DNA of 64,000 nt from Octopus sinensis (Eukaryota). Below the pieces are notes generated by a model. The model did not search any database and was not told the origin of the DNA. It was given only the letters and a program-made list of their open reading frames with translations. Location: contig NC_042997.1 of NCBI RefSeq assembly GCF_006345805.1, positions 136,648,001 to 136,712,000 on the forward strand, given 5' to 3'. A program made the translations under genes and the position numbers. Below are positions 1 to 64,000 of this stretch, in pieces. Numbering within the stretch: position 1 is the stretch's first letter; each line of letters starts with the position of its first letter.

Positions 1-468
1 ATAACCCGTGGCCTCTACCTGGGATGTAGCCAGCCCACTTATGCATACCTTTCCTTCTTGTGACACAAACCCTACTTGTGAAGACCTGTTGAGGCAAGTG
101 AAAATCGAAATCTTTCAACATCAATGGAAATTGTAGCTGAGATACCAGTGCTGGTGGCACCTAAGAGATCCATCCGAACGTGGCCGTTGCCAGCGCCGCC
201 CCAACTAGCCTCCGTGCTGGTGGCACGTAAAAAGCACCATCCGATCGTGGCCATTTGCCAGCCTCGTCTGGCACCTGTGAAGGTGGCACATAAAAAGCAC
301 CCACTACACTCTCGGAGTGGTTGGCGTTAGGAAGGGCATCCAGCTGTAGAAACTCTGCCAGATCAGACTGGGCCTGGCGCAGCCTTCTGGCTTCCCAGGC
401 CCCAGTTGAACCGTCCAACCCATGCTAGCATGGAAAACGGACGTTAAACGATGATGATGATGATGATA
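1..468 (+). mobile_element. 3' end of RTE-type LINE (or RTE-tailed SINE) ending in (GAT)n
   Basis: Ends ...catggaaaacggacgttaaacg(atg)n. Shares ggtggcacgtaaaaagcac and gtggttggcgttaggaagggcatccag with the RTE tail at 11.0-11.2 kb. Confidence 0.7.
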
Positions 469-675
469 ATAGAGGGTACATTGGAATTGTGCTAAAGGCT
501 CAGGTGAGGCTGAATAGGTAATTTCAAAAATGATTACAAGAACATTTAAAATTAATCTACAATACTATAGACATCAGTCTAGAAATACTACATCCAGAAC
601 TCATATAAAACAGCTAAAATATAAACCAAAAGACAGTTCTGCTTCTTTATACCACTAATGATGAAGTTTGGAACT

Positions 676-693
676 TTAAAATAATGTACAAAG
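676..693 (-). CDS. DESI1: Probable DeSI1 terminal coding exon 6 (LCTLF*)
   Basis: 79-nt intron 694-772 with strong acceptor ctatttttgttttatttgcacag. The in-frame TAA gives a 639-nt CDS (212 aa). A further exon outside the window cannot be excluded. Confidence 0.62.
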   Translation of the reverse strand, partial: LCTLF

Positions 694-772
694 CTGTGCA
701 AATAAAACAAAAATAGTTCAGAATGTTACATATTTTTAATCATCAACATAATGAGTTTGATCACATACTTAC

Positions 773-977
773 TTCAGAAGTGGGATATGTCACAGGAGAG
801 AATGTAGCTGAATTTGAGTTAGTATTTTTAGGAGTAGAGTTCCATGTAAGTGAATTATTCTGTAACTGAGGAGAAGGTGATGATGAGGAGGAGGATGAAG
901 AACTAAACAAAGTTTTGCCACCACTTGGTTGAACAGCAATACTGTTTGACATGGTTTTCATCATACTGCCAAGGGGC
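773..977 (-). CDS. DESI1: DeSI1 exon 5 (PLGSMMKTMSNSIAVQPSGGKTLF + Ser-rich tail ...YPTSE)
   Basis: Acceptor tatttttttaaag; phase 2 in, phase 0 out at a GTAAGT donor. Resembles [20 protein letters not shown]. Confidence 0.88.
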
Positions 978-2230
978 CTTTAAAAAAATATTTAATAAAA
1001 TTAGCATATAACATTTAATAATCATACTAGTTTTATTTAAATATTAATATTTAAAAATAATGGAAACAATGAAAATTTTACAGAAGCATTTTTAAAACAT
1101 CATAATATTGGAATACACAAGCATCCTGTCCAGTCAACACCTAGACATGGTGCTTGGAAAATAAGCCAAAAGCTTGAATAAACCTATCAACCAGTTGGTA
1201 ACTTCTGAAAAGTTACAACTTTCCCAGTTCTTGTGCCTTCAGATACATTGTTGTATGAATGTGCACTATATTCAATTCTACATACTTGAAGCCGCCATAT
1301 TTTCACTTAACCTGCTAAAAATAGGAACTAAATCTCCTTCAAATTACCCCTTTTAAAAAGAATGGGAGAATGCTCTGGATAAGGTAGTTCTATATACATC
1401 TGCAAAAAAGAATAGGATGATCACAGCTGGAATATTTGATTACAACAGCAGTCAAATTTCATTCAAGTTGCACACTACCCCTTGAAAATGGACATATTGA
1501 ACAATATAGTTCTGGATACACTGTGTCTGAAGAGATGGGACAGGATCATCAAGGTTGGGATGCCTTTGATCATAAAACTGCTCAGTCAGAGCTAATTTGG
1601 GGACAGACAACACCAAACAAATCCATTTTGCTTAAATAGAGGTGATTCTCCTTCCAAATAGTATCACTTGGATATTTCATGGAATAAATGGTAAAAACAA
1701 TTTTCTGTATATTAGACAGTTTTAATCAAGGAGTGAATATCTATTCTGATGAATTTATATATAGACAAGTAAGTTGCTTTTCTGTCTGATTGCTTGATAA
1801 TTCAATACAGAACCAAATTAGGTACATAAAACAGATTGAAGTGAAGTACTGGACAGAAAATCTACAATATCAAGAACACCAAGTAAAACAACCAAATGCA
1901 ATTAGCTTGGTTTTGTTTTTTCTGTAACTTGGAATGAATGTTAATGCACACATGCAAGCATATGTTCATTCAGTTCTTAGTGTAAGTGAGTCTTAAATTG
2001 TGGACTGGTCAGAGTAATTGATTGTTGCAGACAAAATATTGATTAGTGTATATTAAAGAAAACAGCAGCAGCTCATTAGCAGAACATTTAATAATCAAGG
2101 TTCATGAAGTTGAGTACAATGAGGTTATCAAACATCAATTTTATCTATACATACAGGAAGGAAGGCTATTTGAGAACACTTATGAAACAATGCATTAAGA
2201 TGAGAAAGCAGTATAGTTTCATCTAACCAA

Positions 2231-2263
<33 letters not shown>

Positions 2264-2386
2264 TCTCTCACACACACACACACACATACATACAGATGCC
2301 TGTAGACAGACATAGAATATTTTTCACCAGAGTGCTCTTGACACACTGGACCAAATGTTTTAGTTATATACACACTGTATGAGTAT

Positions 2387-2692
2387 GTGGAGGCGCAATG
2401 GCCCAGTGGTTAGGGCAGCGGACTCCCAGTTGTAGGATCACAGTTTCAATTCCCAGACTGGGCGTTGTGAGTGTTTATTGAGTGAAAACACCTAAAGCTC
2501 CATGAGGCTCCAGCAGGGGGTGGTGGCGATCCCTGCTGTACTCTTTCACCGCAACATTCTCTCACTCTTTCTTCTGTTGGCTTGCTTGCTTAGCCAGCGG
2601 GGTGGCATCATTTCAAGGCTAAAACAATGCAAAGCACATTGTGACCAGCGATGTGTATCAACATCTGATAGCCTGATCGATCACGGTGTATG
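2387..2692 (+). mobile_element. tRNA-derived SINE (family 1), CpG-decayed copy
   Basis: A box TGGCCCAGTGG and B box GTTTCAATTCC. The head is shared with the 26.2-26.6 kb copy. Confidence 0.8.
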
Positions 2693-2954
2693 AGTATATG
2701 ACTATACTCACTATTATAGGCACATTGGACTACATGTTTTTGTCATAATCACTGTGTATATTAGAATACATACCCAGTCCATATCAAGATAATAATAGAG
2801 TGAAGGAGATAGAGAATTTCTCAATACAATGCAAGATAGTATGGTGGGGTGGAGCACTGAGTTAGTAAAAGTGCACGGTGGTATGATGCAGTACAGCATA
2901 TGTGAGGATATGTTATAGACTTGAGTTAATATAGAATGTTATAGCATTATAGTT

Positions 2955-3160
2955 TCAAATTTTGGCACAAGCCAGCAAGATCAGCTGAGGGAGTAAGTCG
3001 ATTACATCAACCCCATAGATAAACTGGTACTTATGTTATCAGCTCCAAAAAAGGCAAAGTTGACCTCGGCAAAATTTGAACTCAGAATGTAAAGATAAAC
3101 AAAATGCCACTAAGCATTTTGCACAGCATGGTAATGATTCCGCCAGCTTGCTGGCTTGAG
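2955..3160 (-). mobile_element. Degenerate SINE family 2 copy
   Basis: Reverse complement matches the 22.7 kb SINE (gagttcaaatt...gaggtc...actttgcc) with CpG decay. Confidence 0.7.
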
Positions 3161-3996
3161 TGTAATAGCATACTGCTGAGCAGATGTGGTTGTTGTTGAT
3201 TAGCTTCAAGTCAGTCCAGACAAAACAGACCTATGATGAAACACTCTAGCACTGATGTTTTTGTATTTTGTAAAATTTTATGTATTTTGGTTTACATTAT
3301 CTAATATGTTCTTCTATTTTAAATGATGGTGAAGTATAATTTCAGATAGGTTTACCAATAGATAGATCCTCTCTTATTAGCTCATGTAATTAGTGTTATA
3401 GCATGGAACATGTTACTGCCATGTGTGTCTATAGCCACACTGATTAGCCTCAGGTCAACTGGGATGAAGCAGACTTATCAAAAATGCTTCCAAATGTAGC
3501 CATCCTGTCTTTTTTTTAAGTTAGTAGGGTATGAGTTAAAGGAAATGTGGTTGCTATTTCTATAGGGTGAGCTCCTACATAAAGGCTTCTGATTGATTAT
3601 GTTTGTACATACTGGTTAAATTAAATTGCACCAATATAGATGTGTGCATGTGCGTGTGTGTGTGTGTGTGGCAGTGTATGTGTGTATGAACTGATCATAG
3701 GATCAAAGTATAATTATGTGGAAATAAACATATTGTGCAGGTATGTTTGTGTGGCTAAAAAATTCATTGCAACCATGTGGTTCTGGGTTCCATAAAACTG
3801 CACAGCACTTTGGGCAAGTACCTTCTACAATAGCCTGAGAATGAAATCTGGTACATGTAACTATGTTGAAGTCAACTAAATGTATGCATGTGAAATGGAG
3901 TAAAATACTTTGTTATTTAAGTCTTTTTAGGGAGTTACATATTGCATAAATAAATAAAAGGATCAAGAGAAAAAAAAAGTAAAAAGGTAAACTTAC

Positions 3997-4119
3997 GTGT
4001 TAGCAACTTCAGCAGGTAAATCAATGATGTATGAGGGAATTTTGTTACCAGTCAGAAACTGTGCAACTTCATTGCTAAAAGTGTTACAGTTATGGTCAAA
4101 TAGGTTGTACCTCTCAGGT
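3997..4119 (-). CDS. DESI1: DeSI1 exon 4 ([41 protein letters not shown]), catalytic Cys
   Basis: Acceptor ctctctttgacag and donor gtaagt; 123 nt. [16 protein letters not shown] is the conserved DeSI1 motif. Confidence 0.97.
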
Positions 4120-4344
4120 CTGTCAAAGAGAGCAACATGAAGAGTAGAATGTTGATATCAAATAACAAAGAATAGAGTGCTGGTATCTAACAAACAGGTA
4201 ATAGGTTATTTGAAAGGTTTATGGCAAAGAAAAATTAAAATGTAGGAACTAACATTTTAATTGCTGAAAGACTGTATATTGTAAACAAATATCAAACAAC
4301 AAAAGGAGCATAAAAACAAAGTTAACAATAATTGTTTCTAATTT

Positions 4345-4530
4345 AAGTGCAAGGTCACAATTTTAAAGGGAGAGTGTTAGTCAATTACATCAACCCAAGT
4401 ACTTGACTGGCACTTTATTATATTGACTTTGAAAAGATGAAAGCCAAAGATATCAGCAGATTTGATCTTAGAACATACAGAACTAAAAGAAATACCAAAA
4501 GGCATTTTTCTGATTCCCTAACAACTATGG
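4345..4530 (-). mobile_element. Degenerate SINE family 2 copy
   Basis: Same body motifs as the 22.7 kb SINE, heavily diverged. Confidence 0.55.
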
Positions 4531-5499
4531 CAATCCAATACCCCTATCCATATTTTTTTTTTTTTTTACCACTGCCACAAAGCAAAGAAATAGGGAACAT
4601 TACAGGGGCAGGTTACAAAAAGTGAAATCATGAAGAGTGACAGTATAAATAATATTTAAGTATGTGATGCAGGACTAACATCCAGAACTAATCAAGAACC
4701 CACCCTCCATAACCCCAAGATTATTCTGACTACTAGGAGTATGCACCTATATCAGTATACTCAGACTAGGTCTATTCAGTCAGGCCATACTTGCCTGAGA
4801 GGAATTCTTTCCTCTCTGTGTACTAAAATAAATAGAATCTGATTCAAAAGAGCTACTCTTCAAAATAGATTGCCCTTCTTCACAGTTCGTGATGTCAACT
4901 CATTTTTTTTATGAGAAAAGGTAAATGAGTCTTTAATCACAACTGATTATTTTGTAGGCCTGCCAAACAGAGTTAATACGGAGCTAAGCTGAAGGTTTGA
5001 ACAATTTTTTAAAATCAGATATGCCATAATATACATCTGGAAGATTCTGGAAGGACTTGTCCCAAACATTGGCATTGAGAGTTACACAAATACTAAAACT
5101 GGGCGCCATTGCATAGTGCCAAAGACTCCAAATTTGCCATCAAGATGTAGGACAAGAAGGTCCACAGCTCTTCAATATCTTCCCAAAGGACCTGAGAGAC
5201 CTGCATGGGGTGGATGTAGGTGTCTTCAAAATAAAGCTGGACCTCTTCCTGTCAGGTGTCCCAGATGAACCAACTTTGCAACAGGAGGTGCAGATGAGGG
5301 CAGCTGCATCAAACTCTCTCATGCACCAAATGTCAACTGCTAAAAAACATTTGTGAAGTAAAATCATGTAGCAACACCAAATGGCAGTGCCCAGCATGGC
5401 CACAGCTTGTGAGCTGAAACTAGATGAAATAATGAAATAATAAGATAATAATGATAATAGTAATGTATCACAATTATAAGATAAAACAGACAAACTTAC

Positions 5500-5609
5500 T
5501 TGAACTGATCATTCGATAGACCATATAAAAAGTCTGTAAACACATCACAACTAATGCTGGTTGTCCCAAGAGTTTTTATTGTGTCTGGTTGTCCTATGAT
5601 GGTTTGGGC
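5500..5609 (-). CDS. DESI1: DeSI1 exon 3 (AQTIIGQPDTIKTLGTTSISCDVFTDFLYGLSNDQF-K)
   Basis: Acceptor cattttttaag and donor gtaagt; 110 nt, phase 0 to 2. Resembles GTLLGPPDSVVDVGSTEV. Confidence 0.93.
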
Positions 5610-5774
5610 CTTAAAAAATGGAAATAATTGAAATTTTTAATGAACACAAAACTGGAGTAAGCAAGATACAACGATTTTTTATCTTAATATATATCCTTAT
5701 GTAAAAACAGTTTCAACAAACATCTAAATTGTCACTCCTGCCCCTATTGACATTTTGATAACTTCCCAGATATA

Positions 5775-6182
5775 TACCATTTCATATTCAATATTAGAAT
5801 AATTCCATCTAAAACAGACTAATTCCATTCAAAATGAGAATAAAAAATACAGCATTTTGCTTTATTTGTGTATCACTAATAAACATATTTTTCCATTATA
5901 TCATTCCATTCATTGTCAATTTATTCACTAAGTTTATTTGTATATCATTTATTTCCAAAATGCATATTACATACAATATAGTATGAGTATTTTGTTGGAA
6001 ATAAATAAAGCATAAATTTAGTGAATAAATTGACAATGACTGGAATGATATAATGTAAAAATTTGTTCATTATTAGTCATACACAAATAATTAAAGCAAA
6101 ATGCTGTATTTTTTATTCTCATTTTTAATATAATTATTCCATTTTAAATGGAATCATTCTCATATAGACTGTGAAATGGTAC
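5775..6182. repeat. AT-rich foldback palindrome (MITE-like) in DESI1 intron 2
   Basis: aaaatgagaataaaaaatacagcattttgcttt...ttcactaa is mirrored by ttagtgaa...aaagcaaaatgctgtattttttattctcatttt; arms ~180 bp. Confidence 0.8.
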
Positions 6183-6739
6183 AGTCATTGAATAAGGCAG
6201 GAATGCATGTGATGTCATTATTTGGGATGGGGGGAACCTATCTTCAATTTTGGAAAAATAACAGAAATGCATGATAGCCAAAACAATAGTATTTTGTAAA
6301 ATGAGCAATATTTTGATGTGCACCAATGCAGTAACCAATTTGCAGTAGCTGTATTGTGATACCAATACAGTGATACTATGAATGTGTATACCAGTTGAGC
6401 TTAGAGAGAACATTGTCTTTGACTAGAGGTCTACTTGATCAGGGTTAAACAACACCAGAAACAGAAAGAAGAAGTTCTGACAACCAGTAGCCTTCTTCAA
6501 TCATAACTGAATACCATCTTTAAAAAATTTAAGACAGTATGTGATATGAGAGAGATTTGGCTATTTCTAGTGAGTTAAACCACAAATCAAGGATTCCTCA
6601 AACTTTCAGTTTCAAGATAGGAATGCATTCAGTTGTAACAATACAAAAAATGTTATCTGATCAAACTGCTTTTTTTTTTTTTTTTTTTTAACAAAATGCT
6701 GTAAGTCTTAAGATATAAAAATCAAAATGGATCACTTAC

Positions 6740-6831
6740 CGGTTCACAATAAGAAATTCCATTTGCTCCAAAATAGTATTCCATGCCAAAAACAACTATA
6801 GCAGTATGCCATATACCATCAATTTGTTTAC
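6740..6831 (-). CDS. DESI1: DeSI1 exon 2 ([31 protein letters not shown]), catalytic His
   Basis: Acceptor ctctctcatttcaag and donor gtaag; 92 nt completes phase 1. Carries the PPPDE-family GIWHT motif. Confidence 0.96.
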
Positions 6832-8169
6832 CTTGAAATGAGAGAGGAGAAAAAAAAATGTTAATGTTTTCAACTAACACTGATTATAAGTTTGAAATTT
6901 AGTGACCAACTCCTTGAAAAAGAAGCACGGATAACACACATACACAAGCTCATTTACTCTTTCCTCATTTATAAATTTAAGGCCTTGATCCTATAAAACA
7001 GATCAATATTATTTGTTAAATAGGCAATGAATTGACAAACACAGAACATTACATTAAATGCCATACAGCATTTAAATTGACGTCTATGCTTTGAGTTTAG
7101 ATACCACTTTTTTAACCAATGATAAAATAGGCATCAGATATATTCTAAGGTTAATTATATTGTCTATATTTCCTCTTCCATATATATTTGTGACCTTTTA
7201 TAGTGATAAGAAACCCACACTGTTTGTATTCAATGTTATTAATGTTAAGCCCAAGACAGCCTCAATCAAGGTGTCCTACAATCAAAGAGGTGCTAGTTGC
7301 CACCACCCTTTTTAGACAGTTTATCACAGGTTGCATTATTCAATGTCCTCCTCTTTTTTTAATACCATAGAATGTGATTCAAGAGAGATTTGCCTGATCT
7401 TTCTAGCAATCCAAGTTTCCTTCTCTGACTCATAGTCAATTTTGTTATTTAACCCCAGGTCAGTAATGATGGAGTAGACCTGTGATCACAGACATTCCAG
7501 ACACAATCATCTGTATCTTTGCATATACAGGACTACATTATCTAATGTGGTCCTTCTTTAAGATAAGAGGACACATTGAGGGAGATGAGGATGCTATTTC
7601 TAGCAGAACAATTGATAATATAGAGGCAGACCATGTTAAACCATCTTTTTTCTTATATGAGGTATAAACCTGAAATTTTACACGAAACAGAAACTGTTGT
7701 GTTGTAACATTCATGTTTATTTGAAAGAGCATTAACAATGTGAACTAGCTTGAACCAGAAATCAAAAAAGAATCAAAAATTATGTTAGCCAAGAGATCAA
7801 TGTATGGTAGTTACCATCTTAAATGTTGGTTCGCAGAAAGTATTAAAGTAGCAAAGATAGCAGATATTTAATCATATCTAGTTTGCTTTCTCACAGTCAA
7901 GAGTTCTAATTACATAATGGTTAAATTTGTACTTTCACCCAGGAAAGAATGTACCAATAAAATATTGTTTTAAACATTTACCCCCTCCAAAGCCGTGAGA
8001 GACCCTTGACAGTCAGAACATTAGTGTATCATATATAACATTCCCACATGCCTTAATACCTATTCATGATAGCTAAGTGTACAGTAATGAACCATTTTAA
8101 TCAGTAATACCTATTTACAGTTTAGTGAAGTGGGTCAAATGAGAGTTACATGTATTGGCTATGAAATTG

Positions 8170-11100
8170 TGGACTAGGTCATGAAGGTTATAGAGGGTCA
8201 AAACTCAACTAATTAGGAAGAGAGTTAACCTAGATGAGATGCAGTTTGGTTTTGTGCCAGGAAGAAGCACAACTGATGCTATCTTTCTGGTAAGGCAACT
8301 GCAAGAGCAGCATTTAGCCAAAAATAAACCTCTATACTTGGCTTTCACCACTAGTGACAGAATTTTTTTTTAAATTGCTAACTTCTCAGGTATTTGTCTG
8401 AAACCCCATGAATTGACTGTGTCTATTACAATTCATTTAATTTGAGAAGATAATAACATACAAAATAGAGGACAACTGCAGGTTCCTATGTGACAACTTA
8501 ATCACAACTTAATGAGGGCCACTGACTGAATTTGTGGCTGTTCATCCCAGACCTTAGGTGACATGGTGGTAGAACAGTGTGGTAGACAGGGACATAAAAG
8601 CAAAGAAATGGGACTGGAAGAGTTATGGTAGCAGAGAACTATATCAGGTAGCTAGAAGGGAAGATAAAATACAGGTATATTTAGTTAAGGAAGAAACAGA
8701 AAGGAAGAAGCTTACCAATTTCTGCAGTGTAAGGACCAGAGTCTTGAGGTGTTTGGGATAGCTAGACAGTGTATCAGAGAAAATTATGATGTTGTAAGAG
8801 AGAATTGCATCCACATAGATAACAGCACACTTGCAGTTAGTGATTCTACAAGAGGCTTGAAAATGCCACTATGAATGGCTGCTTAATTTAGAGAATGCAT
8901 GAGAAGAGAGTCTGTTTAATGTGGACCCAACAGAGGGATCAGCTAACCAAATTGACAGTAGCTTGGTAAATAAAACAATTAAGGATATAAAGACAGGGAA
9001 AGCCCCCAGCTCTTCAGAAATCACTTCTGAGATACTTAAAATATCTGGTGGAGTGGGATGTGGCCTAGTCACCTGTATACTTAATCAGGTTGTCTACAAA
9101 GGAGTCATACCCAATGGCTGGTGTCATTATTATAATCAACTGCTATAAAGGTAAAGGTGATACCTTAGGCAGAAAAAGTGACAGAGGTATCAAATTGTTG
9201 GACAAGGTCATGAAAGTTATAGAGGGTCAAAACTCAACTAATTAGGAAGAGAGTTAACCTAGATGAGATGCAGTTTGGTTTTGTGCCAGGAAGAAACACT
9301 ACTGATGCTATCTTTCTGGTAAGGCAACTGCAGGAGTGGCATTTAGCCAAAAATAAACCTCTATACTTGGCTTTCATCAATATGGCAAAAGCTTTTCATA
9401 GGATTCCCCACTCACTCATCTGGTGGTCAATGTGAAAGCTAGACGTAAATGAGTGGTTGGTGAGAGCTGTACAAGCCATGTACAAGGATGCTATCAATAA
9501 GGTGAAGGTCAGCAATGAGTAATGAATTTAGGGTACAAGTAGGAGTCACCAAGGATCAGTTCTCATCCCACTTCTTTTCTGCTTCTCCCCTAGCTAAATA
9601 TACCTGTCTTCTCGCTTCCCTTCAAGCTACCTGATATAGTTCTCTGCTACCGTCATTCCTCCAGTCATTCAAGGCCCATTTCTTCACTCTAACAGCCCTG
9701 TCTACTTTACTGTTATGGCCTGAATAGTTAAAAAAGATATTGGTAGAAACTCCATAAAGTGTACCTAATACAAGGCTATGGACAAATAAGAGAAGCATCA
9801 ATATCACAGGAAGGTTAACAGAGAAAGTAGTCTTTGTGTGTGGCAGATGTGTAGGTACAATAAAAACTAAGAATGTACAGAAAACAGACTTCCTCAAATG
9901 TCCAAGGGTATCCTTAGAAGTAGTAGATAGCTTCCATTATCTAGGCAACCAAGTTAGCAGTAGAGGAGCAAGCTCTGAAAGCATAGTTTCTAGAATAAGG
10001 AGAGGCTGGGTAAATTTCAGAGAGCTACTACCTTGGTAACAAAGGGCCTTGTCCACAAAGTGAAAGGCAGATTGTATGAGGCTTATGAACAAAAAGCTAT
10101 GCTACATGACTGAAACATGGGCAGTGACTACAGAAGACATGGTTTGAAAGAAATGAAGCCAGCATGCTCTGCTGGATGAGTAATGTCAGTGTCCATGTAC
10201 AAGAGTGTAAACAATTTAAGAGAAAAATTGGGTATAATAAGCATTAGATGTAATGTGCAAGAGCAAAGACTGTGCTGGTATGGTTATGTGATGTGTATGA
10301 ATGAGGACAGCTGCATAAAGAAGTACTGATCTCTAATTGTGGAAGGAGAAGACTCAGGAAGAAGTGAGACAAAGTGGTAAGAAATGATCTTCAGAAGTTG
10401 AGCCTCACAGAAGAGATGACAAGTCTCAGTCACTTGTCATCTCCTCTGTGAGGCTCTGTGACTGAGACTTCTGCCAATTTGCTGTGCTTGAGAAGACACA
10501 TCAAGCTAAGTTAAATCGTGGCCATCCATGCATACAGGCATGTCCTTTACAGCCATACACACTAAATCTGTCCTCTGTCAAAATTCACCCACTGCCTACT
10601 GCAAACCCCTTCACTTTATATAAAGTGCCTATCTGCACACTCTCCATGCCCTCACATAGCAACCATACCCCACTCCCAGCCACTCTAATTCTCACCATCA
10701 CTTGCTGCCTCTCCTGCCACTCAATTCCTCCCAACATCACTTGCTATCTCTAAACATCTCCCCTCACACTTTTATGAAACATCCCCTCTGTACTACTTAT
10801 ACTACCCACCACTGTTTTCTGTGAGTAGGTCTCTTTTCTCTCTCTCACCCACCTTCCTTGTCCTATTGAGATAACCAAATATCTCCTCCATAGTAAGAGA
10901 GCTAGCTCTGTCCCTCTATCATACTCCAATCTTTCATCTGGTACGCAGCCAGTTCTCTCAGTTCCACTCCCTCACTTGGCTAAGAGGTCTTTGTCTTGCA
11001 AGCTACTTGGCAACCCCATGGATGCTGGTGCCACATAAAAAGCATTGGTGTTAGTTCCACATAAAAAGCACTGGTGCTGGTGTCACACAAAATGCATTGG

Positions 11101-11215
11101 TGCTGATACCACATAAAACGCACTGGTGCTGGTGCCACATAAAAAGCATTGGCACCACAAAAAAACACCCAGTACACCCTGTAAAGTGGTTGGCATTAGG
11201 AAGGGCATCCAGGGG
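8170..11215 (+). mobile_element. Degenerate, rearranged RTE-clade LINE (RT fragments, 3'UTR with ~26-bp minisatellite)
   Basis: Encodes LDEMQFGFVPGRSTTDAIFLVRQLQE and VGVTKDQF-like RT fragments with many stops. Tail matches 1-468. Confidence 0.85.
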
Positions 11216-11765
11216 GTGGGGAGGAGGGGGAAGAAGGGGAGCGGGAGGAGGGGAGCGGGAAGGGAGAGGAGGAAAAAGAGGAGGATGAAGGAGGGGGAGA
11301 AGGAGGAGGGGGGGGGGGGGTGATATGTAATTTTTTTTAACTAAGTTTTTTACTCTCTTACTTAGCCCATCTGTAATTGCATACAATAATGCATAAAATA
11401 AAATGTATTACATAATACTAGTAATTCTAAATACTAGTAATTCCAATGTGGGATGGGTGATGCTACCATTACCCATCCCACAGATAAACTCACAATCAGT
11501 TGATAAGTCAAGGAGTGTCTGTATTGATATAATGCTAAATAACCAAGTTGAAATTGAATCAGTCCAGAATTTCAAAGTTAGTATAACACTAAGTCACTTT
11601 CTAGTAGCTCAAAATTTGAAAAGTTATGAGTCAGTCTTGTAATTTAATACTGGTATGAAAAGCTCAACAACAACCCAATACTGCTGAATCATTCATTTCC
11701 AAGTAGATCAATACTGGCATAGTGCTGAATCACTTCCTGTTGCCCAAATATTGGTGTTATACTAA

Positions 11766-13477
11766 TAGCGTTTCCCAAACTTTTTGCGTCAAATTGCAAT
11801 ATCGTGCACTTATCAGCCAAAAATTGCTCTATTGCCCACCTGAGTAGAAAAAAACCTGATACAATCATCCCCTAACACTAAATCCCCTAAGAGAACCCTC
11901 TCCCCTTGTATCATTTGACACACTATATTGTAGACTCATTGCCTGGTTAGTGCCATTTGGATTAAATATGTGGTTGTTTACAAATCCCTTATTGTGGGTT
12001 TAGTTTTGCTGTAAGTGTGAATAAAATTCTAACGTTAAGTTTATATTATGCAGACAGATTAACTTTGGTAAACTTTCACTTTCTTTTACACTGATTTTTA
12101 TTTTCCCCAGATCAGAACTACTGATGCAAAAATAATTAATGATTATATTATAAAGGAAATGAATACAACTTTTTAATGAGAGCCATGTGTCTGGTCAATG
12201 CAGCTACTGCAGATACATTCAGTTTCAAACTTGTCAACTTTAGCCTCAGTCTCTTCGTTGTGTCACATCCAGTTCAATTCTTTTATGGGAAAGTAAATTC
12301 TAACATGACAAAAACCAGATTCAACCAGGTACGAGGTAGGGAAGGCAAGCAAAAGTAATTTCAGATGTTTCCAGATTGGGGTAGGAATTCAATATACTTT
12401 GATGCTACCACAAACCTTTGCCATTACAATGATATCACATTGTGGCGTCGTCGTCATTTTGTAATTCTATCAATTCCTCCAGAATGTCATCCTCACAATC
12501 GACTGTATTGATCTCAAATGGATTGCTATACCAATTTCGAATATTCAGTGCAATAACATCTTGAAATCACTCCATCATGTCATCAACCAATTTATATTTC
12601 AAAGAGTCAACTTGTAAAAATTGAAACAATTGACATTTTGAAATGTTAGTCTTATACAGCACCAATTTTGAAATGAAGGTAGTGGTAAATGATTTACAAT
12701 CAATGAGTGTTTTTCTGTTTCCTTGCAATAACATGTTCAAATCATTTAATTTTGTGAATATATCACAAAGAAAAAAGATATTGCACCTTGCAACCATCAA
12801 TGAAGTGGATAGATGAATATCTTCATAGAAAGATATGATTATATGAAACAGTTCAACAAAGCATAAAACACAGTTTTTCAACTTTTTCCAGAAAAATGTT
12901 TTTAATAAGTTATAGAGGTTTAAAGTTTGATCATTTTCACCCAGTCAAGAAACACAATTTTGTCAACATCCTGAAAATAGCACTTGTGTATGAAACCGGA
13001 GAATTACGCACAACATACAACCCCCTCATAACTTTTTTATTTGTCCAAGTTTTCAGAAAATTCTTGCAAACTTGTATTCTACACGTGGGACTTCATACAA
13101 TTATGCCAAAAAAACAAAATATTTGATGGAGCATGATTTAAGGCCAAGGCCTATTTGGCTGGTATTTTTAGCAAATATGACAACCATCTCAATGACTATG
13201 TAATAAAAATATTCAGTTGATAAGCAAGACCACTTTTATAATACAAAGGGATGTCTCATGGGAGTAGTCAAATCGATAAAAATGCATCCTTATTCTAGGC
13301 ATGCCTAGATATAAGTAAATGCAGAACAAATTTCTAGAAATTCTTTGCCACCCACAAAATGTTCACATCCCCCACCAAAATCTCAAATCACCCACCATTT
13401 TCTAAAAAGTCAACCATTGCCCACCTGTAAGTTGAAATTGCTCACTGGTGGGCGATATCGCCCACTTTCAGAAGCTA
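11766..13477 (-). mobile_element. Degenerate hAT (Charlie/Buster-like) DNA transposon
   Basis: ORF 12567-12881 CDIFTKLNDLNMLLQG...FISKLVLYK resembles hAT transposases. Termini tagcgtttccc / tttcagaagcta; flanks TATACTAA / TGTACTAA. Confidence 0.6.
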
Positions 13478-13759
13478 TGTACTAATATGAATAAAGGTAA
13501 TATATAAAGAAAATTCATTGCTGGAATGAGAAGTTTAATAAATCTAAATTTATAGGTAAATATTCCCTCAGTAACATCACAATAAATAAAAATTGGATTA
13601 AGAGAAATATTACTCTAAGCACCAAGGAAGGATGAAATTATTATTAGTAAAACAATTGAAAGCATATCCCAATGTCTGTCTGTCTCATATACATACATAC
13701 ATACATACATAATTTCTGAACAAGTGACTTTGAAGTTCGACCTTATATATGCCCAACTT

Positions 13760-15170
13760 TTCTTTGTCATATATGCACACCTATGTTGCACATTCAGTGG
13801 AGCATACTAGCTTCATTCCTCTCCAGTTTATGTATGCTATCTGCATTCAGGGCCCATGTCTCACTGCCATGGAGCATAGGCATTCATACACAAGCATCAT
13901 ATAATCTGTCTTTCACTCTAAGAGAGGGGCCTTTTGTTATCAACAGAAGTAATAGCTCTCTAAATATCCATCCTATTCTTATTCTAGCAACAATACTTTC
14001 AGAACATCCTCCACCACTACTAATCTGCTCGCCTAAATAACAGAAACTATCTACAACTTCAACGGAGCCTCCTGGGCACTAGAGAGAGTCTAATTCCCAT
14101 GTGGCCTTAGTGCTTATTGTTCCTGTGCATCAGCCACATACAAAGACGACTTTTCCAGTTAACCTGTCTGTGATTCCACTGCACTTCTTATATATCCATA
14201 ACTTGCAGTGGATGCAACAAAAGGAATTTCTTCCAACACCTTTCCCATATATTGAGCAGAACTATTTACCTGATGGAAAGAGTCTTATCCACTTTCTTGC
14301 TAACAAGAAGTTTGGTCTTTACTAGATAAATTTTAAGGCCCTTTGATTCCAGGTTTCGCTTCCATACCTGGAATTTCTTCTCCAGTTCTGCTATAAGAGC
14401 AAGGTCATCAGAATACAGCACTTCCCAATTTTAAATACTTCTGTTATGGCCGGGAGGGTTATGATGAATAAGAGGGGACTGAGAACTAAACCCTGGTGAA
14501 CTCCTACTTGTACACAAAATTTGTCACTGTACTCATGGCCAATTCTCACCTTACTGACAATATCACTATACATGGCTTATACATCTCTAACAAGCCACTC
14601 ATCTACTAACTTTCTTAGAGACCACCAGATAAAAGAGCAAGAGACTCTGTCAAAAGTTTTCTCCAGTTTGACAAAAGGCAAGTACAATAGTTTAATTTAG
14701 ATCAGATACATCTGCAACTGTCTCATTAGGAACATGGCATCTGTAGTACACTTTCCAGGTAGAAAATCAAACTGTATCTCATCTAGGTTAATTTTATTCC
14801 TAATCAATTAAGCTATAACTCTCTCTGTAACTTTTAGGACCTGGTCCAACAGTTTGATACATCTGTAGTTGTTTCTAATTAAGGCATCACCTTTACCCTT
14901 GTCGTAGCTAACTATATCCTACTCCAGATATTTAAAGTACCTCAGCAGTTATTCTTGTTGGTCCAAGAGCTTTCCCTGTCTTCATATCTTTACTTGCCTT
15001 ATTTATCATACTGCTGTCAACTCTGATGACTGGTCCCTCAGTTCTATATTTGAAAGACTCTCCTTTTCCAATGCATTTTCCACACTTAGCAACCTTTCAT
15101 AGCAGCACTTACATGCATTTTTCTTCTCTGAGTCATTAAATGCAAGTATTCTAATTATCTATTTGCACAT
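13760..15170 (-). mobile_element. Degenerate RTE-clade LINE RT fragment
   Basis: ORF 14391-14573 VQVGVHQGLVLSPLLFII (RT motif); homologous to 8.9-10.4 kb in the opposite orientation. Confidence 0.8.
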
Positions 15171-17340
15171 GTACCACAACCGGCTCTGCATCATCACCGC
15201 AACTTCTGAATACAGTATTTCAACTATCGAGTACAATTGAATACAAATTGGTGTTCATCAACCTTGTGTCTATGAACTTACGTCTCACTTCGATGGCTAT
15301 AGACTCTTTCACTGTCTTTTCTTCATCGCCATCCTTGTATGTTCTTAACATGCATACATCTATGCCTACATACACACGCATACATCTTATTTTTATGACG
15401 GCATGTCTATTATTCTGTATATATGATGCACACACAATCACACATGTTAATATATCAATAAATCTTCTCTTAAACATTCTATCCGGTTGAGTCTCTTATT
15501 TCCCTCTGACACATACATGAATTATTCTATTTATATTTATTGTATCGATTGTGTGATGTACTAAGGAGCCATTCCCATCACCTCGCTTCGCACGGACGTC
15601 ACAAATCGGCGATCCGTTCCAGCTCCTTGAAACCACAAAACAATTATAATGGGGGGAAATACTCCACAGGTATCTAAACTTTCAATTCCATTATATAGAC
15701 AACATGCCCAAACTTTTCTAGCAGATAGCTTGGTAAAGTGAGATACGCTAGATTAAAGCATTCTTCCCAGACACAACAAAACACAAGTACAATATTTAAA
15801 GTCAAGATTATAAGTATAGTATTACGTTTGTTAAAAATGAAAGCTATCATTTCGACGACCCCCAAATACGAGTGGCCGAACAATAAGTAAATAGCAATCA
15901 AATAGCACTCGAATCACATCGTAACATCTTTTATGGAAAACATATTAAATGCTGTAGTCATAGTTATCCTTGAAATGACCCGATGGTCACGGCTTGGACT
16001 AATTTTGACCATTCATTCATCGGTCTCTGTGAGCAGGGTTGACATGGTGCTAAACAACTATGTTATAGTTAGACTGTCATCTTGTGGAGATGGTATTTAT
16101 CTCCCTTACTTTTCTTTTGCCGAGTCATTGTAAAATAGTAAATTATTGCTTCCTTGCTGTGAGGCATTTATTTCAAGTGCACCTACTAGAGTTAATTTAA
16201 TAAATATTATATGACGAAAAAATATTTTCTCCTTCAAAAGAAAAAAGATGTTATTTTAACAGAATTTAAATAAATTCAAATCAAAATTGTTTTTTATTAT
16301 AACTACTGTGTGAGTTATTTTTAAAGAATATTTATAGATTTACGATAAATTGCTCGATATGTTTTTACGTTAAAAATTCATTTCCTACCTATGACCATTA
16401 GCTAACAAGCATTGAAATAGCTCGTTTAGATGCGGAGTAAACTATAAGATAAAATAACTAGCTTATATTACGGACATTAGTTACCAAGGAATTCTGAAAT
16501 TCCGTTTCAAAGAAACTCTTTAACTCTTTCATGTTATCTAAAATCACCTTAATTCATCAACAGTCATTCTGAGTGGCGAGCAAAGAAGACAAATTATTCC
16601 AGGTAAACTGATTCTGTCGTCCAGTTTATTATCTCATTTGTAGCCTTTTCATTTCATTTAAAATGTCCTTGAGAAAGGCATGCACAGCACACATTTACTA
16701 AACATAAGCGCGTGTAGCTATTTTACAGCGTCTTTTCATGTCTTTTATTAATTTTTCATTTTCTGAAAAGCAGGGCTTAATGTCAGATATTTGACAGTAG
16801 CAATGAGCGTAAATAGATTAGTAATTTATTTTATAGTATAATTCGGATACAAGTAGTATTATTCAATCTAGGACATTTCGTTTGAAAATACGCCGGAGTA
16901 ATTTCCGTAAGAAATATTCCGAGAGAAATCTTTAAAGTTTTTTTGGGGGGTTTTGGGGGTTTTTTTTTTTATCAGATGAGATTACAAATCTAAGGAATTA
17001 AAAATATAGACATAAGATTTCGTTTAAAATTATCCATTTCTTAACTATCGAATATTGCACAGCACACAGGTAATAAATACAGATGTCTTAAAAAGGTAGT
17101 TGAAAAAATATTTTTAGCCAGCTAGAAAGTATAAGCATTTTCTACATACATAACAAACTCGTCTGTGTTGTGGACATATATATGTTTACAAACAAACACA
17201 CTTATGAATGTTGTCAATTTTCACGTTGGTTCTTGGCCGTGTGTGTATTTGACAGTTGCATGGACGAGCAGTTAGATCGTTAACGCAGATAGATACCTGT
17301 AGCGGCGATATATGAGTTTAGCTATCGGTGTGAGACTTAC

Positions 17341-17431
17341 CTAATAAAGGCATTGAAAGAGCTGTGGCCATTCCTTTGGATAAATCATAAATGTAGACTT
17401 CAACTTTGTGTTCATCTTCGCTTTGGGCCAT
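17341..17431 (-). CDS. DESI1: DeSI1/PPPDE peptidase, coding exon 1 (MAQSEDEHKVEVYIYDLSKGMATALSMPLL-G)
   Basis: ATG at 17431. Translation resembles the DeSI1 N-terminus ([22 protein letters not shown] in human). Ends at a GTAAGT donor, phase 1, 91 nt. Confidence 0.93.
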
Positions 17432-17640
17432 CGTCTATAGCTCTGCGTGTGCTCGAGTGTGTCGCAAACAGATTAACGTAAGAGAGCGATGTAAACGGTG
17501 CGTCGTAGTCGTCGTATTCATGTCGAGGCTTTTTCCAGCTGAAGGAAGAAGGAAGATCTTTTCAATAATGGTGTGGGCGAGACCGCTGGAGCAGTCATCG
17601 TATTACAATATATAGATTCTTGTTGTGCCTAACTAGCTTA
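17432..17640 (-). promoter_or_regulatory. CpG-retaining 5'UTR/promoter region of DESI1
   Basis: Dense CpG immediately upstream of the ATG. The TSS cannot be determined from sequence. Confidence 0.45.
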
Positions 17641-18099
17641 TCGAACACAGAACGGGCCTTATAGATTAACTTTTACTTGTTTATATATTATTTTTCGTTA
17701 ATACCTGCAGGAACTCTTTAGGATTTTTTTTTTTTTAATTTATGAACGAAATATTTATCTGCACACGTAATTGTATTATGAGATACGTACATGATATGAC
17801 TTAGCAATTTTGAAAATTATTATTGTCAGTGACGAAATGTGTATGTATGTGTATGTAATTAAGTATACTAGTAGACTTTGTATAAAACCATTCTACTGAC
17901 CAAGAAAGAAAGCTATGAACAAACGCTTGTACATAACAAAAGTATGACAGTAAGATACCAGCTTACTTGAAATAACTAATTATTGATATATGTCACTCAA
18001 ATCGATATTGTTGAAAACGGATTAGTTTATTTTGTTAGAATCAATAAAGTACTTCGATGTTTTTGTTTTATTCTTTCGTTTTGGTCTTTTTCTTTAATT

Positions 18100-21000
18100 G
18101 TATGAGTCTCAATGAAGTGATAGTGTTCATAACTTTCGCAAGCCATTCGAGACCGGGGAGATTGATGCCGTTAATACACTTGCGGGAAAGACAAGACCTG
18201 AGAAAATAATCTAGAGGATCGATGCTCTGGGGAGGAAGGACTGGATACAGTGATTGGTGAGTAGGGCGGAGAGGTCGGATGCAATACAAGTGACGAGAGC
18301 TGGCGAAACGACAGGGCCGAGAGTACCTAAATGGTGAAAGTACAAAGTCTCCTAACTCCGAGAAACAACAACTGTTATATTAGCAATAGGGAAAACGAAA
18401 GAGACAGCGTGCCGGTTAGTGAGTATATGCCAATAGTTGAGTGGCCATTCAGGATGTCTGCGAATGTAGTGACAGCACCGTCCCAGATGTAGGAACCGTA
18501 TTCCTTGAAGTCCTCACTTGAGCCTTATAGTGTTAGCTGTTGTTTGGGAGCGAAATATTTTCTGACCCAGAAGAGAAGGACCAGTTTTCGGGGTGAGGTC
18601 CTAACAATGCTAAGGATGTGATTTCGTCGGGAGTGATCCTTAATGTTAGTGATGCACAGCATTTGGAATAACCGTGGGGATTTAGCTGAGTGCCATTCAC
18701 GTTTAGTGGTGGAACATTTTTCCATTCATCACACATTATCTTCACTTCAGACTGACCGCGTTTGCTTGAAAGCTTCCTTGGGATGATTAGATTTTCAAGA
18801 TGTACAGCAAGAGCCAATCCTTCTAATTTGTCAGGCATTTTACGCCAAACAATAAAATGTATGGCCCATAATCACCTTGTCGTCACCAAAACAAGAATGC
18901 ACTGCAGTGTCTTAAATTTTCTTAATTTTTTTTTCTGCAATTCTCGGAAAGGGAGACGGAGTGTTGCGAAAAGCCGACGACAGTTACTGAAATACAGGAA
19001 GCGATGGCTGGTTGCACAAGGAGCAAAACCATTTGATTTGGATGATCTACACTACGAGCTTTACGGTAGTGACTTCTTAGTAGACATCTACTGCAATTGA
19101 GGGCCGAACGGGAAAATCCCCAATTCTCTAAGCAGAGGAGCGTTTGTGTTACTGAAAAAGGACTCCGACAAGGGAGACCACATTTCAGCCCATAACTCTG
19201 CTATGCGCAAATGTCAAGGTTTTGTTCAAAGTGTTAGCGAAGAAGTTGGCATTTGTCGATAGCAAATATGTATAATCTCGAACAGACCACTAACTCGTAT
19301 TATACATCATAGGAGTAGAGTGAGGGCAAGGAGCCTTGCACGAGTGCGGTTCTGATAAACACAGACACACAATTATGTCGCACTCACGGACACACACTCT
19401 GCTACCCACATGTCAACACCTGAATAAAACCTTTCTCTTAAACATTACGACTGTGTCGTCTCTCTCATTCCTTTTGGCACTCTTATTCATTTATCCATAT
19501 TTTGGCTTTTATTGTGTGTTTAAAGGAGTCATTCATTCGTCACCAATTCCTTTCGTACGGTCGTTCTACAGGGTCAACAATCAACGCTTGGCAGCTAACT
19601 ACTATTGATTTTAATTCCCCTCTTCTGGGGTTAGATTACTGCAGTGAACAGCAACATCTGCTCGATGATTTGGGTGAATGGTCAACTATCAGAACAATTC
19701 CGTATCATGCACTCGGCCCGTCAAATTTAACCCCTCTCGTATCTTCTGCATGTAGTAACTCTTGAGCCGCTATTGCAGAAACGAGACGTCATGATAGCTA
19801 GTCTCACACAAAAATGGGCCGAGAAAATGCTATCTCTGAAAGACAGAGTAGAGATAGCGAATGTCTACTTCATTTCTGTCATCTGTTAACCGTCTAATCT
19901 TCGTGCCTCGCCTCAGTTCACGTCTGACCATACTGGAACGTCTGCTATTCTTTTTGTAGAAGGGACATGTTCTACTGTTTCACTGGCCACTGAAGGCGCT
20001 CCATTTGCAATCAATATTCGTCGTGCGGAAGACTGGGTATACCGTGGCTGATCTGTTTGTCATATTCGTTTTTCCACCGCTCGTATTTTGGATTGAACTG
20101 CAGTCTTGGAGTCAAGCAAAGACCGACATTCAGAATGTTATCAAGCGCTCGTAGCCAGTTGGGTTCCCCCAGTCAAGCTCTACCAGTTGGACAATGTGTT
20201 CGGTGAAAGTTCTACGTTAGCGCTCTATAGATTATTAGGGGCGATCAAAAGCAACAATGTTCTCAGAAATACTCTGGACGTCAATAGAAATTACCTGGCT
20301 GGCTGGCTGGCTGGTTTGTTCCGGAGAATTTTCGGACAGGGGCTCATGAATGATTTCCAGAAAGCCTTGGCCTGACGGCACTACTGGTTGAGTATCGTTT
20401 CGAGATGACTCTAAAGGTACGAAAATACCGTCAGTCACACTTGTTCGAGATGCGCCGACCGGCGATCCCGTTCTGCATGCACTCGTCCAGTGTCCGACTT
20501 GTGGTAATATTTTTAAAACTTGCAGTGAAGTGTGGGAGGGATCTAGCTATTGGCTGAATCCATTGTGAAGATTGTCCAGTATCCTTCATTTAAACAAAAA
20601 GAACATGTAGTCCTTATCTGTTTGGTGAGTTTGGCGAAAGAAGTATGGCGGACGAGATTGAAAGAATTGAAGACAGGCACCTTACTCTTTAGCCAAGCCG
20701 TCATCGACTTTTTCTCAAGTTTCACTTTAAACGGAAAGTGAAAGTGAAAAGAGAATTGTTGACTTGCAGCAAATTTCGTGAAAGGTGGATGGAAGCGGTG
20801 AGCATGATCCGAGTGAACAACCTGCATTGAGCATGTGCCTGTAGATTAGAGGAGGACAACTAGAAGAGGACATTTGCATTCGTGGTCAGGGTGACCGTAG
20901 TTTTAAGGAATTTCCGCTAATAACCCTTGAAGATCTCCCCCTTTTGGAGATTATTCATTGTTTGGAATTTATTGTTTCTTTGCTACTGTCATTTATTTTT

Positions 21001-21115
21001 CCACGCATGTTATATCCCATGTTGTATCGTCCAATACCATCCCAAATGTTTTGTGAACTATTCAGGCCTTGTGTTTATAGGCCTATAGTAGAAAGAACTA
21101 TTATTATTATTATTT
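18100..21115 (+). mobile_element. Old degenerate Tx1-clade LINE ending in (TAT)n
   Basis: Segments at 19130-19260 and 19800-20830 parallel the young Tx1 ORF2 at 47-52 kb (GAxxLLKKD..KGD...PITLL, C-terminal C-x2-C region). 3'UTR ends ttcaggccttgtg..gcctatagtagaaag(tat)n. The 5' limit is approximate. Confidence 0.7.
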
Positions 21116-21285
21116 CGCTTGTGCATGCTGCTTTAGTTAACAGATATTTTATCTTGAGGTTTAGCAACAACAAGTCTCCTCAAATCTCAAAAATCTTTCT
21201 TAAAATTCTTGCAGAATACAGGATGGTACTTTTCTGCAGGTTAACCATCGAGTTTCAATTCTATAGTAGTAGTAGTAGTGGTGGT

Positions 21286-21318
<33 letters not shown>

Positions 21319-21333
21319 AGTAGTAGTAGTAGT

Positions 21334-21371
<38 letters not shown>

Positions 21372-21698
21372 TAGTAGCACCACAACCACCCTATTTACCA
21401 TTACGTTATAAATATTTTGATTTTTAAAAATTTCGTTTTTTATGAGGGTGACCTTCTCACTCCGATTTTCTAGTGTAGAGTTACCTCCCCTATTACAAAC
21501 ACCACTTTAATTATGAAGAGAATACGGAAGAAAAACATCAAAATAGCAACGACTTTCTAAAAATAGCATCCAAATTTCCTTCATATCATACTACCATAAC
21601 AAAGGAAAAGATACAACGCAGTGCTTGATACACTACACCCGGAAAAATGTCACCGCTGAGAGCCACTGCCTGATACTGTATCAGTATTATCATCATCA

Positions 21699-21742
<44 letters not shown>

Positions 21743-21744
<2 letters not shown>

Positions 21745-22735
21745 GGCATCTAGCTGGTGGAATCGTTAGCACGCCGGGCGAAATCGGATCTTTTCCTTTT
21801 GAACGGCAGTTTTCAACACAATTTCTAGTTAACTAAATAAACACTTTTAAACTTCGTATACTGGTAGAATGTGTCAAAATAAAACATTTTTTTCTCTTGG
21901 CTTTCTTGAGAAATTGTAATTTGTAAGTTTAACGTAGTTTAATTTTTCGAATTTCAACCAATCCTATGCCCTCTATTGAGCTAAAATCATTTGCTACGTC
22001 TAAAACAGACAACATCCTGTCACTAACCCTCACCCTAACCCTAACCCTAAATTTAGCCTTTCGTTTTTTTTTCTTAATTGTTAAATTAATTTAAGGATAA
22101 TAAAGAAAAAAAAACGAAAGGCTAAAACGAAAGCAATGGAAAATAATTTTAATTTAACAATTAAGAAAATAACGAAAGGCTAAAACGAAAGCAAAAACTC
22201 AAAACAAAAACAAAACGAATAATTTGACACACGCGTAACAATTAAATTAATTTAACAATTAAGGAAAAAAAACCAAAGGCTAAAATTTAGGGTTAGGGTT
22301 AGGGTGAGGGTTAAGGTTAGTGACAGGATGTTGTCTCGGTTTTAGACGCAGCAAATGATTTTAGCTCAATAGAGGGCATAGGATTGATTAAAATTCGAAA
22401 GATTAAACTACGTTAAACTTACAAATTACAATTTTCTCAAGAAAACCAAGAGAAAAAAATGTTTTATTTTGACACATTCTACCAGTATACGAAGTTTAAA
22501 AGTGTTTAGTTAACTAGAAATTGTGTTGAAAACTGCCGTTCAAAAGGAATAGATCATCGAAATCTTTAGCGGTATTTCGTCTGCATCTACGTTCCGAGTT
22601 CAAATTCCACCGAGGTCGACTTTGCTTTTCATCCTTTCGGGGCCGATAAATTAAGTACCAGTGAAACACTGGGGTCGATGTAATCGACTAGTTCCCTTCC
22701 CCAAAATTTCAGGCCTTGTGCCTAGAATAGAAAGG
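21743..22735 (+). mobile_element. SINE family 2 (tail A) split by a MULE-like foldback element
   Basis: Head taaggc..agctgg..gaatcgttagcacgccgggcgaaatc resumes at 22557; preceded by (ATT)n. Confidence 0.8.
21786..22556. mobile_element. Foldback Mutator-like MITE with ~290-bp inverted arms containing (CCCTAA)n
   Basis: Arms begin GGATCTTTT..TTTGAACGGCAGTTTT; duplicated flank cgaaatc; same terminus as the 39.5, 40.8 and 62.8 kb copies. Confidence 0.85.
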
Positions 22736-22736
22736 C

Positions 22737-22950
22737 TAAGGCAGCGAGCTTGCAGAATCGTTAACACGCCGGGCAAAATGCTTAGCGATATTTCGTCCGT
22801 TTTTATGTTCTGAGTTCAAATTCTGCCGAGGTCGGCTTTGCCTTTCATCCTTTCGGGGTCGATAAATTAAATACCAGTTGCATACTGGGGTAATCGACTT
22901 ATACCCTCCCCACAAATTTCAGGCCTTGTGCCTATTATAGAAAAGGTTAT
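22737..22950 (+). mobile_element. SINE family 2 (tail A), tandem second copy
   Basis: B box GAGTTCAAATTC; body gcctttcatcctttcggggtcgataaa; tail ttcaggccttgtgcct..tagaaaagg(tta)n. Confidence 0.85.
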
Positions 22951-23250
22951 TATTATTATCTCCGCCTTAGCGAAGGCGGGGGTATTGTTTCAGTCGCGTT
23001 TGCTTGTTTATCCGTGGACAAGATATTTCAAAAACCGCTGGATAGATTCAGATGAAACTTTCAGGGATGTTTGGCCTCATGACTGGCAAGAACTGATTAG
23101 ATTTTAGGATCGATCCAATAGTGGACAAGGATTCTGGATTATTCTTCCGGATTTTTTACTTAATTTTTGAGAGCGATCGGGTTCATTTTCAGATTCTTGT
23201 TTGTGAGAGCAGTCGAGTTTATTTCAGATATTTTCTGTAGACCATCTTTT
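22950..23250 (+). mobile_element. DINE-1/HINE-like non-autonomous Helitron-type repeat (partial)
   Basis: 5' hairpin ctccgcc-ttagcgaa-ggcgggg followed by a tttg/tgtc microsatellite-like tract and gatgaaacttt core, typical of such elements. Confidence 0.5.
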
Positions 23251-23604
23251 GTACCAAGACAAAACAATGTACATAGTAACACTTCCAATCAGTTAAGAGA
23301 GCCAGTGTATGGTACTGCATCAGGGCATTATTGTGTGCACGTGCGCGCAAGTAAGAACATACAAACTGACAATCAGTTTTCATTTTCTGCGTGTGTGTGG
23401 GTGGGTGCGTGAGAGGGTGTGTGTATGTGTGTGTGAGAGAGAGAGAGAAAGAAAGTGTGTGTGTGTGTGTGCGAGTGTGTGCGAGTGTGTGTGTGTGTGA
23501 GCGTGTGTGTGCGCACGTGTGTGAGCGTGTGTGTATGTGTGTGTGTGAGAGAGAGAGAGAGTGTGTGTGTGTGTGTGTGTGTGTGTAACATGATGTAAAT
23601 ATAG

Positions 23605-24403
23605 ATATGAGGACTGTTGCCATAGTAACGAAACTAAAGCACGTAGAGTAAAGCTGCTTGGTACAGATTGATCTTGAACTCTGCTGTGCATGCGCACTAA
23701 GTTTTAATGTTCTAGCTCACTTCCGCTGTTTACAGCAGTACTTGGAAGGAAGGTGTGTAGTGTGTGATTGTTGCATTGACCATGACATAGAAAGTTGTCA
23801 TGGCGATACCTGCTCAGGGGCCAATGCAAAGTTGCAGAAAGTGTATGGAGAGGAATAAATGAGCCTCGCACAAGTGTACGAATGGTTCAGACGTTTCCAA
23901 GATGGCCGAAAAATGTCGATATTGTCGAACGTTCTGGGAGACTCACAAGCAGCTGAATTGAGGAAAACATCGCAGATTTGCGTGCAGCTGTGAGGGGAAA
24001 TCATCGAATCACCATCCGTGAATTATCAGAGGATGTGCAGATTAGTTACAGTGCAGTTCAATCCATTATCACTGAAGATTTGGGTATGAGACGCGTGTCT
24101 GCCTAGTTTGTGCCAAAACTGCTTTCATCTGACTAAAAAGACAGTCGGCTTTTAATTGCACAAAATCTCCTTGATTTTGTCGAGAACGATGGTAACTTTT
24201 TGAAAACTTTGCGTAGGCCTCGCCAAGCTTTTGGCAAAATCTGATGCAGATTCTCTGCTCCACTTTCTCTGTCATGGTCAATGCGACGATCACATGCTAC
24301 ACACCTTCCTTCTAAGCACTGCTATAAACAGCGGAAGAATGTTAAATCTGTAAAACTTAGTGCGTATGCACTTACTTCAATCTGTGCGAAGCAGCTTTAC
24401 TTT
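23605..24403. mobile_element. Mariner derivative with two convergent copies of the 5' end
   Basis: + strand encodes degraded HTH (AKLQKVYGEE..VYEWFRRFQDGR) up to the VPKLL motif. The - strand arm (24210-24403) repeats the 5'UTR and MTEKVEQRICIRFCQKLG. Confidence 0.75.
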
Positions 24404-24469
24404 ATATATATGTATATAACTTAAATAACTTGCATATGTTTCGACCAAAGATTGACCCAGGCCATGTCT

Positions 24470-24950
24470 ACACACACACACACACACATTCAGAAGCCTA
24501 TTTGACTACAACTACTAACAAACCTCCTCTTGTAATCACTGACCAAAAAGAAAACCTCTCGGCTTCTTAAAACTGACCAATTCTTCCCTGCTCTAACACT
24601 CGACTGACTCCCTTATCCCTCTTATTTTATTTTCATCATTCTCTCTCAAATGCCCTCTGTCTCTCTCTATCCTCGTATCTCTCTCTCGCTCTCCTTCTCC
24701 CTCTCCCCTCTCTCTTGCTCTCCTCCTTCCTCCTCTCTCTCTGTCGCTCTCTATATCTCTCTCTCTTTCTACAAACATTTTTGTCTCTCCAATTACTTCC
24801 CTTCTACACTTGCACAACTATTATGTTGTTCTCTATTGTATCCAAAAGCTCTCTTTCCTAGAAGAAGGATTTTATCCGAAACGTCGGAAACTCTTCTCCA
24901 AACTTTACCAATAATTAGTAATGAATTAATGTTTATGGAGACCTACGAAT
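24470..24950 (+). mobile_element. Penelope-like element 3' tail with degenerate hammerhead motif
   Basis: CT-rich tail and tttcc-tagaaga-aggattttatcc-gaaacgtc-ggaaa at ~24855-24890. Confidence 0.55.
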
Positions 24951-25203
24951 AATCCACAAATACTGTTAGAGCTATACGAACATTCCTTTATGTTTCTGTC
25001 ATTTGACTGTGGCTCTGAAGAGCCTAGTCGATCAAATCGACTCACCAAGTACATTCTTTAGTCTGGTGCTTGTTCTATGGGTAATTTTTTACCCTAAATT
25101 GTTAAGATATTAGAACTCGAGCAAAAACACTGCATGTCAAACGGCAGAACACACATAGATATAGACATACACAAATATACACACATATTTATGCGTGTGC
25201 GTG

Positions 25204-25261
<58 letters not shown>

Positions 25262-25370
25262 CATAAATGTATGTGTGTATATTTGTGTATGTGTATATCA
25301 TGTGACCGCGTGTGTATCGTTGGCGATTTTTCCTTCCGTCTTCCCTTCCTTGGATGTTTCCTTTTCCTAT

Positions 25371-25405
25371 GTTTCTGACGAAGAGCTCCACTCGAAACGT
25401 TAAAT
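25371..25405 (+). ncRNA. Minimal type I hammerhead ribozyme motif in a Penelope-type repeat (25310-25510)
   Basis: GUUU-CUGACGA-(A)GAG/CUC stem II-GAAA-C-GUU cleavage-AAAU; palindromic AACGUU stem III as in PLE dimeric hammerheads. Confidence 0.65.
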
Positions 25406-25505
25406 CCTCCTTCTTTCTTTCCTTTCCTGAGCGTCCAATAACACTATACTTGTTCCACATCCTCGCGTTGTTGTGTTTTTTCTTTGTGTTTTCATGTTTG
25501 GATTA

Positions 25506-25576
<71 letters not shown>

Positions 25577-25599
25577 TTTTGAAACTCGGGTACGTGTGT

Positions 25600-25635
<36 letters not shown>

Positions 25636-26039
25636 GTGGGCTTCAACGTAGTTTCCGTCCATCAAATTCCTTTATAACGCATTGATCAGTCAAGAGCTTT
25701 AATAGAAGACATTTACCTAAGGTGCTACGCAGTGGTATTGACCTCGAAACTACATTGTTGCAAAGCAAACTATTTAACTACAGTACAATTCCAGCGCCTC
25801 CTATATGGTTTCTAGTTTTCAATCGTTAATACCCATATACCCATTAACCTTCTATTTATTTATTTTATTTATTTTCTACATTCATTTATTTATCTTTTTA
25901 CTGTTATCAGTCACTGAACTACAACTACGCTACACATAGTTGATATTGTGATGAATATATGTTGTAACGAATATATACTGGAGACACTGAACCATTGCAG
26001 TGGCATTCAGAATAAATATTTGTCTTTAAAAAACATCAC

Positions 26040-26173
26040 TCATTAAGAGCAGCTGAAAATATATGCTTTGTATGAGTGTCTATTCGGTTAAAAGCTCACT
26101 ACTCAAAAGCAACTGAAAACATATGCTTTGTATGAGTGTCTATTCGGTTAAAAGCTCACTACTCAAAAGCAAC
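26040..26173. repeat. ~60-bp tandem repeat, ~2.3 copies
   Basis: Unit actcaaaagcaactgaaaacatatgctttgtatgagtgtctattcggttaaaagctcact. Confidence 0.85.
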
Positions 26174-26239
26174 GTGGCTTTAAAAAGTTAAAGTCATTTC
26201 ATATTTAAAATAAAGATAGAGTACCGTTTCCTTTTTCGG

Positions 26240-26617
26240 CTGCTGCAGCTGCTGTTGCTGTTGAGCCAAGCGGTCTTCGTCCCTGAGCTCGCAGTGGGAG
26301 AAGTTCGAAACGTGGTCCTTTGCTATTCGTAAGACCCGCAGAAGAGAGAAATCAGGTCAACCCCCGACACTGAGAGCATCGACGGATGGATGAATGCGCA
26401 TCCAGGCTCAGCGGTTGCGTAGGAAGTCGGGGACAAGAAACAGGAAGAAAGAGTGAGAGAAAGTTGGGGCGAAAGAGTACAACATGGGTCGCCACCACCC
26501 CCTGCCGGAGCCTCGTGGAGTTTTAGGTGTTTTCGCTCAATAAACACACACAACGCCCGGTCTGGGAATCGAAACCGCGAGTCCGCTACCCTAACCACTG
26601 GGCCATTGCGCCTCCAC
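26240..26617 (-). mobile_element. tRNA-derived SINE family 1 head with a different 3' region
   Basis: First ~150 nt match 2387-2570 with CpGs intact; the remainder is unrelated to that copy. Confidence 0.75.
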
Positions 26618-27188
26618 TGCTGCTGCTGCTGTTGTTGGGGGGGGCTTTTGTTTACGCTAACAGAGAAGATTTATGATCAAATGCATTCCAGCTGCAACCA
26701 CCCTATGATGCAATGTGTCCTTACTTTAAGACGGCAGACTGTGATTTGAAGAAGTTTTGGCTAGTATTTCTAACACAGTGTGTGACTACGTAATGGCTTC
26801 CCTCAATCTGCTGCATCGTTTTACTTATTTTGTAACGCACTGGGCTGGATCATTTCAGAGTTAAGTGTTTTGATCGTGGACGCAGCTCAGAGCTGGTGAA
26901 TGGCATTATAGAAACCACTGACCTCATGGTTGATTGCTGCCCTATCCACTGGACTATTTGTGCTTACTCTTCGGTGTACAAAATTTAATGAATCTAACTT
27001 TATGCGTGTATGGATATAGCATTCGTATGGGTATAAGTGAATGAATCAAACAAATTATCTAGAATTAAAGTAAAATATTTCTGCTTAAATGAAAGAGTAA
27101 AAGCTTCAGTTACGACGGATCCGAGCGACAATGAATAATCTAATAAGATTATTAAATACATCTCTACTGTTATTGATCTTATGATTCA

Positions 27189-27246
<58 letters not shown>

Positions 27247-27296
27247 ACCTCTCACTCTCTCATGCACACACCCATACTCCCTCCCTTTTCTCTATT

Positions 27297-27338
<42 letters not shown>

Positions 27339-27771
27339 CTCTCTTTGTCTCTTTCACTCTATATATATATATATATCTGTCTGTCTGTTCGTTGGTTTAT
27401 CTATCATTGCATCCTCTGTATCTCTCATATAGCTGATGTGATGATTAAGCTTAACAAAAACTAGAGCAGTCTGGCAAAATTGGTTGAGCGACGATAAAAT
27501 CTGTCAGTATTTAGTTACGTCCCTTTACATTGAGTGTATAAATTACATCGAAGTCTAGTTTGCTAAGTATATTCTTTTCAAATTGTATTCGTTGTATGGG
27601 AGACAACTCAGGAATTATTTCGATATCATTGGCCTTTCAATAAAAAGAATCCATACCTTTAGTGAAGAATTCTGGTCAGCTTTTGTTGTTGTTACTTAGT
27701 TACAGGTCAGCCTTTACTGAGTAGAACTATCATCAAAAGCAGCGACAGTATCGATCTATCAGGATAGAGTG

Positions 27772-28095
27772 AAAGCGCGCGCTTAGTAATTAGGGTATTC
27801 GGCTCAAAATCTTAAGGTCGTGAGTTCGTTTCCCAAGAGTGCGTCGTGTCCTTGAGCAAGACATTTCATTTCATGTTGCTCCAGTCAATTCAGCTGGCAA
27901 AAATGAGTTGTACCTGTAATTCAGAGGAGCAGCCTTGTCATATTCTAAGTCACGTTGAATCTTCCTGAGAACTACGTTAAGGGTATGCGTATCTGTAGAG
28001 TGCTCAGCCACTTGCATGTTAATTTCACGAGCAGGCTGTTCTGTTGATCGGATCAACTGGAACATACGTCGTCGTAACCGACGGAGTACCAGTTA
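27772..28095 (+). mobile_element. tRNA-derived SINE family 3
   Basis: tRNA-like head (gagttcgtttccc B box) then a gtgtccttgagcaagaca central domain and a distinct tail. Confidence 0.65.
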
Positions 28096-28528
28096 TCAAG
28101 ATAGAATTTTGTGTGAGCAATACAACAGTATGAGCCTTGCAGTATCTGTTCTAGTCTTTTGCATTCTGGCAGCAACCTCCGTAATGACATTAGTGCCAAG
28201 CTATGCAAAGCAGTGACCTTTTCCTTGAACGACATCGGTGGCGAGGAGAAAGAAGACTTGAATACATGGACAACTGCCAGTCTTCTACACAAAGAAAAAA
28301 ACTTTGCCCACGCCTGTATATGTAGGTGCAGATATATGGTCAACCGACGGAGTCCTTTAACCCCCATTAAGTTATAATGGATCGGTCTTTCAACAATTAT
28401 ATAACCCTGAGATTAATGCAATAGCATTCTATTTGTTTATATTATAACTAGCAGTATCGCCCGGCGTTGCTCGGGTTTGTTTCGACCCTTTAGAACTGGA
28501 AATTTTGAAAAGTAAAAATTTTGCATTA

Positions 28529-29819
28529 CGAGGGACGTTCAATAAGTAATACCTCTGACCCACTTGCAGTTGTTTGATCTAGCTGAAATTTTGCACGTGC
28601 AATCATTTATATCTCTATAGAGTAAGTGGCAAATTACAGCACTGAATTAATTGTGGTTTCTGATTTACAGGTGTTTGAACCGAGTCAAGTGTTAAATGGA
28701 ACCTGTTGAGTGTCGAGCAGTGATCCGGTTTTTGTATTTGAAAGGACGCACACCACGGGAGACTTTTGATGAAATGAAAGTAACTTATGGTGATGATGCC
28801 CCATCATATGACCTTGTAAAACGCTGGCATCGTGAATTCAAACATGGTCGGAACTCTGTGGAAACAGCTCCCAGATCTGGTCGCCTCCTTCTGCCATTGA
28901 TGAGGCATCTGTCCATCAAGTTGAGGCTGCCATTTTGGAAGATCGACGCATAACTATTCGCCAAATAGCCCATGAGGTCAAGATTAGTACCGGGTCTGTG
29001 GAAACTATCATTCATGACCATTTGCATATGCAAAAGGTATCTGCCAGATGGATTCCCAGGTTGCTCACGCCTTTCCAGAAGCAAGAACGCGTCGAGTGCT
29101 CGAGGGTGAATTTGGAGATGTGCCAAGAAGATGAGTCAAAATTTTTCAAAAGACTGATTACACAGGATGAAACCTGGGTCCATCACGATGATCCAGAGAC
29201 CAAAGCCAAGTCAATGCAGTGGAAGCACCGTGACTCACCCCCTCCAAAGAAGGCAAGGGTGCAGCCCTCCGCTGGCAAGGTCATGCTCACAGTCTTCTGG
29301 GACCAGGACGGAGTAGTGATGACAGATTTCCTGGCAAAGGGTACCACAATTGCAGGAGCCTATTATGCTTCACTTTTGAGGAAATTAAGAGAAGTTATCA
29401 AAATCAAGAGGCGGGGCAAGATCAGCAAAGGCATCCTCCTCCTGCAGGACAACGCTCCGGTCCACAACTCGCTTGTCGCCAGATCAGAAGCACAGGCGTA
29501 TGGCTATGAACTCCTCCCCCATCCCCCTACTTTCCTGACCTTGCACCCTCTGATTTTCACCTCTTCCCAGTCATGAACTTGTTTTTGAAAGGAAAGCGTT
29601 TCCCAGATGATGCAGCCTTGATTTCTGAAGTCGCGTTCAGGTTGGAGGACCAAGCTGGGGTCTTCTATAAAAACGGTCTCCAGAGCTGCATCAAACAATG
29701 GGCGAAATGCGTAACTCTGGGTGGTTCCTATGTAGAAAAAGACTAATAACTGTGCCAAGTTTCGTTGCTCTACTGCTATGGGAAGTGGGTCAGGGGCATT
29801 ACTTATTTAACGCCCCTCG
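28529..29819 (+). mobile_element. Full-length mariner (D,D34D) element, 1291 bp, transposase frameshifted twice
   Basis: TA TSD (28527-28, 29820-21). TIRs CGAGGGACGTTCAATAAGTAAT / revcomp CGAGGGGCGTTAAATAAGTAAT. Motifs WIPRLL, ITQDETW, LQDNAPVH, PDLAPSDFHLF. Confidence 0.95.
28696..29746 (+). pseudogene. Mariner transposase pseudogene
   Basis: ORFs 28696-28953 and 28935-29576 plus a C-terminal frame ending gaaaaagactaa; two frameshifts. Confidence 0.9.
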
Positions 29820-31221
29820 TATGTAGCTTGTTATTTTCTTTACGTGAACATCTTTCTGGTTGAAATGCACCGAAAAATGGCGACACAGCAGTCAAAAAAT
29901 CGTAAAAAATAAGGATTTTCATAGAAAAAAAGCACCTTTTTGATGTAAATAATTTTTGGTCTTAACATGGTCTGATTTGAATTTTTTCTACTACGGAAGG
30001 AAGAGCAAGCCTTCTTCTATCATACTCTCAATTTTGGTCAACTTGCGCCGCAGAGTCTCGGAGGAGATAGTGTTAGTTGAAGGCTACCAAACCTGCCATA
30101 CACAGACAACTTCAGCTTTATATATATAGATGATAGATGATATATCACTGTATAATTTTAACGCCATAGTTTCTCTGAAAATAAGTACTAGGGCGGTCAA
30201 AACATCAAGAGTACTTCAACGTTAGGGGATTGTTTAACACTTTTACGATTCCAGACTCAAAAGGATTGCCAAACATACCCACTTCGTTAGACTGTTGAAA
30301 TCATTGTCATCACTATAAGGTGCCAGTATGACGTCAAAAGGTCCCAGGGTTTGGGTTTTACTTTGCATGTATATAACCATGAACAGAACAGGAACGTGAA
30401 TCGAAAGGTATTTGTCATATTTATTGTTGAAATCGATACAAGATGTACTCCAACACTTGAGCAGAACTGTCTTAAGGTTGAGGTACATAGGGACCCAAAG
30501 TTTATCTATGTATGCTGTGACTTGCTGTCAATTAATAAATACCATCGACCCTAATGAGTTGCTTTGCTCAGGGGCTTATAATACTGTTAAGATTGCCGTG
30601 CCTGTAAGGAGTATGGATACTCCCAATTACAAACCCAGCTTTAAATGGTTTATAGACCTGCTAGAAACAGTAACTCAAATCACCACCAACCCCTACTATC
30701 TTGGATAATGTCCTTATAGATACATTATGTCTGAATGAAAGATGTAATGTTACGAGGTTACGTTTCGTTTGATTTCTTCAAGTCGCTACGAAGCCAACCC
30801 AATAATTCTTCTTTTTAACTGGTTAGCGTTGAATGAGAAAGTAGAAGAAAGGTATGACGTTCATACGTTCTCCAATTGAATTAGCAAGAAAACTGAAACT
30901 TGGCCTTAGATTTTTACTGAAAAATCACTTAGCATTATATATCATTCTTCTATTCTTTTGTTAGTTTCAGTCATTGGACAGCTGCTGTGTCGTCTGCAAG
31001 AGTGCGAGAGTACATTGACCCCATTATTTTGTCTTGTACTTATTTTATTGGTCTCGTAAAATAAAAGGCGAAGATTTATACGCTTGGGGTGAGCAAGAAC
31101 CAATGAGATATAGTGAATCGTGTTAGCAACGAAACGCAGTGAATACTCTTGTAAGGGGAGATAACTCTGTCAAACAGAAATATATCAAGATATTTGTTTT
31201 AGGTTCTGCTCTCGCCATGCT

Positions 31222-31259
<38 letters not shown>

Positions 31260-31675
31260 CTTTTTGTACATGTCTTAGTTTAAGTCTGTTAGAGCTATAG
31301 TAATACAACTGTGCTGATAACGCCTATTGAGGCAGAACCGCAGTCTTTTCTTCACTAGTACCTCAGTTCCGGAGAATTCTTCATTCTTAAGATTATTTCC
31401 CCTACTGATTCTGAGTTTATTTACCATCCTCACGAAGCGAAAATAATTTCGATAAATCAAGAATTTACCTTGTATGATATTTAATGTACCTTTATTTCGT
31501 CCTGAGGTATTTCTCTTGGTTCATTTTTGTTTTAAATACGTGTATGTATGTATGTATATTTATACACAGGTACGCGTGCATGTACACATGCGTACAGACA
31601 GACATACTTATACACACGCACTAACACACGATATACGCATACACACAAAAATGTAGATGTACATACACACACACA

Positions 31676-32470
31676 CATACATACATACATACATACATAC
31701 ATACATACATACATGCATACATGCATACATGCATGCATGCATGCACGCACGGACACACACACACGCACGCACACACACACACACACACACATACATACAT
31801 ACATACCATACATACATACATACATACATACATACATACATACATACACATACATACATACATACATACATACATACATACATACATACATACATACATA
31901 CATACATACATACATACATACATACATACATACATACATACATACATACATACAACATACATACATACATACATACATACATACATACATACATACATAC
32001 CTACATACATACATACATACATACATACACATATACATACATACATACATACATACTACAACATACATACATACATACATACATACATACATACATACAT
32101 ACATACATACATACATACATACATACATACATACATACATACATACATACATCATACATACATACATACATACATCATACATACATACATACATACATAC
32201 ATACATACATACATACATACATACATACATACATACATACATACTACATACATACATACATACATACATACATACATACATACATACATACATACATACA
32301 TACATACATACATACATACATACATACATACATACATACATACATACATACATACATACATACATACATACATACATACATACATACATACATACATACA
32401 TACATACATACATACATACATACATACATACATACATACATACATACATACATACATACATACATACATA
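31676..32470. repeat. ~800-bp (CATA)n microsatellite
   Basis: Direct inspection; source of the spurious HTYI/MYVC ORFs. Confidence 0.98.
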
Positions 32471-33400
32471 CTGGAGTTAAATATTTAAGGCAACATGACC
32501 ACCACTAAAAATTAAGTATTCAAAGTATTTCTAATACCGTTAACATTTTTATTTGCTACTTCAGTACCTAAGAAGTGTGAATTTATCTGCTCGAAAATCT
32601 TCAGCGTTGGAGGATACGAGTATCGTATAAAGTTGAAATATACTGTTTAAAGCGATGAAGATTAGAGTTGAAAAAGTTTTGAGTAGTACGGTGTGATCGT
32701 TATCGTCGCCGTATTTGTACTTGTAGCAGTTAATGTGGAATATTTATAGTTGAGTAAGATATCCTCTTGTTCCCTGATTTAAACATAGGGCAACTTGTGA
32801 CCCGAACCAACACTACCATGCATGCAATTCCAAATTTGATCGACATGATGGCAGATTTCGGCTTAAGACCGAATATCGAGCAGATTGCCGTTGTTTTCTT
32901 TAGGTTTATACATATAACATTTCAGAATAGCTTACCTAATAATGATAAAGTTCAATTGTCTCCGTGTTCGCACAATTGTATGGATTGGATATTTATCATT
33001 AGAGTATTAATCTTTCTAACCATAAAAATTACATATATATGTAAGAGAACAGGTTACATTTTAGTTTTGTTTTTCTTACGTATAAACTAGGTTTGCATTA
33101 GAAAATGATACTAAATTCAGGGAAAAAACCGCACTCACATTTAACGTGTCAGACATGATGGATAAAATTACATCTTCTAAAGTTCAAAAGCTAGACCTTT
33201 TCAAATGTCAGTTTTGTAATTACAGTATTTAGGATAAACTGGGAAGAGTTAGTTGACCAATGAAGAGTTATGAGGTTAATAGCACTGCTCACTAGATTTC
33301 TCGTGTGTAAGTTCTAAAGTATTTCTAAAAGTCTGTGACAATAATAAAATGGAAGAATAATAATGAAAATGGTCTAATTTGTTCACATGTACAGCTTTTC
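32470..33400 (-). pseudogene. Possible decayed intronless rhodopsin-class GPCR
   Basis: Ordered fragments across frames: YYSSILLLSQTFRNTL (TM1-like), SIMSDTLNV (TM2-like), KCNLFSYIYVIFMV/ERLIL/YPIH (TM3-like), TFSTLIFIALNSIF (TM6-like), MLP*IFNSS (TM7-like). Many stops. Confidence 0.4.
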
Positions 33401-33769
33401 GAACGAGGTGTATGTTAAAACTATTCTTAAGCCACTGAAGTTCTTGTATTTTGAAAATTCGGCAATACTGTAGTAAGTGTAGAAAACCAAGACTTTCCAA
33501 TAACGGAATGTAACTGAACCAATTGATATGTGTAAGTGGGAATATTCATAATCATAATTTTAACATTTTAACAGTTTTAACATTTAATAATACCGAGAAA
33601 ATATACTAATATGTATGCATAGATGCAATTCATACATATAAAATTCAATGTCATACTTGTAAAATACGTGGAGCCATCTAAAGGATGACTCCTTCAGAAG
33701 GCCGTAATATGAATGTGGTGTCTATAACAACGTAAGTCTATTCTCCGGAACAGTCACTGGAGAGGCAAA

Positions 33770-36560
33770 GTTAAGAAATGTAAACAGTCTGAGACAATTT
33801 TTTCAGGCAATGAACCGATCTGCCAGAACATGTCCTGTAAGGTGAAGAATGCGTTTGTATAGTTGGTTTTTTTGGTAAGTGGAGGTGATGCTTCTGGGGG
33901 TGGGGTGGCAGTATTTTGGGGATGATAGGTGTGTCAGCAAGGGGCATAAATGTTTCGGAAATGGCTTCCTTTTCCTCTATCGATAGAGACAATCTCTTTT
34001 TTTTCCGTGAATGTCCACAGTGAACAGTTTCGGTGTGCTTCTCAGAACGCGATAGGGACCAGTGTAGGGAGGTGTGAGCAGTCCCTTGACGACATCATTT
34101 CTTACAAACACGTGAATCCAAGTAGAAATATTCGGAGGTACTGTAGAATAAATAGACTGGTCGCGAGGAAGCATTGGTGGCAGGTCTGCAAAGAATGACC
34201 TGAGTCGCGTGACGTAAGATGTGGGATCCGCATTCGGTAAGTCGACGGGCGCCAACATTTGTCCAGGAAGTGCTAAGGTAGTGCCATACAGGAGCTCAGC
34301 GGAGGAGTAGCCTAAATCCTTGACAGCTGAGCGGCACCCCAGCAAAACAATGGGGAGAAACTCGGACCAACGATGAGGATCAGGAGCCGCGTGAATAGCG
34401 GCTTTAAGCTGGCGGTGGAATCATTCCACCATTCCGTTCGCGGCGGGATGGCAACTTGTGGTGTGGATGTGCTGAACTCCGAGCAATCTCGAAAGCTCGC
34501 GGAACAGTCAAGCTTCAAATTGGCGCCCACGATCAGTAATAATCTTAGAGGGTACGCCGAAGCGTGATATCCAACCGGAGATGTGTGCTCTGGTGACTGT
34601 TTCTGCGGAAATATCCACGAGAGGGGTGGCTTCAGGCCATCTGGAGAAGCGGTCGATGCAGATCAATATATAAGTAAATCCGCAACTGACCGACCAAGGA
34701 CCAACCAGGTCGATGTGTATGTGACGGAATCTGGTGTTCGGTGGCTGGAAGTGCCCAAGAGGTGCTCTCGCGTGACGATGCACCTTGGAACGCTGACATG
34801 GTAGACAGGCATGTGACCAAGCAATAATAGACCGACACATATTCGATCAGAAAAAGCGAGCCAAGATAAGCTTTGCTGTGGCCGCAATGCCTGGGTGTGA
34901 CAGTGGATGCAGTGCTTCAAAAACAGCACGACAGTGATGTTCAGGGACGAGGGGTTGGAGTAACCCGGTAAAAACATCGCAGAGAATGGTTCCTTCAGAA
35001 AAAGGCAGAGGCAGGTGTTCAAACTTGCAGCAGGAAAACTGTGGTGAAGAGACATCCAAAGAGTTCAAGGAGAGTTGGTCAGTAGCCATAGCAACCAAAT
35101 CAATCAAAGCAGGAGATAACAATGCACCAACAGGCAGGTGAGATAAGGCGTCAGTGGGGATGTTGTCAGTGCCAGTGATGTGGCGAATGTCACTAGTGAA
35201 CTGTGATATGTAGTCCAAATGCTTTGTTTCTCTGGGCGAGTACTGGTCTGTTTTGGCATAGAGAGCGAACGTTAGTGGTTTGTGGTTGGTGAAAATCGTG
35301 AAATCTCTACCTTTGAGAAGATGAGAGAAATGCATCACCGCTAGATAAATTGGTAAGAGTTCTTTACCAAACACACTGTATCTATATTCAGCATCTTTCA
35401 ACTGGCGAGAAAAGAAGGTCAATGGTTGGCTTCGGCTGTTGAGAGATTGTTCTAAAACTGCGGCAATAGCGGACGATGACGCGTCGATAGTGAGTGATAA
35501 TTTTGCATCTGCAACAGGATGAGCGAGAAAGGATGCTTGAGCAAGGTCAAATTTGACAGATTCAAAAGCTTAGATGGCTGTAGGAGACAGCGTTATCGGG
35601 GAATCTTTTTTTCGTTGATCTTTCAAGAGCTGGGTCAAGGGAAGAAACTTCTCTGCACAGTTAATGAAACGATGATAATAATTAATTAAACCAATAAAAT
35701 TCCTGCGCTGTTTTAAGGAAAACTGGAGGAGACAAGCGTTTGATGGCTTCCACTTTAGAGGGAAGCAGACGAAATCCGTCGTCGTCAATGAGATGCCCCA
35801 AGAATTCCAAATTGGTAGAACCAAATACACACTTAGCGGGTTGATCTTCACATCATAGGAATGGAGGTGCTGGTCTGGAGTAACACTGGCGATTAGGTCA
35901 TCGACGTATGCGAAGACAAAATCTAACCCACAAACAACGTCATCAATGAACCTTTGGAACGTGCTGGCCGCATTGCAAAGACCAAACAGCATAGACAAAA
36001 ATTCAAACTCTCTAAAAGGCGTGGTGACGGCTGTCTTTGGAATGTGGTCGGGGTTGACAGGGATTTGTTGGTGCGCTCGTACCAAGTCGATTTTAGAAAA
36101 AAAGCCTTGCATAGCAGACAAAAAATCCTGCACATTGGGTAGGGGATAGCGATCGACGATAGTGACAGTATTAAGACATCTAAAATCTCCAACCGGTCGA
36201 AAATTAGCTTCATTCTTCCTGGCCATGTATAAAGATGTTGCCCACGGGATCGTGGAGGGACGAATAAGGCCCAGCTGGAGCATATGCTCAAATTCAGCCC
36301 GGGCGATCCGGAGTTTCTCTAGAGACAAACGGTGCGGTTGGGAAAAAACTGGAGGTCCCTTAGTCGTGATGAAATGTCTCGTGGAATGGATTGGATTCGA
36401 CGGATGAAATGACAAATCAGTCAACTTCGGAAACGAAACGAGTAACTGGAGGTAAAAGTCACCCGAAGCAGCCACAAAGAAAGAAGGGCTCACAACAGGA
36501 ACATAAGAATCCTTTCCGGAAACAGCGAGTGAGATAGTGTCATCAATTATGTACATTATT
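33770..36560 (-). mobile_element. Degenerate Ty3/Gypsy pol (RT-RNaseH-integrase), no LTR found
   Basis: ORFs with DRYPLPN/FSKIDLVRA/FAYVDD (RT), YSVFGKELL (RH), [27 protein letters not shown] (IN); multiple frameshifts. Confidence 0.92.
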
Positions 36561-36594
36561 TACATTTGACGGATATTTGCCCTCATCTTGTTTT

Positions 36595-36655
36595 ATGTTA
36601 ACACAACGTTTCGGCTGATATACCCTCCAGCCTTTATCAGGTGCCTTGGTGAAAT
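36595..36655 (-). mobile_element. Penelope-type tail fragment with mutated hammerhead core
   Basis: Minus strand cac-CTGATAA-aggctg..cagcc-GAAACGTT-gtg. Confidence 0.5.
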
Positions 36656-36720
36656 TTGTGCCTTTAGTAGAAAAGATTATTATTGTTGTTGTTATTATTA
36701 TTATTATTATTAATATTATT

Positions 36721-36935
36721 AAGGCGGCAAACTGGCAGAATTGTTAGCACGCCGGGTGAAATGCTTAGGGGTATTACGTCCGTCTTTACGTTCTGAGTTC
36801 AAACTCTGCCGAGGTTCACTTATCGGGCTCGATAAAGTAAGTACCAGTGAAGCTCTGGGGTCGATGTAATCGACTAGTCCCCTCCCCAAAAATTTCAGGT
36901 CTTATGCCTTTAGTAGAAAGGATTATTATTATTAT
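36721..36935 (+). mobile_element. SINE family 2 (tail A) between (ATT)n tracts
   Basis: Full head, body and tail; (att)n on both sides. Confidence 0.85.
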
Positions 36936-37809
36936 TTGATGAAAACCATCAGCTTATTTTGCTGAGTATGATGGAAAATGTCCATAACCAGCAGTCCATA
37001 ACCAGCAGACTAAGGTGACGCGTGTTTACTGGTCATGCTTCAAGAACCCTGCAAAGAATTCTTGCAGTTCCAAGCAAAGCTGATTTTTGTAGGTGTTCTA
37101 TCTTTATATGTGTACAAATTTTTATGAGCCATGTTGGTAGTTGAGTGCTGATACCTCCAAGTGCGCCAATTACTACTGGTATCACGGCTACTCTCCTCGT
37201 TGACCTCAGCCTTCGTATTTCCCATTTCAAATCGTCGTAGTTGTTTAGTTTTTTTCTTCTTTCTCTTTGATCCTGTTGGCACCGGGACATGCTATGCCGA
37301 TTATCAAGCAAGTTCTTTCTTTTTTATTCACTACAACAATGTCCGGTCTCCGATGTCTGGACAGGTAATTGCACTAAATCATTACATCCTACAGGATTTT
37401 GCAATCTTCATTCTCGGTGACTCCTTCTGCTATTTGCTCATACCACGTCTTTGCTGTGATTTCTACTGAGCTGCCAATGGATCATTCTTGTCAGATTGTC
37501 ATGTCGTCTTTTGTAATTCCGTTGTGCCAATTTCGGGTATTCGCTAATGAAGTACCATACCGTTTCATCCCTCTCACTACACATTCTGCATTTGTCGCTG
37601 TCGGTAATGTTGTCAGTTCTGCACTTCACATAGTTAGTCCTCAACGCGTATACTTGTGCTGTGCATATAAGTGCTTCTGTCTTTATCTTCAGGTCACTCC
37701 TCCTCATCCATAGTCACTGGTCTTCAGTATCTGTCTTGACATTTGTATTTCTTGCAAACTAACTACAGATTTTCTCCTTCCATGTTGGTTGTGTGTGTGT
37801 GTGTGTGTG

Positions 37810-37850
<41 letters not shown>

Positions 37851-38430
37851 CTTTTCCTCTTTAAGTTTTTCTTTCTTTACACAATTATCAGTTTTAATGA
37901 CGCCGGACTTCTTCACAAGTTTCAACAATGGTTCCACGATATTTTTTTACATACCACCCTAAGCTGTTTCCCTCTGTTTCGATAGAATTCTGGCAACTGA
38001 TCAAACCTCTCCCATCCTTTCTTCTAGACAAGTACAACCTGTCGGTGTCACTCTTAGGGTGGATGGCTCCATGCACTGCCAATATTTTTCTTGTCTTCGT
38101 ATCCATGTTCATCAGTTCTTTCGTTTGCCATTTTATGATTCCAACTCCATACTGAAGTGATGCTATCGCCAATGTATTAACCGCTTGTATTTTATTCCAA
38201 CCGGTCAGTTTTGAGCGCAACACCCATCTTAATCTTCGGAAATATTCCCTCCTCAATTGTTCTTTCATTTCCTTCTCCATGATTTCGTTGAACTCTAGTA
38301 TACCAAGGTATTTGTAGCCTTTTTCGATTTCTTTAATCAGTTCTCTATTAGGTAATTCTATCCCTGCAAGGACTGTACCTTCTCTCTTTTCAGGCACATT
38401 ATACCACACTTCTTGAGTCCGAATTTCATT
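36936..38430 (-). mobile_element. 5'-truncated R4/Dong-clade non-LTR retrotransposon (RT C-term, CCHC, restriction-like endonuclease)
   Basis: KCRMCSERDETVWYFISEYPKLAQRNYKRRHD and YDDLKWEI..VIPVVIGALG..LQKSALLGTARIL; flanked by (TAA)n at both ends, the known Dong target. Confidence 0.88.
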
Positions 38431-39562
38431 TATTATCATTATTATTATTATTATTATTATTACTAAATGATAAAGAGGAACATATATTCTTTTAATCCGT
38501 GTGAATACAATCTGCTGCAAATAATTAACTCTAGAAATGAACAGTTATTGCCAGTCGTTGTGCGATGCGTAAGTTAAGTCAAATTAAGAGTCCGACTAAA
38601 TCAGTGTTTCGTAACCAAAGAAGTAAATATATCATATTTATTTGTAATACACTATATCTGGTCAGCCTGTTTATGTTAGCAGTTTTATCTATATGAAGCG
38701 ATACGGAGTTTTTATATTTTCTTGAAGCATCTGGAGGATTTCCCATATTGTCAAAGATATTCGTCGTTATGAGATAAAATAATCTTAAATACTTAGGTTT
38801 TTCTTCTACAATCAAATGTCATCGGATGAAATAATTGAAGATTATATAACAGATTTCTCGAAAAGTGGTAAGAGGTGAGTTGCATCGATGTGGATCCGTG
38901 AGATCTGATCGAAGAAATTCGTTAAATGAAAACGTTCATGATCGCTTAGATCTGTGCTTCCCATCCTTGGAACAATGGCAAACTTCAGTGGGTTCACAGA
39001 AAATTCGGGAATTAGATGGAGTCATAGGCTCGGTGAAGGAGGCCATATAACTACCATTCTGTTTCTTCTTTAAATTTTCTGATATTGTCCGTAATTCTTT
39101 AAAAATTTATACACAAAAGCCCACTTACACACATACATACAATGCATTTTCTATGTTTTAAGTTCCGGCATGACAGAAAAAAGGATTCATTTGATAAGTT
39201 CGAAAATAACTTATCATTCATGAATAAAGTGTCAAGTTGACATTGGAAAGTCTGGTATGAATTAAATATCATATTACTGCATTGAAGTTCAAACATCCGG
39301 TGACAATCTCTCAGGGTAATAGCTTGCATCGCTTCATTGAACTTTGAGACAATGTAATGTTTCTGAATGATAAGCAACCAAATGTAATATATTCAAACTT
39401 GCATATATTTTTGAGAAGCTAAATTTGTTGAACAAACAGCTAAAAAGTAAAACTACAATTTTTTTAGTTTCCAAAACGGTTAAATTTTTTTCTTTTTCTT
39501 TCTTTTTTTTTTTTTGATCTTCGTGGTTTTCGTCACTGTTTACAATTATCTTTAAAAACTTT

Positions 39563-39968
39563 GGATCTTTTCGGTTTGACCGGCAGTTTTTTTAATAATT
39601 TCCACGTAACTAAACACTTTTAAACTTCGTATACTGGTAGAATGTGTTAATAAAACATCTTTTTCTTTTGGCTTTATTGAGAAAATTCTATGGTTTGTAA
39701 GATATTTGTTGTTTTTCTTCAATTTCTGCAATTTCAACCAATCAATGACGTCTATTGAGGTGAAAACATTCTGTGCCGTATGAATATGTCCCTCGTTTAA
39801 GAAACAGATTGGGTTTATTTACATTTCAGAAGAAAAAAAGTTACCCTTCCCCCCACCCCTAACCCTAAAAGAGATTGAAATGCAATAGATCGATACTAGG
39901 GTCATAATTATGGGTGACAATTTCATATGACGCCGCTAGAAAAACTGCCGTTCAAACCGAAAAGATCC
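39563..39968. mobile_element. Mutator-like MITE, ~30-bp TIRs, internal CCCTAA motifs
   Basis: TIR GGATCTTTTCGGTTTGACCGGCAGTTTTT / AAAAACTGCCGTTCAAACCGAAAAGATCC; flanks aaaacttt / caaacttt. Confidence 0.88.
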
Positions 39969-40790
39969 CAAACTTTTTTTTTATGTATCATATAGAATTA
40001 ATTTTTGACACTGAATTCGAATTTGTTTTTCATTTATTCCAGAAAAATTTTGCAAAAATGTTACAGGTGTTCAAAGTTTGGTCAATTTCGGAATTTTCAG
40101 CCAATCAGAAAACAGCACGTTTGCTGCCTCTTTCATCATCGGGGGTGGGGGGTATCGGCATGTCAAAACATTAAACTAGCTTCGCGAGCAAATTAAATTT
40201 TAAATTAAAAGCTACGAACAAAAAAAAACAGGAGTTTCTAGAAATAACAGTCAAAACATTTAAATATACACGAGCAAAGTTAATATTAAAACATTCACAA
40301 TATTTAAAATATTACATCAACAAGCAAAACATTGTTTAAAACACAGAATTTATTAGTTAGAAAAATTCAAGAACGAAAATTTGCAATGCACTCTAGGATT
40401 TTATAAAATAAATTATCTTTCTCGTATCTCCTTCTCCACATAAATTCACAAATATAAAAGTCAACTATGCTCAAGTACTTTCAATTTGTTGAAAGCCCCA
40501 TCTGTTATGAAAAACAATTACAGAACAAGTGGTGGTTACACTATTTGTGCGTATGCGCAGCATCTATGGTTACTATGGAAACAGAGTTCTTCGCAATCAG
40601 CTATGGAACGCGTGGTGCTTCTTTACTTTGGTTACTAAAGAAACAGACTTCTTCACCACGATGACGTCTAAAATACTCGCTTCTGATTGGCTAAAATACC
40701 CAAATTTTGCAAATATTAAAGGCTGATAACTTTTTAACTATGGATTTATAGGGAAAATGAATTTCATTTTCATAATTAGTATACAAAATT

Positions 40791-41200
40791 GATTCTTTTA
40801 GGTTTGAACGGCAGTTTTTAACATAATTTCTAGGTAACTAAAAAAATTTTAAACTTCGTATACTGGTAGAATGTGTTTATAAAACATCTTTTTCTCTTGG
40901 CTTTATTGAGAAAATTCTATAGTTTGTAAGATATTGGGTCTTTAATTTCTTCAATTTCGGCAATTTCAACCAATCAAATACGTCTATTGAGGTAAAAACA
41001 TTCTGTGCCGTATGAATATGTCCCTCGTTTAAGAAACAGATTGGGTTTATTTACATTTGTGAAGAAAAAAAGATACCCTTTCCCCACCCCTAACCCTAAA
41101 AGAGATTGAAGTGCAATAGATTAATTCTTGGGTCATAATTATGGGTGACAATTTCATATGACACCGCTAGAAAAAACTGCCGTTCAAACCGAAAAGATCC
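40791..41200. mobile_element. Mutator-like MITE, same family
   Basis: Perfect 9-bp TSD TACAAAATT on both sides. Confidence 0.9.
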
Positions 41201-41209
41201 TACAAAATT

Positions 41210-42378
41210 TAATCCGTATACCAAATTTGAAAACAATTGGGACAAAACTGTTAACAGTGATGAAAACCACAAAGATTCTTTTTTTTTTTTTTTTTCCAGG
41301 ATAAATATTGGGAGTAAGGAATTCATACATTTCCCAACACTTGCTGCTGTTGAGGAGTTGCAAGAGAATGATATTTTAGTGTACATTGAGTACTTGAAGA
41401 AATTACACAATGATATGGAAATTAGGTTGAAAGATCTCCTGGAAATGAACATTCCAAGTTTGGTGGAAGACTTATTTCGGACAAATGCAGCTGATGTTGA
41501 TATAATAAAGCTTTATTGAGTAACTGAGCAATCACACTGCTCAAGCTAAATTTAATCACGGGCCCAATAATTTATGGACAAGTAGTGAAATTTCTATGAA
41601 ATTCCCTTCACTTTGGCAGGAATTAAAATTATATTTTACTACATTCAAGCGTCTTTCCTGCAATCTAAAGCACGCAATCGCTTAGTAATTGTGAGTAGAG
41701 ATGATTTTTGTTTGTCTCTAACAGCCATGGTCTTGATATTGAAAAGCGAGTGAAACTGCGTCAGTTACAAGGATTTTACTGAATAAATACACTAAAAGGA
41801 TAAAAAGTTGTTGTTTTTTTGGCGGGGGGGGGGTAAGAGATTATGCTTTTGTTTCTCAAAAGTGTCAATAGAAGTTTTTTGTTACGCATGTTATATCACA
41901 AAATCATATATAATTATAAATAGTTGTTTTTTTTTTGTTTTTTTTTTTTTAACCTACAAAATATTTTTACTTTTTGTGAAATAAAATAGAGAACAAATAT
42001 GCATTTAATAGATACTGGTATTTTTATGGAGTCTATTATGTTAATGGAGCAAAAGAGGTCACCACTAAAAATAACATTTGTTTAATGTTTATTTGTTATA
42101 AATTTTTGTTCAAAAAATTCATTACATCATTACAAACAATATTCATAGAAATAAATTTCATAATAAAACTAAATTAAAACAATTGATATTTAAAATTTCA
42201 TTATTTTGATGAATTTAACAAATTATGGTTTTTATTAAAGCTTTTAAGTTTTTTTAAAAGTGACTTGTTTCTACTTTTAACCATTTATTACAAAATTCAA
42301 ATAAATTTTTCACTACAATATCTAAAAGCCACGGAAAAATTAAAGGTGTGGGAGTGAGGCATGAACTAAAAACCACTG
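41210..42378 (+). mobile_element. 3' half of a degenerate hAT transposon
   Basis: HFPTLAAVEE..LKKLHNDMEIRLKDLL resembles the hAT transposase C-terminus; ends aaaaaccactg (revcomp of a CAGTGGTTTT-type TIR). Confidence 0.65.
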
Positions 42379-42608
42379 GTTTAGAGAGCTACTCGAATTG
42401 AGAAGGCGGTAGTAACGTTTTTTTTAATTTAATTTTATTTATTTATCATTATTTTTTTCTCTAGGGTGGAGTAAAGAAATACTTTCCTTGTCTTCTTTAC
42501 AGTTCGGCAATGCTTCGTTGATGAGACTTCCATGTCTGTGTAGCTTAACCTGATCTGGCAGTAAAACCTGGCAACAATACAAACACTAAAAATATTTGGA
42601 AATTATCT

Positions 42609-43113
42609 GGCGGAGGGAAAGGACGTGGACCGCACCCCCTTTCGGTTATTTCTTGGGGGGGAAGGGTCTACAGAAACCCACCTTTTTGACTGGAGATATT
42701 CCGAATCTGCAAAAAAAATCGGTATTTCAAAATGTCGTGTGTATGTATGTGTGCCAAAAAAACTAATGTTTACATACCTCTCTTAATTCCAAAAGACCCT
42801 CAACCACATGTTCACTTTCTGTCACGGATGCGCTGGTGGAGTGGAGGAGGTGTTTATTTATTTATTTTTGAAAAATTAAAATTTTGCAATTTTTTTCCCC
42901 CAGAATCATAATCTCGGTATTTTTCTACGTATTTCGCTAAAAAAAATTCTGAAAAAAATGGTGTGGGGTGGGGGGATTAAAATTTTGAAATGCCGACTTT
43001 TTTTTTTTTTTTTTTGTAGATTCGGAATTTCCGCAGTCGAAAAAGTGGGCTTCTGTATGGAAAAAAATTATAATAACCGAAATGGGATGCGGTTCATGTC
43101 CTTTACCTCCGCC
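42609..43113. mobile_element. Foldback MITE with ~130-bp TIRs beginning GGCGGAGG and an 8-bp TSD
   Basis: AATTATCT at 42601-08 and 43114-21; arms clearly complementary. Confidence 0.88.
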
Positions 43114-43600
43114 AATTATCTTTCATCTTCGATCCAAAAGTCTTATCTGATATATGCCTAGAATACCCGTCATGCCAATGTCGTTCATGACCTACATTAA
43201 ATGGGAGGGTGGTACCACCGGACGTTGACCCAGCTTGTGATTTCCTGTGTACATCGCACAACACTGAATACTCGCTTTCCTCTTTACGTTTGCAGGCGAC
43301 GAGTGGTTCATAACAGACGACCATATCTGCTTATCGTTAATCATTATTATACTAGTGAGAAAATAAATTGGAATTATTTCTGTTCTTGTTTATTTTTATA
43401 TATAATTTTCTGAGACATTTAAAAATCGAGTAAAATTTTAAAAGTGAAAAAAAATATTTGGTTTATAACTAAAAGAAAGAATATAGTTCTTCGTCGAACT
43501 GTTTTAATTTCAAAACCAAGATTCCTCAGTATTTTCTACATGAGAAAGCAACATTCTTCTAGAATTATATTTCCAATATATTTGTTGATACGTCCCATAT

Positions 43601-43857
43601 CAGTGGTTCTCAACCGGGATTCATATGACCCTTGCGATTCCATATAAAATTTTGTTGTTAAAATTTATCTGCAATAAATTGGTTATACTTGTGCAATACA
43701 CAAAATATTTTCACAATTTTTTATATACAATTCCTAATAATATTTAATTATAAATATATAATAAGGTTTGTTAAACATCGAATGGATAGGAAGGTCAATT
43801 CGAGTAAATTAGGAATCAAAGAAGTCCATAGGTTAAAAAAATGGTTGAGAAACATTG
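43601..43857. mobile_element. hAT-type MITE
   Basis: TIRs CAGTGGTTCTCAACC / GGTTGAGAAACATTG; 8-bp TSD TCCCATAT / TCCTATAT. Confidence 0.85.
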
Positions 43858-44903
43858 TCCTATATGAACCAACAACGAAATCTCTATGGTGTCGTTCAAT
43901 CAGCTAGAAATAAAAGACAAATCTCCATCAAAGCGCACTCAAAAGATTTCGAAAACGGAAGAATATATTGGATAAGTTTATTTTTTATAATAGATTTTTA
44001 ATAAAACTTATGGATTTTTACCGAGCCCCTATAAATTAAACTATACTCTGTCACCTATGAAATGAAGTCTTTGAGAAAAATAGTGAAAGAAGCACGAAAT
44101 AAACAGAAGCAAAAAAAGGCAGGAAGTGACGCAAAGCAACTAACTAAAATCATAATTTAGAGAATTTTAGAAGTTGGAGCAAACATGGCTACAGTTTCAG
44201 CTCTTCTTCGTTCTACATAATATGTTCGATCTGTAAGAGATACACAATGGATTCGTAACCAAAGACCGAAACCTCAGTCTTCATGTTTGTTCCCATTGAC
44301 ATCAGAATGTGCACATAATATCTATTTGTTGAACCGTTTAAATTTGCCATCATCTTAGGTGAAACAGAGGTTGATTTAGATAAGCCCATTCTACTCTATT
44401 TTTAGTGATCTAGTTCGGCTGTTACACAGGTATACATTCGTGATACATGTAAAAAAAAAAAAAAAGAGAGAGAGAGAGAGACAGTCCTTCTGAAATTTTT
44501 CAGACAGTTTGCTTCTATCTACCTTAGCGACATTGCTGAGACTAAGTTTCCGAGACGGATAAACTTTTTTCGCGCGGAACTTGAACCATTTACCCTGCTC
44601 CTTCGACACACATAGTGGCAGACTGTTTACATCGAAAATTTTAAAGGCAGAGAAGAATCATTAACAAATTATATTTTACCACGATTAAAAAAGAATCGTT
44701 AATAAATTATATTTTTTCACAATTAAAAAGAAAAAAAAGTAATAGCCACTGAGAGTAAGGGAAAACATCAATTTACACCTCATGAAATTTGTGAAATCCA
44801 GTTCAATATGACACTCTCGTCGACAATAATTCAGGAAAATCATATCAAAATAACATCAGCTACTATCAACTTAGCTATAGATAATTCTAGAAACCCAAAT
44901 ATA

Positions 44904-45115
44904 CTTTTCTACTCTCAGCACAAGGCCCGAAATTTTGGGGGAGGGGGCCAGTCGATTAGATCTACCCCAGTACACTACTGGTACTTAATTTATCGACCCC
45001 GAAAGGATGAAAGGCAAAGTCGACCTCGGCGGAATTTGAACTCAGAACATAAAGACAGACGAAATACCGCTAAACATTTCGCCCGGCGTGCTAACATTTC
45101 TGCCAGCTCGCCGCT
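44904..45115 (-). mobile_element. SINE family 2 (tail A)
   Basis: Reverse complement of the 22.7 kb copy. Confidence 0.85.
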
Positions 45116-45904
45116 TTTAGAAACCCAAAGATAAGAACCAAAATGACTTTAACGTTCACTTTCAACGGTAGGTAACATTGCAGCAAAAGACTAAGATGAC
45201 GATGAAGGCGAATAGGTGTGGGTGCAGTTCACACACATATTTTCACATCTCGTCTCTGCAACTGAGTTACTCTCATGGATCGAGTACAGGCTGGAGTTGG
45301 ACATTTGGCGCTCATTACACTGAGTCATTCGGACAATATGGTCAGCGGAAAGACAACACTTATTCTGTGTAAATTAGTGGGTTGTTTACGTGAAATTGAC
45401 TAGGAAATTATTCAAAACGTTAACGAGGACAATCTAAGTAATCTTTTCTAAGAGACTTTAAGGCATGGATTATGAGCAATTTCCTAAAGTCCTCGGCCTG
45501 AACAGTGCTATGGGTTGGTTAAAACATTATTTGTTTGAGATTAGTTCTGTAGTCATTGGTCCGGCTTCCTGCAATAAGAATCCACTCGCCGTTATAGCAA
45601 GAGATTTTCTACATAATAGCTGTGATGAAGGAAGTTATATGATGTATGCTGTTTGAGGACAGAGATTCTCCTCTCTAGCCAAACTAAAATAATAATAATA
45701 ATAAATGAAAATGCGAAACTTCTTTAAATGATAATGTAACTGATGTTTCTTACACACGTATAAAGTTCGATAGGTTTTTGTTTTGTTTTTTCTTAGTTTT
45801 CTTTTGTCTCTTTATTTTGTTTTGTTTTTGTTCTTTGTTTTTTTTTTACGTTGAAGACTCAATAAAAGTGACAGCAGTAGCGAAATTTGAAGGACTATAT
45901 TACA

Positions 45905-45977
<73 letters not shown>

Positions 45978-45999
45978 CTCTTGCACTCAAGCTTCCTTC

Positions 46000-46261
46000 A
46001 AGAGCTGGGGTGGAGAATGCAAACGTATTCACGCCTCACGAAAACTGGAGGGAGCTTTTATCCGCCATCTAAAAATGAAATGAAACAGACACTAGCCTAA
46101 CACTGGACCTTCACTAAATAGCAATTACCCCATAAATTCATCCATAACACTCCCTATGAAACTTTGTAGCTGCAGACACTCAACCTCCTACCCTTTAAAT
46201 AATCGCTGTTTTACTAAAAACATCGTTTACAAATGCACAGTATCAGCGACCAACTCTAACT

Positions 46262-46266
<5 letters not shown>
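46000..46266 (+). mobile_element. Penelope-like element, 5' part of GIY-YIG endonuclease region
   Basis: CSCRHSTSYPLNNRCFTKNIVYKCTVSATNSNYR; the frame continues after 55392. Confidence 0.75.

Positions 46267-46332
<66 letters not shown>
46262..46332. repeat. (GATA)n at the 3' end of Tx1 copy B
   Basis: About 17-18 units. Confidence 0.97.
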
Positions 46333-46333
<1 letters not shown>

Positions 46334-49012
46334 CTTTCTTTTATTAGCCACACAGGGCTGAATACAGAGGGGACAAATACAAATGCAGAGCTTTTCTTTT
46401 CGAGGGTGGAAAAAAATAAAAAATGTAAGATTGCGATCAAAAGGGATCGAGAGGAGGAAAAAAAAGGAAAAAAAAGAAAATCGTGTATCACAGAAATAAT
46501 GGTGTAAACATTGATATAACAAGATTGGGTTCATCCGTGGGAAGAAAAGCCTACAGAAAAGACCACGGGAACCCCAGTCAGGGAGGAAATAAACACATGA
46601 GGTCAAAAATGCTCTCTTTCTTTCTTTTTTACGATCTACAGGATCATGCTCAAAATGGTTTCGTTACTAGCACGCACCATCTTTGCAACATTCACCCATC
46701 TTTTTTTTAATCTTTCGCGAGACAAAACTTCCCTCTCCATTCTCACCTTCCTTTTCAAGTGGTACTTGAAAAAGTTGATGAGCGATTGGCCAGAGAGGTA
46801 AGTGTTTGTCTCTAATCCTTTCGCTCGAGTCCACCACACACATTCTTTCACCATGGCCACCAGTACGATGAAAAACTGCCTTGCCTTCCCGGTTGAGGGA
46901 AGGGGGCGGAGCAATTCTCATGATAGACTCGGCCGATAGGCGGATTCGTCCCACACGTGACAGCAGCCGTTCGGCATAAGCCCACAGGTCGGAAATGGTT
47001 GGACATTGCACGAGTGCGTGCAGAACGGTTTCGTCGCTCTGACCGCATCTCGGGCAAGTCGGTCCAGTGTGTCTGGAACCGTGTCTGTAGAGCTTATCCC
47101 GAACAGGTAATGCTTCTCGATAGCACTGCCAGGCCAGGGATCTTTGGTGATTGTTCATAGGTCCCGGCCCGAAAGTTGTCCTGAACAGGCGGGTCAGGTG
47201 TTCCTCGTCGACGCCCAGACTCTGCCCGAGTTCGTCGTCGCACCTCCCCTCCACTAATCCTCTATAGAATGCCTTTGTTGTGATGGAGTCGCACAAGTTC
47301 GATCCCGGACGGCAGAGTTGCTTGAGAGCAACGCGACACTCGCGGTGCCATTCGCCTAGCCTCGGTCTCTGCTTGATCCATGACTGTAGTTCGTCCAAGG
47401 AGACGAGCTGCGGGAAAGCGCGCCGCACAAAAGGCGACCACCCCTGTTCACCGTTGTCTATGAAGCGCCGGAGATGTCGCAGTCTCAGCGCATGTCTGCG
47501 CATCATCAACCACGGCATGCCCAGCCCTCCATTTAGCGGGTGTTGGCAGCAAATGGATCGCCTAACCATCGGAACGTTTCCCTTCCACAAGAAGCGGAAG
47601 AGTATGCGTTCCAGTTTGGTGATGGTAGGGTCGGGACAAGGCACGACGGTCAGACGATACTCGATGACGGATGCGATGTACGCGTTCGCCACCTCCGCCC
47701 GACCTTTTAGGGATAGCTTTCTCTCAGTCCATTTCTGGGTGAGAGTAGCCACCCTAGTCGTTATCTCGCCCCAGTTCTTCTCCATTTGGAGGTCCGGACC
47801 GAACCAGACCCCGAGCAATTTAACCGGTCCGTCCGTCCAGCGTCCCACGATGGAGACGCTGTTGGACGGCATGGGCTTGCTTCTCCAGGTGCCGAGCCGC
47901 AAGCCCACTGACTTTTCCCGGTTAATTTTTGCTCCCGTTACCGCTTCGTATTCTTTCAGTCTCTCGCCGACCAGCTCGATGTGCTCGTAGCTCGACACTA
48001 TGACGGTGACGTCATCCGCGTATGCAGACACGCTCCTCCCGCATCCCAGCTCTCGTGGGATGCCCCTCAGCGTCGCCAGTTTCCGCAGTAGTGGCTCAAG
48101 AGTCAGTACATACAGCAGCGATGAGAGGGGGCATCCCTGACGAACCGAACGCATGATGTTAAAAGGTCTGGATAGATGACCATTTACGCGAACTACTGAG
48201 CGGATGCCGCTGTATAAGGCAGCGATCCAACCGCGGAAAACTGGACCGAAACCAGCCGCTTTAAGGACAGCCTCCAAGTAGTGATGGTCTACCCTATCGA
48301 AGGCTTTTGATTGATCCAAATTGATCAGCGCCCCACCCATGCCAGGATTTTTAACTACCCTGTCTATGATGTAGCGCATCAGGTGGAGGTTGTCATGAAT
48401 ACTTCTACCCGGCACGGCGCATGTTTGCGCCTTGTCGATTAGTTTCTTGATGACAAGCGCCAACCTCTCGGCTAACACCTTGGCCAAAATTTTCAAATCT
48501 GCGTTGAGCAGAGTGATGGGCCTGAAATTATCTATGGCGTCCCCCTTGTTTGGGTCTTTCTTGATCAGTGCCACTGCTCCTCGCTTTACAAAAGCAGGAA
48601 TACTCCCGTTCTGCTGCCAGTTGCAGTAGACAGCTGCCAAGACGCCTCCAAACAAGTCTGGCATATGAAAATAAAATTCGTAGGGCAGACCATCCAAGCC
48701 TGGTGACTTGTCTCTCGCGCAGCCTACCATCGCATCCTGTACGTCCGCAGCTGTGATAGGCTTTTCACAAGACTCCACCTCCCTTGCTGAGAGTCGTGGC
48801 AAGGCATGCAGGTAGGCACTAAAGTCCACTCTGCTTTCTGACTCACCACTTATCCCAAACAGTTGGGTGAAGTGTTGTTGAAAAACCCCACACATCCTTT
48901 TAGGCTCGAGCAATTCGCGCCCCTGTTCATCTATAAGAGACTTGATGGTGGCTCTGTTGCCTCGTTGCGTCTCCACCACTCGGGCCTCTTGGGCGGCTCC
49001 AACTCCTTCGTT
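46333..49012 (-). mobile_element. 5'-truncated Tx1-clade LINE, copy B (RT + C-terminal zinc finger)
   Basis: ORF with KSPGLDGLP, DQSKAFDRV, VRQGCPLS, YADD, CPRCGQSDETVLHALVQC; one frameshift near 46830; ends AATAAAAGAAAG then (TATC)n. Confidence 0.95.

Positions 49013-49076
<64 letters not shown>
49013..49076. repeat. (GATA)16 between Tx1 copies
   Basis: 64 nt. Confidence 0.97.
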
Positions 49077-49478
49077 TGTTTCTTTATTAGCCACACAGGG
49101 CTGCACACAGATAGAACAAATTACAAGGTAGAGCTTTTCTTTTGAAGGTTTAAAAAATAAAAAAAATAAAAAATAAAATAAAATTAAAATAAAAAAGGGG
49201 GGGTCGATCAAAAGGGATCGTAAAAGGAGAGAAAGAGGACAAAAAGAAAGGGGGGGTTAAAGAAAAAAGGGGGAGAGGAAAAAAATTGATCAATAGGGAT
49301 CGTTATCACAGAAATGTCAATATGAAGTGTAAAGGGGAGGACAGGTGAGGTTTACCCGTGGAAAGAAAAGCCTACGGAAAAGACCACGGTAACCTCGGTC
49401 AATGAAGTCACATGTTATATTTCTTTTTTTTTTTTTTTTTTTTGCAAATAAGCAACTCTCTGTATTAATTTTTACGGT

Positions 49479-52400
49479 TCATAGAATCATAGTCAAGGTG
49501 GCTTCGTCATTCATACGTGCCATCCTTGCTACATTTACCCATCTTTTTTTAAAACATTCACTAGACAAAACTTGCCTCTCTACTCTCACTTTTTTCTTCA
49601 AGTGATACTTGAAGAAGTTGATGAGAGATTGACCAGAGAGGAAAGTGTTTGTCTCTAATCCTTTCAGACGCGTCCACCAGATACATTCTTTCGCCATAGC
49701 CACAAGTATGATAAAAATAGCTCTTCCTTCCCGTTTGAAGGAAGGAGGCGTGACGATATTAACGATAGACTCGGCTGATAAACCGACACGTCCACACGTG
49801 ACAGCAGTCGTTCGACATAAGCCCACAGGTGGGAAATTGCTGGACACTGCACGATTGCGTGCAGAGCGGTTTCGTCGCTCTGCCCGCATCTCGGGCAGGT
49901 CGGCCCCGTGTTTCTCGAGCCATGCCTATAGAGCTTATCCCGAACGGGTAGCGCTTCTCGGTAGCACCGCCAGGCCAGGGATCTCTGGAAGTTGTCCATA
50001 GGTCCCGGGCCGAAAGTCGTTTGAAACAGGCGGGTCAGGTATTCCTCGTCGACGCCCAGGTTTGCCCCGAGCTCGTCGTCGTACCTCCCCTCCACTAATC
50101 CCCTATAGAATGCTTTGGTTGTGTTGAAGTCACTCAAGGTCGACCCGGGACGGCAGAGTTGCTTGAGAGCAACGCGACACTCGCGGTGCCATTCGCCCTT
50201 CTTCGGCCTCTTTTTGATCCACGACTGTAGTTCGGTCATGGAGACGAGTTGCGGGAATGCGTGCCTCACAAACGGCGACCACACCTGTTCACCGTCGTCT
50301 ACATAGAGCCGGAGATGTCGCAGTCTCAGCGCGTGTCTGCGCATCATCAACCACGGCATGCCCAGCCATCCTTTTAACGGGTGTTGACAGCAAATGGATC
50401 GCCTGACCATCGGGACGCATCCTTTCCACAAGAAGCGGAAGAGGATGCGTTCTAGTTTGGTGATGGTAGGGTCGGGACAAGGTACGACGGTCAGGCGGTA
50501 GTAGATGATGGACGCGATGTACGCGTTCACCACCTCCGCCCGACCTTTTAGGGACAGTTTCCTCTCGGCCCATTGCTGGGCGAGAGTGACCACCCTACTC
50601 GTTATCTCGTTCCAGTTCTTCTCCATTTGGAGGTCCGGACCGAACCAGACCCCGAGCAACTCAACCGGGCCGTCTGTCCAGCGTCCCACGACGGAGGTAC
50701 TGGTGGACGGCATGGGCTTGCTTCTCCAGGTGCCGAGCCGCAAGCCCACTGACTTTTCCCGGTTGATTTTTGCTCCTGTCACCGCTTCGTAGTCTTTCAG
50801 TGTCTCGCCGACCCGCTCGATGTGCTCGTGGCTTGACACTATGACGGTGACGTCGTCCGCGTATGCAGACACGCTCGTCCCGCATCCTAATTCTCGCGGG
50901 ATGCCCCTCAGAGTCGCCAGCTTCCGCAGTAGTGGCTCAAGAGTCAATACGTATAGAAGCGCCGAGAGGGGCATCCCTGACGGACCGAACGTGCAATGTC
51001 GAAGGGTCTCGATAGATGTCCATTTACGCGAACTACCGAACGGATGCCCCTGTACAAGGCAGCTATCCAGCCGCGGAAGACGGGACCGAAACCAGCCGCT
51101 CTCAGGACTGCCTCCAAGTATCGATGGTCTACCCTATCAAAGGCTTTCGATTGATCCAAGTTGATCAGGGCCCCACCCATGCCAGGTTCGTTAACTACCC
51201 TGTCTATGATGTAGCGCATCAGATGGAGGTTGTCATGGATGCTCCGGCCCGGCACGGCGCACGTTTGTGCGTTGTCGACCAGTTTCTCCATGACAAGCGC
51301 CAACCTCTTGGCTAACACCTTTGTTAAAATTTTCAGGTCTGCATTGAGCAGAGTGATTGGCCTAAAGTTATCTATAATGTTTCCCTTGTTTGGATCTTTC
51401 TTCAGCAGAGTTACAGCTCCTTGACTCACAAAACCGGGTATGCTCCCGTTTTGCTGCCAGTTGCAGTATACCGCTGCCAAGACGTCTCCAAATAAGTCTG
51501 GCATACAATAGTAAAATTCGTAGGGTAGACCATCCAAACCCGGTGATTTGTCCCTCGAGCATTCTGCCATCGCTTCCCGCACTTCCGCCGCCGTGATGGC
51601 ACCTTCGCAGCACCCTGCCTTTCTTGTCGAGAGTCGTGGCAGGCTATGTAGGTAGGCACTGAAGTCTACCCTACGTTCTTGCCCTCCACTCGTCCCGAAC
51701 AGTCGGGCAAAATGCTGCTGAAAGGCCTCACACATTTTACTTGGATCGAGCAATTCGCGCCCCTGTTCATCTACCAGTGACCGAATGGTGGCTTTGTTGC
51801 CCTGTTGCGCCTCTGCCACCCGGGCCTCTCTCGCGGCTCCAACACCTTCGTTCCTTAGAGCACGCATCCTAGCTCTGACAGCACATCCTTCGTGTTTGGC
51901 GTTGAAGTGTTGGTCGAGGGCCAACCTCGCCGCCAAAACGTCGGATGCGATGCCGCTTCTAATTGCCTCTTCTAGCTTCTTAACTAGCTCACCCTCTACT
52001 CTATTTCTATCTATGGCTAGTGCTTTGCTGTACCTAATCGCTTCTGCTTTTACTGCTCTCTTGAGGGCAAACCACCGTTTGTTGTTGATGATGGCTCCCG
52101 TCAAAGCCCTCTTTACTAGTGTGCTAATCCGGTCTCTGAAAACTTGTCTGGACGGGAATGATGCGTTCAGTTTCCAGTACCCAGGACCCTGTCTATGTGC
52201 CTTATCTAAGTCTAGCGTACACGTCACCAATTTGTGATCCGTGTAGCTGACTGTGTGGAATTGTGGACATCCTAAGTTATCCTTGTCTACTGTCCTACAC
52301 AGTATCCTATCTAGATACGATCTCGACGACCCACTGCGGTTGCTCCATGTCCACGTTGGTGCATTTGGGTGGTCGAGTCGGTACCTGTCAGACAGTTGGA

Positions 52401-52914
52401 ATCGTCTGAGCAGGTCTCTGAGGCATTTGCATCCCCTTCTGTTTCTGTCTCTACCCACGTAGTCTACATGCGTGTCCAAGGTAGCATTCCAATCCCCCAC
52501 TAAGAGTAAAGGACGAGACGTTCCCAAGAATACTTCTAGACGTCGAAAGAAATCCGCCCGACCTGTTAAGGGCGGTGCGTAGACTGATACGAGTCGAAAA
52601 GCGCACCCATTGCTGCCGTCAACATCCAGAACGATCAGTGTACCCTCCGGGTCTACGAATATCGTCTTGACTTCGAGATCCAGGCTCTTGTGAAAAAGTA
52701 CCGCGGTGCCACTACCGCCCATCCTCGGCAGACAGGGAGCGAAATAAATGTTAAACTGTCCGCCAAACATGGACTTTAGGGCCCGTGGATCGTGGAGTCT
52801 GGTCTCACTTATGGCTATGATTCCCAAATCATGTGACTTGATGTCATTTAGGAGGTATCCTTGTTTCCAAGGAGACCCCAAGCCACGCGCATTCACACAA
52901 CCAATCTTGACCAT
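49479..52914 (-). CDS. Tx1 ORF2: apurinic endonuclease + reverse transcriptase + zinc finger, two frameshifts
   Basis: GCVNARGL, SETRL, VGDWNA, YLDRIL, TDHKLV (APE); DQSKAFDRV, RQGCP/LS, YADD (RT). Frameshifts near 50970 and 49790. Confidence 0.93.
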
Positions 52915-52959
52915 GATTCTATTGGGGTGTGTGCTTTAAAACACACAAATGAAAGTACA

Positions 52960-54691
52960 GAGAATTACTTACTTGTGTCGAAAGTTTTGGCTTCCTCGTT
53001 CTTTGATGTGTCTTCGAGGAGGTTTCTATATAGTTTTTGGGACAGATATTTCTGGAAACCCCCTACAGCATTTGAGAAGAGGGCTTTGAGTTTGTGGTGT
53101 TGTGTTTGTGTGATGTGTAGTATTTTGATGTGTTGGGTGGTGTAGTGCGTGGATGATTGCTATTTTTAAAGTCATCTTCACAAATGTTTGTGTATCCTGT
53201 GATGTACTCCATTAGTTTGGAGTCTTTTGTGTCTATCGCTGATAGCATTGTTTTTGTGGTGTTGGTGCTTGTTTTGTTGTGTATGGAGTTTTCAGGGTTC
53301 AGGTATCTCCCTGCTTTGGTTGCGATTTCTTGTTTGGTTTTTCTTGATCTTTTTCTTTTACCCCCTGTGGCTATTTGCCATTCTGTCGAACTTTCATCGT
53401 TAGATGAAAAGTCTGACGAATCAGCAGGGGGCAAGGGTAAAGCGTCTGGGTGTGTTTGTGCGGTTGTAGATATTGTTGTGGTGCGCGGGGAGGGTGTTGC
53501 TGGGGGGTTTGTTGTGGTTATTGTCTCTCCTACATCCTTGGTGCTTGTCTTCTTCGTTGTTATTCTTGGTGTTGGAATTGGTTTATTTGTTGTTGGTGGT
53601 GATGATTCTGTTCTTGGCGCTGGTGTTGGTGTTGTTTGGTTGGGTTGGCTTGTTCTTTGTTGTTTTTCCTGCATTCCGCATACAGCTTCTTGACTAGCTG
53701 TCCATATTGTGGTGTGGGCAATAATCCTGGCTTTTGTGATTTTTCCTGTGGCTGTTGTTGTTGTTGTAATTTTGCGGCAGATTTGCACTCCTTTTTGAGG
53801 TGTGCCTCACTTCCACATGTATAGCATCGTGGCCTTCTGCCCTCGACTACTACGTATAACTTGCGGCCATCCTCAAGATGTACGTGGGTGGGGATTTTAT
53901 TTATGTCCTCTTGACTTATGTGGAAGAGGAACTCTATTCTCTTTCCCAGCCAGTCCTTGTTTTCCGAAACACCGATATCTAGGATGTTTAAGTCCTCCAT
54001 TTCGGATGTTAAGGCGGATGTAATCCACAGTGTTGTAGTCACTTGGGGGACACCACTGATAATGACTTTCATCACCTTCTGGCCGAGGTAACTCGGTGTC
54101 AACGTTAGTTCATCAGAATGAAGGGTTATCGTTGAGAATTTCTTCGCCAACTCTTCATTCTGAAAAACCACCTGTACGTGTGCGAACTTGTTCGCCCAAG
54201 TCACACAATCCTTGTATCCCCAGATGGGGCGTAAGCACTTTTCGACTTTGTCTGTGCTTGCCTTTTCTGGACTTTTTGTTTTCTTATTTGTGATTTTATA
54301 TACAATTGTCTTTTTTTTCTCCTCATTCAGTATGTGCTGAGGTATGTGTAAGAGTATTTTTCCGTTTTGATTTGTAATAAGGTTTCTGCAATCTTTAATC
54401 TGTTGTGTAGTAAACGAAACTTTTGTTACCTTTTCTTTTATCGCCTCGGCGAAGTTTGTTGTTGTTTTGTTATTGTTGTTACTGCCGGTGGTGTTGGTGT
54501 TGATGGCAGGGGTGTGGGTTGTAGGTTTGTGGTTGCTGATTATGCAACTAGCAAGGGGTGGAAAATTGCCTGCGTAATTTAGTCCTGCATTAGCGCAAAT
54601 TTCGGCATTTCGTTTGCTTGTCGTCGTTATTTTTTCACTTGTTGGTGATGGAGTGAGCAGTGGTTGAAGGGAATTATTGTTGTCGTCGTCG

Positions 54692-54738
<47 letters not shown>

Positions 54739-55101
54739 ATTGTCGTTCTTGGTGACGGCGGTGGTGTTAGTAGTATTAGTAGCATTGACGGCACGGTCTT
54801 TGGTGGCGGTGATGGTGATGTTGGTATTGTTATTGGTGGCGACGTCTTTAGTAGGGATAGCAGTTTTAGTAGCAGATTCTGCCATGGTGTTGTTGTCGGT
54901 GTTGGTGGTGGTGGTGGTGGTGGACTCACTGATGGTGTTGACGGTGCTTGGCCTTGCGACCTTTGTTTTGTATTTGTTGCTGTTGTCGATGTTGATGGTG
55001 GCGGAGTTGTCAGGTTCAGCGTAAGGTAACAGAGCATCCTGTTTTTCTGCCTCTGCGTCACGCTTGACTTGCACCTCAGCCTCGTGGTGACCAGTGGCCA
55101 T
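52960..55101 (-). CDS. Tx1 ORF1 (RRM-like region + CYTCGSEAHLKKEC knuckle, low-complexity ends), frameshifted in its C-terminal part
   Basis: ATG at 55101 (aaaATGG). ORFs 53560-55131 and 53063-53788 overlap in different frames; the true end is approximate. Confidence 0.75.
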
Positions 55102-55291
55102 TTTGGAAATAAAATGGCTAAATGAAACCACGAAGGCTATGAGAATTTTTTCTTTTAAATTTTGCCCACAAGGGGCAAAATTTTGTGTAGATATTAATCA
55201 AGGTTTGCAGTGGATGTTGTTGCACAACTTTTAAACACAAAATATTTCACAATAAACAATTTTCAACGTACAAAATGACCAACTTACGTGG

Positions 55292-56480
<1,189 letters not shown>

Positions 56481-56570
56481 TAATCAAGATACCCTTGGGA
56501 TGAAGATTGGACTGCGGTATACACCTCGCTTGGATATTTACCACTTCCAAGATTCCACTCGCTATGAAAC

Positions 56571-56627
<57 letters not shown>

Positions 56628-56860
56628 AATATATATATGAGACAACGAAAAAGAATTTGTTTCTTATATATTTTGCTATATTGTTCTCCTATGACGAACA
56701 CAACAGTGATTAGCATATTCACGTTCGAATTTACCAAAACGTATCAAGAATAAATATGCAGGTCTCGTTTTGATTCTCGTTGTTCACGTTCATGTGGCGA
56801 TTTATTATCACTTGGCTGATATCAACAGGTATCAACAAATAACTTTTTTGCTGAAGTTAT

Positions 56861-57104
56861 TGTAGTGTGAATGATGAAGAGGACAACAGAAAAGGAGAAA
56901 GGAAATATGATTAGGTCTTACCTCGGCGAAGATTAGTCTACCAAACTCAGCGTCCAGTCGCTTCCGCGTCTCAGCTCGAACTGCCCCGCTTCGTTAATGC
57001 CACACGTGCGTCGTCCCTCACCGCTTCCGCTTCCTGCCGCGCATGCGCCCTGCAAGCCCTACTTCCGCCCTCCCCTATCTGTCGTCCTCTCCACCGACAC
57101 CACA
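56861..57104 (-). repeat. 3' LTR
   Basis: Preceded on the minus strand by a polypurine tract at 57105-57117. Confidence 0.97.
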
Positions 57105-58126
57105 CGCCCCCCCCCCTGATCTACAGATCATTGAACCGGCTTTCTCACTCGCTTCCCGCTCCCGAACTCGCACTTTAACTGGTTTCATAATCAGCCAACC
57201 AGGGAGGAGGGTGCCGTTCCCTCTGTGGTCGCAGTGCGACCCTAGGACTGGTTCCTGGTATGTTGCTGCTGGCCTCATCTTCCTGTCTACTGGTGTTGTT
57301 TTCATCTTGCCCACTGCTGCTGGTCCCATCCTCTGAAGCATGGACAATCCTCCGTATATCCAAAACATGGCGTGGCATACCATCGACCGAGATGTTATTC
57401 TTTGAATTTACAGAGGTTATTGTCCCCTTTCCCCATTGTGATGTACACCGTGCATTTGGGGGTTTTACCCAAACTTCTTCCCCGACCTGCACGAAGGCGT
57501 GCTCTTCCTCTGCCCCGGGTCGCATTGATGCAGTACACGGATGCCTCCACTCGTACCTGAATATTGCCCTGTGTGGCACCGACTCCTCAGCCTGTCCTGA
57601 TCTGGGCGACATATTGTACCAAAATACAGCCTCGATTGGTGAAATGTGACCCCTCTCTGCCATGGCCTTGATGGTACGATGATGCCTTTCCACCACCCCA
57701 TTTCCACTTGGCCGGTATGCCGCCCTGAAGAAGCGGTTTACCTTCCACCCATCAAGCATTTCTTTCAGCACATCCAAGCGAAATGCAGTGCCATTATCCA
57801 GAAGCAGTTCATCCACGGGGCCTCGTTCCAGGAATATCTCATTCAACACTTTCACAATTTCTTCTGCGGTCCCCGTCTTCATCTCCCTCCATATGGCCAA
57901 CCGCCCCAGTCCGCAGTCAACCATTGAGAGGTATGTCCCCTGCCGGTAGTGTGTTATGTCCACCGCCAGTCGTTTCCAGTCATGGTCCACTGGAATACTT
58001 CCCGCTTCATGCACGCCCGGAGCAGGGTCGATGGACTAGCACCTGTCACAACTGCTAACCACTCTCTGCACGCTCTGTCTTGTTACATCGGAGTCAACTT
58101 TTCTGGCTAGGAACAATGTCCTGTCC

Positions 58127-58346
58127 AAGGCGGCGAGCTGGCAGAAACGTTAGCACGCCGGGCGAAATGCTTAACGGTATTTCGTCTGCGTTACGTTGTG
58201 AGTTCAAATTCCGCCGAGGTCGACTTTGCCTTTCATCCTTTCGGGGTCGATAAATTAAGTACCAGTTACGCACTGGGGTCGATTTAATCGACTTAATACC
58301 TATGTATGTCCTTGTTTAGCCCCTTGTGGGTAATAAAGAAATAGGT
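58127..58346 (+). mobile_element. SINE family 2 (tail B) inserted antisense into Gypsy pol
   Basis: Same head and body as the 22.7 kb SINE, but the tail is gtccttgtttagccccttgtgggtaataaagaaataggt. Confidence 0.9.
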
Positions 58347-60210
58347 ATGCAGTCTCCGCAACTTCGAGTCGCTCAGACGGCATACTGCAGCTACAGCCTC
58401 CTTCGCATCCTCTGGCATCTGCAACCAGGCTCGCTTTACCCTGGTCAGGACGTCTGCCTTGTTCTTCTCGGAAGGCACAAAGATCACGCTCAGCTTCAGA
58501 TTGAACTCAGTGGTTAGTTCACGCAGTATTCCCAATCGACGCTTTACCAGCATCTCTGCCGCCCCTTTGGTCCGCACCCTCCGCTCATTGGTGATGACTG
58601 CTGTCACCCAACCAAGTACAGTGGCCGAATCAGTCCTGATTTCTATGGTGTGCAACCCCCACTTCAAGGCTAGGTTCACCCCCTTCAACACGGCATCCAA
58701 CTCCGCCACATTGATATGATTCCAGTCATCCGTCTTCCTGAGCCAGGCTGCATCTTCCACCATGACGCCTCCCACTTCTAAGACAACCCCTGTTGCGATG
58801 CTGCTGGCGTCACACCATACAATCCCGCTCTTTGATTTGGGAACATACCAGCTGCCTCTCACTGGGTCCTCTGCTCCTACTCTGACCAAGACTTCCTGCA
58901 TCATGTCGATCGTCTTCTCCCTCACTCTATCATTCCACTTCACTCCTTCGGCTCGTCTCTTGATGAAGCTACATGCTGTCCGGAGCCAACCTGCAATCAG
59001 GTAGTGTCCCACCAGCTTCCCACACACAGAGAACAGTTCCCGTCTACTTATGCTGGCGCCCAGTTCAGGGACCTCATTCCCTCGCCGGAACACCAACGCG
59101 CCGGCCTTGTCTCTCCATAGCTTGAGGCCCAGTGCAGCACCTCCCTCCATTGCCTCTGGTGGCTTGGCGATCAGTCCAAAACTCTTCAGGTGGCCTATGA
59201 CCTCCGTTGCTGGTATTACGGTTTCATCCACCAGAATGTCACCGATGTACGAATTGGTGGCCCTTTTTACTCTGTCCACCTTTCCCAGGATGGCCTTGAG
59301 AATTGTTGCCATAATCTTTGGCGCTGAATTCAGCACGAACCCCAACCTGGTCAGACAGTACGTCCGGCCCTTATACCTGACGAGCTGGTACTTCCACAAT
59401 TTCTCAGCCTCATGCACCTGTAGGTATGCCGACTTCAAATCAACAATCGTGGAGGCCCCTGTCATCTGCCTCCACTCTCGCAAGGTGTCTCCGCAGACAT
59501 CCGTGGCCTCGCCGCCTGTATGACACGATACGTGGTCATTCAGCTCCCGGAAGTCAAGCACTGGCCTGACCTTATGCTTTGTGGGCTGTATCACCGCCAT
59601 CAGTGGCAGGACTCCGCTCTCTTCTTTTTCCCAAGGGATCAATATGCCCTCCTTAATCCACCGCTCCACCTCCCCCTCGAACTCACTTCTGGTATCTCCT
59701 TTTAGAGTATGCTGATAGCAGCCCACTTTATTCTTTAACATCGGGGGCTCTCCCTTCCAGTGCCACTCCACTGTCCACCTCTTGCCATCAAAGACAGCCC
59801 GAAAATCCTGGTCTTCAATGGTGTGTGCAGCATGCTTTTCCTCACGGTTGTCACCGGTGCATGGTCTCGCCCAACACGGTTTCCCCGCTAACCCAAATGT
59901 TACACCAGCCTCGTTAACGGTGACACCTCCCAAGCGGGTGATTGCATCCATCCCCATCACCACGTCGATCTCGTCCACCAAGTGACCAACCACAATCGCT
60001 CGCAGCGTCAGCTGTAGTCCCTGCACCACAATCCGCGCATCTGTAACCCCTTTGCAGTGTACTTCTCTTCCGTCGACAGCTCTAACACTGCTTCCTCCAC
60101 TCCACGTCTCTGCCACTTCTGTAGTCATCAGAGTTGTTGTACAGCCCGTGTCCACAAGGGCTCGCGACATCTTCCCCTCCACCAGAATGTCGACCACAAG
60201 TAGCGACGAT

Positions 60211-60275
60211 AAGCGCGCTTCTACTGATCCGAGGGGACAACTACCGGCGCAGTAGTCTCCCGCAGTCCGTTTCCC
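60211..60275 (-). promoter_or_regulatory. -1 ribosomal frameshift signal (G GGA AAC + stem/pseudoknot)
   Basis: Slippery heptamer at 60269-75 is in the gag frame and a -1 shift enters the pol frame; 7-nt spacer then a 10-bp stem. Confidence 0.7.
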
Positions 60276-60960
60276 CGCAGACACTCGCTGGCTATATGCC
60301 CCGGCTCTCGACACCGGTAGCAAATCACCTCAGGCTTGGGTGACACGCAGTCATGCACCATGTGTGGACCTTGGCACCGGAAACACTGTCCTTTGAACGG
60401 TTGCACATGTTCTTTCTTTAGCCCCTCTCCGCTGCTCCTAGCTGGGCCACTTTTCGATGTTGCAGTCGCTGCTACCGACGTCATCATGCTGTACGAAACT
60501 AGTACGCGTGCCCGAGATATGATGTCCGCCATCGGCATCGAATGCACATTCGGAAGCTGCTGTAGCTCGACCGACATGTCGGGAAAGCCAGTCACGAACG
60601 CCAACCTAACCGTCCGGTCCAGCGACTCTCCCTCGTAACCCGCCAGTTTAGCCAATCTCCTAAGTTCATTGGCAAACACGTCCACCTGTTGCCCAGTCCA
60701 TCTTGTTCTACCCAGGCAAGCGTATGCCTCGAACATTCCCTCCGCAAAGGCCTCCATCAACCGGACTTCCACTTTCTCCGCGCTGAGTTGGTCTGTCTCT
60801 TCCATCTCTAAATACAACGCCAACGCCGGACCATCCAAGTACAGCGGCATGAAGCTCGCCAGGTCAGCTTCGCCACCAACTTCACTTTCTTCAGCCAAGC
60901 GACAACATTCGTGTCGCCGCAAAACGGTTTTATAATTTCGTGCGAAATACGGGCACTCAT
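60221..60960 (-). pseudogene. Gypsy gag (two zinc knuckles) with an early frameshift
   Basis: MSARISHEIIKPFCGDTNVVAWLKKVKLVAKL shifts into DLASFMPLYLDGPALALYLEM...CFRCQGPHMVHDC..CYRCREPGHIASEC. Confidence 0.85.
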
Positions 60961-61007
60961 CATCATTTTTATTTATAAAACCGTGTGAGAATTGTTTTGG
61001 TTTATAT

Positions 61008-61019
61008 GCCGAAATAGCT
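61008..61019 (-). promoter_or_regulatory. Atypical primer-binding site AGCTATTTCGGC, complementary to tRNA-Phe(GAA) nt 1-12
   Basis: + strand reads GCCGAAATAGCT directly joined to the LTR TG; metazoan tRNA-Phe begins GCCGAAATAGCTCAG. Confidence 0.7.
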
Positions 61020-61263
61020 TGTAGTGTGAATGATGAAGAGGACAACAGAAAAGGAGAAAGGAAATATGATTAGGTCTTACCTCGGCGAAGATTAGTCTAC
61101 CAAACTCAGCGTCCAGTCGCTTCCGCGTCTCAGCTCGAACTGCCCCGCTTCGTTGATGTCACACGTGCGTCGTCTCTCACCGCTTCCGCTTCCTGCCGTA
61201 CATGCGCCCTGCAAGCCCTACTTCCGCCCTCCCCTATCTGTCGTCCTCTCCACCGACACCACA
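61020..61263 (-). repeat. 5' LTR
   Basis: Differs from the 3' LTR at 5 of 244 positions. Confidence 0.97.
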
Positions 61264-61689
61264 GTTATAAACAAGAGCCCTGAACTGTTGTTAAATTCAT
61301 TGATGTAGCTTACCTTTACTCGACGAGACCCAATGATATCGAAACACTGGATTTTTCTTGAGTCTCCTTACACTAATAAATCGAGTGTGTTACGAACGCA
61401 TTCGTCTTAAAGGAAAAGCAGTTCTATGACAAAATACAACAGCTGTTAGCATAGTCACATTCGAATCTATCGGAATACATTAAGAATAGATATGCAAGTT
61501 AGCGTTGTATAAAATATTTATAATAATTTAAATTATATTGTAGTATCATATTTCATTGAACTTTTTTCTATTTGATATCATGTATAAACTAGAACAAAAC
61601 AGTAAATTCAAGTATGCACTTATTTTTAAAACAAGTATTTGCAATTGTAAAAGGTAACAAAGGTGAAAAAAAATGTCGCTTGCTCTTTG

Positions 61690-61701
61690 TCTGTCTGTTT
61701 G

Positions 61702-61736
<35 letters not shown>

Positions 61737-61754
61737 GTCTGTCTGTCTGTCTGT

Positions 61755-61809
<55 letters not shown>

Positions 61810-61836
61810 TCTATCTGTCTGTCTGTCTATCTCTAT
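61690..61836. repeat. Compound (TCTG)n(TCTA)n(TGGC)n microsatellite
   Basis: Direct inspection. Confidence 0.95.
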
Positions 61837-62067
61837 CTTTCAATGCTTATTGACATTTGCATTCACGTTATGCAATGATGCAAATTTTGTTTCAAAGATA
61901 TGTAAACAAGCTCTGTTTTCATGTGTCAGTTTTTGTTTGACATATTTAGATAGATGTTCGAGGTAAATATTACAATATCTTTGTTAGTGCTGATATATTT
62001 AATGCAGGGAGTATAAAAAGGTTAACGAAAAACGATTACAAAGTGAGGGAAAAGCAATATAACATAG

Positions 62068-62535
62068 TGTAGGGATTCGAACCCCAACCGCAAGATTTTC
62101 GGTTAAGGATCACGAGTGAGCCACCAGAGTTTCACGTGATTGGTCTATAAATCGACCAATCAGCGTGAAGCCGTCGCGTGATATGGTTTCTTGGATGACT
62201 TAAAATTCACTCCTTTTTCACCCTATAAAAACCATTTGGTGTCTAACTTAGCCAGACGACCTTGAGCATTCGAGTAGACTGAGTTGGACACTCAGTGAAG
62301 GCAGACTGCTAAGACTAGTCCGCCTCGGGCACTCGGAGAGACGACCTTGAGCAAGAAACGACTTTGGACACTCACACACAATGTGCCACAACTAGCCTTC
62401 TACGAACACAGTACGGTTCTCTCCTCCCGGTCGGCGGTTATTTTGTCAGCGTCTTTCTTTGATAAACTTCCAAAGCAATAAATCATGTCCGGCAATAGAT
62501 ATGTTAAAAGTTTGAGAGTTTACTCCGATATTACA
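62068..62535 (+). other. Solo-LTR-like or promoter-like island
   Basis: TGTAG...TTACA ends, paired CCAAT motifs, TATAAAA, AATAAA and an internal ~35-bp direct repeat; no TSD found. Confidence 0.35.
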
Positions 62536-62793
62536 CACGCTGCCAATTTGAGGAATCCAACAAGTCACAGGAGTATCTAAAAATAAAATCTCCTAACGCG
62601 AAATCCTCTCATTAATTTTCATATTATAAAATAAAATGTGTACAGAAGGATATTTTCGGCGTGGGGAGCAGCACTTCTACTTTTTGGCACGGAAATAACA
62701 ATTTTTAATTATACATTAAAGAATGGATTTCGAAAGAAATACGTTAGGAAATAAATAAGAATCGTAACAAGGTACGTTCTTATAAAAAATATT

Positions 62794-63150
62794 GGATCTT
62801 TTCGGTTTGAACGGCAGTTTTTAACATAATTTCTAGGTAACTAAAAAATTTTAAACTTCATATACTGGTAGAATGTGTTTATAAAACATATTTTTTCCTT
62901 TTGACTTTATTGAGAAAATTCTATAGTTTGTAAGATATTTGGTCTTTAATCTCTTGCATTTCGGCAATTTCAACCAATCAATGACCGTCTATTGAGGTGA
63001 AAACATTCTGTGCCGTATGAATATGTCCCACGTTTAAGAAACAGATTGGGTTTATTTACATTTGTGAAGAAAAAAAAGATACCCTTCCCCCACCCTTAAC
63101 CCTAACCCTAACCCTAAAACAGATTGAAGTGCAATAGACCGAAAAGATTC
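62794..63150. mobile_element. Mutator-like MITE, internally deleted copy
   Basis: 9-bp flanks AAAAATATT / AAAAATGTT; (CCCTAA)n inside. Confidence 0.85.
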
Positions 63151-63229
63151 AAAAATGTTCACTACAATGTAAGGAGTAGAGATGGAATGAAGATTATTGT
63201 GAGGATGAGGGACACTATTTTCTGTCTTA

Positions 63230-64000
63230 CAGTTTATCATCATCAACATCTACTTAAGATGCAAAGAACTCATAAAAAACTGGTGTTTATGTTTATTGTT
63301 CATCTCTTTGATCAGCTCAGTGTAGAAACCGACTTCAATGTAAACTATTTTTGTAATTCTTGTGTTACATTCACAATTAAGGTCATCAGTAAAAACAGAT
63401 CTTCTCCTACTAGTACCAACCCTTTGATGATATTCTTTGCAGTTAATTTACGTAGAATTGGTGGAGTTTCGTATTCTTATCCGTATTCTCAGCCTACTTT
63501 TGTTCTACCAGCATCAGTTGCTCGTTAAATAAACATTCTCTATGGAACACGAGAAACTGGACCATATCATCGTCTATGATTTCTTCAAACCTTTCATCAT
63601 TTGCAAGTGTAACGGTTAAATATGATGTGTGGTAGAAGCCAGGTCACCAAGAATGTAATGGATAAGTTTGTAGTTATTGAAGTCCTTCACTGGGTGGCAA
63701 CGCGTTGTTCAAAATATTGTGTCTAGCACTGTACCTTTCTACAGCAAACAAAAATGTTTGTAAACTAGTCTTCTAAAAGGCTTTTTGAAATCCAAGCCTT
63801 CTTATTTGAACACCAAATAAGAAACAGGTTAAAGAAGAAGGGGCTTCATCTTCATATCACCAGTGGTATTTATTTCCAGAAGAAACGTTGGACGGTTTTT
63901 GGAAGCTTTAAACCCTGGCGTTGATTTTTCTTCTTGAGAAATAATAGTTCTGTCAGACATGTGCTGCTAGAAAAGAGCAGTTATATAAAGATTGTTTACT
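63230..64000 (-). mobile_element. Degenerate Tigger/pogo transposase fragment
   Basis: Fragments GFKASKNRPTFLL..NTTGDMKMKPLL and SNKKAWISKSLF match DDE_1 pogo transposases; runs off the window. Confidence 0.7.

Follow-up and report, generated by a model that had tools for sequence, protein, structure and literature searches.

A candidate primer-binding site complementary to tRNA 5′ ends in a divergent LTR retroelement family represented in Octopus sinensis

The retroelement and its surroundings

The window, which here denotes the whole stretch of 64,000 nucleotides analysed from the Octopus sinensis genome (contig NC_042997.1, positions 136,648,001 to 136,712,000), contains abundant transposable elements throughout. 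Towards its end lies, on the minus strand, the 4,403-bp (4.4 kb) LTR retroelement that is the subject of this report (56861-61263), delimited by direct repeats, open reading frames and Pfam matches, and composed, in order, of an LTR, a putative 12-nt primer-binding site, gag, pol (PR-RT-RH-IN), a polypurine tract and a second LTR, with no env between the LTRs. Elsewhere the window holds a mariner-type transposase fragment (Transposase_1; 28935-29573, plus strand), a further RVT_1 fragment (35573-36556, minus strand), and a tandem duplication of ~2.84 kb of non-LTR retrotransposon sequence (46300-55130, minus strand, 81-88% identical), which falls within a minus-strand run of open reading frames with apurinic-type endonuclease, RVT_1 and zf-RVT domains and has (GATA)n runs at its junctions. 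A dispersed repeat of ~170 bp, whose copies (2988-3158, 21743-21784, 22558-22689, 22738-22905, 36721-36875 and 44950-45117, with one more nested in the pol of the element) are 75-92% identical to each other, has on its reverse strand a tRNA-like head and a GTTCAAATTCC-type B box, and is, judging by these features, probably a tRNA-derived SINE.

The 5′ LTR (61020-61263, minus strand; TGTGGTG...CACTACA) and the 3′ LTR (56861-57104, minus strand), recognized as direct repeats of each other, are 97.95% identical across 244 nt, have TG...CA ends, and are flanked by a 5-bp target-site duplication, ATAAC, whose upstream copy occupies 61264-61268 and whose downstream copy, adjoining the 3′ LTR, occupies 56856-56860 (both minus strand). 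Read in the sense of the element, the 5′ LTR runs from 61263 to 61020 and terminates in ...CACACTACA, and the 3′ LTR, from 57104 to 56861, terminates in the same ...ACA. The putative primer-binding site (61008-61019) is followed by a leader of 41 nt (60967-61007) that contains neither TGG nor a second candidate site and leads to the first gag ATG at 60966. The gag region (60221-60966), with two CCHC zinc knuckles, was defined by Pfam (zf-CCHC) and by tblastn with the intact gag of a relative (L003), and pol (PR-RT-RH-IN; one part, 57175-60323) by Pfam and by comparison with intact relatives. Within pol, all on the minus strand, are an aspartic protease domain (DTG; 59934-60194, pol-frame residues 44-130, from the Pfam models gag-asp_proteas and Asp_protease_2); a reverse transcriptase from fingers to thumb (58869-59831, from the DUF7047 match, a profile comparison with HIV-2 reverse transcriptase and a fold model), inside which DUF7047 (PF23088) is matched at 58878-59048 (E=4.7e-22); a single RNase H domain of PF00075/PF13456 type (58476-58826, Pfam) with a WCDAS motif; and an integrase catalytic core (rve; 57709-57969, from Pfam and a profile match to retroviral integrases at 1e-15). 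The polypurine tract, an A and then a run of G (57105-57117, minus strand), lies directly upstream of the 3′ LTR.

This copy of the element is dead. Its gag contains one frameshift, the intact L003 gag matching it by tblastn in two pieces and two frames with no internal stops; its pol contains one nested insertion of the dispersed ~170-bp repeat, one frame change and two in-frame stops; and the catalytic box of its reverse transcriptase differs from that of intact relatives by one substitution.

The 12-mer at the LTR edge and its conservation

Straight after the 5′ LTR, from 61019 to 61008, the element reads, in its own sense, AGCTATTTCGGC. The inner edge of the LTR is fixed at 61020 by the end that it shares with the 3′ LTR and by the ATAAC target duplication, so that the 12-mer abuts the LTR directly. 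A forward primer for human tRNA-Phe(GAA) begins GCCGAAATAGCTCAGTTGGGAG (PMC10505166) and a 5′ probe for Drosophila tRNA-Phe ends ...CTGAGCTATTTCGGC (PMC7038984), and the 12-mer is complementary at 12 of 12 positions to nt 1-12 of tRNA-Phe(GAA) from both species. The pairing stops at nt 12 because nt 13-15 require CTG, whereas the LTR has ACA. Its orientation fits priming, with U12 of the tRNA opposite the first base after U5 and the 3′ side of the tRNA segment directed toward U5. The 12-mer is found once in the window, for which the expected number of matches with at most one mismatch is 0.2; by hand calculation, the chance of an exact 12-mer at one fixed site is 4^-12, or ~6e-8 per tRNA, and roughly 3e-6 across some 50 distinct tRNA 5′ ends. 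No tRNA genes were found in the window by ARAGORN or Rfam. The original prediction, made from this stretch alone, had described a 12-mer abutting the terminal CA of the LTR, a leader free of a TGG primer site, a perfect complement of metazoan tRNA-Phe(GAA) nt 1-12, and a WCDAS RNase H; the first is borne out by the LTR alignment and target duplication, the second by the 41 nt before the gag ATG, the third by the printed human and Drosophila sequences, and the motif is indeed present in the pol of the window.

The pol reading frame of the element matches hundreds of relatives at 47-62% identity. Three of these carry organism names, Argonauta hians, Petrolisthes manimaculis and Oratosquilla oratoria, and the others come from ENA, Logan and JGI assemblies; the relatives typically have a pol of 910-990 aa and lie mostly on ~4-kb contigs, and a scan of viral contigs yielded none. 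For comparison of the site, 54 loci were fetched (numbered here with the prefix L). About 30 distinct relatives, with pol identities of 34-62%, carry at the LTR edge a 12-mer of the form AGCTAT-nnn-GGC; among the fetched loci, the block adjoins the LTR wherever the 5′ edge is included, with the exceptions given below. In column counts taken over 27 distinct contexts, block positions 1-5 and 10-12 show no variation, position 6 is conserved in 26 of 27, positions 7 and 9 in 24 of 27, and position 8 is free, with all four bases occurring; the last three bases of the LTR (ACA) are conserved in 25-27 of the 27. Conservation collapses directly after block position 12, and from position 13 onward no base is shared by more than 16 of the 27 contexts. 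The gag ATG begins 0-4 nt past the block in 12 contexts, which therefore have no room for a canonical TGG site or any other. In L017, an L009-type 3′ LTR runs straight into flanking DNA, confirming that the block begins where the LTR stops, and four genomic copies in one assembly (L048-L051) all retain the block. What had been presented as one odd provirus with a tRNA 5′-end site is thus, as regards the site, a property of a large family: the conservation of the 12-mer at the LTR edge of homologous elements, which the original prediction proposed to check, is found in the ~30 relatives, and a normal TGG site in sister copies, which would have counted against that prediction, is absent from the intact relatives and the multiple genomic copies, all of which carry the 12-mer.

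Two relatives depart from this pattern. L018 has a block in which the last three bases are deviant, and L019 (39% pol identity) has no recognizable 12-mer upstream of gag in positions 1-100, so that either the end of this contig is rearranged or this branch uses something else. The LTRs of L002 (Argonauta hians; 2969-2975 and 7025-7031) end in ...ATCAAG instead of ...ACA, with a clean 5-bp duplication, TCAGT, and with the 12-mer still directly after the LTR. Many of the ~4-kb metagenome contigs, among them L005, L010, L011, L012, L016 and L020, have a circularly permuted order (pol - LTR - primer site - gag), as is expected where assemblers join terminal repeats; such contigs give full LTRs and no information on transcript starts.

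Eight variants of the 12-mer were seen among the element and its relatives. That of the window, AGCTATTTCGGC (implied primer GCCGAAATAGCT), is shared by L002 (Argonauta), L003, L004 and L014; AGCTATCGCGGC (implied primer GCCGCGATAGCT) occurs in ten contexts and AGCTATCACGGC (implied primer GCCGTGATAGCT) in eight; AGCTATCCCGGC (implied primer GCCGGGATAGCT) in L001/L054 and L009/L012; AGCTATCTAGGC (implied primer GCCTAGATAGCT) in Petrolisthes, Oratosquilla and L052/L053; AGCTATATCGGC (implied primer GCCGATATAGCT) in the four genomic copies L048-L051; AGCTATCCGGGC (implied primer GCCCGGATAGCT) in L025; and AGCTAACACGGC (implied primer GCCGTGTTAGCT) in L029. The invariant bases of the block pair with tRNA nt 1-3 and 8-12, and the variable ones with nt 4-6 of the acceptor stem, plus one change opposite nt 7; tRNAs themselves differ at nt 4-7, matching the variable positions of the block.

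For the window copy and its closest relatives, the best explanation of these sequences is that the partner would be tRNA-Phe(GAA). The L025 variant is complementary without mismatch to nt 1-12 of tRNA-Lys(UUU), whose 5′ end was taken from the human tRNA-Lys3 gene (PMC8715211) and from a zebrafish 5′ fragment and probe (PMC4688932). Owing to a wobble at pair 6:67, this variant fits the complement of the 5′ strand of tRNA-Lys and not the 3′ strand, and the block is therefore a complement rather than a captured copy of a tRNA tail. Sequence searches of papers for tRNAs corresponding to the other six of the eight variants gave nothing relevant. The primer implied by the crustacean variant, GCCTAGATAGCT, differs at three positions from Drosophila tRNA-Phe, and therefore either another tRNA is the partner in this clade or the tRNA idea fails there. 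Among the 54 loci, a search for nearby tRNA genes (ARAGORN) detected one tRNA-Val only and no tRNA-Phe; the tRNA-Val(CAC) gene, at 3095-3167 of L045 (Oratosquilla oratoria), lies ~200 bp upstream of a 5′ LTR, which probably reflects chance and not insertion targeted to tRNA genes, because no tRNA gene was seen beside the other genomic copies scanned.

The variants are not confined to single branches of a tree of the reverse transcriptase core, a rough one built by neighbour-joining. The tRNA-Phe variant is found in the clade of the window element and again in L014, the GCCGGG variant in L001 and again in L009/L012, and the two commonest variants are interleaved. Repeated convergence of distant branches on a few discrete 12-mers fits a small set of host RNAs dictating the site, and is at odds with drift or with a cis partner that evolves along with the site.

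A proposed priming mechanism and its rivals

Taken together, these sequence comparisons make it fairly probable that the 12-mer serves as a minus-strand primer-binding site pairing with the first 12 nt of a host tRNA, which would be cut after nt 12. In the mechanism that we propose, the 5′ strand of the tRNA, comprising the acceptor stem and the start of the D-stem, would be unwound, plausibly by the two-knuckle nucleocapsid, and would anneal to the site directly after U5. Cutting of the tRNA after nt 12 would then leave a 3′-OH opposite the first base of the site, from which reverse transcriptase would extend the 12-nt primer into U5-R. The likeliest cutter, and the most economical choice, would be the RNase H that the element encodes, working on the RNA duplex as in Tf1; its four catalytic columns are invariant in the family. 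The alternative would be a host nuclease. Plus-strand strong-stop DNA would in turn copy the primer up to the primer's 5′ end, fixing the site at exactly 12 nt and rewriting it from host tRNA in each cycle, and such copying would explain why the length is exactly 12 nt, why conservation ends abruptly at position 13, and why tRNAs are easily switched. A 12-nt 5′ fragment ending at nt 12 corresponds, to our knowledge, to no known abundant class of tRNA fragments. Against tRNA 5′-end priming count this last point, the lack of a tRNA-Phe gene in the window and in the 54 loci, the six of eight variants without an identified tRNA, the misfit of the crustacean variant, and the exceptions L019 and L018. 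Priming by a 5′ fragment of tRNA-Phe, as originally predicted, has gained strong comparative support across the family, tRNA-Phe being one of several apparent partners. What the sequences show is where the site lies, how long it is, what it complements, its conservation across the family, the lack both of a canonical site and of a complement in cis, and the preserved catalytic residues of RNase H; annealing, the cut and the enzyme making it, and the copying of the primer are inferred.

The original prediction had also offered self-priming as an alternative. In a Tf1-like form of it, the transcript of the element would fold its 5′ end, such as the LTR-internal GCCGAGGUA, back onto the 12-mer, where that end would be cut and prime synthesis. 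The site does have the length (11-12 nt) and position of Tf1/Tj1-type sites (PMC4600332), and the LTR of the window does contain, from 61086 to 61078 and 66 nt before its end (predicted at ~65 nt), the sequence GCCGAGGTA (61078-61086, minus strand), which can form 9 of 12 pairs with the block, two of them G:U; in L002 and L004 there are 10-pair matches ~145 nt upstream. Yet the pairing of GCCGAGGTA is no better than in shuffled LTRs, and relatives have no counterpart of it that tracks the primer-site variant. In the 25 loci for which the LTR was complete, the LTR sequence best complementing the locus's own block did no better than in shuffled sequences (p mostly >0.5, minimum 0.04), lay at inconsistent distances, and fitted the variant of that locus no better than other variants; and in 27 loci searched from -600 to +4300, no sequence offered at least 10 Watson-Crick pairs to the block. 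Tf1-like self-priming, which has thus no complementary sequence to draw on in the LTRs or elsewhere in the elements, is rejected here as extremely unlikely, and with it the predicted role of GCCGAGGUA, no LTR or internal complement either beating shuffled controls or tracking the site variant. That the window copy had simply lost or mutated a normal TGG site, in an element otherwise primed by a tRNA 3′ end, might be entertained on account of its defective state, but intact relatives and multiple genomic copies share the 12-mer and have no TGG, and gag often starts immediately after the block, leaving ordinary 3′-end priming a virtually nil chance.

Two further readings accept the 12-mer as functional and dispense with a tRNA. 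It could bind a conserved small RNA other than tRNA, or an unrecognized RNA encoded by the element, ending in ...AUAGCU-3′, with the tRNA matches being ancestral or coincidental, a reading favoured by the same six variants without a tRNA and by the crustacean misfit to Drosophila tRNA-Phe; but two variants complement the 5′ ends of actual tRNAs at 12 of 12 positions and stop precisely at nt 1, the invariant and variable positions follow tRNA architecture, and no cis candidate is present, and we therefore regard it as unlikely. Alternatively, the 12-mer could be some other cis signal at the edge of U5, acting in dimerization through AGCT, in packaging, or in integrase recognition, with priming accomplished otherwise, for example by a protein. 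The AGCT is palindromic and invariant, and a priming role of the 12-mer is itself deduced from position and pairing; against this, the 12-mer stands precisely where a primer-binding site would stand, the leaders, 0-50 nt long, offer no other candidate, a signal for integrase would be sited within the LTR, and the tRNA matches would go unexplained, so that a non-priming role appears very unlikely.

Relation to known priming systems and to other retroelements

Since the 1970s, the rule has been that the primer is the 3′ CCA end of a tRNA, and the primer counts among the few features of retroelement replication that are fixed. Two exceptions are known to us, internal tRNA fragments (copia, Ty5) and self-priming (Tf1). 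Like canonical 3′-end priming, which operates in retroviruses, Ty3, most Ty3/gypsy and BEL/Pao elements, the mode proposed here would employ a host tRNA at the U5 edge, with tRNAs specific to lineages, but it would use the opposite end of the tRNA over 12 nt instead of ~18, at a site without TGG. Priming of the copia, Ty5 or Tca2 type by a 5′ tRNA fragment was reportedly described by Kikuchi in 1986 and Ke in 1999; there the site pairs with the anticodon-stem region of initiator tRNA-Met (tRNA-Arg in Tca2) and the primer is ~39-40 nt long. The likeness lies in a primer that is a 5′ piece of a host tRNA cut internally, with the CCA end unused, and the differences in the site and its setting (an internal site, ~39-40 nt and copia order there; nt 1-12, 12 nt and PR-RT-RH-IN here) and in the partner (initiator tRNA-Met, or tRNA-Arg in Tca2, versus apparently tRNA-Phe, tRNA-Lys and others). 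In Tf1 and Tj1, a short site of 11-12 nt lies directly after the LTR and the primer is the 5′ end of the element's own RNA (PMC4600332). With these the proposed mode would share a short site at the LTR, a primer freed when an RNA duplex is cut at its end, and a far edge set by the 5′ end of the primer, but there the element's own RNA primes, whereas here the elements contain no complement in cis, host tRNAs match as the partner, and pairing would be in trans. The proposed mode combines features of the copia/Ty5 and Tf1/Tj1 systems and equals neither. In full-text literature, in which older work is thinly covered, no description was found of a tRNA 5′-end primer site or of the site of this family; papers on a bivalve TRIM, on an atypical primer site in Culex and on an Arabidopsis 5′ fragment deal with other subjects.

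More broadly, we see about an even chance that a large, unclassified, DUF7047-marked LTR lineage, whose hosts include one octopod and two crustaceans, with many more members in marine and soil assemblies, primes from the 5′-terminal 12 nt of host tRNAs (Phe, Lys and others) by means of its own RNase H cutting after nt 12, with the site recopied in each cycle, a mode that would be the trans counterpart of self-priming in Tf1 and might have preceded it in evolution. If this is true, it would add a further priming mode and a mechanistic link between the tRNA-fragment and self-priming modes, the site variant would report the tRNA of the host, very short 5′ tRNA fragments would have a possible natural role, and the small RNAs matching this family and able to interfere with it would be 5′-derived, not 3′-derived, tRNA fragments. 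Standard annotation tools look only for tRNA 3′ ends, and the proposed priming, if true, would also explain why such tools report these abundant elements without a primer site.

As to affiliation, the original prediction spoke of a Gypsy provirus. The order PR-RT-RH-IN with gag upstream (from Pfam and the fold model), the TG...CA ends and the target duplications within the 4-6 bp range (ATAAC, 5 bp, here; TCAGT, 5 bp, in L002) agree with Ty3/gypsy (Metaviridae), but the Pfam signatures do not fit, and the tRNA 3′-end primer site usual, if not universal, in Ty3/gypsy is absent. The DUF7047 match is strong and the RNase H matches the PF00075/PF13456 models, while RVT_1, rve and protease models score below their Pfam cut-offs, RVT_1 is weak in relatives, and RT_RNaseH and Retrotrans_gag have no match. 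A single-sequence search of the PDB found nothing, and a profile search gave weak matches, to retroviral integrases at 1e-15 and to a lentiviral reverse transcriptase (HIV-2) at 9e-09; the fold model (pLDDT 76.5) matches caulimovirid and retroviral PR-RT-RH at 12-16% identity. The RNase H follows the thumb/DUF7047 directly, with ~15 residues between, and its four catalytic columns, D/E/D/D, do not vary among 16 relatives. Because this PR-RT-RH-IN LTR lineage is very divergent, the Gypsy label is not established.

The domains Peptidase_A17, DUF1759 and DUF1758 mark BEL/Pao (Belpaoviridae); neither gag nor pol, whether from the window or from relatives, gives a match to any of them at E up to 1. 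The copia type has the order PR-IN-RT-RH, which is not that of this element, and a site for internal initiator tRNA-Met with a ~39-40-nt primer, where the complement here is to nt 1-12 of tRNA-Phe or tRNA-Lys; the Tf1/sushi type has a primer site complementary to the 5′ end of its own transcript within the LTR, which these elements lack. Troyka and Odin resemble the family in being deeply divergent PR-RT-RH-IN elements of marine invertebrates with poor Pfam coverage, and neither paper mentions a primer site (PMC12440569; PMC9040795). Troyka, however, has CG..CG termini and 3-bp target duplications (PMC12440569), as opposed to TG..CA ends and 5-bp duplications here, and the Odin/lokiretrovirus lineage combines a tether with an acquired RNase H in a dual arrangement (PMC9040795), as opposed to the single RNase H of this element, so that membership in either is rejected.

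Finally, the LTRs show a minor feature of their own. Of 28 relatives, 7 have splice-donor-like GGTAAG/GTGAGT motifs within the terminal 100 nt of the LTR, versus 2.5 expected from shuffles, at 61076-61081 (minus strand) in the window and at the LTR ends of L002, L004, L010, L039, L045 and L046. They fall mostly within the clade of the window element and, from their sequence, might mark a spliced subgenomic RNA.
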